Positions 1-32,000 of a stretch of 32,000 nt of DNA are shown one piece after another. The notes under the pieces are model-generated. The model was given only the letters and a program-made list of their open reading frames with translations, had not been told where the DNA came from and ran no database searches. Every line of letters begins with the position of its first letter. The stretch's first letter is position 1. The position numbers were made by a program, and so were the translations under genes. The stretch is taken from the NCBI GenBank assembly GCA_043787635.1, contig JAYVUU010000133.1, positions 25,575 to 57,574 of the forward strand, written 5' to 3'. Source of the stretch: Synechococcales cyanobacterium (GTDB lineage Bacteria > Cyanobacteriota > Cyanobacteriia > Leptolyngbyales > Leptolyngbyaceae).

Positions 1-699
1 GGCGGGTCCATGCATTTGTTCTCGGCTGAACATGGGTTGCTGGGTGGGTTTGCATTTATTGGCGAAGGGATTCCCGTGGCGTTGGGTGCAGCCTATCAAA
101 CCATGTATCGTCGCAAGGTGATGGGCAATGCCTCGGCGGATCAGGTGACGGCGTGTTTCTTTGGGGATGGTACGTCGAACAACGGTCAGTTTTTTGAATG
201 TTTGAATATGGCGGCGCTGTGGAAGCTCCCGATCATTTTTGTGGTGGAAAACAACCGTTGGGCGATCGGCATGGCCCACGAGCGATCGACCCCTGAGCCA
301 GAAGTCTATAAAAAAGGCGAGGTTTTTGGATTGCCTGCCTACGAAGTAGATGGGATGGATGTGTTGCAGGTGCGTAGAATTTCTCAAGAAGCCGTTGAAC
401 GTGCCCGTGCGGGGGAAGGTCCGACATTGATTGAGGCGTTAACCTATCGATTCCGGGGACATTCTTTGGCGGATCCCGATGAGTTACGATCGCGGGAAGA
501 GAAAGACCAATGGTTCCCGCGTGATCCAATTAAGCAGCTCATGAAGCATCTGACGGAAAATGGCGTGGCGACGGCGGACGAGCTGAAGAGCATTGACAAG
601 AAGATCCAGCTTCATGTCGAAGACTCAGTTGAGTTTGCGCTGTCGAGTCCTGAGCCAGATCCAAAAGATCTTTACAAGTACGTGTTTGCTGAAGATTAG
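1..699 (+). CDS. pdhA: Pyruvate dehydrogenase E1 component, alpha subunit; C-terminal part (5' end lies outside the window)
   Basis: The frame is open from base 1. It has the TPP-binding signature [39 protein letters not shown] and the [13 protein letters not shown] motif typical of E1-alpha. Stop codon at 697-699. Confidence 0.9.
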
Positions 700-711
700 G
701 GACGGATTTTT

Positions 712-819
712 ATGTATGAGATGAGTCCAGAAAGCTGGCAGGACTGGCTAGCGTTGATTTCGGGCGGAGTGGTCGTCATCATTATTGCGTGGCGAATTTC
801 TAAGACTCCGCCGATGTAG
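712..819 (+). CDS. Possible 35-aa single-pass membrane peptide (MYEMSPESWQDWLALISGGVVVIIIAWRISKTPPM)
   Basis: Hand-translated ATG ORF 13 nt after the pdhA stop, with one hydrophobic helix. I recognise no family and see no clear RBS. Confidence 0.2.
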   Translation: MYEMSPESWQDWLALISGGVVVIIIAWRISKTPPM

Positions 820-852
820 GGATGGCGAGATAGTAATGCACCATCCCTTGTC

Positions 853-1176
853 CTAGACGGTCGTCCGATCGCGTTTAATTTTTTCGCGCCAAGCTTCAAC
901 GAGTTTGGTTTTCTTTTTCTGTTCCCACACAAACAGACCGCCCATAAGAGCGATAACGCCGGACTGTACGGCAAAATTTGGGATTGAGGTCTCAAGATTG
1001 CGGCCTGCTAGGATCTGCGCTAAAAATACTACGCCGCCAATGACACCGGAGGCACCACAGCCTGCATAAACAAAGAGCCTTAGGTTTCGGTAGGGGGCCA
1101 TGGTCTCGGCGCGAAGTAGGGCATATTTGTCGGGATCGGTTTCGAGCAGGGTATTACGTTTTGTCGGTTGGGGCAT
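853..1176 (-). CDS. Small conserved membrane protein (cyanobacterial/plastid type, possibly DUF3493-like)
   Basis: 107-aa ORF with two hydrophobic segments (LFVYAGCGASGVIGGVVFLAQIL and VQSGVIALMGGLFVW) and a basic C-terminal tail. The family name is from memory only. Confidence 0.6.
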   Translation of the reverse strand: MPQPTKRNTLLETDPDKYALLRAETMAPYRNLRLFVYAGCGASGVIGGVVFLAQILAGRNLETSIPNFAVQSGVIALMGGLFVWEQKKKTKLVEAWREKIKRDRTTV

Positions 1177-1259
1177 GAATACAGGTTGGCTAGGAGGATT
1201 GTTATGGGATCTAGTATGGTTTATTTTATGGGTCTCTGTTAGTATTAGGTGTGAATTTT

Positions 1260-1331
1260 GCCGATGTAGCTCAGTGGTAGAGCACCTAACTCGTAATTAG
1301 GGGGTCGTGAGTTCAACTCTCATCATCGGCT
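1260..1331 (+). tRNA. tRNA-Thr (anticodon CGU)
   Basis: Folded by hand into a cloverleaf. Acceptor GCCGATG/CATCGGC, D arm GCTC-AGTGGTA-GAGC, anticodon stem CCTAA/TTAGG with loop CTCGTAA, T arm GTGAG-TTCAACT-CTCAT, discriminator T. CCA is not encoded. Confidence 0.93.
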
Positions 1332-1332
1332 T

Positions 1333-2310
1333 TTAAAACTGTTCTCTGGGCACTGCGTCCATCGCCTCCTTAAGTACTTCACTTCCAGCCCCGATCGTGC
1401 TTCCTTGTTCTGACAAAATCCGTTTCCACGATCGGTTATTCGGTTGCCCTTTAAATAGTTGATGCATGTGGCGCGTTACGGAGTGCAGTTTGTTGCCGTG
1501 GGCGGCGTGCCGATCGACATACTCAAACATTGCCTCTACGACTTCATGACGAGATTTTACGGGGCTGTCGTCGCGATAAAACAACCGATCGGCCTGAGCA
1601 AACAAATAGGGATCGTCATAGGCCGCCCGACCAATCATTACGGCATTCACCCGATCGAGTTGTTCAAGCGATTGGTCTAAGGTGAGAAATCCACCATTAA
1701 TTTCAATAAATAGCGTCGGAAAATCTTTTTTCAGTTGATGAACATCGTGATAACGCAGGGGTGGAATGTCGCGATTTTCCTTGGGGCTAAGACCTTGGAG
1801 CCATGCCTTTCTTGCATGGACATTGAACCGATCGCACCCCGCCGCCGCCACGGTTTTTACAAATAAGGTTAGATCTTCGTAGCTATCGTGGTCATCAACG
1901 CCAATCCGATGTTTTACGGATACCGGAATTTTAGTCGCGTTTTTCATGGCGCTGATACAATCGGCCACCCGATCGGGATCAAACATCAAACAGGCTCCAA
2001 AGTTGCCGCTTTGCACACGACTACTGGGACAGCCCACATTCAGATTGATTTCGTCGTAGCCGAAGTCTTCAGCCAGCTTTGCACAATGGGCCAAGTCCAT
2101 GGGTTCATCGCCGCCGACCTGAAGCACGATCGGTTTTTCCAGTTCAGAAAATCCAAGTAACCGATCGAGATCGCCATGCTTGATGGCTTGGCTGGTGACC
2201 ATCTCGGTATAGAGCAACGTGTGGCGCGTGATCTGGCGCATGAAATAGCGATAATGACGATCGGTCCGATCCATCATCGGCGCAATGCTAAGCGGATAAT
2301 TCGGTAACAT
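1333..2310 (-). CDS. dusA: tRNA-dihydrouridine(20/20a) synthase DusA
   Basis: 325 aa. N-terminus LSIAPMMDRTDRHYRYF, then INLNVGCPS and SVKHRIG motifs of the Dus/DusA family. Its stop lies 1 nt from the 3' end of tRNA-Thr, and the two genes converge. Confidence 0.9.
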   Translation of the reverse strand: MLPNYPLSIAPMMDRTDRHYRYFMRQITRHTLLYTEMVTSQAIKHGDLDRLLGFSELEKPIVLQVGGDEPMDLAHCAKLAEDFGYDEINLNVGCPSSRVQSGNFGACLMFDPDRVADCISAMKNATKIPVSVKHRIGVDDHDSYEDLTLFVKTVAAAGCDRFNVHARKAWLQGLSPKENRDIPPLRYHDVHQLKKDFPTLFIEINGGFLTLDQSLEQLDRVNAVMIGRAAYDDPYLFAQADRLFYRDDSPVKSRHEVVEAMFEYVDRHAAHGNKLHSVTRHMHQLFKGQPNNRSWKRILSEQGSTIGAGSEVLKEAMDAVPREQF

Positions 2311-2415
2311 GGTGGCGATTCTTCACAGAGAGACAAGAGACATGTGGTACTCTGACGGGTGACAAATTTTGGATGGGGTAAGTGATTCTTATCCTGAAAT
2401 AAAGGAAATTATCCC

Positions 2416-2931
2416 ATGGCAATTCTAGATTCTAAAGGCAGACTTTTTGGAAAAGTTAGCATCCTAGACGCAGGAGCTGCTCTGATTATTTTTATGGTTG
2501 TTGCAGGTATTTTTCTGCTTCCCGGCAAAACGTCATCCTATGCCCAAGGTTCACCCATCGAAGTTGATGTCATCGTACGAGGACTTAACGCCATTGATCC
2601 TAAAAATATTCTTAAACCGGGCGACAAAATTAACGTCATCATCCGCAACGAACCTTCTGGACAAGTGGATCTGGCAAAATTAGAATTTCTGCCCCGTAGT
2701 TTAGCCGTGCCCCAGCCCGATGGCAGCGTCAAAGCATTGCCCGACCCCCGTCCAGAAATGCGGTTTTCTAACGATATGCTCATGACTTTAAATGGCAATG
2801 CAAAAGTGGCTGATGATGGTGGCGTTGTGTTCGGTAATAAAAAGGTCAAAATTGGCACCTCCCTAGAACTTGAAGGACCGCAATATAGTTTTAATAGCTC
2901 TGTTGTTGCCATTCGAGGCACCAAGAAATAG
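2416..2931 (+). CDS. Conserved cyanobacterial protein with an N-terminal membrane anchor (DUF4330-like)
   Basis: 171 aa. The start MAILDSKGRLFGKVSILDAGAALIIFMVVAGIFLLPG matches what I remember of DUF4330 proteins. Confidence 0.7.
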   Translation: MAILDSKGRLFGKVSILDAGAALIIFMVVAGIFLLPGKTSSYAQGSPIEVDVIVRGLNAIDPKNILKPGDKINVIIRNEPSGQVDLAKLEFLPRSLAVPQPDGSVKALPDPRPEMRFSNDMLMTLNGNAKVADDGGVVFGNKKVKIGTSLELEGPQYSFNSSVVAIRGTKK

Positions 2932-2999
2932 CAGCTTGTATTCTAGTAAATCCGATCGTTCACTTCATCAAATCCCCCTTAATTTCCGGTTAACTCACC

Positions 3000-4469
3000 A
3001 TGATTCCCACAGCATCTGATATACGGAAATGGCGACAAGGCGATCGCGTTGAATTGACCATAGAAAGCTTGAGTGACAGTGGTGATGGTGTTGGACGGGT
3101 GAATGAACTGGTTGTTTTTGTGCCAGATACGGTACCGGGCGATCGAATTTTGGCAAAAATGGCGATCGTTAAGGCCAAATATGCCACCGCTCAACTGGTC
3201 GATGTGTTGCAAGCTTCAGACGATCGGGTGCGACCTAAGTGCATCGTCGCGGACAAATGTGGCGGCTGTCAGTGGCAACATGTCAGCTACAGTCAGCAAC
3301 TTGCATCCAAACGAGACCAAGTAGTGCAAGCGTTGCAGCGTATTGGTGGGTTTGGGGATGAACTCGAAGTTGATGACGTTTTAAGCGTCGGTGAACCCTA
3401 TCAATATCGCAATAAGTCCAGCTATCCGTTGAGTGTTGCAGAACGAAATCAGCCGGAAGCCAAACTTCGCGATCCCATGCGATCGATCGTCCATGGTCAC
3501 GTCATCGCTGGCTATTACCAAAAAGGCTCCCACAGTATTGTCAACCTGAATCAATGTCCGATTCAAGACACTCGTTTAAATCCATTGCTGGCTGAAATCA
3601 AAAAAGATATTGGTAAAGCAAAATGGGCAATTTATGACGAGAAAACGCACCAAGGCAATGTACGCCATATTTCCTTGAGAGTGGGTCGTCGCACGGGTGA
3701 ACTAATGCTGACGATCGTGACCAAAGATCGCAAACTTAATGAACTCTGGAAGCAATGCAATGAATGGATGCAGCGCTTTGGGCTGGTTGGCGTTTGTTTG
3801 AATATTAACAATGAAAAAGGGAATGTCATTTTTGGACTTGAGACCTTTTGTATTGTCGGTCGGGGTTACATTGAAGAACGGTTTGGGGGCTTAAAATTTC
3901 AAATTCGTCCCGATACATTCTTTCAGGTTTACACCGAACAAGCCGAAGCAATGCTCTATGAGATTGAACAAGAATTGAATTTGACGGGCAATGAAACAAT
4001 CGTGGATGCCTATTGTGGTATTGGGACGCTGAGTCTACCTCTCGCCAAACAGGTGAAGCGGGTGATTGGGATTGAGATGCAGGCCAGTGCGATCGAGCAA
4101 GCCAAAATCAATGCGGAAAAGAATGGCATTGAGAACGCAGAATTTCATGCAGGAAGTGTAGAAACCTTGCTGCCGTTGCTAATGGGGATTACGGATGAGG
4201 GTATTGATGATGTAATTATCAGCCCTGATATTGTATTAATGGATCCGCCTCGTCGAGGGTGCGATCGGTGGGTGTTGAATACATTACTCAAAATTAAGCC
4301 CGATCGTATTGTCTATATGAGCTGCAATCCAGCCACACTATCACGCGATCTGAAAATTTTGTGTGAGAACAACGACTACCGTTTAACCCGTGTTCAACCC
4401 GCCGACTTCTTCCCCCAGACTACTCATGTTGAAGCAGTAGCATTTCTAGAACGTGTTGTCGCTTATTAG
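3000..4469 (+). CDS. rlmD: 23S rRNA (uracil-C5)-methyltransferase, RlmD/RumA family (TRAM domain + Fe-S cluster + SAM methyltransferase)
   Basis: It has an N-terminal TRAM-like segment, the cysteine cluster CIVADKCGGCQWQH plus a later NQCP, the SAM motif VDAYCGIGTLSLPLA, MDPPRRG, and the catalytic YMSCNPATLSRDL. Confidence 0.88.
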   Translation: MIPTASDIRKWRQGDRVELTIESLSDSGDGVGRVNELVVFVPDTVPGDRILAKMAIVKAKYATAQLVDVLQASDDRVRPKCIVADKCGGCQWQHVSYSQQLASKRDQVVQALQRIGGFGDELEVDDVLSVGEPYQYRNKSSYPLSVAERNQPEAKLRDPMRSIVHGHVIAGYYQKGSHSIVNLNQCPIQDTRLNPLLAEIKKDIGKAKWAIYDEKTHQGNVRHISLRVGRRTGELMLTIVTKDRKLNELWKQCNEWMQRFGLVGVCLNINNEKGNVIFGLETFCIVGRGYIEERFGGLKFQIRPDTFFQVYTEQAEAMLYEIEQELNLTGNETIVDAYCGIGTLSLPLAKQVKRVIGIEMQASAIEQAKINAEKNGIENAEFHAGSVETLLPLLMGITDEGIDDVIISPDIVLMDPPRRGCDRWVLNTLLKIKPDRIVYMSCNPATLSRDLKILCENNDYRLTRVQPADFFPQTTHVEAVAFLERVVAY

Positions 4470-4622
4470 GCGCTGCTGATTGGTGCGATGGATGATTTTT
4501 GTGGTGATTGGAAAATGATCGAGTCTGTGTCTTTTTTGGTTCAGATAAGATGAGAAATGTTAGGGTTACGGTACCAATTTGAGTTTTTTTCACAAATTCT
4601 TGAATTTAGACTAAGGAAACCT

Positions 4623-5897
4623 ATGCTAATTGAATTTACAGTTGGAAATTATCGATCGTTCAAAGAACCCGTCACTCTAAGCATGGTTGCAACAAGGCTT
4701 GTTGCAGACTCTAAAAACAAAGAGATAGACGACAACAATATTTTTAAAATCGACAAAAATATCAGCCTTCTAAAGAGTGCTGCAATTTATGGTGCTAATG
4801 CTAGTGGAAAAAGTAACATTGCATTAGCACTACAATTCATGAAATCTTTCATGTTAAATTCTTCTCGCGAAACTCAAAGTACAGACGAGATTGCGGTGGA
4901 GCCATTTCTTCTGAGCACTGAAACCGAAAATGAACCGTCTTTATTTGAGATAGTATTTTTTTTCAATGGTCAAAGATACCGCTACGGATTTGAAGCAACA
5001 ACAAAACAAATAGTTTCTGAATGGCTTTACTACGTTCCTAAAACAAAGGAGACTGTTCTATTCAATCGCGATTTGACAGCTATTAAATCAAGTAAAGTAT
5101 TTGGGGCCAATGGAATAGAAAAAATAACAAGGCGAAATGCACTGTTCTTATCTGTCTCTGCCCAGTTTAATGTTGGGATCGCTGAGAAAATCTTAGCTTT
5201 CATAAAAAAAAGCATAAATTTGATTTCTGGATTAGACGAGTCTTACTTCGCCTACAGCTTCGGTTGTATTGCTGAGGGACCGCACCAAAATGAAATTCTG
5301 AACTTTATTAAAAATCTTGATTTAGGAATTAATAATATCAGAGTGTCACAATCAGAAATAACAATGGATAATTTACCCCAGGAGTTGCCAGAGAAGGTTA
5401 GACAAATGATTGTAGATCGAGGCGATGGAACGGCTATATCTGTTAGGACTTCTCACTGCAAGTTTTCTCCAGATGGAACCCATACCTCCATCGTTGATTT
5501 TGAATTATCAGAGCACGAATCAGAGGGTACGCAGAAGATTTTTGCCTTAGCAGGTCCGATTATAAATACTCTAAAAACAGGAGATACCTTAATTGTTGAC
5601 GAGCTAGATGCAAAGTTACACCCTCTGCTTAGTCTTGCAATCATTAAGCTATTTAATTCTAGTACAAGTAATCCTAATAATGCACAATTGATATTTATGA
5701 CGCATGATACAAATCTATTGAGTAACAAAATCTTTCGTCGTGATCAGATTTGGTTTACCGAGAAAAACCGTTACGGTGCAACGGCTCTGTACTCCTTAGC
5801 AGAATACAATATTCGTAGTGATGCTTCTTTTGAAAGTGATTATATCAAAGGAAAATATGGTGCAGTTCCTTACATTGGTGATCTTCAGTTCATCTAA
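4623..5897 (+). CDS. AAA_21/ABC-like ATPase of the AbiLi/RloA type (defence-associated)
   Basis: I place the start at ATG 4623 because AAGGA lies 8 nt upstream; the ORF-track start at 4557 is probably too early. It begins MLIEFTVGNYRSFKE, then has Walker A YGANASGKSN, Walker B TLIVDELDAKLHP, H-loop LIFMTHDTNLL and a C-terminal KGKYGAVPYIG. The gene is AT-rich. Confidence 0.85.
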   Translation: MLIEFTVGNYRSFKEPVTLSMVATRLVADSKNKEIDDNNIFKIDKNISLLKSAAIYGANASGKSNIALALQFMKSFMLNSSRETQSTDEIAVEPFLLSTETENEPSLFEIVFFFNGQRYRYGFEATTKQIVSEWLYYVPKTKETVLFNRDLTAIKSSKVFGANGIEKITRRNALFLSVSAQFNVGIAEKILAFIKKSINLISGLDESYFAYSFGCIAEGPHQNEILNFIKNLDLGINNIRVSQSEITMDNLPQELPEKVRQMIVDRGDGTAISVRTSHCKFSPDGTHTSIVDFELSEHESEGTQKIFALAGPIINTLKTGDTLIVDELDAKLHPLLSLAIIKLFNSSTSNPNNAQLIFMTHDTNLLSNKIFRRDQIWFTEKNRYGATALYSLAEYNIRSDASFESDYIKGKYGAVPYIGDLQFI

Positions 5898-5902
5898 ATT
5901 CT

Positions 5903-6499
5903 ATGGCTAAACGATCGGTTAATGCAAAAGGGTATTCAGATAGAAAATTAAATACTAGAGAAGTAAAGGAAACATTTCTCATTGTCTGCGAAGGAACTAA
6001 AACTGAGCCAAGTTACTTTCGGCGTTTTCGAGTTCCAAAAGAAGTTCTCGCAATAGAAGGTCTTGGGGAAAATCCTACAAGGGTCGTTGAACGTGCAATC
6101 ACCCGTGCGAAGGAAGAGGAATTTGATCAAGTTTGGTGCGTATTCGATCGGGATGATTTTCCCGTTCCAGATATTAGCAAAGCTTTTGAACTAGCTAAAA
6201 AGCATAAGATCGAAATTGCTTATTCCAATGAATCATTTGAGCTTTGGTATATTTTACATTTTGAATTTCTAAATACTGGAATTTCTCGTAAAGACTATAG
6301 TAAAAAGCTCTCCGATTTAACAGGAAAATCCTATGCTAAAAATAGTCGCGATATGTACGATGATTTATTGAATTTGCAACCGATCGCAATTAAAAATGCC
6401 GATCGGCTTCTTGAGGAATACCCAAACCACAATCCCGTAACAGATAACCCATCCACAACAGTTCATCATTTGGTAAAGCAACTAAACCGATTCATTTAG
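5903..6499 (+). CDS. RloB-like (AbiLii-type) protein, Toprim-like predicted nuclease
   Basis: It starts 5 nt after the ATPase stop. FLIVCEGTKTEPSYF (the conserved CEG glutamate), WCVFDRDDF (DxD) and AYSNESFELWYILHF are the RloB family hallmarks. Confidence 0.8.
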   Translation: MAKRSVNAKGYSDRKLNTREVKETFLIVCEGTKTEPSYFRRFRVPKEVLAIEGLGENPTRVVERAITRAKEEEFDQVWCVFDRDDFPVPDISKAFELAKKHKIEIAYSNESFELWYILHFEFLNTGISRKDYSKKLSDLTGKSYAKNSRDMYDDLLNLQPIAIKNADRLLEEYPNHNPVTDNPSTTVHHLVKQLNRFI

Positions 6500-6556
6500 G
6501 CTATTCCTAAGAATTGACCTACCAGAAACTCCCTGATTTTTGGGTAGTAAAAAATT

Positions 6557-6590
6557 CCGAAGTCCCCAGAATTAGGGTTGGGGGCTTCAG
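6557..6590. repeat. G/C-run hairpin repeat (family 2): ccgaagtccccagaattagggttgggggcttcag
   Basis: GAAGTCCCCA pairs with TGGGGGCTTC in 9 of 10 positions. About 30 nt closely match the start of the array at 20466-20536. Confidence 0.7.
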
Positions 6591-6645
6591 TATGTTAGTT
6601 AATTAATCTCCTAATGACATGCCGTTAACTCTCGATTAGGTTCTT

Positions 6646-7337
6646 TTAGGAAAAAGCGCAAAGTGAACCGCAAACCAATACCTTAACTCCCATAGTGGTA
6701 AACAAAACATGGGCATCACTCAAGCTATAAACAATGAGATATACAATCCCACCAAAGTTTCCATCAGCTCCGAAATTTTCAGAAATTTGGTCTGTGACTT
6801 CTTTTTTGATCAATGGCACCATCGCAAAACAAGCACCATTTGCCGCTTGAGCAAACACCGCCGCTAGCAAAATGACTGCGATCGCAATCTCAAATATTCC
6901 ACGTATCATCAACGCCTTGAAGTAACAAATAACTGAACCCCACGCCTAACGTAATCAACGTCATCACAATTCGACGATTGCCCTACCGGTCGGATCCCCC
7001 CATCCGGGCGTGCAACCAGATTGAGGAATGAATAGCTCGCCGCCACCATTCCAGCCTGAACAATCGATAGTCCGAAGGTTTCTTCTAGAAAGTTAGGTAA
7101 AATTGAAATCGCAGTTAGTTCTGCTCCAACCTCTTGAGCTGGGAGCCATTCAGAAACCATCCGAATACCCACAACAAACCCAGCGCCCACCAAACTCATC
7201 AACAATTGACTAAAGACGAATGAATTAAAATCCTGTGTTGTTGCTGTCCCAATGCAAGGCACCAACGTAACGCAACGCAAACTTGAAAAGGTAAGGCGTG
7301 GGCCAAACCGATCGAGAACACAGAATGAGCGCTGCAA
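6646..7337 (-). pseudogene. nrtP: Decayed nitrate/nitrite permease NrtP (MFS, NarK-type) remnant
   Basis: Two overlapping ORFs in different frames (6909-7337 and 6646-6912) carry NrtP-like blocks. These are LDRFGPRLT...LVGAGFVVGIRMVSEW, then directly ILPNFLEETFGLSIVQAGMVAASYSFLNLVARP.GG, then AANGACFAMVPLIKKEVTDQI...GNFGGIVYLIVYS. The N-terminus and roughly the central third of a full-length permease are missing, and there is at least one frameshift. Confidence 0.8.
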
Positions 7338-7356
7338 GTTAACAAACTACGTAGAA

Positions 7357-9246
7357 CTATAAATCTAAAACAACACGACCAACCGGATGGGCGCTACAGG
7401 TTAGGACGTAATGGGCTTGTTCTGCATCCGTTAGAGCTGCTGGCGCGTTGTTTGGGTATTCCACCGTGCCCTCAACTAGCGTTTGTTTGCAGGTGCCACA
7501 GCTTCCCGATTGACAATCCGTTTCGATCGTAACCCCCGCCGCCGTCGCAATACTCAGAATAGATTTGCCACTGTCACAAGCAATCTCCTGACCAGATTTG
7601 CTGAAAACCAACGTAGCGGGCTTAACAACATTAGTCGCACCCGCATCAACAGCGACATCTGGTAGCACCCAGGTTGTGGAATCGGTTGGGTTCACTCCAG
7701 ATTTTAGAGTCGCTCCAAACTTTTCAATCAACGCTTGACGCAGAAACGGCTTCAGCTCCGTCATCGGAATGCTTTTCATCACCTTTTCACCCAGATGAGC
7801 ATCTTTGCCCACTTTGCCGCCCATAAACAAATCCACACCGGGAACAGCCTTGCCGTCTACCCGCGCTTTCGTTCCCATAAACCCAAAGTCCGCAACCTGA
7901 GGCTGACCGCAGGAATTAGGGCATCCCGTCCAATGCATTCTTACCGCCTTTGGGACATCTAACTCCGCATCTAGCAGCGTCGACATTTCGATCGCCTGAT
8001 TCTTGGTTTCAATCATAGCGAAATTGCAGAACTGCGCCCCCGTACAAGACACCATCCCACGGACGATCGGTCCAGGATTGGGGCTAAAGCGTTGCAGCAA
8101 TACTTCAGCATTAAATGGCTCTAACCGCGAATCAGGAATATTTGGAATAATGACATTCTGTTCAACCGTGAGCCGCATTTCACCGTCGCCATATACTTCA
8201 GCAAGGCGCGCCAATTCAAAAAAGTCATCCGCAACCATTCGTCCCGCCGGAATGTGTAATCCGGCATAGTTCAACCCCGGTTGCTTCTGGGGATAAATTC
8301 CTAGATGATCTCGTTTATCCCAATTAATTTCGTCCTTTGCCGCAGCAGGAGCCAACGATCGGCCCATTTGGGTTTCAACTTCAGATCTGAACTTTTCCAC
8401 TCCCCAAACATCAATCAACCACATCAACCGCGACTTTTGACGGTTGGCACGCGGTCCATGATCACGGTACACATCCAAAATTGCACCACACAAATCCACC
8501 ACATCACTCGGCGCAACCCAGACATTCATGGGAATTGCGGCTTCTACGCGAGTGGCTGAAAAGAACCCGCCGACGACTACATTGAATCCAATGACATCAT
8601 TCTGAAACGCCGGAACAAACGCAATGTCATTAATTTCGGCATGGATTGAATTGTCAGGGCAGCCCCCGATCGCAATATTGAACTTACGGGGCAGATTACT
8701 AAAGCGCGGGTTCCCTTGACCATTGCTTGTAATTAAATCCTGAACCTGTTGCGCCAATTCGCGAGTATCAATCAATTCAGCCGCATCAATTCCGGAGACA
8801 GGCGAGGCGGTGATATTGCGAACATTATCCATCCCCGATTGAACACAGGTTAAACCAACGCCTTCAAACTGCTGAAAAATCTCCGGCACATCTTCAATCC
8901 GAATACCCCGAAGTTGGATGTTTTGCCGGGTCGTGACATCTGCAACACCATCATCCCCATAGCGCTGAATTACATCCCCCAACACGCGAGATTGGGCGCT
9001 AGTCATGATGCCGCTGGGCAACCGCAACCGCACCATAAATTTCCCCGGTGTGACGGGCCGGAAAAAGATTCCTAACCATTTCAACCGATGGATCCGATCG
9101 GTTTCATCCATCGCTTCCCAACCAATAGAAGCAAAATGGTCAAGCTCAGATCTCACGTCAAGGCCATCCTTTTCGAGCTTGAACTTTTCAAACTTATTCA
9201 ATTTCTCGGCTTTTGCCGCAGGAGCCTTTTCGGATACGGGAGTCAT
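7357..9246 (-). CDS. nirA: Ferredoxin-nitrite reductase NirA with a C-terminal plant-type [2Fe-2S] ferredoxin domain
   Basis: Siroheme/[4Fe-4S] cysteines are present (SCTGAQFCNFA and WTGCPNSCGQ). The C-terminal roughly 90 aa contain C-x4-C-x2-C-x30-C (DCQSGSCGTCK...LTCSAHP). I place the start at ATG 9246 (MTPVSEK) because the longer ORF to 9363 would run through the NtcA promoter. Confidence 0.9.
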   Translation of the reverse strand: MTPVSEKAPAAKAEKLNKFEKFKLEKDGLDVRSELDHFASIGWEAMDETDRIHRLKWLGIFFRPVTPGKFMVRLRLPSGIMTSAQSRVLGDVIQRYGDDGVADVTTRQNIQLRGIRIEDVPEIFQQFEGVGLTCVQSGMDNVRNITASPVSGIDAAELIDTRELAQQVQDLITSNGQGNPRFSNLPRKFNIAIGGCPDNSIHAEINDIAFVPAFQNDVIGFNVVVGGFFSATRVEAAIPMNVWVAPSDVVDLCGAILDVYRDHGPRANRQKSRLMWLIDVWGVEKFRSEVETQMGRSLAPAAAKDEINWDKRDHLGIYPQKQPGLNYAGLHIPAGRMVADDFFELARLAEVYGDGEMRLTVEQNVIIPNIPDSRLEPFNAEVLLQRFSPNPGPIVRGMVSCTGAQFCNFAMIETKNQAIEMSTLLDAELDVPKAVRMHWTGCPNSCGQPQVADFGFMGTKARVDGKAVPGVDLFMGGKVGKDAHLGEKVMKSIPMTELKPFLRQALIEKFGATLKSGVNPTDSTTWVLPDVAVDAGATNVVKPATLVFSKSGQEIACDSGKSILSIATAAGVTIETDCQSGSCGTCKQTLVEGTVEYPNNAPAALTDAEQAHYVLTCSAHPVGRVVLDL

Positions 9247-9300
9247 AGCAGATGTTTGGGAATAGGGGTTCGGAAAATGTTCAGGCAGACTTAAAGCATT

Positions 9301-9342
9301 ACCGTAAAAGAGATTGAGTGTCCATTTCGTATCCAAAGCTAC
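9301..9342 (-). promoter_or_regulatory. NtcA-activated (class II) promoter of nirA
   Basis: GTA-N8-TAC lies at 9329-9342 (gtatccaaagctac). Exactly 22 nt downstream on the minus strand is TACGGT (complement of 9301-9306), which fits the TAN3T -10 box. The predicted TSS is near 9294, about 48 nt before the ATG at 9246. Confidence 0.7.
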
Positions 9343-9401
9343 GAAACCATAGGTTTGATGCAAAATCAGGATATGAAATATGCATAACTAGTATTAAGCC
9401 C

Positions 9402-10100
9402 TCACCCCGTGGACGATGTTTCAAGCTGCCATTTTTCATACAAATCAGGACGACGATCGCGAGTTCTACTGATTTGTTGGTTCCGTCGCCATGCTGCGAT
9501 CGCCGCGTGATTTCCCGATCGTAATACTTCGGGTACTTCTAACCCCTGATAGTCGGCAGGTCTCGTATAGTGGGGAAAATCTAACAGGCCATCTTCAAAG
9601 CTATCAAATTGATGGGATTCTTCTTTGCCAATAGTTCCCGGCATCAATCGCACAGTTCCATTAATCAGTGCTAAAGCCGGAATCTCGCCGCCCGTCAATA
9701 CAAAGTCACCCAGTGAGATTTCGCGAGTTACCACTGTCATCACTCGCTCATCTACGCCTTCGTAGTTGCCACAGAGGAGAATAAGCTGGTCATAGGTCAA
9801 CAGGCTTTTAAATAATGCCTGATCCATCGGCACCCCTTGGGGGGTGAAATAAATGATTTCTCGTGTGGGACATTGCGGCAAGGATTCGATCGCGGCAAAA
9901 ATGGGTTCCACCTTCATCACCATGCCCACCCCACCGCCATAGGGAATATCATCAACCTTGCGATGTTTGTCCGAGGCGAAGTCTCTGGGATTGGTGAAGT
10001 GGACTGTCGCGATTTCATTGGCGATCGCTTTGCCGATGAGTCCAGAACTCAAGGGCGAGTCAAAAAACTCAGGAAACAACGTAACCACATCAAACCGCAT
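9402..10100 (-). CDS. trmD: tRNA (guanine37-N1)-methyltransferase TrmD
   Basis: 232 aa. MRFDVVTLFPEFF, DIPYGGGVGMVMKVEP, CGNYEGVDERV and SLGDFVLTGGE are typical TrmD motifs. Confidence 0.92.
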   Translation of the reverse strand: MRFDVVTLFPEFFDSPLSSGLIGKAIANEIATVHFTNPRDFASDKHRKVDDIPYGGGVGMVMKVEPIFAAIESLPQCPTREIIYFTPQGVPMDQALFKSLLTYDQLILLCGNYEGVDERVMTVVTREISLGDFVLTGGEIPALALINGTVRLMPGTIGKEESHQFDSFEDGLLDFPHYTRPADYQGLEVPEVLRSGNHAAIAAWRRNQQISRTRDRRPDLYEKWQLETSSTG

Positions 10101-10153
10101 AGGGTTTCCTACTAACCATTAGAAAATTGAGCAGACTAAGACACCAAATATCG

Positions 10154-10318
10154 TTACAGGTCATCGTCTGTGTTGTCAGGCTTTGCGGTCATTCCTTCTT
10201 TGAATCCCTTTAATGTTTTACCAAAGCTGCCACCCAGTTCTGGAAGCTTTTTAGGTCCAAAAATAACAATAGCAATTAACAATACGATCGCGACTTCGGG
10301 CCAACCTAAATTAAACAT
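10154..10318 (-). CDS. tatA: Twin-arginine translocase subunit TatA/E (54 aa; below the ORF-track cutoff)
   Basis: Hand translation gives MFNLGWPEVAIVLLIAIVIFGPKKLPELGGSFGKTLKGFKEGMTAKPDNTDDDL. This has the TM helix, the FGPKKLPELG hinge and an amphipathic helix. Confidence 0.85.
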   Translation of the reverse strand: MFNLGWPEVAIVLLIAIVIFGPKKLPELGGSFGKTLKGFKEGMTAKPDNTDDDL

Positions 10319-10375
10319 AACCACTAACTCCTAGGGTGAATGAATACATTCTGACTAATTGTCTCATATCTAATT

Positions 10376-10415
10376 GAAAAGTCCGGCAACTAGATTCAAG
10401 TTACCGGGTTTTTCG
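10376..10415 (-). terminator. Candidate intrinsic terminator after dps
   Basis: On the minus strand, the stem CCGGTAAC/GTTGCCGG (one mismatch) is followed by CTTTTC, about 40 nt downstream of the dps stop. Confidence 0.4.
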
Positions 10416-10450
10416 TCTAATTTAAAATAATCAATTCAAGTTGAAAGCCA

Positions 10451-10969
10451 CTACTCCAAAAGACTTCTCAGCATCCAAGCATTTTTCTCATGCAGGTTCA
10501 TTCGTTGGGTGAGCAAATCAGCAGTGGGTTCGTCGTGGGCTTCAGACGCTTTTGGGTGGAGCGATCGGGCGGTGCGAACAACGGCCTCCTGACCTTCGAC
10601 TAATAGCTTAATCATTTCGTTCGCTTTGGGCACCCCAGCAGTTTCAGGAATAGAGGTGAGTTCTGCATATTGGCTATAGGTCGCGGGTGCGGGGTAGCCT
10701 AGGGCCCGAATTCGTTCGGCAATCATATCAACGGCTAATGCAAGTTCGGTATATTGCGTTTCAAACATCAGATGCAATGTATTGAACATTGGTCCAGTGA
10801 CGTTCCAGTGAAAATTGTGGGTTTTGAGATACAGCGTATAGGTGTCAGCCAAGAGACAGGAAAGCCCAAGGGCGATCGCCTCCCGTGATTCGGGTTCGAG
10901 ACCAGTATTAATCGGTGTTCCTGCCATTGCGATCGACAGCGCTGCGTCTTTCTTCTTACCCATGATCAA
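10451..10969 (-). CDS. dps: Dps-family DNA-protection/ferritin-like protein
   Basis: [35 protein letters not shown] and the ferroxidase-centre residues are typical of Dps. The exact start is uncertain (M1, M3 or M15). Confidence 0.9.
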
Positions 10970-11048
10970 TACCTGCGACTAACTTAACTATTTCTACCTT
11001 TCTACATCTAGCTTACCATATCGTTCTCGTAGTCATAATGACTATGAG

Positions 11049-11723
11049 TTATGGGATTACATTAGAGGTTAACTTGAGTTCTTCTTGGAGAATTTTTTTG
11101 TAGATTTGGGGTAGGCTGCTGCTCATGTCGTTGGTTTCGATGCCGTAGCCGAGGCTGGTCCAGGTGGGAGAGAGTTTTTCGAGGACGGTATTAATTTGGC
11201 CCGATTGTAGAAGTTTGCTGAGGTCGGCGTTCCAGGCATTTCGATCGCTCAGCCAGCGGTAGGTGACGACATCTTGGTACTGCGGCTCGAAGCTGTAATG
11301 TTGCCAAAGCCAGACTCCGGCGGCTCCGGGGTGATATTTTTTAGCTTGCTCTTCCCAGGTGGTGGTGATGAATTGGTAGCGTCCGGCGGCGGTGGAGCAG
11401 TTACCCAGGTTGGGACCGACGCTGATGGTGATGCATTGGTCGGGGTGCTGACCGTAGGTTTGGGTGCGACTGCCACCGTAGATGATGCTGTAGGGGTTAG
11501 AGACGTTGGATTCGCTGGCAGAGATAGTCCGCATGAGGGCGCGGATGTAGGGGTCGCCGCCTTCCATGGCTAGGGGTGCGTTTTCGCCTTTGAGTTCTGT
11601 GTTAAACCAGGAGAGACCCGTTCCAGCGCGGAGGTTGGTGAGGATGTACACCAGCCACAAAATGACGGTGCAATGAGTAAGAAATTTTCCGAGGGAGTAG
11701 TCGTTTTTTACGGCCATGTCCAT
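11049..11723 (-). CDS. Membrane-anchored lysozyme-like protein (lambda-R / GH104-type lytic transglycosylase fold)
   Basis: An N-terminal TM helix (HCTVILWLVYILTNL) is followed by SASESN...YGGS..F..Y..HP......STAAGRYQF...W. This parallels the phage lambda R motifs SEG / DHP / GAGRYQ. Confidence 0.65.
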   Translation of the reverse strand: MDMAVKNDYSLGKFLTHCTVILWLVYILTNLRAGTGLSWFNTELKGENAPLAMEGGDPYIRALMRTISASESNVSNPYSIIYGGSRTQTYGQHPDQCITISVGPNLGNCSTAAGRYQFITTTWEEQAKKYHPGAAGVWLWQHYSFEPQYQDVVTYRWLSDRNAWNADLSKLLQSGQINTVLEKLSPTWTSLGYGIETNDMSSSLPQIYKKILQEELKLTSNVIP

Positions 11724-11771
11724 GTTGCGTTGAGTTTACGGTGAGCCATTTGAGAACTGGGTGAGTTTAAG

Positions 11772-13388
11772 TTAGGTCGATCGATGAATCATTGGGGCTG
11801 CGCCTAATAGGGTTTGGGTATAAATGTGTTGGGGATGGTCAAAGATAACCGATGTTTGGTCAATTTCAATAATTTTACCGTGATACATAACGGCAATCCG
11901 ATCGCAGAAAAATCGTGCAACCCATAAGTCATGGGTGATGAATAGATAGGTTAATTCAAATTCTTCTTTTAGATCTTGCATTAAGTCTAAGACTTGGGTG
12001 CGGACGGTGGCATCGAGCATACTGACGGGTTCGTCGCAGATAATTAGTTTAGGGCGGGTAATGAGGGCACGGGCGATCGCAACCCGCTGTTGTTGACCGC
12101 CGGAAAGTTCGCTGGGGTAACGATCGAGGTAGGTTTTGGGTTCAAGTCCGACCCGGTGAAGTAGGGCTTCGACTTGGGGTTTGGCGGTGGTTACTGTAGC
12201 TATGTTATGAATCAGCAAGGGGTCGGCAATGCTTTCACCGACGGTCATGCGGGGATTTAGGCAGGCGCTAGGATCTTGGAAGATCATTTGAATATCGCAG
12301 CGTTGCTGTTGCATTCGTTTGTGGGTCAATTGGGCGAGGTTTTGACCCTGGAATTCAACGGTTCCGCTGGTGGGTTTGATCAGTTGCAGAATTGTTTTGG
12401 AAAGAGTAGATTTGCCGCAGCCGGATTCCCCGACAAGTCCGAGGGTTTCGTTGGTATGAATGATCAAATCTATGCCATCGACAGCGCGAATGGTCCGATC
12501 GTCTTTAGAAAAGAGGGTTGTAATTAGATTGCTTTTACGATCGTAATATTGTTTGAGATTGGTTAAGGTTAGAAGTGATTCAGGTTTGATTGGGTTTGTT
12601 TTTTTTGCGCGTCCTGTTTGTAAATATAAGGCGGAATTTAGAAGTTCTTGGGTGTATTGGTGTTGTGGATGATTAACAATTTTCTCGGTTGTATTCAGTT
12701 CAACTAGTTTGCCTTGGGAGATGACCGCTATTCGATCGCAGGTTTCGCTAACCATGGCGAGATCGTGGGAAATCAAAATCAAACTCATATTGCGTTCGGT
12801 GCAAAGTCGTTTGATTTCGATCAGAATTTCAGCAGCGACGGTCACATCTAAACTAGTGGTGGGTTCGTCGGCAATGATTAGTTTTGGATTGAGAATTAGG
12901 GCAAGGGCGATCGCAACCCGCTGACGCATTCCGCCGCTGAATTCGTGGGGATATTGATTCCACCGATCGGCTGGTATTTTGACGGCTTCCAATACTTCAT
13001 GGGCACGGGCGCGGGCTTCTTTTCGGGTGATGCCAATTTCGTGGGCCTGTAAGGTTTCGATGCAATGGTCACCGATCGTCAACAGCGGATTGAGCCGGGT
13101 CATGGGGTCTTGGAAGACTAATGCAACGGTTTCGCCTCGAAATTTGCGTAACCGATCGCCTGTGAGTCGTGCAATGTCTTGGCCTTCAAACAGGAGTTCG
13201 CCTTGAATAGTTGAGCCATTGGGTAGCATTTGTAGAATGGCTTTACCGATCGTCGATTTGCCGCTGCCAGATTCGCCCACGAGTCCTAGCCGTTCTCCGG
13301 GCTGTAGGGTGAAGGAAAGGTCTTCGACGACCCATTCGGTGGAGTTTGGGTAGGCGAGGTGGAGATGGTTGATTTGCAGGAGTGACAT
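11772..13388 (-). CDS. ABC transporter ATP-binding protein with duplicated ATPase domains (Dpp/Opp/Nik peptide-nickel family)
   Basis: It has two Walker A motifs (GESGSGKST, GESGCGKST), two signature motifs (FSGGMRQR, LSGGQQQR) and two Walker B motifs (IIADEPTTSLD, LIICDEPVSMLD). No permease gene is adjacent. Confidence 0.9.
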   Translation of the reverse strand: MSLLQINHLHLAYPNSTEWVVEDLSFTLQPGERLGLVGESGSGKSTIGKAILQMLPNGSTIQGELLFEGQDIARLTGDRLRKFRGETVALVFQDPMTRLNPLLTIGDHCIETLQAHEIGITRKEARARAHEVLEAVKIPADRWNQYPHEFSGGMRQRVAIALALILNPKLIIADEPTTSLDVTVAAEILIEIKRLCTERNMSLILISHDLAMVSETCDRIAVISQGKLVELNTTEKIVNHPQHQYTQELLNSALYLQTGRAKKTNPIKPESLLTLTNLKQYYDRKSNLITTLFSKDDRTIRAVDGIDLIIHTNETLGLVGESGCGKSTLSKTILQLIKPTSGTVEFQGQNLAQLTHKRMQQQRCDIQMIFQDPSACLNPRMTVGESIADPLLIHNIATVTTAKPQVEALLHRVGLEPKTYLDRYPSELSGGQQQRVAIARALITRPKLIICDEPVSMLDATVRTQVLDLMQDLKEEFELTYLFITHDLWVARFFCDRIAVMYHGKIIEIDQTSVIFDHPQHIYTQTLLGAAPMIHRST

Positions 13389-13466
13389 AGGAGCTTGGCT
13401 GGGGAGGTTGGGGGCTGTCCTTTGTTATCTGATGTCCCTGCGATTTTGTCAAAGGGAAGAGGTGAC

Positions 13467-13501
13467 TATCAGATTAATCATGTTTTTTGATTAATCTGAT
13501 A
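13467..13501. promoter_or_regulatory. Perfect 14-bp inverted repeat (TATCAGATTAATCA-n7-TGATTAATCTGATA); candidate operator
   Basis: Read directly from the sequence. It lies in the divergent intergenic region, 79-113 nt upstream of the ABC ATPase start and 180 nt upstream of the DUF2358 gene. Confidence 0.4.
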
Positions 13502-13680
13502 AATAGGCAGAAAAACTGGTGTCAAAATTGAATGGGTATTCCTAACTCACGCCCCGATCGTCCCTCATTTACTGAACGATCGACTCTGGCATTTCACCCG
13601 CGACAAGACAATCGTAGCTATTGATATGTCATAAAATGATAAATGTTTAACTGAACTCAACCCATTAGTAAGATTTCATC

Positions 13681-14073
13681 ATGGATCTTTTGAGCCAAAT
13701 TCGTCAAGACTACGATCGTTTCCCCCTTGAGCAAACCTACAGTCTCTATGCCAAAGACGTATTTTTCAAAGACCCAATGAACCAATTTCGAGGCGTGAAA
13801 AAGTATGAGACTATGATCAATTTTATTAGACGCTTTTTTAAATCCCCCAAACTCGACCTCCATGCCATTGAACAACACGGTCAGCAAATCCGCACCGACT
13901 GGACACTCAGTTGGACCACCCCATTACCGTGGCAACCCCGTATCAGCATCTCCGGCTGGAGCGAACTAAAAGTCGATGCGGCGGGATTAATAGCGGAACA
14001 TATTGATTACTGGAACTGCGATCGGTGGAACGTTGTTCAACAACACTTTCCAAAAAAGCAAGAACCCGGATAG
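13681..14073 (+). CDS. DUF2358-like (NTF2/SnoaL-like) conserved cyanobacterial/plant protein
   Basis: 130 aa. The start MDLLSQIRQDYDRFPLEQTYSLYAKDVFFKDPMNQFRGVKKYETMINFI matches what I remember of DUF2358. Confidence 0.7.
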   Translation: MDLLSQIRQDYDRFPLEQTYSLYAKDVFFKDPMNQFRGVKKYETMINFIRRFFKSPKLDLHAIEQHGQQIRTDWTLSWTTPLPWQPRISISGWSELKVDAAGLIAEHIDYWNCDRWNVVQQHFPKKQEPG

Positions 14074-14137
14074 AGATATGTCACAATGAGAACGGTTACA
14101 AAATGTAAACATTTCAACGTCTAAAGGATTTCGGCAC

Positions 14138-15313
14138 ATGCGTGTAATTTTGATGACAGGAAAAGGAGGCGTGGGGAAAACCTCCGTAGCCGCCGCAACG
14201 GGTCTTCGCTGTGCCGAATTGGGCTACAAAACCCTGGTGCTAAGTACGGACCCCGCCCATTCTCTGGCTGACAGTTTTGACATCGAACTCGGTCACGAAC
14301 CTAAGGAAATCCGTCCGAATCTTTGGGGGGCTGAGTTGGATGCGCTGATGGAATTGGAAGGCAATTGGGGCGCGGTCAAACGGTACATTACCCAGGTGTT
14401 GCAAGCCCGTGGTTTGGACGGTGTGCAGGCGGAAGAACTGGCGATCTTGCCGGGAATGGATGAGATTTTTGGTCTGGTGCGAATGAAGCGGCACTATGAC
14501 GAAGGGATTTATGATGCCCTGATTATTGACTCCGCGCCCACGGGGACCGCACTACGGCTCTTGAGTTTGCCGGAAGTGGGAGGTTGGTATATGCGGAAGT
14601 TTTATAAGCCGTTCCAAGGAATTTCTATGGCGCTACGGCCTTTGGTGGAGCCAATTTTTAAACCCCTTGCAGGTTTTTCTTTGCCAAACAAGGAAGTCAT
14701 GGATGCGCCCTATGAATTCTATGAACAAATTGAAGCCTTGGAAAAAGTTCTAACGGATCCAACCAAAACCTCTGTGCGCTTGGTGATGAACCCTGAAAAA
14801 ATGGTGCTTAAGGAATCGTTGCGCGCCCATGCTTACTTGAGTTTGTACAACGTTGCCACTGATATGGTCGTAGCCAATCGGATTATTCCCGATAGCGTGC
14901 AGGATCCGTTCTTCCAGCGTTGGAAAGATAGTCAGCAAAAATATCGTCAAGAGATTCATGACGATTTTCATCCATTGCCGATTAAAGAAGTGCCGTTGTA
15001 TTCTGAGGAAATGTGCGGACTGGAAGCGCTCGATCGGTTGAAGGAGACTCTTTTCCACGGGACTGAAGACCCCACCCAGGTCTACTACAAAGAAACAACT
15101 CTGCGCGTGGTGCAGCAGGATGGTGGCTACAGTCTAGAACTTTATCTTCCCGGCATTGAGAAGAACCAAGTTGAATTGACTAAAACAGGCGATGAACTGA
15201 ACATTCGTATTGGTAACCACCGACGGAATCTGGTCCTTCCCCAGTCTCTGGCCGCGCTCCAGCCGTCTGGCGCGAAAATGGATGAAGACTATCTAAAGAT
15301 TCGGTTTGCTTAA
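14138..15313 (+). CDS. ArsA/Get3 (TRC40)-family ATPase with a C-terminal HSP20/CS-like domain
   Basis: It has the deviant Walker [16 protein letters not shown] and the [12 protein letters not shown] and IIDSAPTG motifs. The C-terminal beta-rich segment [36 protein letters not shown] resembles an alpha-crystallin/CS fold. Confidence 0.85.
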
Positions 15314-15334
15314 CGCTTAACCCGCCCATTGAAC

Positions 15335-15366
15335 AAAAAAGCAGGACGATCGCCCTGCTTTTTTAT
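15335..15366. terminator. Bidirectional intrinsic terminator between the ArsA-like gene and petG
   Basis: AAAAAAGCAGG-acgatcgc-CCTGCTTTTTT forms an 11-bp stem with a U-tract on either strand. It lies between two convergent genes. Confidence 0.75.
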
Positions 15367-15396
15367 TTAAGAAAATTACTAATTCAGCTAGCAATT

Positions 15397-15510
15397 CTAG
15401 GCATCGAACTGATTCGATCGGCGGTACTGCATATAGGCGGCGAAAAATAGACCAGCCAAGGTAATGGGAATCAGTCCAACAACAATACCCAACAAAATCG
15501 GTTCAACCAT
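15397..15510 (-). CDS. petG: Cytochrome b6-f complex subunit 5, PetG (37 aa; below the ORF-track cutoff)
   Basis: Hand translation gives [37 protein letters not shown]. This matches the PetG pattern MVEPLL.GIVLGL...TLAGLF.AAY.QY.R. Confidence 0.88.
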
Positions 15511-15941
15511 GTCTTTTGCTCCTCATTCGCTACGGGTGAAGGCAGCGATACAAATGTTTTATACGTTTCGCTATCTTAATCGTTTTTAAGACCCGATCGG
15601 TCCAGAACATAAAAAACTGATGTGAGATCTAGATAAAACCTATCAACCTGCTGAAATCAACGGCTTTAGCTCTAGTGCGGAGGGTCTGAGGTTTGTTACG
15701 GTTTGTATACAGAAATCAATGGTCAACTAACCAACGTGAGTTCGGCATAAGAAAGAGTCTAAAAAAGGGCACCAAAGGAGATTTGGAGCTACGACACAAC
15801 CATTTTGCCCTAGGTTACGTTATGACCAGTTTAGAAAAATTGGGTTTCAATGCCCTAACTCAACTTTCTTCACAAAAAACTAGACAGAGAACAAGAGAGT
15901 CGCTAGTATGTGGGTGCGGCGTAAAGTCGTAAATTAGCCAC

Positions 15942-16013
<72 letters not shown>

Positions 16014-16186
16014 TTTTTGAAACCCGGTCGTTGACTGGGTTCTGTAGCATTTAGAGTCAGGTCGGGTAGAGTTCGCCCGTGGTCGTAGCGCTTCGCTTGG
16101 TTCAGGTGTAGGTGGTTGGGGAGTGGATTTATACTTATAATGGTAAGTGTATAAAAACAAACTATTTTTACTGGATAAATGGCGCT

Positions 16187-16564
16187 ATGGACCCGATTAC
16201 TTTGGCAACGATCGCGGCAACACTTATTTTGACGAAGGCGATCGAAAAGGTCGGTGAGAAGATTGGGGAGCGGGGAATTAAGGAGGGCGGAAAGCTGGTA
16301 GATGTGTTGCGGCGGAAGGCTCCCGATACGGTGAAACGGTTGGAGGCGGTGGCTGACCCAAATGTGATTGATGCAGAACTGATTGAGGAAGTGCGGAAGG
16401 TGGCGGCGGTAGAACCGGAAGTGCAGGCGGCTGTGACTGCGACGGCTAATGCGATTCAACAACAGTTTGGTGGCGTAACTAATCAGGCTCAACTGGCAGA
16501 GAAGATTGGGATGGTTTTTCAAGGGGGGTATAACCCGGTCACGATTGACAACTTTAATTTTTGA
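16187..16564 (+). CDS. 125-aa helical module with a hydrophobic N-terminal helix and a Gly/Asn/Gln-rich tail; in frame with the downstream NB-ARC gene
   Basis: I take the ATG at 16187 (MDPITLATIAATLILTKAIEK...) as the start; the ORF-track start at 16112 is probably too early. The middle is charged and helical. The tail reads QQQFGGVTNQAQLAEKIGMVFQGGYNPVTIDNFNF. It ends at TGA 16562-16564, in the same frame as 16604-18505. Confidence 0.6.
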   Translation: MDPITLATIAATLILTKAIEKVGEKIGERGIKEGGKLVDVLRRKAPDTVKRLEAVADPNVIDAELIEEVRKVAAVEPEVQAAVTATANAIQQQFGGVTNQAQLAEKIGMVFQGGYNPVTIDNFNF

Positions 16565-16603
16565 CTGAAGCCGTCGATCGGTGCTGCGACAAAGTTAAGC
16601 ATC

Positions 16604-18505
16604 TTGTACGATATTCCGGTTGGGTTGGGTTCTAAGACGTTTGTGGGTCGCGATCGGGCGATGGGGGAGCTGTGTGAGTTGTTGGAGTCGTCGTCGCGGG
16701 TGGCGATCGTGGCGGCTTCGGGAATGGGCGGTGTGGGGAAGACGGAGTTGGCAGCGCAATATGCTAAGAACTCGGAGGCGGAGGGGCGCTATGGGGCGGG
16801 AATTTGGTGGCTGGATGCACGATCGGCGGTGGTGGTGGGGCTTTTGGATCGGGCAAGGCGGATGGGCATTCAGGTGAATGATCAGATTGTGGATGAGGTG
16901 GAGCGGGTTCAGGATTGCTATGGGCAATGGTTGCGAGGGTTGCCTGGTGAGGCGTTGGTGGTGTTTGACAATGTGGAGGATTGGGAGGCGGTGAGGCGGT
17001 TTTTTCCCCGTGATGGTCGGGTGCGGGTGTTGGTGACGATGCGGGAAGACCGATCGGAGAAGGGGGTGCAGCCGTTGCGGTTGGGGGTGTTGTTGCCGTT
17101 GGATGGGTTTCGGTTGTTGGGGGAGGTGAGTGGGGCGATCGATCGGATTACGGTTGATCAATTAGAGGCGGAGGCGTTGTGTGAGGATTTGGGCTATTTG
17201 CCGTTGGCGATCGAGTTGGTGGGTGGGCTGTTGAAGTTGGAGCCGGATTGGTCTGTTGGGCGGGTGCGAGGTGCGTTGACGCGGGAGTTGAAATCGGGTG
17301 CGTTGTCACCTGTGAATGCGGCGATCGAGTTGAGTTGGGTGCAGTTGAGCAATGCGGAACGGCAGTTGTTGGGGATGGTGGCGACGTTTGGGATGGGGGC
17401 GGTGGTGTGGGAGTGGGTGGAGGCGGTGGTAATGAGGAGTGAGGTTCAGGTTAAACCACGGGGACGGATTGGGCGATTTCTGGGACGATCGCCGAGAGCG
17501 GTTCAACAATGGTGTTTTTTATTGGATGATTCGGGTTTAGTTGCGGCGCGGCGGCGGTTGGTGGCGTTGAATTTGTTGGGGAGATCGGGTGAGAATTTGT
17601 ATGGGTTACATCCGTTGGTTCGATCGTTTGTCCGGGGAAAAATGACGACGGAGATTGCGCCGGAGGATGCCATTGGGCGGGCGTTTGCTCAGGTGATGGT
17701 GGCGAAGGCAAGCACGATTCAGCCGACGGTGGTTGTTGCTGAACGGGAATGGGTGGCGCTGGCTGTCCCGCATCTTTTGGAGGTGATGGCAGAGTGGACG
17801 AGAGTATTGGATGAAACAGATAAGACTTGGTGCGGGACTGGACTTGCGAGATTTTATGTGAGCTTGAGTCTTTGGACTGAAGCGGAACGATGTTATGAAT
17901 CGGCGTTGGAAATCAGACGATCGGAATTAGGCGATCGTCATCCCGATACCGCAACGAGTCTGAATAATTTGGCATATTTGTACAAATCAATGGGTGAGTA
18001 CGATCGGGCATTGCCATTGTATGAATCGGCGTTGGAAATCTATCGATCGGAATTAGGCGATCGTCATCCTGATACCGCAACGAGTCTGAATAATTTGGCA
18101 TATTTGTACTCATCAATGGGTCAGTACGATCGGGCATTGCCATTGTATGAATCGGCGTTGGAAATCAGTCGATCGGAATTAGGCGATCGTCATCCCGATA
18201 CCGCAACGAGTCTGAATAATTTGGCAGCTTTGTACTCATCAATGGGTCAGTACGATCGGGCATTGCCATTGTATGAATCGGCGTTGGAAATCAGGCGATC
18301 GGAATTAGGCGATCGTCATCCCTCTACCGCAACGAGTCTGAATAATTTGGCATATTTGTACAAATCAATGGGTCAGTACGATCGGGCCTTGCCATTGTAT
18401 GAATCGGCTGTAGGTATTCTTGAAGACGTTTTAGGACCAGAGCATCCGAATACAAAAGTAATGCAAGGGAATTTACGATTCTTACGGGAGGCGATGGCAA
18501 ATTGA
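16604..18505 (+). CDS. STAND NTPase: NB-ARC domain + winged helix + TPR (TPR_10/12, kinesin-light-chain type) array, with no N-terminal effector domain of its own
   Basis: It has the FVGRD lead-in (16640-16654), Walker A GMGGVGKT (16721-16744), Walker B LVVFDNVED, RVLVTMRE, the GLPL-like LGYLPLAIELVGG, LHPLVRSF, then 42-aa TPR units. Only a TTG (16604) or CTG (16565) start is available upstream of the lead-in. The first ATG is at 16661. Confidence 0.85.
   Translation: MYDIPVGLGSKTFVGRDRAMGELCELLESSSRVAIVAASGMGGVGKTELAAQYAKNSEAEGRYGAGIWWLDARSAVVVGLLDRARRMGIQVNDQIVDEVERVQDCYGQWLRGLPGEALVVFDNVEDWEAVRRFFPRDGRVRVLVTMREDRSEKGVQPLRLGVLLPLDGFRLLGEVSGAIDRITVDQLEAEALCEDLGYLPLAIELVGGLLKLEPDWSVGRVRGALTRELKSGALSPVNAAIELSWVQLSNAERQLLGMVATFGMGAVVWEWVEAVVMRSEVQVKPRGRIGRFLGRSPRAVQQWCFLLDDSGLVAARRRLVALNLLGRSGENLYGLHPLVRSFVRGKMTTEIAPEDAIGRAFAQVMVAKASTIQPTVVVAEREWVALAVPHLLEVMAEWTRVLDETDKTWCGTGLARFYVSLSLWTEAERCYESALEIRRSELGDRHPDTATSLNNLAYLYKSMGEYDRALPLYESALEIYRSELGDRHPDTATSLNNLAYLYSSMGQYDRALPLYESALEISRSELGDRHPDTATSLNNLAALYSSMGQYDRALPLYESALEIRRSELGDRHPSTATSLNNLAYLYKSMGQYDRALPLYESAVGILEDVLGPEHPNTKVMQGNLRFLREAMAN
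17894..18397 (+). repeat. Four near-identical 126-bp tandem units encoding 42-aa TPR repeats (YESALEI.RSELGDRHP.TATSLNNLA.LY.SMG.YDRALPL)
   Basis: Unit starts are at 17894, 18020, 18146 and 18272, so the period is exactly 126. A diverged fifth unit starts at 18398. The array is in frame inside the NB-ARC/TPR CDS. Confidence 0.95.
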
Positions 18506-18523
18506 TCGGTGATTCCAAAGTTT

Positions 18524-18684
18524 AGATCCCCCTAAATCCCCTTTATGAAGTTGCTGTGCATACACAAGTCTGAAACCCGTCATCCGATAGACCCGATCCC
18601 CCTAAATCCCCCTTAAAAAGGGGGACTATGAAATAAGATTTGTTCTTGTTCCCCCTTTTTAAGGGGGCTAGGGGGATCGGACCG
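18524..18684. repeat. MITE-like palindromic repeat (family 1) with about 20-bp terminal inverted repeats, plus a solo terminal copy
   Basis: The core at 18585-18684 is bounded by CCGATCCCCCTAAATCCCCCTT and AAGGGGGCTAGGGGGATCGG. It contains the internal hairpins CCCCCTTAAAAAGGGGG and CCCCCTTTTTAAGGGGG. A solo copy, GATCCCCCTAAATCCCCTT, lies at 18525-18543. A second full copy lies inverted at 26762-26882. Confidence 0.8.
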
Positions 18685-19126
18685 AACCTGAAAACAAAGA
18701 TCTCAACAGTAGCTCTCAACAGCCTCAATTCTGTACTCAACGCCGATCGTTTATAATGGGAACAATTCAAACATTTTGATTCATCATGCAAATTCCCGGA
18801 GAAAAGCAAACCACATCAGTTATATCCCGATCGAACCCGATCGAACAACGACGTGCGATCGCCTACAGCATGGACACCCTAATCCCTGGACTCTACATTT
18901 GGTTCTATGGCTTGCATTTACGTATTGGTGGGTTTAAAGTCAACCCGTGTGATTCAAGGCAGAAGCATTCAAAATAAATGAAAGCATTTTATATTAATTG
19001 AATTTCCCCACTAAAATCCATCTCGCAGCCAATTTGAAAACTAGAACATCTCCGATCGTTGAATCTGAATTTCCCCCATAGCTTAGAGACAAGTTCCCTC
19101 GCAGAAATTTCAGGATCCAACGATCG

Positions 19127-20440
19127 ATGTTCAACAAAATTCGTACCCTAACCCAACGGTTTTTTCGTAAATCCAGCACCCTCAATCGACAATCTCTCAA
19201 TGTCCCAAGTTTGATAGTGATCGTCTTCGTGGATATTTTTATCCTCGCAAACGTCTTTTTTGGACTGAATGACATTAGCAACTGGCATCTCAGCCCCGCT
19301 CAAGCCTATCCCTGCTACAGCCAATGGCAAACCTACCGGGAATCGACTGATCCCAGCAAAGACTACGCCATAGTCCGTCAATCGATCGTCTCCTCTGATT
19401 CAAGCGTAAATTATGGGAGAGCATCCAACCGAACAGAAGCCCCGATCGTAGGCAACTCCACCAGCATTCGCGACCAGTATCAACGCAATCAAATCAATCA
19501 TATCGGGCAAATCTCAGCCCAATGTCTCGACTCCGGAAGCCTACAAGATGCACTACAGAACCCCGAAAACCGGAAAACCGTAGAATCGATCGACAGCAAA
19601 CTCGGAAAAATCACCCAACTCGAACAGACAAACCGCAACATCCGCGCCCAATACGATTCCACCCTGCTCGAAAAAGTTGCAGGTCAACCCCGCAGCCAAT
19701 CCATCAACACAATTAGCGCCGAACAAGCCAAACAAAAAACCGACACCAACAGCGCCACAATTACCCAACTTAAACAGGAAATCACCGAACTCAAACAAAC
19801 CCTCCTCGCCCAGCCCGTCGTCCAAACGCTACTGGTCTATTTAAAAAATCCCGCACCCTTTGAAACGATCGCCGCTCAATATCGCCACGCCTCCTTCTGG
19901 TACCCAAGCATTCAACTAGGTTTCCAAACCTTATTTCTATTGCCCTTAATCCTGACCTCCTACGCCATTCATCGGTTTGCCCTACGCAAAAACTATGGAC
20001 TCGTTGCGCTAATCACTTGGCACCTATTGATCATTGCGACCATTCCAGCATTGTTAAAAGTATTTGAATTTCTACAAGTCGGCGTACTCTTCCAATGGAT
20101 AGCTGACGCGATCGGAACCATCTTCGGCAGCCTGTTATTTTTGGTTTCCTACGCTCAAATCATAATCATTCCATTAGTCGGATTTGGATTAATTAAACTA
20201 ATCCAACGCCTGAGTAAACGCAGCACCAACGCCCAAACCCAAGCCGCCGATCGGATTGCCCAATCCCGCTGTCTACGCTGCGCCAAAAAAATTGGACCCC
20301 ACGATGCCCACTGCGCCCACTGCGGCTATCAGCAATATGCAGAATGTCCCAACTGCCACAGCATGACCCACAAACAAATGCCCCACTGCACCCACTGCGG
20401 ATCACCCACACAATTCAATCCAGAATTACCAAACAATTAA
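19127..20440 (+). CDS. Multi-pass membrane protein with a Q/T/N-rich coiled-coil region and a C-terminal double zinc-ribbon
   Basis: 437 aa. It has an N-terminal TM helix (VPSLIVIVFVDIFILANVFFGL), a polar helical region of about 170 aa, and three or four TM helices. The tail is CLRCAKKIGPHDAHCAHCG...CPNCHSMTHKQMPHCTHCG, which gives four CxxC pairs. I recognise no family. Confidence 0.6.
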   Translation: MFNKIRTLTQRFFRKSSTLNRQSLNVPSLIVIVFVDIFILANVFFGLNDISNWHLSPAQAYPCYSQWQTYRESTDPSKDYAIVRQSIVSSDSSVNYGRASNRTEAPIVGNSTSIRDQYQRNQINHIGQISAQCLDSGSLQDALQNPENRKTVESIDSKLGKITQLEQTNRNIRAQYDSTLLEKVAGQPRSQSINTISAEQAKQKTDTNSATITQLKQEITELKQTLLAQPVVQTLLVYLKNPAPFETIAAQYRHASFWYPSIQLGFQTLFLLPLILTSYAIHRFALRKNYGLVALITWHLLIIATIPALLKVFEFLQVGVLFQWIADAIGTIFGSLLFLVSYAQIIIIPLVGFGLIKLIQRLSKRSTNAQTQAADRIAQSRCLRCAKKIGPHDAHCAHCGYQQYAECPNCHSMTHKQMPHCTHCGSPTQFNPELPNN

Positions 20441-20465
20441 AAAAACACCAGGAAAACAAAACACT

Positions 20466-20536
20466 CCGAAGCCCCCAGAATTGGGGGTTGGGGGCATCCA
20501 GATTTGGGTTAGGGGCATCCAGAATTGGGGGCATCC
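20466..20536. repeat. G/C-run repeat array (family 2): ccgaagcccccagaattggggg followed by three GGGGCATCCAGA(A/T)TTGGG-like units
   Basis: Read directly from the sequence. It sits between two convergent genes. Its first 30 nt or so closely match 6557-6590. Confidence 0.7.
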
Positions 20537-20562
20537 AATCAGTGTATCCCTCAGAATCCGCC

Positions 20563-20952
20563 TCACTCGTCCTCCTCATCACGGTTACGCCGATCGAGAT
20601 CGTAAACGCCACAGAGTAACGTCACCAGAACCCCACCACTAAACACCCAATCCTCACCCAAACTCACATTCACAGCCAAGCTCAACAACGTACCCACCAC
20701 CAAAAATGGCAATACGCTCAAAAGCGATCCATAAAAAGTATTCTGAGCCTCGCGGACTGTTCGAGTACTTTCAAATTCTTCCTTCGTGGCATACAGCGAC
20801 TTCTCAGCATTTCCCATCCAAGCGGCCAACCGATCGGTCAACGCGCCTGCCCATGGCGAAAAGCCCAAATAAAGTGCCATAGCCCACAGTGCCGCCCCTG
20901 CGATGGCACCGGGATCAATCTCAAAGGCAAATGGACCCAGATCAATGTACAT
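20563..20952 (-). CDS. Hypothetical membrane protein with an acidic C-terminal tail
   Basis: 129-aa ORF with hydrophobic segments (GAIAGAALWAMALYLGF, LLSVLPFLVVGTLLSLAV, VFSGGVLVTLLCGV). I recognise no family. Confidence 0.55.
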   Translation of the reverse strand: MYIDLGPFAFEIDPGAIAGAALWAMALYLGFSPWAGALTDRLAAWMGNAEKSLYATKEEFESTRTVREAQNTFYGSLLSVLPFLVVGTLLSLAVNVSLGEDWVFSGGVLVTLLCGVYDLDRRNRDEEDE

Positions 20953-21070
20953 GAAAGACGCGCTGGCTTAATCAAAACGGCATTACCTCAACTATCTTAC
21001 CGGGAGCCGCCCTCAATCCCATCATAGAAATGCCAAAATTAAAGGCATACCTACACTGACGTATCTCTCT

Positions 21071-22312
21071 ATGGTCGCCTCCACTGTTTTAAACTCCCAT
21101 CATCTACAAAATGTTCGCCTCCAAGTCCGATCGCTCCATGCCCAAGTCATCACCTGGCGTAGGCAAATTCACCAGCATCCTGAACTTGGCTTTGAAGAAA
21201 CCCTAACCGCCCAATTCATTACCCAAAAACTAGACCAGTGGGGCATCGACTACAGCGCAGGCATTGCAAAAACAGGCATCGTCGCCACCATTCAAGGCGA
21301 TCGTCCGGGTCCAGTATTAGCAATTCGGGCTGATATGGATGCGCTGCCAATTCAAGAAGAAAATGAACTGGACTACCGATCGCAACATCCAGGTAAAATG
21401 CACGCCTGCGGTCACGATGCTCATGTTGCCATTGCTCTTGGAACCGCCTGCTATCTCGCCGCCCATCGTCATACCTTTTCTGGCACCGTCAAAATTATTT
21501 TTCAACCCGCCGAAGAAGGACCGGGCGGCGCAAAACCGATGATCGCAGCGGGCGTATTGCAGAATCCACAGGTGGACGCAATCATTGGGCTGCATGTATG
21601 GCAACAGTTGCCGATCGGAACGATCGGCGTAAAAGCCGGAGCATTGATGGCGGCAGTAGAAACATTTCGGGTTACGGTGCTGGGGCGCGGCGGTCATGGG
21701 GCTATTCCACAACAGACCGTTGATTCGATCGTGGTGGCGGCACAGATCGTCAATGCCCTACAAACCATTGTGTCGCGCAACATTGATCCGATCGAGTCCG
21801 CCGTCGTCACTGTGGGCGAGTTTCATGCCGGGACGACTTGTAATGTCATTGCAGATACGGCAAGGCTAAGCGGCACCGTCCGCTATTTTAATTCCCAATA
21901 TGCTGACTACTTTCGCCCCCGCATTGAGCAACTGATCTCAGGAGTCTGCGGGATGCACGGGGCAACCTACGAGTTAAGTTACGAGAACTATTATCCACCG
22001 TTGATTAATGATGCTCGGATTGCAGAATTCGTCCGAACCATCGCACTGGACGTTGCGGGCCAGACCGATTCCTTAACGTCTAGCGATCGGGTTACGCCCC
22101 ATTGTCAGACCATGGGCGGGGAGGATATGTCGTACTTTCTGCAAGAAGTACCGGGCTGCTATTTCTTTCTGGGTTCTGCCAATGCCGATCGGGGCTTAAC
22201 CTTTCCCCATCACCACCCCCATTTCAATATCGATGAAACGGCTCTAGCTTTGGGTATGGAATTATTTATTCGTTGTGTCGAGCAGTTTTCGACTAGGACG
22301 ACCCATTCCTAG
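21071..22312 (+). CDS. M20D-family amidohydrolase (N-acyl-L-amino-acid amidohydrolase / hippurate hydrolase type)
   Basis: It has the metal-binding MHACGHDAH, FQPAEEGPGGA, GGHGA and MGGEDMSYF motifs. Confidence 0.88.
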   Translation: MVASTVLNSHHLQNVRLQVRSLHAQVITWRRQIHQHPELGFEETLTAQFITQKLDQWGIDYSAGIAKTGIVATIQGDRPGPVLAIRADMDALPIQEENELDYRSQHPGKMHACGHDAHVAIALGTACYLAAHRHTFSGTVKIIFQPAEEGPGGAKPMIAAGVLQNPQVDAIIGLHVWQQLPIGTIGVKAGALMAAVETFRVTVLGRGGHGAIPQQTVDSIVVAAQIVNALQTIVSRNIDPIESAVVTVGEFHAGTTCNVIADTARLSGTVRYFNSQYADYFRPRIEQLISGVCGMHGATYELSYENYYPPLINDARIAEFVRTIALDVAGQTDSLTSSDRVTPHCQTMGGEDMSYFLQEVPGCYFFLGSANADRGLTFPHHHPHFNIDETALALGMELFIRCVEQFSTRTTHS

Positions 22313-22317
22313 CACCT

Positions 22318-23076
22318 CTAAAACTCCTCCTCAGCTTTTAGCTCGTCATACTTCTGACGCACTGCCTGCATGTCCTGCCAGGTTAACCATTTGGGACTGC
22401 CTTGATCGCGAGATTGATTGCGAAGCAGATAGGAAGGATGAAAAATTGGCATACAGGCGCGTCCTTCCCACTCTCGCCATTGACCTCGGATTTTAGTGAT
22501 ACCGACGGATTTTTCTTGAAATAGTCCTTCGATCGCAGAGGCTCCGGTCATGATGATGATTTTGGGATTCACGAGCCGAATTTGTTCCATCAAATAGGGG
22601 CGACATGCCTGCATTTCATCTTTGCTAGGTTTACGATTTTCAGGCGGACGACATTTGACAATATTGCAAATGAATACGTCTTCCTCGCTCAATTTTACGG
22701 ATTCCAAAATCTTATCAAGAAGCTGTCCAGACTTGCCCACAAAGGGTTTTCCCTGAAGATCTTCATTCTCTCCTGGTCCTTCCCCAATGATTAAAATCGA
22801 TGCATTTGGATTTCCGCGACTCACAACCGCATTAGTTCGAGTGGTACCAAGACCGCACCGTTGACATTCACTACAGTGAACCTGAATTCCATCCATTGAG
22901 TCATAGGTTCCGGCTGGAATTGGGATTTTGCTATTGGTTGGAATCAGGGCTATATCAAAGGTTGCCGGGTCAAAGACTACTGGGTCAGATACGGCGTTTT
23001 TTTTAGTTTTGATTGGTTCTACATCAGGACTATTATCGGTAGCTAGATCAAAGAGGCTAAACTGTTCGTTAGACAT
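22318..23076 (-). CDS. Family-4 uracil-DNA glycosylase (Fe-S type) with an N-terminal extension of about 80 aa
   Basis: It has CSECQRCGLG, GEGPGENEDLQGKPFVGKSGQLL and HPSYLLRN motifs. I prefer the ATG at 23076 (MSNEQFSLF) as the start. The longer ORF to 23145 would overlap the divergent promoter region. Confidence 0.85.
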   Translation of the reverse strand: MSNEQFSLFDLATDNSPDVEPIKTKKNAVSDPVVFDPATFDIALIPTNSKIPIPAGTYDSMDGIQVHCSECQRCGLGTTRTNAVVSRGNPNASILIIGEGPGENEDLQGKPFVGKSGQLLDKILESVKLSEEDVFICNIVKCRPPENRKPSKDEMQACRPYLMEQIRLVNPKIIIMTGASAIEGLFQEKSVGITKIRGQWREWEGRACMPIFHPSYLLRNQSRDQGSPKWLTWQDMQAVRQKYDELKAEEEF

Positions 23077-23174
23077 GACAACGTTTGAGGGGATGGTAGA
23101 TGTTGATGGGTGACTAATTGTACGGGATTTATACCGACTTCTCATTCTGCAATATTTTACAGGAGCAAATCATT

Positions 23175-24065
23175 ATGCCCCCTAGCTATTTAGTTTTTTC
23201 TCAGCATGGCATGGTCGATAGTTATCGCGCCATGGAATCGTTCGCTAAACGAAATTCTGACTCGAATTCTCGGATCATTGCTCCTGATCTTGGGTTTCTC
23301 AATACTTTATTTGACCTTGAAGCGCTGATTGAAACGGTCGAAACGATCGCAATTCGTGAGATTCGGAATAATCCCGATCGTCCTATTCGGATCATTGGGT
23401 GTTCACTGGGCGGAGTGATTTGGACGGAGATTTTGAGCCGACATCCAGAGTGGTGGCAAACAATTGAGTCCTGGGTATTGTTGGGGTCTCCCATTGGCGG
23501 GGCACATTTGGCGAGGATTGTAGACCCATTGGGGTTGATGAGTTTTGCGATCGCACGGGATTTAGGAATTGATCGGCGGCATTTGGCTGAGTCTATTGCC
23601 TGTCAGGTTCCGACGTTGATTGTGGCTGGAGATAGTGATTTCGGTAGTGATGGGACAGTTTTGGTGCAAACGACGAAATTTAGACATGCGCGTTTTGTTT
23701 GTGTTCTGGGTGTGAATCATCCGGGATTACGATTTAGTTCGGCAGTCGATCGGGCAATTCAGGATTTTTGGGCAGAGCATCCGAAAACCATTGTGTTATC
23801 GGAGCCTCGATCGGTGATGGAGACAATTGATAAGTTGCGATCGGTGCCCGGAATGACAGATGCACATCCGAAAGATTTTGATCAATCAAAGCCTATTGCG
23901 ACTCTGAACGATGGAACGATCGTAAGGGTCTGGACTAATCTATTGGGGGTGAAACATATATTTTTAGAAAACGATCGCGGTGAATGTGAGTTTGGCGGTT
24001 ACGTGGGCTGGGTCCACAGTGAGGGACTCGATCGGACCCTTGAGGCTATGGTCCGATCGGGCTAG
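23175..24065 (+). CDS. Alpha/beta-hydrolase-fold protein (lipase/esterase-like) with an extra C-terminal domain
   Basis: I place the start at ATG 23175, with AGGAG 9 nt upstream. It has the nucleophile elbow GCSLGG and candidate Asp (VAGDSD) and His (GVNHPG) residues. The C-terminal roughly 90 aa are unassigned. Confidence 0.65.
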   Translation: MPPSYLVFSQHGMVDSYRAMESFAKRNSDSNSRIIAPDLGFLNTLFDLEALIETVETIAIREIRNNPDRPIRIIGCSLGGVIWTEILSRHPEWWQTIESWVLLGSPIGGAHLARIVDPLGLMSFAIARDLGIDRRHLAESIACQVPTLIVAGDSDFGSDGTVLVQTTKFRHARFVCVLGVNHPGLRFSSAVDRAIQDFWAEHPKTIVLSEPRSVMETIDKLRSVPGMTDAHPKDFDQSKPIATLNDGTIVRVWTNLLGVKHIFLENDRGECEFGGYVGWVHSEGLDRTLEAMVRSG

Positions 24066-24113
24066 ATCAAGCAATCTGCGATCATTTAATCATTCACAGT
24101 TTAATCATTCATA

Positions 24114-24587
24114 ATGGAAGACACAATAATGATAGATGGATTGCGATCGGTTAACTCTAGTGAGATTTCTGAGAGTGCTGTTAATTCAAATCCCATTCAT
24201 CCGATCGTTTTTTTTGATGGGGAATGTGTGATGTGTAATGGCTTTTTAGATTGGATGATGGTAATCGATCGGGATATGAGACTCCGAGTATCACCGCTTC
24301 AAGGCGAAACAGCTCAAAGACTTTTACCACCGTTGCCCCACAATTCTGATGAATGGTCAATCTATTACCTGGACGAAGTAGGTTTGCATTCACAATCTGA
24401 GGCTGTTGTTCAAATCTTGCGTCGATTGGGTGGAGTCTGGGCAATGTTGAGTATGGGCGGAGTGATTCCATTAGCACTACGAGATACTATTTATCGCATT
24501 GTCGCCAGTAATCGCTATCGTATACTAGGAAAGCGGGAGACCTGTCGGGTGCCGAGTGAAGACGTTCGATCGCGCTTCTTGCCGTAA
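24114..24587 (+). CDS. DCC-family thiol-disulfide oxidoreductase (DUF393)
   Basis: VFFDGECVMCNGFLDWM carries the DxxCxxC signature, and the C-terminal YRIVASNRYR motif is present. Confidence 0.8.
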   Translation: MEDTIMIDGLRSVNSSEISESAVNSNPIHPIVFFDGECVMCNGFLDWMMVIDRDMRLRVSPLQGETAQRLLPPLPHNSDEWSIYYLDEVGLHSQSEAVVQILRRLGGVWAMLSMGGVIPLALRDTIYRIVASNRYRILGKRETCRVPSEDVRSRFLP

Positions 24588-24659
24588 TTGCCGAATAATT
24601 GCCGATCGAATGGTGGGGCTTTCTGCAAAATCTCGGTAAAGGGCTTAAAAAGTAGCATT

Positions 24660-25865
24660 TTACGCATTTGCTCGATTGCGAATTTCCCAAGCAGATTGAA
24701 GAAGTTTGCTCCAGCGTTTATGGACTTGTTTTGGGGTGCAACCGATCGCCGTTGCAATGTCGTTATCACTGGCGTTATTACGTTTTAGATCCAAGAGTTG
24801 ACGCAGGTCCGGAGTCAGGTCAGCGCAGAATCTATTCCAAAGCTGTGGACCCATACCCAGATTGTGGTTGAGGTCAGCACCCAACCATTCATGCACAAGT
24901 TCCCAATTGTGATTCATGGCAAACTTTTCGATGTGATATTTAAATCGCTGTTGTAAATAATCCCGTTCGCGAGACGTGAGACCGAGAATATCGTCAATTT
25001 CTGCCACCGACAAATCCTGTAGCTTGAGGCTGAGGTAGTCGATGCAGCGCTGTTGATTTTGGGATTTCAGATAGCTGACCAACTCGCTAATGATCCGATC
25101 GCGCAATCCCCCATCTTCTGATTCATTACCGTTATCGTCCGATACCATTTTTTCGCGAATCATTTGCATGACGGGCGATCGGCCATAGGCATCCGACTCA
25201 CCGTCTTTAGCAGAATCCATCGCCGTTTCAATATCTACCGCAATTTCGTTGGGTTGGCGATTGGAAAAACTGCTGGCCCGCAGGATGACGAGTTGTTGAC
25301 TATTGCGACCGGGGAGATTGATGCGGCGTTTGGCATATTGCTCCGTGAAAGCCATGTATTCTGCGAGCTGTAGTTTCGTTCGGGGTTGGTAATCTTCTGC
25401 AAGCTGGTTCTCCCGCCGGAACACTCGTAACGATTCGGTGTAGAAACCCTGTAAAAAATCTTCAATTAACGTATAACGTCCCTGAAATCCGAGTTGAAGG
25501 TGGGCGGGGGCGATCGATCGGTAGACCATGGAGCTAAGAATACTGTGCAATTCGATTCGGCCTCGACGGGATCCAAGGCGATAATATTGCACGCATTTGT
25601 CGATGCGATAGCGAGAAAGAGTCAACCGCCAAGACGTGACCTCGCCTGATTTTTGAATCCGATCGCTCTTGGCACAAATCCGCTCAACTTCAACAGCAAT
25701 GCGAGCGCTGAGACCATAGGTTGTCGCTGTTGGTTTAATCGCGAGGGCTTCAGTCAGTTCAGATTCCAGCAGCGCCGTCAGTTTTTCGGTATCAAAGGTT
25801 AGCGCAATGGGTTCGCGGGAAACGGAGTGGATCGATGGATGGGACAGGGTTGCGGTAGTGTTCAT
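24660..25865 (-). CDS. HetZ-like / HetZ-related putative DNA-binding regulator
   Basis: 401 aa. The central block YYRLGSRRGRIELHSILSSMVYR and two C-terminal sigma-70 region-4-like HTH segments (LSVAEIDDILGLTSRERDYLQQRF and NDIATAIGCTPKQVHKRWSKLL) resemble what I recall of HetZ-family proteins. No patU5 or patU3 neighbour is present. Confidence 0.5.
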   Translation of the reverse strand: MNTTATLSHPSIHSVSREPIALTFDTEKLTALLESELTEALAIKPTATTYGLSARIAVEVERICAKSDRIQKSGEVTSWRLTLSRYRIDKCVQYYRLGSRRGRIELHSILSSMVYRSIAPAHLQLGFQGRYTLIEDFLQGFYTESLRVFRRENQLAEDYQPRTKLQLAEYMAFTEQYAKRRINLPGRNSQQLVILRASSFSNRQPNEIAVDIETAMDSAKDGESDAYGRSPVMQMIREKMVSDDNGNESEDGGLRDRIISELVSYLKSQNQQRCIDYLSLKLQDLSVAEIDDILGLTSRERDYLQQRFKYHIEKFAMNHNWELVHEWLGADLNHNLGMGPQLWNRFCADLTPDLRQLLDLKRNNASDNDIATAIGCTPKQVHKRWSKLLQSAWEIRNRANA

Positions 25866-26231
25866 GGTAGGTTCTTCTCGTTCGGCACATCTTTCACTAC
25901 GGACAGAGGCGAGGCTATTTCCCAGGATCTAGGCCAGTTTGTCTAGTGGCTTTGCTGAAATCGTCCTGAAATTTTGTAACCTAGGCTAGCTAAGGCGTTA
26001 GGGGTGTATTGAAATTTGATTACGATCGCTTAATATGCCAATTATTGGACCAATTCTTAATCTGTGCCAGTTGAGGGGCAATTTGAGGGCAGCGATCGGT
26101 AGCCGTTAATATTTTGGGAGTTGGAGTTGAGATTTTGGATAGCAAGAGGTAATCCGCCTCAATAGACCAGATAGAATATTTACACGTAGCAAGTATTGCT
26201 ACGGTTTAAATTAACACCCACTGAATTAATC

Positions 26232-26705
26232 ATGCCGAACATTTCTAATATCATTGTCAAAACCATCACAGGTGAAGACAAGAATCTCTCTGACTACGCA
26301 GGTAATGTGGTGCTTTGCGTGAACGTCGCATCTTACTGTGGATATACGGGGCAGTACAGCGGGCTGGAGGCGTTGAATAAGGAGTATGGAGCCAAGGGGC
26401 TGAAGGTTTTAGGCTTCCCCTGTAATGACTTCGGTGCTCAGGAGCCAGATAGTAATGAGAAGATTGCGACGTTTTGTGAAACTAGCTATGGGGTGACGTT
26501 TGAGATGTTTGACAAGGTGAAGGTTTTGGGTAGTGGCAAACATCCGCTTTATGATGAATTGACGACGACTGCTCCGGCTGGTGATGTGAAGTGGAATTTT
26601 GAGAAGTTCTTGGTCAATAAAAAGGGCGAAGTGATTGGCCGTTATCCCAGTAGTGCAACTCCTGCGAGTTTATCTGGGACGATCGAGGCTGAGTTGGCAA
26701 AATAG
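26232..26705 (+). CDS. gpx: Glutathione peroxidase-like peroxiredoxin (Cys type)
   Basis: VLCVNVASYCGYTGQY, LGFPCNDFGAQEP and WNFEKFLV are the three GPx signature blocks. I place the start at ATG 26232, since the ORF-track start at 26196 is a TTG. Confidence 0.9.
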   Translation: MPNISNIIVKTITGEDKNLSDYAGNVVLCVNVASYCGYTGQYSGLEALNKEYGAKGLKVLGFPCNDFGAQEPDSNEKIATFCETSYGVTFEMFDKVKVLGSGKHPLYDELTTTAPAGDVKWNFEKFLVNKKGEVIGRYPSSATPASLSGTIEAELAK

Positions 26706-26761
26706 GAAACCTACTTGTCCCCCTTGGTAAGATTGCTGTCTAGTACTGCTATTAGCATTGA

Positions 26762-26882
26762 AACCCGATCCCCCTAGCCCCCTTGAAAAGGGGGAACAAG
26801 AGTAAGTAAAAAGGGGAGCAAGAGCAAGCCTTATTTCATAGTCCCCCTTTTTAAGGGGGATTTAGGGGGATCGGGTCTATCG
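26762..26882. repeat. MITE-like palindromic repeat (family 1), inverted relative to the copy at 18585-18684
   Basis: Its reverse complement shares an identical run of about 53 nt with the first copy (cgatagacccgatccccctaaatcccccttaaaaagggggactatgaaataag) and the same terminal repeats. It also has an extra internal unit of about 23 nt. Confidence 0.8.
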
Positions 26883-26901
26883 AAATAACCAAAAATCTAA
26901 A

Positions 26902-28707
26902 ATGACAATGAGAATTTTCCTGCGTCAAATCTCGCGTCTCAAATTCATCACGGACCGATCGGTCAGATTCCTAGCGGGAATCCTCATTGTCCTGGGTCTC
27001 ACACTTCAACTCGCTGCTTGCAATCCCAACAGTCTCACGCCAAAATCGCAAATTGTTCTGGCTCAACTCGGCAATCCTAAAACGTTTAATCCAGCGCTGG
27101 CAAATGAGTTGCCGATCGTCTACGCCTACACTCACGAAAGTTTGATTGGTGAAAATGGCATTACTAAAGAACTCGAAGCGGCATTGGCAGAGAAATGGGA
27201 ATTTTCGACCGATCGTCGCACCATTACTTTCACCCTGCGTCCTGATTTGAAATGGTCGGATGGTAAACCACTGACCGCTGATGATGTGGTGTTCACATTT
27301 CAAGATATTTTCTTTAATCCTGATATTCCCAGCGACGCTCAAGATACCTTTCGGATTGGTAAAGAGAAGAAATTTCCGGCGGTGAACAAGCTGGACGATC
27401 GGCGTATTGCTATTATTTCCCCTGAATCGTTTGCGCCTTTGCTTCGTCAAATGGGTTCTGCTCCGATTTTGCCGAAACATATTCTAGAACGCACTGTTAA
27501 AAATAAAAAAGACGGCAAATTAGAATTTATGTCTACTTGGGGCATTGGAACTCCGCCAAAAGATATTGTCTGTAGTGGAATGTATACGTTTGAGAACTAT
27601 GTCCCAAATCAACGTCTAACGTTTAAAAAGAATCCTTACTATTGGCGTAAAGATACAAAGGGCGGCGCAATGCCCTATATCGATCGGATTGTTTGGAAGT
27701 CTGTAGACAATCAAGATACGTCTATGATGCAATTCCGATCGGGTGGTCCTGATTTGGTTGAACCGATTCGTCCTGAAGATTTTGGTTTGCTTAAGTCTGA
27801 AGAAAAACGCGGTAAATTTACGGTTCAAGTGGGCGGATTACGTCAGGGATTTAATTATCTAACATTCAATCTGAATCAGGGAAAACGTAATGGTAAACCA
27901 TTGGTTGATCCTATTAAGTCTGAATGGTTTAACAAAGTAGAATTTAGGCAAGCGATCGCCTATGGGTTGGATCTCGATCGTATGGTTAATAATCTTTATC
28001 GTGGGATCGGCGATCGGGTTCATTCCAGCGTCCCGACTCTCAGCCCATTTTATCTATCTCCTGAAAAAGGTCTCAAAACCTATTCCTACAATCCAGAGAA
28101 AGCTAAGGAATTATTGAAGAAAGCAGGCTTTGTTTACAACAATAAAAATGAACTGTTGGATGCGGCTGGAAATCGGGTGAAGTTTACAATTGCGACTAAT
28201 GCTGAAAATGCCCTGCGGGCTAAAATGGTGGCTCAAATCAAACAAGATTTAGGCAAAATTGGAATGGAAGTTTCACTTAATCAATTAGCCTTTGGAGTAT
28301 TGATTGAAAAAATGGAGAATGCAATGGATTGGGAGGCGGTATTGATGGGCTTTGGTAGTGGCGGGGCTGATCCCCATGGTGGGAGCAATATTTGGTTGAC
28401 CGATGCTCAGTCGCACCATTTCAACCGCAAACCATCCGCAGAATCTCCGAAACTTGAAGGGCGTGTGGTTTCAGATTGGGAGAAGAAGATTGAGGATTTA
28501 TATATTAAAGGATCTCAAGAAATGGATGAAGTGAAGCGTAAATCAATTTATAACGAGTTTCAGCAAATTGCTCAAGAAGAACTACCCTTTATTTATTTGG
28601 TGAATGCCAGAATTATGGCTGCAACCCGCGATCGGATTAAAGGAATTCAATATCCAGAAGGTGGCGATGCGTTGTGGAATCTCCATGAATTAAATACGGT
28701 AGACTAG
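26902..28707 (+). CDS. ABC transporter substrate-binding lipoprotein, family 5 (peptide/nickel, DppA/OppA/NikA-like)
   Basis: It has a signal peptide with lipobox LQLAAC. Conserved family-5 blocks are present (LAEKWEFS.D....TFTLRPDLKWSDG.PLTADDVVFT and NPYYWRKD). Confidence 0.88.
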   Translation: MTMRIFLRQISRLKFITDRSVRFLAGILIVLGLTLQLAACNPNSLTPKSQIVLAQLGNPKTFNPALANELPIVYAYTHESLIGENGITKELEAALAEKWEFSTDRRTITFTLRPDLKWSDGKPLTADDVVFTFQDIFFNPDIPSDAQDTFRIGKEKKFPAVNKLDDRRIAIISPESFAPLLRQMGSAPILPKHILERTVKNKKDGKLEFMSTWGIGTPPKDIVCSGMYTFENYVPNQRLTFKKNPYYWRKDTKGGAMPYIDRIVWKSVDNQDTSMMQFRSGGPDLVEPIRPEDFGLLKSEEKRGKFTVQVGGLRQGFNYLTFNLNQGKRNGKPLVDPIKSEWFNKVEFRQAIAYGLDLDRMVNNLYRGIGDRVHSSVPTLSPFYLSPEKGLKTYSYNPEKAKELLKKAGFVYNNKNELLDAAGNRVKFTIATNAENALRAKMVAQIKQDLGKIGMEVSLNQLAFGVLIEKMENAMDWEAVLMGFGSGGADPHGGSNIWLTDAQSHHFNRKPSAESPKLEGRVVSDWEKKIEDLYIKGSQEMDEVKRKSIYNEFQQIAQEELPFIYLVNARIMAATRDRIKGIQYPEGGDALWNLHELNTVD

Positions 28708-28746
28708 GCGGCTAGATTGGTTGTGAAGTTCTGAAACTGGGGTGAG

Positions 28747-30534
28747 ATGATGGGACGACGAAGGATAACGCGATCGGTGATGGCTGGATTTCTATTGTCG
28801 ATCGTATTGCTTTCATGCCGATCGTCCGATCGCCCCAATCCGACTAATACTCTCCATCTTTTGACTCCAACAGATCCCAAAACATTTAATTACGCCAACA
28901 GTGCTTCAGTTCCGAATGTGTTTTTGTTTAGTCATGAAGGGTTGACCCGTGAGAATGGGGCGACGGGTGAAGTAATACCGGGATTGGCTGAGAAATGGGA
29001 GTTTTCTGCCGATCGTAAACAAGTTATATTCACATTGCGACCTGATCTTAAATGGTCCGATGGCGTTGTATTGAATGCTGATGATGTGGTGTTTACGTAT
29101 AACGATATTGTATTTAATCCTAAGATTCCGATCGAAGCTAAAGATCAAATTAGAGTGGGGGATAAAGGCGAGTTTCCTAAGGTTCGCAAATTAGACGATC
29201 GGCGAATTGAATTTATATTTCCTGAGCCATTTTCACCGTTTTTACACACCACTACAGGCGGTCGCACCGGGTCGGTTGCTATTCTTCCAAAACATAAACT
29301 AGAGCCATTAGTTAAGACATTCGATAGCAAAGGCAATCCTAAATTTATTAGTCATTGGGGCACCGATACGCCTCCGAATGATTTAGTGGTAAATGGTCCC
29401 TATCAAATTGAGAGTTATATCACCGGGCAACGGGTTATTTATAAACGGAATCCTCACTATTGGCGTAAAGATGCTGATGGGAAAGCATTACCGAAATTCG
29501 ATCGGATCATTTGGCAAGTGATTGAAAATCAAGATACCCAACTGATGAAATTCCGATCGGGCGATTTAGACATAATGGGCGATTCTCGGCCTTTGAAAGC
29601 AGAATATTATGCATTGCTGAAGCAAGAAGAGAAACGGGGGAATTTCCAAGTTTTAGACGGTGGACCTTGGTCTGGGGTATTGCAGTTTGTATTTAATCTG
29701 AGTACTTCAAAAGATGCGAGTGGAAAGCCCTTTGTTGAAGTGAAGAAATCGCGCTGGTTTAATATGAAATCGTTTCGCCAAGCGATCGCCTATAGTATTG
29801 ATAAAGAACGAATTAATACTAATATTTTTCGCGGCGTTGGTGTGGTTCAAAACTCGCCCATTTCGGTTCAAAGCCCATTCTTCCTTTCACCTGAACAAGG
29901 ATTGAAGACCTATCCTTATAGCTTAGACAAAGCTAGAAAACTTCTGACTGATGCGGGATTCAAATACAATGATAAAGGTGAACTTTTTGACGATCGGGGC
30001 GATCGGGTTGAATTTAACTTAATTACTAATGCAAATAATTTAGTACGTGTTGCGATCGGATCTCAGATTCAACAAGACTTAAAAAAGATTGGCATAAAAC
30101 TGAATTTTCAGGCGATTAACTTTAGTGTTCTGGTGGGCAAAATCAATGATTCCCGTGAATGGGATACCCATATGATTGGCTTTGAGGGTGGAGTTGAACC
30201 GCATTTGGTTTCTAATCTCTGGTTAAGTAGTGGCGGGTCTCACTCATTTAATCTTAAACAACAAGCAGGACAGCCCGAAATTAAAGACTACGCCCCAAAA
30301 CCCTTTGAAGTAGAGATCGATCGGCTTTTCCGAGAAGGGGCACGGGAATTTGAACCCAGCAAACGACGTAAAATTTATAGTGAATTTCAGCAATTGATCC
30401 AAGAAGAACTGCCTATTATTCATTTGGTCAACGATCGGGCATTCATGGTTGTGCGTAAAGACATTCAAGGTTTGAATTATAATGGTCTCCCCTTTTGGGG
30501 ATTGTGGAATATTGATGAGGTTTATCGTAAATGA
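28747..30534 (+). CDS. ABC transporter substrate-binding lipoprotein, family 5; tandem paralogue of the preceding gene
   Basis: It has lipobox VLLSC and the same blocks (LAEKWEFSADRKQVIFTLRPDLKWSDGVVLNADDVVFT and NPHYWRKD). Its stop overlaps the larB start as ATGA. Confidence 0.88.
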   Translation: MMGRRRITRSVMAGFLLSIVLLSCRSSDRPNPTNTLHLLTPTDPKTFNYANSASVPNVFLFSHEGLTRENGATGEVIPGLAEKWEFSADRKQVIFTLRPDLKWSDGVVLNADDVVFTYNDIVFNPKIPIEAKDQIRVGDKGEFPKVRKLDDRRIEFIFPEPFSPFLHTTTGGRTGSVAILPKHKLEPLVKTFDSKGNPKFISHWGTDTPPNDLVVNGPYQIESYITGQRVIYKRNPHYWRKDADGKALPKFDRIIWQVIENQDTQLMKFRSGDLDIMGDSRPLKAEYYALLKQEEKRGNFQVLDGGPWSGVLQFVFNLSTSKDASGKPFVEVKKSRWFNMKSFRQAIAYSIDKERINTNIFRGVGVVQNSPISVQSPFFLSPEQGLKTYPYSLDKARKLLTDAGFKYNDKGELFDDRGDRVEFNLITNANNLVRVAIGSQIQQDLKKIGIKLNFQAINFSVLVGKINDSREWDTHMIGFEGGVEPHLVSNLWLSSGGSHSFNLKQQAGQPEIKDYAPKPFEVEIDRLFREGAREFEPSKRRKIYSEFQQLIQEELPIIHLVNDRAFMVVRKDIQGLNYNGLPFWGLWNIDEVYRK

Positions 30535-31301
30535 CTATGAATTCTGTTGAAGGGTTGCGATCGTTGTTAGATGCAGTTTCTAAGGGTGAATTAAGTTCTG
30601 ATTTAGCACTGGAATCATTAAAAAATCTAAGCTTTGAAAAGGTTGGGGATTTTGCCCATATTGATCATCATCGAGCACTGCGAACTGGGTTTCCAGAAGT
30701 GATTTGGGGATTGGGGAAAACGCCACAGCAAATCGCCCAAATCATGAATGCAATGCGCGATCGGTCGAATACGATTATGGTGACTCGGATTGAACCGAAT
30801 GTTTTTGCTGAAATCAAACAATTACTGCCGGATGTGGTGTACTACGATCGTGCCAGAATTTGTGCGTTACAAGTGGTAGTGCCCTCTCGATTGGGGCTTG
30901 TGACCATTTTGACGGCGGGGACGGCTGATTTGCCTGTGGCGGAAGAGGCTGCGGTAACGATCGAGTTGGCAGGGTTTGGCGTTCGACGGCTTTGGGATGT
31001 AGGGGTGGCGGGAATTCATCGGTTGTTGGCGCAGCGGGAGCTGATTGATGAGGCGCAGGTCTTGATTGTGGTGGCAGGCATGGAGGGCGCATTACCCAGC
31101 GTTGTGGGCGGGCTGGCGGATTGTCCGGTGATTGCGGTGCCGACGAGTGTGGGCTATGGGGCGAGTTTTGGCGGGGTTGCGGCGCTGTTAGGAATGTTGA
31201 ATTCCTGTGCGTCCGGGATTGGGGTGGTGAATATTGATAATGGGTTTGGGGCGGCGATGTTGGCGTGTCAGATCTTGCGGGGTTGGGAGAAGGGGAATTG
31301 A
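30531..31301 (+). CDS. larB: Nickel-pincer cofactor biosynthesis protein LarB (PurE-like carboxylase/hydrolase)
   Basis: The N-terminal DHHR..RTGFPEVIWGLGKT block and the PurE-like C-terminal half (ILTAGTADLPVAEEA and VVAGMEGALPSVVGG) are LarB hallmarks. The start is either ATG 30531 or ATG 30537. Confidence 0.8.
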   Translation: MTMNSVEGLRSLLDAVSKGELSSDLALESLKNLSFEKVGDFAHIDHHRALRTGFPEVIWGLGKTPQQIAQIMNAMRDRSNTIMVTRIEPNVFAEIKQLLPDVVYYDRARICALQVVVPSRLGLVTILTAGTADLPVAEEAAVTIELAGFGVRRLWDVGVAGIHRLLAQRELIDEAQVLIVVAGMEGALPSVVGGLADCPVIAVPTSVGYGASFGGVAALLGMLNSCASGIGVVNIDNGFGAAMLACQILRGWEKGN

Positions 31302-31655
31302 AACTCTCTGAGAGTAATTTACGGCTGTGTGAGTAGTGGTACTCTAGGGCAATTTTTGAAACTTGAAGAACAAACTGCGACGATCAAGCTGAAAGATTAC
31401 GGTATTGATCCGATCTAAAAAAGTGCTTCAAACAGCCCTCCTGAGAAATTCAAATCAAACCATGGTCTCAGAACAATACGATCGTTCTGCCACATCGTGA
31501 AAACTTCACAACTCTCTGTAATCCCTGTACTGACTCCGATCGCGAGAATTACTCATCGGTAATAAGTTATGTTCATTCGTGATCAAGATCACTGACAAAA
31601 ATAGTTGTGATACTTATAATTCTGGTTGAAGAAATAGCAATTAAGCTCAAAAAAT

Positions 31656-32000
31656 ATGAAGTTTAATCCAATTGGGATTGCTCTGACGATCGCAGTTCTA
31701 TCGATTCCCTTTGTGGCTCAAGCCGACACTCGAAAAGCCTATTGTGAGTATTTTCCCAATGGCTCTAGGAAACCGAAAGTATCGATGTCATGCACGTTTT
31801 CAATGGGTCAAGGCAACATTAGTGTTCGCTGGGCAGATGGTGTATCCGATGATTTTATGCTCATTCCTGGACGTGACATGGTTTACAGGGACAATCGCGG
31901 TAGACTTGTCTATCAACAGCGTGGTGAAAAGCAAGCCGACGGCAGCAGGTCCAGAATTATGAAAATGGAAAATGGTTCGATTCATATTTGGGGAAGTTAG
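31656..32000 (+). CDS. Small secreted hypothetical protein
   Basis: 114-aa ORF with signal peptide MKFNPIGIALTIAVLSIPFVAQA and two cysteines. The stop is at 31998-32000. I recognise no family. Confidence 0.5.
   Translation: MKFNPIGIALTIAVLSIPFVAQADTRKAYCEYFPNGSRKPKVSMSCTFSMGQGNISVRWADGVSDDFMLIPGRDMVYRDNRGRLVYQQRGEKQADGSRSRIMKMENGSIHIWGS

Follow-up and report, generated by a model that had tools for sequence, protein, structure and literature searches.

The question raised by this locus is how a sensor protein is made from a reading frame that begins, in phase and at zero distance, where another frame stops. We analyzed a 32,000-nt cyanobacterial sequence (the window, meaning the whole stretch of DNA) in which a small helical module and an NLR-like protein lie on the forward strand on either side of a single TGA, and for which an earlier note had left three options: a fusion gene split by a nonsense mutation, a two-product locus in which some ribosomes read through the stop, and a true two-gene sensor/effector pair. 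The matter bears on amyloid-signaling immunity, which needs matching prion-like motifs on sensor and effector at the right ratio.

The two parts of the window locus

The upstream frame runs from ATG 16187 to the TGA at 16562-16564 and encodes 125 amino acids (16187..16561, + strand), namely, a constant helical body of about residues 1 to 98 with a hydrophobic first helix, followed by a variable tail. Its N terminus, MDPIT, is highly conserved, M1, D2, P3, I4, and T5 each reaching at least 90% in alignment A1 (window sequence MDPITLATIAATLIL). An AF2 model of the module (pLDDT 78.7) showed helices at residues 3-15, 19-44, 46-53, 63-75, and 77-93, while pLDDT was below 50 over residues 114-125, the tail being disordered and beta-prone. 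This C-terminal tail, QAQLAEKIGMVFQGGYNPVTIDNFNF (16484..16561, +), is a candidate amyloid-signaling (BASS-like) sequence. An exhaustive search with the module returned 290 representatives, and all 94 close protein clusters measured 81 to 204 amino acids, none of them being fused to a sensor. Comparison places the module in a family of helical proteins, conserved in cyanobacteria, each standing alone and carrying a short G/N/Q-rich tail, and the free 125-amino-acid protein would clearly be a real product. Several classes of tail occur on the one constant body, and tails and bodies have been recombined among loci; in P0009, the sole EAD-bearing variant, EAD9 (E 9e-8) is found where the tail would be.

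The module had no match in Pfam, NCBIfam, or PADLOC, a profile search against PDB sequences returned nothing, and Foldseek comparison of the model with the PDB gave no match with E <1, the top matches, Rx-CC, NRG1 CC-R, and BAK, having E values of only 2.6 to 4.8. The HMM search against Pfam that the earlier note had proposed was run, and no Bell, HeLo-like, EAD/EACC, or other family was matched, the EAD/EACC models giving nothing at E up to 1. Homology to Bell/Babybell was thus undetectable by sequence or fold (Pfam, PDB profile, Foldseek against the PDB); Bell-type folds are described as diverging strongly (bioRxiv 10.1101/2024.11.07.622273).

Past the TGA, the frame of the module continues without a stop for 646 codons, beginning at 16565 and reaching a TGA at 18503-18505 (16565..18505, +), and encodes a linker, an FVGRD lead-in, an NB-ARC domain, and a TPR array before ending in TGA-T. 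On this post-stop frame, Pfam gave PF00931 NB-ARC (E 7.9e-14, residues 32-225), TPR_12 (E 3.6e-88), and TPR_10 (E 1.1e-67). The NB-ARC NTPase domain lies at 16658..17239 (+), with the Walker A sequence GMGGVGKT at 16721-16744, and the TPR sensor array, made of nearly identical 42-amino-acid repeats, at 17822..18475 (+). By its domains, the downstream part can be classed as an NB-ARC/TPR STAND NTPase, bacterial NLR-like.

Translation and inspection of the sequence bore out what the earlier note had read from it. Both frames are in phase with a lone TGA between them, the stop context is UGA-C, and 13 sense codons (LKPSIGAATKLSI) lead from the TGA into YDIPVGLGSKTFVGRD...GMGGVGKT. The first in-frame ATG of the NLR, at 16661, lies 3' of FVGRD; the earliest in-frame start-type codon past the stop is TTG 16604, ahead of which no Shine-Dalgarno sequence was found in GCGACAAAGTTAAGCATC. 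As claimed, the NLR has neither an effector or adaptor domain of its own, Pfam giving only the NB-ARC and TPR matches, nor a copy of the tail motif at its N terminus. This genome uses TGA as a regular stop codon, which ends 6 of the 25 window open reading frames, that of the NLR included. A promoter/terminator scan gave no more sites than were found in shuffled sequence.

A junction repeated in 37 loci

The same arrangement, a stop, zero distance, and the same frame open into a sensor domain, was found in 37 distinct loci from many genera, in isolates as well as in MAGs, and this repetition shows that it is more than chance. A metagenome scan gave at least 11 loci; two DNA-pattern scans of viral contigs and a tblastn search of plasmids returned nothing, and a protein search with the linker and NLR N terminus matched only five short fragments. 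The partners downstream of the module are NB-ARC(-TPR), NACHT, nSTAND5, or GUN4; the adjoining partner is a STAND NTPase in 35 of the 37 loci and a GUN4 domain in L006 and L042. The stop that we propose to be recoded (16562..16565 in the window, +) is TGA followed by C in 36 of the 37 loci and TAG-T in the remaining one (L019). A sense codon in place of the TGA, which the earlier note had proposed to look for in orthologues, occurred in none of the 94 close clusters, and the stop was kept in all 37 loci. The codon preceding the stop varies (TTT, ATT, TTA, CTT, GTT, CTA, CGT, ATA, and TTC), as does the one right after the TGA (CTG in 21 loci, CTA in 9, CTC in 2, CCA in 2, CCG in 1, and CAG in 1), and only one junction indel, of 3 nt, was seen (L015).

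No conserved start codon of the sensor was found across the junction loci. The first in-frame ATG, GTG, or TTG lies 10 to 63 codons past the stop, often 3' of FVGR, and the first ATG is often that of the Met in the Walker A sequence GMGGVGKT. A copy of the tail motif was likewise absent from the sensor in all 37 loci, the window included. In the 10 codons upstream of FVGR, differences at the first, second, and third codon positions numbered 53/71/150, 125/120/209, and 22/6/28 in three groups of loci; being mostly at the third position, they show that these codons evolve as coding sequence in the post-stop frame. Since the sensors of several MAG loci are truncated (L004, L013, L016, L020, and L022), decay of some copies, or assembly errors, may be involved.

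Six relatives of the module (L023, L031, L034, L035, L036, and L045) end in TAA or TAG instead. In these six, the junction element described below is absent, the sensor begins at an ATG of its own in a frame not tied to that of the module, and the tail of the module is repeated on the sensor; in the classical pairs L036 and L045, a motif of the AEKIG...QGG type, the type to which the window tail also belongs, is duplicated at the sensor N terminus. By sequence, they have the published Bell/BASS-NLR amyloid-signaling layout and can serve as a natural control for the TGA class. The earlier note had likened the locus to HeLo/Bell domains paired with sensors through amyloid motifs and had called the fit imperfect, which held for the window, whereas the strong-stop relatives do fit. 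We also found one uninterrupted protein, P0099 (909 amino acids), in which a homologous module is followed by a DKIG-type motif and NACHT; its linker differs, and the junction element is absent.

The earlier reading of the sequence was sound, but a nucleotide-level element 3' of the stop had escaped it. This junction element, recognized by its nucleotide conservation, spans 42 nt (16565..16606, +) and also encodes the linker LKPSIGAATKLSIL. It is conserved at all three codon positions, with third-position information of about 1.3 bits compared to 0.65 in the best-conserved block of the module and 0.1 to 0.6 in the flanks. It is present as a single copy per locus, always at the junction, and travels with the module, preceding NB-ARC, NACHT, nSTAND5, and GUN4 partners alike. 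Within the element, 8 nt past the stop, starts a hairpin, S1 (16573..16590, +), in which GUCG (16573-16576) faces CGAC (16587-16590) across a 10-nt loop and which RNAalifold predicted independently. Its second pair covaries (UA in 22 loci, GC in 9, CG in 1, GU/UG in 2, and unpaired in 3), none of 500 shuffles reaching the observed score; the G-C variants sit among nearest relatives with U-A, and the changes recur in different module lineages. Other forms of the stem are GUCUGU/ACAGAC (L009) and GGCAG/CUGCC (L025). S1 has only 4 to 5 bp, with essentially one pair covarying, and neither it nor the junction was thermodynamically more stable than shuffled sequence. A hypothetical helix S2 (16580..16603, +), pairing GGUGCU (16580-16585) with AGCAUC (16598-16603), would form an H-type pseudoknot with S1, and complementarity between the loop and downstream sequence, a G-run opposite a C-run, exists in most loci. 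The covariation test gave S2 no support, and duplex energies differed little between self and cross pairings (-6.8 versus -6.2 kcal/mol); because both tests failed, we rejected the pseudoknot as an established feature and keep S2 as a hypothesis only.

Readthrough and its alternatives

We consider it likely that a Bell/BASS-type effector-NLR cell-death system is encoded here in a single frame that gives two products. Of the options in the earlier note, this agrees with the second, which is the one favored by the comparative evidence. Programmed UGA readthrough would probably yield an abundant free effector and a rare effector-motif-NLR fusion. Three findings point this way: a conserved, presumably leaky stop that is never sense, an open coding frame without its own start, and a suitably spaced 3' element. 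Ribosomes that initiate at ATG 16187 would in most cases stop at UGA 16562, thereby freeing the 125-amino-acid protein with its helical, probably membrane-targeting body and short amyloid-prone tail. A minority would instead insert a residue at the weak UGA-C, in all likelihood Trp from a near-cognate tRNA, with help from the conserved 42-nt element and its hairpin, which starts 8 nt past the stop; these ribosomes would then pass a Ser/Gly/Pro-type linker into NB-ARC-TPR, giving a module-tail-linker-NLR protein of about 772 amino acids. Triggering of the TPR sensor and oligomerization of the NB-ARC would gather the fused tails, and these would nucleate an amyloid fold, which would template the tails of the abundant free module and switch on its presumed membrane-damaging activity, in a putative defense or cell death role. 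Readthrough would thus stand in for the NLR-borne second motif copy of classical two-gene systems and hard-wire a low sensor-to-effector ratio. We also lean toward the view that the junction is a portable recoding cassette of UGA-C and about 42 nt of structured RNA, so that one amyloid motif serves both sides of templating and termination efficiency sets the stoichiometry. The level of readthrough, and hence immune sensitivity, could respond to the state of the translation machinery in stress or infection. One locus speaks against readthrough, L019 with its TAG-T, which is regarded as a strong terminator context in E. coli. TGA is the leakiest stop in E. coli and is read mainly as Trp, up to 14% readthrough being cited from earlier work (PMC11126739). 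By analogy, it seems reasonable to carry the leakiness of UGA-C in E. coli over to this cyanobacterial stop.

The third option, two cistrons, would have the UGA terminate and the NLR made by termination-reinitiation or noncanonical initiation at the junction, the element being a coupling or standby site. The stop is always there, the free module is clearly a product, so that this part of the option stood, and tight coupling or overlap is typical of Bell and NLR genes (10.1101/2020.01.06.895854); in addition, a common variant of the loop holds a Shine-Dalgarno-like GGAGGGG, and CTG follows the stop in 21 of 37 loci. What makes this explanation unlikely is the sensor, which has no conserved start codon of its own. 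In 16 loci, the post-stop codon is CTA, CTC, CCA, CCG, CAG, or TTC, and reinitiation at a CTG after the stop was rejected on this count; the next ATG, GTG, or TTG often falls within or past conserved NLR motifs; the Shine-Dalgarno-like loop is missing from the window variant AUCGGUGCUG; and no start codon lies 5 to 10 nt past that loop. Coupling, moreover, needs no open frame from the stop on, yet all 37 loci have one, and in the classical relatives, where initiation is independent, an ATG is present and the element is missing. Lower still do we rate a junction that acts as a DNA or RNA element apart from decoding, be it a recombination joint for cassette shuffling or an RNA processing or stability site, with frame continuity as a by-product. 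Conservation at all three codon positions would suit such an element, as would its place between a shuffled cassette and unrelated partners, the recombination of tails and bodies, and an inverted repeat whose 8-nt spacer resembles a recombinase core site. It is, however, complementarity and not sequence that is kept, which indicates a folded single strand over a protein-bound duplex; a search of 25 loci and of the window turned up no further copy of the junction, so that cassette arrays are ruled out, and no silent arrays were found within 6 kb on either side. A sensor without start and motif exactly where the element and TGA-C occur, and coding-type substitutions upstream of any start codon, would also be left unexplained.

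Two other forms of recoding are very improbable. In the first, the UGA would encode selenocysteine and the hairpin would be a bacterial SECIS, in keeping with the general layout of bacterial selenoprotein genes, an in-frame UGA with a conserved hairpin within about 10 nt. L019, however, keeps the element with a TAG, which tRNA-Sec is unable to read, the residue would fall in a flexible linker that joins an amyloid-type motif to an NTPase and offers no redox context, every homologue found has a stop at this position and none has Cys, and the junctions of the window and of L011 had no match in Rfam. Just as little credence can be given to translational bypassing, of which phage T4 gene 60 is an example and in which ribosomes would hop from the codon before the stop onto a matching one further on, leaving the junction as an untranslated coding gap. 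The stop right after the take-off codon, the nearby hairpin, and, in the window, TTT both before the stop and as the F codon of FVGRD would agree with it, but the last sense codon varies without a conserved matching landing codon, nothing requires a coding gap to stay open and in frame, as it always does here, and the 10 pre-FVGR codons 3' of the element show coding-type substitutions. Least probable of all is the first option of the earlier note, a pseudogene or assembly error in which a fused module-NLR gene was broken by a single nonsense change. Seen alone, the window does show one in-frame stop in an otherwise continuous frame, and P0099 proves that an uninterrupted module-NACHT fusion exists, although with a different linker and no junction element. 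The nonsense-mutation pseudogene is nevertheless excluded by the comparative data: the stop is present in every close relative, the 94 clusters are unfused, and the same TGA-C context recurs in 36 of 37 loci from isolates and MAGs of many genera.

Relation to known systems

Bell-BASS/BASS-NLR gene pairs are known from filamentous bacteria, where Bell is also found at the N terminus of NLRs themselves (Dyrka et al. 2020, bioRxiv 10.1101/2020.01.06.895854), and in the Bab/Agp antiphage system amyloid templating is followed by abortive infection, carried out by a Bell-type domain (Ibarlosa et al. 2024, bioRxiv 10.1101/2024.11.07.622273); neither paper mentions stop codons or readthrough. Like the Bell/BASS pairs, the system studied here is restricted to filamentous cyanobacteria and combines a small helical protein of about 100 amino acids, whose first helix is hydrophobic and whose residue 2 is acidic (MDPIT here, a "MEPIS" region in the published proteins), a short C-terminal G/N/Q-rich motif, and a collinear, abutting STAND NTPase with TPR repeats; moreover, the six strong-stop relatives of the module show the canonical duplicated motif. 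It differs from these pairs in its sensor, which has neither motif nor start codon, and in its two open reading frames, which share one frame and are split only by a conserved UGA-C and a nucleotide element. It differs from both the pairs and Bab/Agp in that homology of the module to Bell/Babybell went undetected.

Readthrough with a 3' RNA structure is familiar from MuLV, where a pseudoknot lies 8 nt past the gag-pol UAG, and from alphaviruses and coltiviruses, with UGA-C and a downstream stem-loop; a bacterial case of UGA readthrough yields the A1 protein of phage Qbeta. To our knowledge, RNA structures that stimulate readthrough of a plain stop codon have been established in eukaryotic viruses and in no bacterium, and conserved functional readthrough is hardly documented for cellular bacterial genes. 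The junction shares with the viral cases a leaky UGA-C that is conserved and not lost, an 8-nt spacer before a structured, conserved element, and, as proposed here, two products with a common N terminus at a fixed ratio. Unlike them, it belongs to a chromosomal bacterial gene family, its structure is small and only partly supported, and its function is a predicted one.

The predicted readthrough product resembles all-in-one NLRs, which carry a cell-death domain of the Bell, HeLo, or CC type at the N terminus, P0099 being an uninterrupted example. Such NLRs have no internal stop and need no templating motif, whereas here most translation would stop before the NLR and give a pool of free effector. 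A further parallel is offered by the EAD adaptor systems of bacterial conflict systems (Pfam EAD1-EAD11), reportedly described by Kaur et al. in 2021, in that a constant effector module is combined with interchangeable short adaptors coupling it to STAND NTPases, as the EAD9 of P0009 illustrates; the window protein differs in having no EAD/EACC match and, as we propose, in being coupled by co-translational fusion and not by a homotypic adaptor pair.

We found no prior description of such a readthrough effector-NLR arrangement in the literature and, if true, it would be a third architecture besides two-gene pairs and all-in-one NLRs. Surveys that look for an NLR-side motif will miss the TGA-C class, and annotation is systematically wrong, as gene callers cut these NLRs at arbitrary internal starts; in the public annotation of the window locus, the NLR begins at ATG 16661 and measures 614 amino acids.

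The module and its relatives

At the window locus, the module ORF opens with an ATG and runs for 125 codons to a TGA (16187-16564, forward strand); the next base is C, and the same frame then remains open for 646 codons, from 16565 to the TGA at 18503-18505 (forward strand). The 13 codons after the stop, LKPSIGAATKLSI, continue without a break into YDIPVGLGSKTFVGRD...GMGGVGKT. In the NLR frame, the earliest start-type codon is TTG 16604, before which no Shine-Dalgarno sequence was seen in the window sequence, and the first ATG lies at 16661, downstream of FVGRD, where the public gene call opens the NLR (614 aa). An earlier note on this DNA, which had described a single frame, TGA-C, a 13-codon run-on and an ATG at 16661 past FVGRD, was right in every detail. 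It had also described the NLR part as lacking an N-terminal effector or adaptor domain. The Pfam matches of the post-stop part were NB-ARC and a TPR_12/TPR_10 array. TGA is an ordinary stop in the source genome, used by 6 of the 25 window ORFs, the NLR among them.

A search of 5.8 billion proteins returned 94 clusters related to the module (50-100% identity), every one 81-204 aa long and none fused to a long protein (0/94); all named sources were cyanobacteria. An exhaustive profile search gave 290 representatives, nearly all short, the two exceptions being 909 and 364 aa. In the module alignment, a near-invariant N-terminus, M-D-P-I-T, is followed by a hydrophobic first helix, the conserved helical body comprises ~98 residues, and the C-terminal tail of ~25 residues falls into discrete classes, namely, ...AEKIGxVxQGGYNPxxIxKFEx (the window's own), ...QGGNNTFGDINI, ...KIGVVNLGxVxxQTNNIxL and ...NINFGKAANVGxVLNQTNxF. 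Different tail classes were found on bodies 75% identical. As judged from these comparisons, the module is a genuine protein that stands alone, is conserved and can exchange its tail.

AlphaFold2, run on the module alignment, predicted a five-helix domain (pLDDT 78.7) followed by a disordered tail. Foldseek with this model against the PDB gave no significant match, the module profile had no match among PDB sequences, and Pfam, NCBIfam and PADLOC searches of the 125-aa module gave none. Two relatives had unusual tails. In P0009, a 177-aa module-family protein on a 725-nt ENA contig, the module is 88% identical to the window's and Pfam EAD9 (E 9e-8) replaces the amyloid-like tail; since EAD9 occupies the tail position, one effector body can couple via a Death-like adaptor. 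In locus L021 (6001-6468), the tail of a 155-aa module has grown into tandem TQNNIE-type repeats ahead of a TGA junction.

Conserved stop, frame and junction

Loci holding module relatives (L-numbers) were drawn from 25 species-representative genomes, at least 11 metagenome contigs and 10 individual module-protein look-ups (L040 being a duplicate). Among the 37 distinct junction loci, in which module, stop and in-frame sensor occur together, the module ends in TGA-C in 36 and in TAG-T in one (L019), and in all 37 the module frame runs on at distance zero, stop-free, into the sensor protein. Named assemblies among them belong to Alkalinema, Nodosilinea, Leptolyngbya, Kaiparowitsia, Phormidesmis, Coleofasciculaceae, Leptolyngbyaceae and Synechococcales. 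The usual partner is NB-ARC-TPR, others being NACHT (L010), nSTAND5 (L019) and a GUN4 domain protein (L006 and L042); because the partner type varies, the module-stop-junction cassette is set before unrelated sensors, always in frame. On this comparative evidence, the conserved stop-junction arrangement is real and non-random. A fusion split by a nonsense mutation, one option of the earlier note, is refuted, as the stop and its context are kept in other genera and none of the module clusters is fused. A pseudogene or an assembly error at the window TGA is likewise ruled out by conservation of the stop.

Several loci depart from the common layout. L019 (6382-6384; nSTAND5 partner), the sole junction locus with TAG-T for TGA-C, may be a decaying copy or else an exception that puts the readthrough model to the test. 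In the MAG loci L004, L013, L016, L020 and L022, sensors are shortened by stops or frameshifts, leaving post-stop ORFs of 215-295 aa, and in L022 the sensor ORF resumes in another frame; either some copies are decaying or these are assembly errors in repeat-rich genes. Orphan modules with no partner occur in L008 and L033; that of L008 (6001-6378, Leptolyngbya sp. PCC 6406) ends in TGA-C, with neither a junction element nor a downstream sensor. GUN4, a porphyrin-binding domain and not a STAND NTPase, is an unexpected sensor type (L006 6382-7107, L042 747-1307 and L045 3409-4155); two of these partners lie behind a TGA junction (L006 and L042) and one belongs to a classical duplicated-motif pair (L045).

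Downstream of the stop, the first in-frame ATG, GTG or TTG of the junction loci lies 10 to 63 codons in, at no conserved position and often past FVGR, and many loci have no ATG before the Met of the Walker A motif GMGGVGKT. As no conserved start exists, gene callers place NLR starts 30-163 nt past the stop. Over the 10 codons preceding FVGR, which lie ahead of most possible starts, the loci differ mostly at third positions of the module frame (53/71/150, 125/120/209 and 22/6/28 by codon position in three sequence groups), and the sole junction indel, in L015, measures one codon. Read as a substitution pattern, this third-position bias together with a codon-sized indel is the signature of translation arriving from upstream.

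The ~42 nt after the stop (16565-16606 in the window) form a junction element whose consensus, starting two T ahead of the stop and ending near +42, is TT TGA CTG GAG TCG TCG GGA GGG GCA CCG ACA AAG TTA AGC ACC CC; the window variant, common to L007, L015, L018, L026 and L046, is CTG AAG CCG TCG ATC GGT GCT GCG ACA AAG TTA AGC ATC. One copy is present per locus, always at the junction (25 loci and the window scanned), and an Rfam search of the junction (window and L011) matched no family. Third positions in the element carry ~1.3 bits, equal to first positions, compared with 0.65 bits versus 1.8 bits at first positions in the best-conserved module block (TKATEKVGEKLGE) and 0.1-0.6 bits at third positions in the flanks. 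Since its third positions are as informative as its first, the pattern of the element does not come from peptide selection.

Within the element, a hairpin, S1, pairs GUCG 16573-16576 with CGAC 16587-16590 (forward strand), starting 8 nt past the stop; in most loci it reads GUCGG/CCGAC, and RNAalifold predicts it independently. Its second pair covaries (U-A 22, G-C 9, C-G 1, G-U/U-G 2, unpaired 3), and none of 500 shuffles matched the observed covariation or percentage paired. Variants include GGCAG/CUGCC in L025 and, in the same place, a distinct 6-bp stem, GUCUGU/ACAGAC, in L009. Because G-C variants are seen in loci with U-A nearest module relatives, the change was not one inherited event. 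The bases that covary occupy first codon positions (Ser/Thr, Ala/Pro, Pro/Ala), and, on this pattern, base pairing accounts for them while an obvious peptide constraint does not. The stem is short, with a stability not above that of shuffled sequence. A hypothetical second helix, S2 (GGUGCU 16580-16585 with AGCAUC 16598-16603, forward strand), would join the G-rich loop to the downstream C-run in an H-type pseudoknot with an A-rich third loop. It fits most sequences, but covariation across the junction loci gave no support, and we rate the pseudoknot well below programmed readthrough.

Relatives with strong stops

As a natural control, six related loci stop with TAA or TAG (L023, L031, L034, L035, L036 and L045). 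None has the junction element (0/6), and in all six the sensor gene has its own ATG and a free frame and repeats the module tail at its N-terminus: KRAEKIGAYAEQGDITITTL and KRAEKIGAYAEQGDIRIEKL in L036, KLADKIGVIVQPGG and KIADKIGILVERGG in L045 (GUN4 protein), and NQNIAAPGSTMHLTYTQTINF and NQTIAKPGSTVNQTIHQTI in L023, module tail first. This layout is exactly the published Bell/BASS effector and BASS-NLR arrangement (10.1101/2020.01.06.895854), and the window tail falls in the AEKIG...QGG motif family of duplicated pairs. Sensors behind TGA-C and the element carry no copy, as the earlier note had observed for the window NLR. In all loci examined, the sensor has either its own start and motif or neither, in which case it lies in frame after TGA-C and the element; in the TGA-C class, it would gain the motif solely if its translation carried on from that of the module. 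Closely related modules occur in either layout, as does one and the same partner type (GUN4 in L042 and L045), showing that the two layouts interconvert in evolution.

The window locus is like Bell/BASS-NLR amyloid-signalling systems in context and, putatively, in function, but the motif that defines their NLRs is absent from it, and neither a sequence profile search nor Foldseek against the PDB could establish homology between the module helical domain and Bell. It is thus best regarded as a new architecture of the Bell/BASS-NLR kind and not a plain member.

Probable readthrough and its alternatives

Viral programmed readthrough has as its hallmarks UGA-C, an 8-nt spacer and a conserved structured element. 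The window locus shares all three, here in a chromosomal bacterial gene family. We consider it fairly probable, from the comparative pattern, that the module UGA is subject to programmed readthrough, in which we infer a role for the element. In full-text literature searches, no paper connected Bell/BASS or bacterial NLR systems with readthrough or with in-frame stops, and neither phenomenon is mentioned in 10.1101/2020.01.06.895854 or 10.1101/2024.11.07.622273.

Independent initiation or reinitiation could also produce the NLR, but there is no conserved start codon, the codon after the stop is CTA, CTC, CCA, CCG, CAG or TTC in 16 loci, and the open frame is conserved. A junction serving purely for recombination at the DNA level, or for RNA processing, would impose neither frame nor a coding-type substitution pattern and leaves the sensor's missing motif and start unexplained. 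Translational bypassing would carry ribosomes over the junction, yet in every case the gap is an open, in-frame stretch that evolves like coding sequence. Decoding of the UGA as selenocysteine is at odds with the TAG of L019, with the linker position of the stop and with the lack of Cys homologues among the sequences found.

Under programmed readthrough, most ribosomes would stop at UGA 16562 and release free effector, while some would decode it, most likely as Trp by bacterial data, giving a module-tail-linker-NB-ARC-TPR fusion that in the window would span the stop as IGMVFQGGYNPVTIDNFNF-[W/C/R]-LKPSIGAATK. In E. coli, TGA is the leakiest stop, and readthrough reaching 14% has been reported for certain conditions (PMC11126739). 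Sensor activation and NB-ARC oligomerisation would then cluster the tails and nucleate an amyloid fold, which would convert the free-effector pool, whose N-terminal helix would attack the membrane. The same model, reasoned from the analogy with HET-S, has been put forward for the Bell-type effector Bab (10.1101/2024.11.07.622273). An amyloid-templating logic in the module/NLR locus is plausible; amyloid behaviour and toxicity are what we infer for the tail and the effector. Alternatively, the stop might chiefly throttle output of a dangerous fusion, the free module being a modulator. Programmed readthrough, if true, would fix an excess of effector over sensor and, as the design needs only one motif copy, sensor and effector could never drift apart; differing tails on same-genome paralogues (L015 and L018, both MAG GFS_7557) would insulate parallel systems. 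In P0099 (909 aa), a module homologue, a DKIGTQIINNIQL stretch and a NACHT NTPase make up one unbroken protein, and Bell is occasionally found as an N-terminal domain of NLRs (Dyrka et al., 10.1101/2020.01.06.895854); on these examples, the predicted fusion architecture is viable.

The TPR array of the window NLR (~17900-18400, forward strand) consists of near-identical 42-aa units, ALEIxRSELGDRHPDTATSLNNLAxLYxSMGxYDRALPLYES. Strong internal repeat conservation is a trait of fast-diversifying NLR sensors (10.1101/2020.01.06.895854), which the array, at the sequence level, shows. Immediately 3' of the NLR, a 437-aa ORF (19127-20440, forward strand) combines hydrophobic segments with a Cys/His-rich C-terminal stretch, CLRCAKKIGPHDAHCAHCGYQQYAECPNCHSMTHKQMPHCTHCG, and matched nothing in Pfam or PADLOC. 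The genes neighbouring the locus are housekeeping genes, and a second defence locus, an AbiL-type abortive-infection pair (4557-5897 and 5903-6499, both forward strand; PADLOC AbiLi E 9.5e-105 and AbiLii E 2.1e-30), lies 10 kb upstream of the NLR.

Follow-up and report, generated by a model that had tools for sequence, protein, structure and literature searches.

The locus raises the question of why four tandem repeat units agree almost everywhere at the DNA level and differ from one another at a handful of codons, and what kind of protein they belong to. We addressed it within a window of 32,000 nucleotides, the whole stretch of DNA analysed here, and in the related loci of other cyanobacteria. 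The array is probably best explained as a homogenised sensor of the kinesin-light-chain (KLC) TPR type, with hypervariable codons on its concave face, in an NB-ARC STAND protein. The coordinates of the features discussed are collected in Table 1.

Table 1. Positions in the window of the TPR array, the gene that carries it and the upstream junction.
Feature	Position	Strand	Remarks
Upstream 125-aa ORF, putative effector or adaptor	16187..16564	+	ORF call; family of 94 clusters
In-frame TGA stop, then C	16562..16564	+	between small ORF and NLR frame; kept in relatives
26-codon linker LKPSIGAATKLSILYDIPVGLGSKTF, open in NLR frame	16565..16642	+	homologous to translated pre-NB-ARC segment of relatives
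NB-ARC/TPR STAND (NLR-like) gene, minimal ORF	16643..18505	+	GTG start at (F)VGRDRAM
NB-ARC Pfam match	about 16658-17239	+	residues 19-212, E = 7.5e-14; Walker A = GMGGVGKT
TPR unit 1	17894..18019	+	42 codons; R8 D18 T21 Y28 K31 E35
Unit 1 hypervariable codon 8	17915-17917	+	later units: +126 each
Unit 1 hypervariable codon 18	17945-17947	+	later units: +126 each
Unit 1 hypervariable codon 21	17954-17956	+	later units: +126 each
Unit 1 hypervariable codon 28	17975-17977	+	later units: +126 each
Unit 1 hypervariable codon 31	17984-17986	+	later units: +126 each
TPR unit 2	18020..18145	+	Y8 D18 T21 Y28 S31 Q35
TPR unit 3	18146..18271	+	S8 D18 T21 A28 S31 Q35
TPR unit 4	18272..18397	+	R8 S18 T21 Y28 K31 Q35
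Degenerate C-terminal capping TPR unit and TGA stop	18398..18505	+	53-54/126 bases common to conserved units

Tandem Repeats Finder (TRF) reports a tandem array at 17894-18408 with a period of 126, 4.1 copies, 94% matches and a score of 925, and manual slicing gave the in-frame unit starts listed in Table 1. An earlier note, made from the letters of this DNA, had described four near-identical 126-bp TPR units with 35 of their 42 codons identical, and its counts and codon readings proved right in every entry. Pairwise identity of the units is 117-121 of 126 bases (93-96%) and 37-40 of 42 residues in protein (88-95%). Within 17894-18397 the 12 variable columns are spread over 7 codons, of which five change the residue (units 1 to 4: AGA/TAT/AGT/AGG at codon 8; GAT in three units and TCT in the fourth at codon 18; TAT/TAT/GCT/TAT at codon 28; AAA/TCA/TCA/AAA at codon 31; GAG and then three times CAG at codon 35) and two hold single-base synonymous differences (CCC/CCT at codon 17, GCA/GCC at codon 39). 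Several of the differences between units are multi-base changes inside one codon, and the clustering goes beyond chance: under random placement, 12 variable columns would fall into 7 codons or fewer with P = 2.3e-4, and the six adjacent pairs of variable columns have P = 6e-5. All non-synonymous change is confined to five codons, where pN is 0.44; the other 37 codons have a pN of 0.000 and a pS of 0.0375. About 10 non-synonymous events at the hypervariable codons stand against 3 synonymous ones in the whole unit (Fisher P = 4e-5). Since the array itself supplies no more than about 13 substitutions over four units, the statistics per site draw on its relatives. The conserved units are followed by the degenerate cap, which comes in three different types among the orthologues.

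In the TPR region, the Pfam profiles TPR_12 and TPR_10 match with E = 3.4e-88 and 9.7e-68, and the TPR_10 match covers 1-42 of its 42 positions; the array consists of four KLC-type 42-residue TPR units. For the NB-ARC domain, the matches of a PDB sequence search include NRC3 and ZAR1. The AF2 model of the protein has a pLDDT of 90, rising to 97-98 in the TPR region, and Foldseek matches it to 6mfv (a STAND-TPR protein), Apaf-1, NRC2/3 and the KLC TPR. Since Pfam, the PDB sequence search, AF2 and Foldseek agree, we assign the array to the predicted C-terminal sensor end of an NLR-like NB-ARC STAND ATPase of a filamentous-type cyanobacterium from a sediment metagenome. The NLR-like ORF opens at or just before the FVGRD motif, and its sole candidate effector is the upstream ORF, which lies beyond an in-frame TGA.

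To locate the variable residues we used a mismatch profile of 38 related cyanobacterial proteins, each with at least three conserved units. Within-array mismatch is 0.82, 0.79, 0.70, 0.66 and 0.59 at unit positions 31, 28, 8, 21 and 18, respectively, and at most 0.32 at all other positions. Codons 8, 18, 28 and 31 in the present array, plus 21 in its relatives, thus stay different between units. Codons 8, 18, 28, 31 and 35 had been named as variable beforehand; the first four recur throughout the family, whereas position 35, with a family mismatch of 0.11, is not hypervariable there, and position 21, hypervariable across the family yet invariant (T) in the array studied, had been overlooked. 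In the AF2 model helix A spans unit positions 17-32 (16 residues) and helix B positions 36-42 plus 1-12 (19 residues), with position 8 in the C-terminal third of helix B and position 35 in the A-B loop. The proposal that 28, 31 and 35 share one helix face consequently stands for 28 and 31, both in helix A, and falls for 35.

The Pfam register equates unit position p with canonical TPR position p-19, so that unit positions 21, 28 and 31 are canonical positions 2, 9 and 12; the concave TPR face is lined by canonical positions 2, 5, 9, 12 and 13 (Magliery and Regan). The KLC1 contacts with its cargo JIP1 (K340, V305/L347 and R266) align with the same three unit positions, 21, 28 and 31, respectively, and the Asn pairs of KLC fall on unit positions 24 and 25. 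The variable positions therefore lie outside the packing core, as had been supposed. Positions 18, 21, 28 and 31 form a single stripe on helix A, interleaved with the invariant Asn24/Asn25, and this stripe lies on the concave groove that binds peptides in KLC, position 18 being placed there by helical periodicity only. The assignment to the groove does not extend to position 8, for which a ligand-facing orientation is no more than conjectural.

The data come from short-read sediment metagenomes, and the number and order of the units rest on that assembly. The array might accordingly have been collapsed or made chimeric from strains or paralogues, in which case the differences between units would be differences between strains. 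Logan unitigs do break inside the array, and no Nanopore or PacBio run that contains the locus was found. The unitigs also contain further unit variants: one with AGG at codon 8 and CCC GAT at codons 17-18, absent from the assembled array and present at about 3x single-copy depth in three samples, and another, differing at codons 28 and 31, near single-copy depth. In unitigs of three of the four samples, codon 8 of unit 3 reads AGG rather than AGT, and variant letters across the four samples fall only in hypervariable codons 28, 31 and 8. Against an artefact, repeat words common to the units have 3-4.3x the single-copy depth, as about four copies would give, and the same pattern is seen in the finished genomes of Acaryochloris marina MBIC11017 and S15, whose units share 89-99% identity and have their hypervariable positions in the same places, as well as on a 659-kb contig (L016). 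Because it recurs in these sequences, we take the pattern to be real and an assembly artefact to be improbable, though the unit order or number given here may be off by one unit.

From its architecture, we infer that the protein serves as an immune or allorecognition sensor. The combination of hypervariable residues across units would set ligand specificity, and the reshuffling of units together with changes in their number would quickly make new specificities. Ligand binding would release oligomerisation of the NB-ARC domain, which in turn would activate the upstream helical, amyloid-tailed protein in an immune or self/non-self response. A regulatory STAND protein outside immunity, that is, a MalT- or AfsR-like signalling protein or scaffold whose TPRs bind a conserved partner and whose variability has no role in recognition, would sit well with the housekeeping neighbours (ArsA, sulfite/nitrite reductase, TrmD and tRNA-Val) and with the PADLOC result, limited to generic 'TPR' models (E = 4.5e-14 and 1.6e-7) with no Avs, bNACHT or NLR model. 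However, the NLR-like protein has no DNA-binding or other output domain, and its relatives pair the same NLR with upstream genes of the TIR, caspase, alpha/beta-hydrolase and pore-former-like kinds, all of them effectors typical of conflict systems. Moreover, the module of two genes occurs in varied genomic contexts, also on conjugative plasmids, and a conserved partner would impose the opposite of hypervariability at ligand-contact positions. We regard a regulatory role of this kind as unlikely.

The sensor reading, as put forward in the earlier note, combined homogenisation of the repeats with diversification at the variable codons and would predict arrays that differ between relatives. In seven orthologous loci, whose NB-ARC parts are 65-88% identical, there are 2-5 highly conserved units, with other residues at the same hypervariable positions. 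Framework divergence is 1.4% within the studied array and 3.8-16% to other arrays, compared with an NB-ARC divergence of 7-19% between orthologues, and for all four units the nearest neighbour is another unit of the same array. Array-specific framework residues are found in the orthologues and in Acaryochloris paralogues; in the finished genomes of the latter, paralogues with 95.6% nucleotide identity in NB-ARC hold 10 and 9 units. These data show that the near-identity of the units at the DNA level stems from recent recombination within the array, by unequal crossing-over or by gene conversion, in other words from concerted evolution. Homogenisation is lineage-specific, given that the arrays of two loci (L002 and L006) are not homogenised and have a framework divergence of 14-18%.

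Diversification is likewise upheld by the contrast of pN at the variable codons (0.42-0.44) with a framework pS of about 0.04, and the hypervariable positions recur in the seven orthologous arrays, the 38 family proteins and the finished Acaryochloris genomes. Taken singly, six of the seven loci have a hypervariable-codon pN (0.34-0.70) above their framework pS, the exception being L002, and the orthologues have codon alternatives in common (AGG/AGT at codon 8, GAT/TCT at codon 18, AAA/TCA/AGA at codon 31). These results support a homogenised array with diversifying variation on a putative ligand-contacting surface, as in fungal NLRs. Two metagenome scans for relatives, one by protein and one by alignment, returned nothing close, and a genome scan returned a single close locus (L008), cut off by the contig end.

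Recent tandem duplication followed by drift would make the units merely young and the variable codons unconstrained surface sites, free of diversifying selection. The array is short, its four units are a small sample and its framework pS is low (0.038), all of which suit such an origin. Nevertheless, neutral sites cannot diverge about 11x faster than the synonymous sites of the same units, and the changes cluster strongly (P = 2e-4), with more than one base altered inside single codons. Across 38 independent arrays hypervariability falls on the same five positions, and one set of codon alternatives reappears in seven loci; furthermore, orthologues 7-19% apart in NB-ARC each hold internally homogenised arrays, which implies ongoing homogenisation and not a single duplication. 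This makes duplication and drift very unlikely. Writing of the variable codons by a diversity-generating retroelement, or by some other system of hypermutation, can be dismissed, even if such elements do diversify STAND-linked sensors in multicellular cyanobacteria (PMC10907252): the substitutions show no adenine specificity (GAT to TCT, TAT to GCT, AGA/TAT/AGT), no reverse transcriptase is present among the window ORFs scanned, TRF reports no further unit copy in the window, and the codon repertoire is small and common to the loci, as expected of reassortment rather than random mutagenesis.

The homogenised sensor is preceded by a junction that is more novel than the array itself. The protein of the upstream ORF starts with M-D-P (MDPITLATIAATL...), continues with a hydrophobic helix and then a helical bundle, and closes with a tail rich in N/Q/G (...QQQFGGVTNQAQLAEKIGMVFQGGYNPVTIDNFNF); its AF2 model has five helices and a disordered tail (pLDDT 74). 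It may be likened to a Bell domain, which is a helical bundle of about 100 aa with a hydrophobic first helix and an acidic residue at position 2 or 3; this is a resemblance only, since it has no match in Pfam or PADLOC and Foldseek against the PDB gave nothing better than E = 2.4. Its family comprises 94 clusters of about 115-128 aa, all of them stand-alone and none of the 94 fused by a sense codon. A nonsense mutation that split a fused gene into a pseudogene is ruled out by the conservation of the stop in relatives and in the 94 small-ORF clusters, and an alternative genetic code is ruled out because the NLR gene and other genes of the window end in TGA.

TGA-C is found in 17 related loci, whose upstream ORFs belong to at least three families without mutual relationship and whose NB-ARC identity falls as low as about 35%; seven of these 17 have no ATG, GTG or TTG from the stop to the conserved FVGR motif. 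Between TGA and FVGRD the NLR frame of the present locus reads LKPSIGAATKLSILYDIPVGLGSKTF, unrelated to the upstream tail ...IGMVFQGGYNPVTIDNFNF. For this linker (78 nt), pN/pS amounts to 0.52 in the NLR frame and to 0.64 and 1.44 in the two alternative frames, a codon-level result that is no more than suggestive of translation. A long-range stem that RNAalifold predicts to join the stretch behind the TGA to the FVGRD region has invariant pairs apart from one compensatory change and is hence uninformative. In three other loci the NLR lies in the -1 frame, with a dnaX-type A_AAA_AAG in register where the ORF of a TIR-domain or other effector ends, and one locus, a caspase/NLR pair (L035), shows the classical arrangement of a duplicated motif and has an ATG of its own.

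On this evidence it is possible, if not quite probable, that programmed translational recoding makes two products from this module, with the hypervariable TPR array as its sensor. Termination at a leaky TGA-C would yield a free helical, pore-former-like effector with an amyloid-like tail, and rare readthrough of the TGA would yield a fusion of effector, tail, NB-ARC and TPR. The ligand-bound fusion would oligomerise and then nucleate or activate the excess of free effector. In relatives, the A_AAA_AAG -1 frameshift site would take the place of TGA-C at the junction. We found no earlier report of recoding at an effector/NLR junction in the literature searched. If the model is correct, a leaky stop codon or a frameshift site may set the sensor-to-effector ratio in bacteria.

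Should the reading of the array itself be true, the mode of diversification of fungal NLRs, in which near-identical cassettes have a few contact residues reassorted, also operates in bacteria. It would do so with the same repeat type as in fungi and with variable positions that coincide with KLC peptide-contact residues, supporting a link between the NLR sensors of prokaryotes and eukaryotes, either deep in evolution or convergent. Unit positions 8, 18, 21, 28 and 31 would then offer a simple rule for predicting or engineering specificity, and the array would be a warning that short-read assemblies mis-count repeats of this kind.

In fungal TPR NLRs, homogenised repeats with hypervariable contact positions are an established regime (Paoletti 2007, Dyrka 2014), exemplified in Podospora anserina by HNWD/het-e/het-d and by NB-ARC/TPR genes such as Pa_2_10340, with TPR, ANK or WD repeats. 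The likeness to these highly internally conserved (HIC) repeats, drawn already in the earlier note, is well founded, as the units studied are at least 85% identical, evolve in concert and are hypervariable at concave-face sites. Both systems have an NB-ARC domain with 42-residue TPR_10-type repeats of >85% internal identity, concerted evolution and variation in repeat number (here between orthologues and paralogues, not alleles), and in both, modelling on kinesin light chain puts a few hypervariable positions on the concave TPR face. Unlike them, the studied gene is bacterial, has 4 units as opposed to up to 14 or more, and has no fused N-terminal effector, the candidate effector being a separate ORF before an in-frame TGA.

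The KLC TPR and the Podospora '42PR' structures (6FUZ, 3ZFW, 4Y6C/4Y6W) are the best sequence and fold matches. The match to KLC1 (E = 2e-53) is gapless over the four units and that to 4Y6C has E = 5e-21; the 42-residue period, the LNNLA...Y..G.Y..A consensus and the Asn pair on helix A are common to both. KLC repeats, however, are about 30-40% mutually identical and bind defined cargo motifs, whereas the units studied are 88-95% identical in protein and vary at the contact positions alone. With Avs and bNACHT systems the protein shares a STAND ATPase with a C-terminal repeat sensor, and presumably the same logic of sensing, oligomerisation and effector action; it differs in being an NB-ARC protein outside the Avs or NACHT clades, with no PADLOC Avs/NLR match, and the TPR sensors of Avs do not consist of near-identical units.

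A further comparison is with the NB-ARC/TPR NLRs of filamentous cyanobacteria and actinobacteria and their Bell-domain/BASS amyloid signalling partners (Dyrka 2020), which include members of the same phylum with the same NB-ARC/TPR architecture. As in the Bell pairs, the upstream protein is small and helical; its residue 2 is negatively charged, its first helix is hydrophobic and its C-terminal tail is rich in N/Q/G. The motif that Bell/BASS pairs duplicate between the effector C-terminus and the NLR N-terminus is absent here, the NLR ORF having no N-terminal motif of its own, although the relative L035 does carry the motif pair. Dyrka 2020 reported TPR and WD repeats of bacterial NLRs that are 80-90% internally identical and suggested that the fungal regime applies to them; the phenomenon has thus already been noted for bacterial NLRs, and the array studied is a further case.

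Tandem Repeats Finder reported a single array in the window (17894-18408; period 126, 4.1 copies, 94% matches), which corresponds to four in-frame 42-codon TPR units starting at 17894, with 117-121 of the 126 bases common to unit pairs, and a degenerate fifth unit. Slicing the units reproduced the codon table of the earlier note at every codon: the 12 variable columns all fall within the same seven codons, with replacements at 8, 18, 28, 31 and 35 and synonymous changes at 17 and 39. Such confinement to seven codons or fewer has P = 2.3e-4 under random placement, and the six adjacent variable pairs P = 6e-5. Non-synonymous change was found solely in codons 8, 18, 28, 31 and 35 (pN 0.44), the remaining 37 codons giving pN 0 and pS 0.0375. 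The window sequence was found in four sediment metagenomes, and unitigs from four samples displayed just three variant letters on the array, in codons 28, 31 and 8. The cyanobacterial HIP1 palindrome has CGATCG as its core; this hexamer was observed 173 times in the window, where 7.8 occurrences are expected, and three times in every TPR unit, which is about four times the window average.

The array forms the C-terminal part of an NB-ARC/TPR protein of the STAND class (hereafter NLR), in which Pfam places NB-ARC (E = 7.5e-14) before TPR_12 (E = 3e-88) and TPR_10 (E = 1e-67). Among solved structures, the repeat region is closest to kinesin light chains (E = 2e-53, no gaps across the units) and to 4Y6C, the '42PR' protein of Podospora, and the N-terminal part matches the plant NLRs NRC3 and ZAR1 by sequence. 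An AlphaFold model built with 41 sequences (mean pLDDT 90; 97-98 in the TPR region) resembles the STAND-TPR crystal structure 6mfv, KLC TPR domains, Apaf-1 and NRC2/3 in a fold search. The source is a cyanobacterium, as indicated by the CGATCG excess and by homologues in Microcoleus, Nostoc, Leptolyngbya and Acaryochloris; among named genomes, a Synechococcales MAG is the nearest.

Seven orthologous loci with 65-88% identity in the NB-ARC part were compared. Unit number varies among these relatives (2-5 conserved units, with three different C-terminal cap types), and framework residues are fixed in a manner particular to each array (e.g., D37 vs E37, YES vs FKD), so that identical arrays, which the earlier note would have counted against its reading, were not encountered. 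Amino-acid entropy across 25 units of these loci peaks at positions 31 (2.40), 28 (2.37) and 8 (2.00), followed by 1, 21 and 18. At the family level, 38 of 120 homologues have three or more units that each share 80% identity or more with another one, and in these the within-array mismatch is 0.82, 0.79, 0.70, 0.66 and 0.59 at positions 31, 28, 8, 21 and 18 and at most 0.32 at all others, with 0.11 at position 35. We refer to these five as hypervariable codons and to the remainder as framework.

The window units are homogenised: outside the hypervariable codons they diverge by 1.4% and the nearest neighbour of each is another window unit, while NB-ARC DNA diverges by 7-19% between the window and its orthologues. 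Homogenisation is not universal, given that the arrays of two related loci, L002 and L006, show framework divergence of 14-18%. Six of the seven loci have a higher pN at the hypervariable codons (0.34-0.70) than framework pS, the exception being L002, whose framework pS of 0.47 is above that of homogenised arrays and near its hypervariable pN of 0.58. The values for the window are 0.42 and 0.038, with around 10 non-synonymous events at hypervariable codons vs 3 synonymous ones overall (Fisher P = 4e-5), in agreement with the combination of homogenised repeats and diversifying variation originally proposed. The same codon alternatives recur between loci (AGG/AGT at 8, GAT/TCT at 18, TCA/AGA/AAA at 31), implying that much of the variation is an old repertoire reassorted rather than fresh point mutation. 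The pattern as such is not an assembly artefact, because the finished genomes of Acaryochloris marina MBIC11017 and S15 encode related NLRs (6-10 units, 89-99% identity) with the same variable positions. Two S15 paralogues, 95.6% identical in NB-ARC DNA, carry 10 and 9 units, each array having a framework of its own.

In the model, helix A comprises positions 17-32, the loop 33-35, and helix B 36-42 plus 1-12; consequently, of the three residues previously assigned to one helical face, 28 and 31 stay on helix A and 35 falls in the loop. The Pfam TPR_1 match sets unit position p at canonical TPR position p-19, and therefore positions 21, 28, 31 and 32 correspond to TPR positions 2, 9, 12 and 13, with Asn24 and Asn25 at 5 and 6. 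The concave ligand face of the TPR is lined by positions 2, 5, 9, 12, 13, 33 and 34 (Magliery and Regan). Positions 28 and 31, and also 21, which is hypervariable in relatives, thus fall on the concave face. KLC1-JIP1 contacts were transferred to unit positions (Table), the residue letters agreeing with the KLC1 alignment of the repeat region. Position 18, second in helix A, precedes 21 by three residues and shares its stripe; position 8 is modelled in the C-terminal third of helix B and is at most a candidate for the groove. Position 8 aside, hypervariability is restricted to the helix A stripe, which in the nearest homologue of solved structure is the peptide-binding one.

Table. Features of the window and of related loci, and KLC1 residues placed on the TPR unit.
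Feature	Position	Strand	Remark
AbiL-type abortive-infection pair	4557-6499	+	PADLOC matches
tRNA-Val(CAC)	15942-16013		~170 bp upstream of the two-gene module
Small ORF, 125 aa	16187-16564	+	directly upstream of the NLR
NLR ORF	16604/16643 to 18505	+	array is its C-terminal part
Degenerate fifth unit	reaches stop codon 18503-18505	+	slicing in 126-bp register
A_AAA_AAG junctions	L015:2383-2396; L032:772-781; L033:823-832		heptamer directly before the stop or two codons earlier
KLC1 K340	unit position 21		KLC1-JIP1 contact
KLC1 V305, L347	unit position 28		KLC1-JIP1 contacts
KLC1 R266	unit position 31		KLC1-JIP1 contact
KLC1 K309, N351	unit position 32		KLC1-JIP1 contacts
KLC1 N301, N343	unit position 24		backbone-binding Asn
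KLC1 N344, N386	unit position 25		backbone-binding Asn

The upstream junction deserves separate attention. The small ORF, modelled as five helices and a disordered N/Q/G-rich tail, ends in a TGA in frame with the NLR, followed by 26 open codons and the GTG of the conserved FVGRD motif. TGA-C with the frame open to FVGR was found at 17 loci (window 16562-16642, L001-L008, L016, L017, L023, L025, L028-L031), with the 26-codon linker in the window and close relatives. This junction persists to ~35% NB-ARC identity, is present in finished genomes, and follows upstream ORFs of three or more unrelated families, among them an alpha/beta hydrolase with the same kind of tail. Seven of the 17 loci contain no ATG, GTG or TTG from the stop to FVGR, and RefSeq annotates an ATT start for the A. 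marina pREB4 NLR. Relatives with their own ATG translate a segment homologous to the linker, sense-codon fusion of the small ORF was found in 0 of 94 clusters, and TGA is a minority stop in the window (5/25 ORFs). Three loci have the NLR in the -1 frame with A_AAA_AAG, the slippery heptamer of dnaX and the one that shifts most readily in E. coli, in register at the upstream ORF end; that ORF encodes a 167-aa protein at L015 (Microcoleus) and TIR-domain proteins on A. marina pREB7 and pREB8.

Taken together, TGA-C, A_AAA_AAG, the start-less linkers, the absent sense fusions and the minority TGA make programmed readthrough or frameshifting, which would yield an effector-NLR fusion as a minor product in addition to the free effector, a candidate that we place just short of probable; a codon-level test was only suggestive of linker translation. 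Independent initiation of the NLR is possible instead in the window, where TTG and GTG codons exist at the junction. With respect to recoding, RNAalifold predicted a ~17-bp stem between 16570-16590 and 16647-16665 (the post-TGA sequence and the FVGRD start region), whose pairs are nearly invariant and thus offer no covariation evidence for or against it, and demonstrated no conserved RNA stimulator at the junction. A Pseudanabaena sp. ABRG5-3 plasmid (L035) has a classical duplicated amyloid motif pair, with a caspase-family ORF ending in ...ISGDRNDVIFSQSGTINIKNQ and an adjacent NLR, with its own ATG, carrying ...ISGDNNRVVFSQDGSIHI, in contrast to the single motif at TGA-C loci. On a Leptolyngbya boryana plasmid (L024:1784-1810), TAG-CTG precedes seven consecutive G, with the NLR in the -1 frame; the G tract may be a shift site (G_GGG_GGG), may be phase-variable, or may reflect a sequencing error in a homopolymer. 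Leptolyngbya sp. PCC 6406 (L018-L022) has an orphan small ORF copy with no NLR downstream, in which the frame closes two codons after the TGA (TGA CCA GCG TAG), which is what one would predict if an open linker were maintained solely when an NLR follows.

Compared with window 18398-18505, the orthologues L001-L007 have three different capping units on very similar NB-ARC cores, and their upstream ORFs belong to no fewer than three unrelated families, which points to modular recombination at both gene ends. Orthologous modules lie in unrelated contexts (cytochrome oxidase genes, Uma2 nucleases, plasmids), and the module therefore appears mobile. A related protein, P0129 (177 aa; 725-nt contig), is a small-protein variant in which EAD9 (PF19962, E = 9e-8) replaces the N/Q/G-rich tail, fitting a tail that acts as an exchangeable adaptor. 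The stretch just downstream of the NLR (18520-18700) holds a short palindromic element made of G/C runs (GATCCCCCTAAATCCCC ... GGGGGATCGG), and copies related to it were seen at 18525, 18595 and 26856 (reverse strand); the element's unitig depth of ~1000-2300x vs ~6x in the flanks implies a very abundant dispersed repeat or one common to many community members. In the AbiL-type pair, the AAA_21 ATPase matches AbiLi (E = 9.5e-105) and the RloB-like protein AbiLii (E = 2e-30).

The array would serve as a recognition surface whose combination of hypervariable residues sets specificity. Unequal recombination and gene conversion among the units would renew that specificity, and ligand binding would make the NB-ARC part oligomerise and set off an effector response. 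Support for an immune or self/non-self role is only indirect and is given by the effector-type upstream partners of this NLR in relatives (TIR, caspase, alpha/beta-hydrolase, small helical proteins) and by the location of many related modules on conjugative plasmids.

The array is a clear case, real and ordinary for NB-ARC/TPR proteins, and its earlier interpretation is supported with minor corrections. The phenomenon is already known: internal identities of 80-90% are stated for the WD and TPR repeats of bacterial NLRs, for which the regime of fungal NLRs has been suggested (Dyrka et al. 2020). Among the papers searched, none was found to map hypervariable positions in bacterial arrays, and the per-position analysis is a modest extension. 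The window array follows this regime of fungal NLRs, the description of which covers TPR units of 42 residues with KLC2 as the modelling template (Dyrka 2014).
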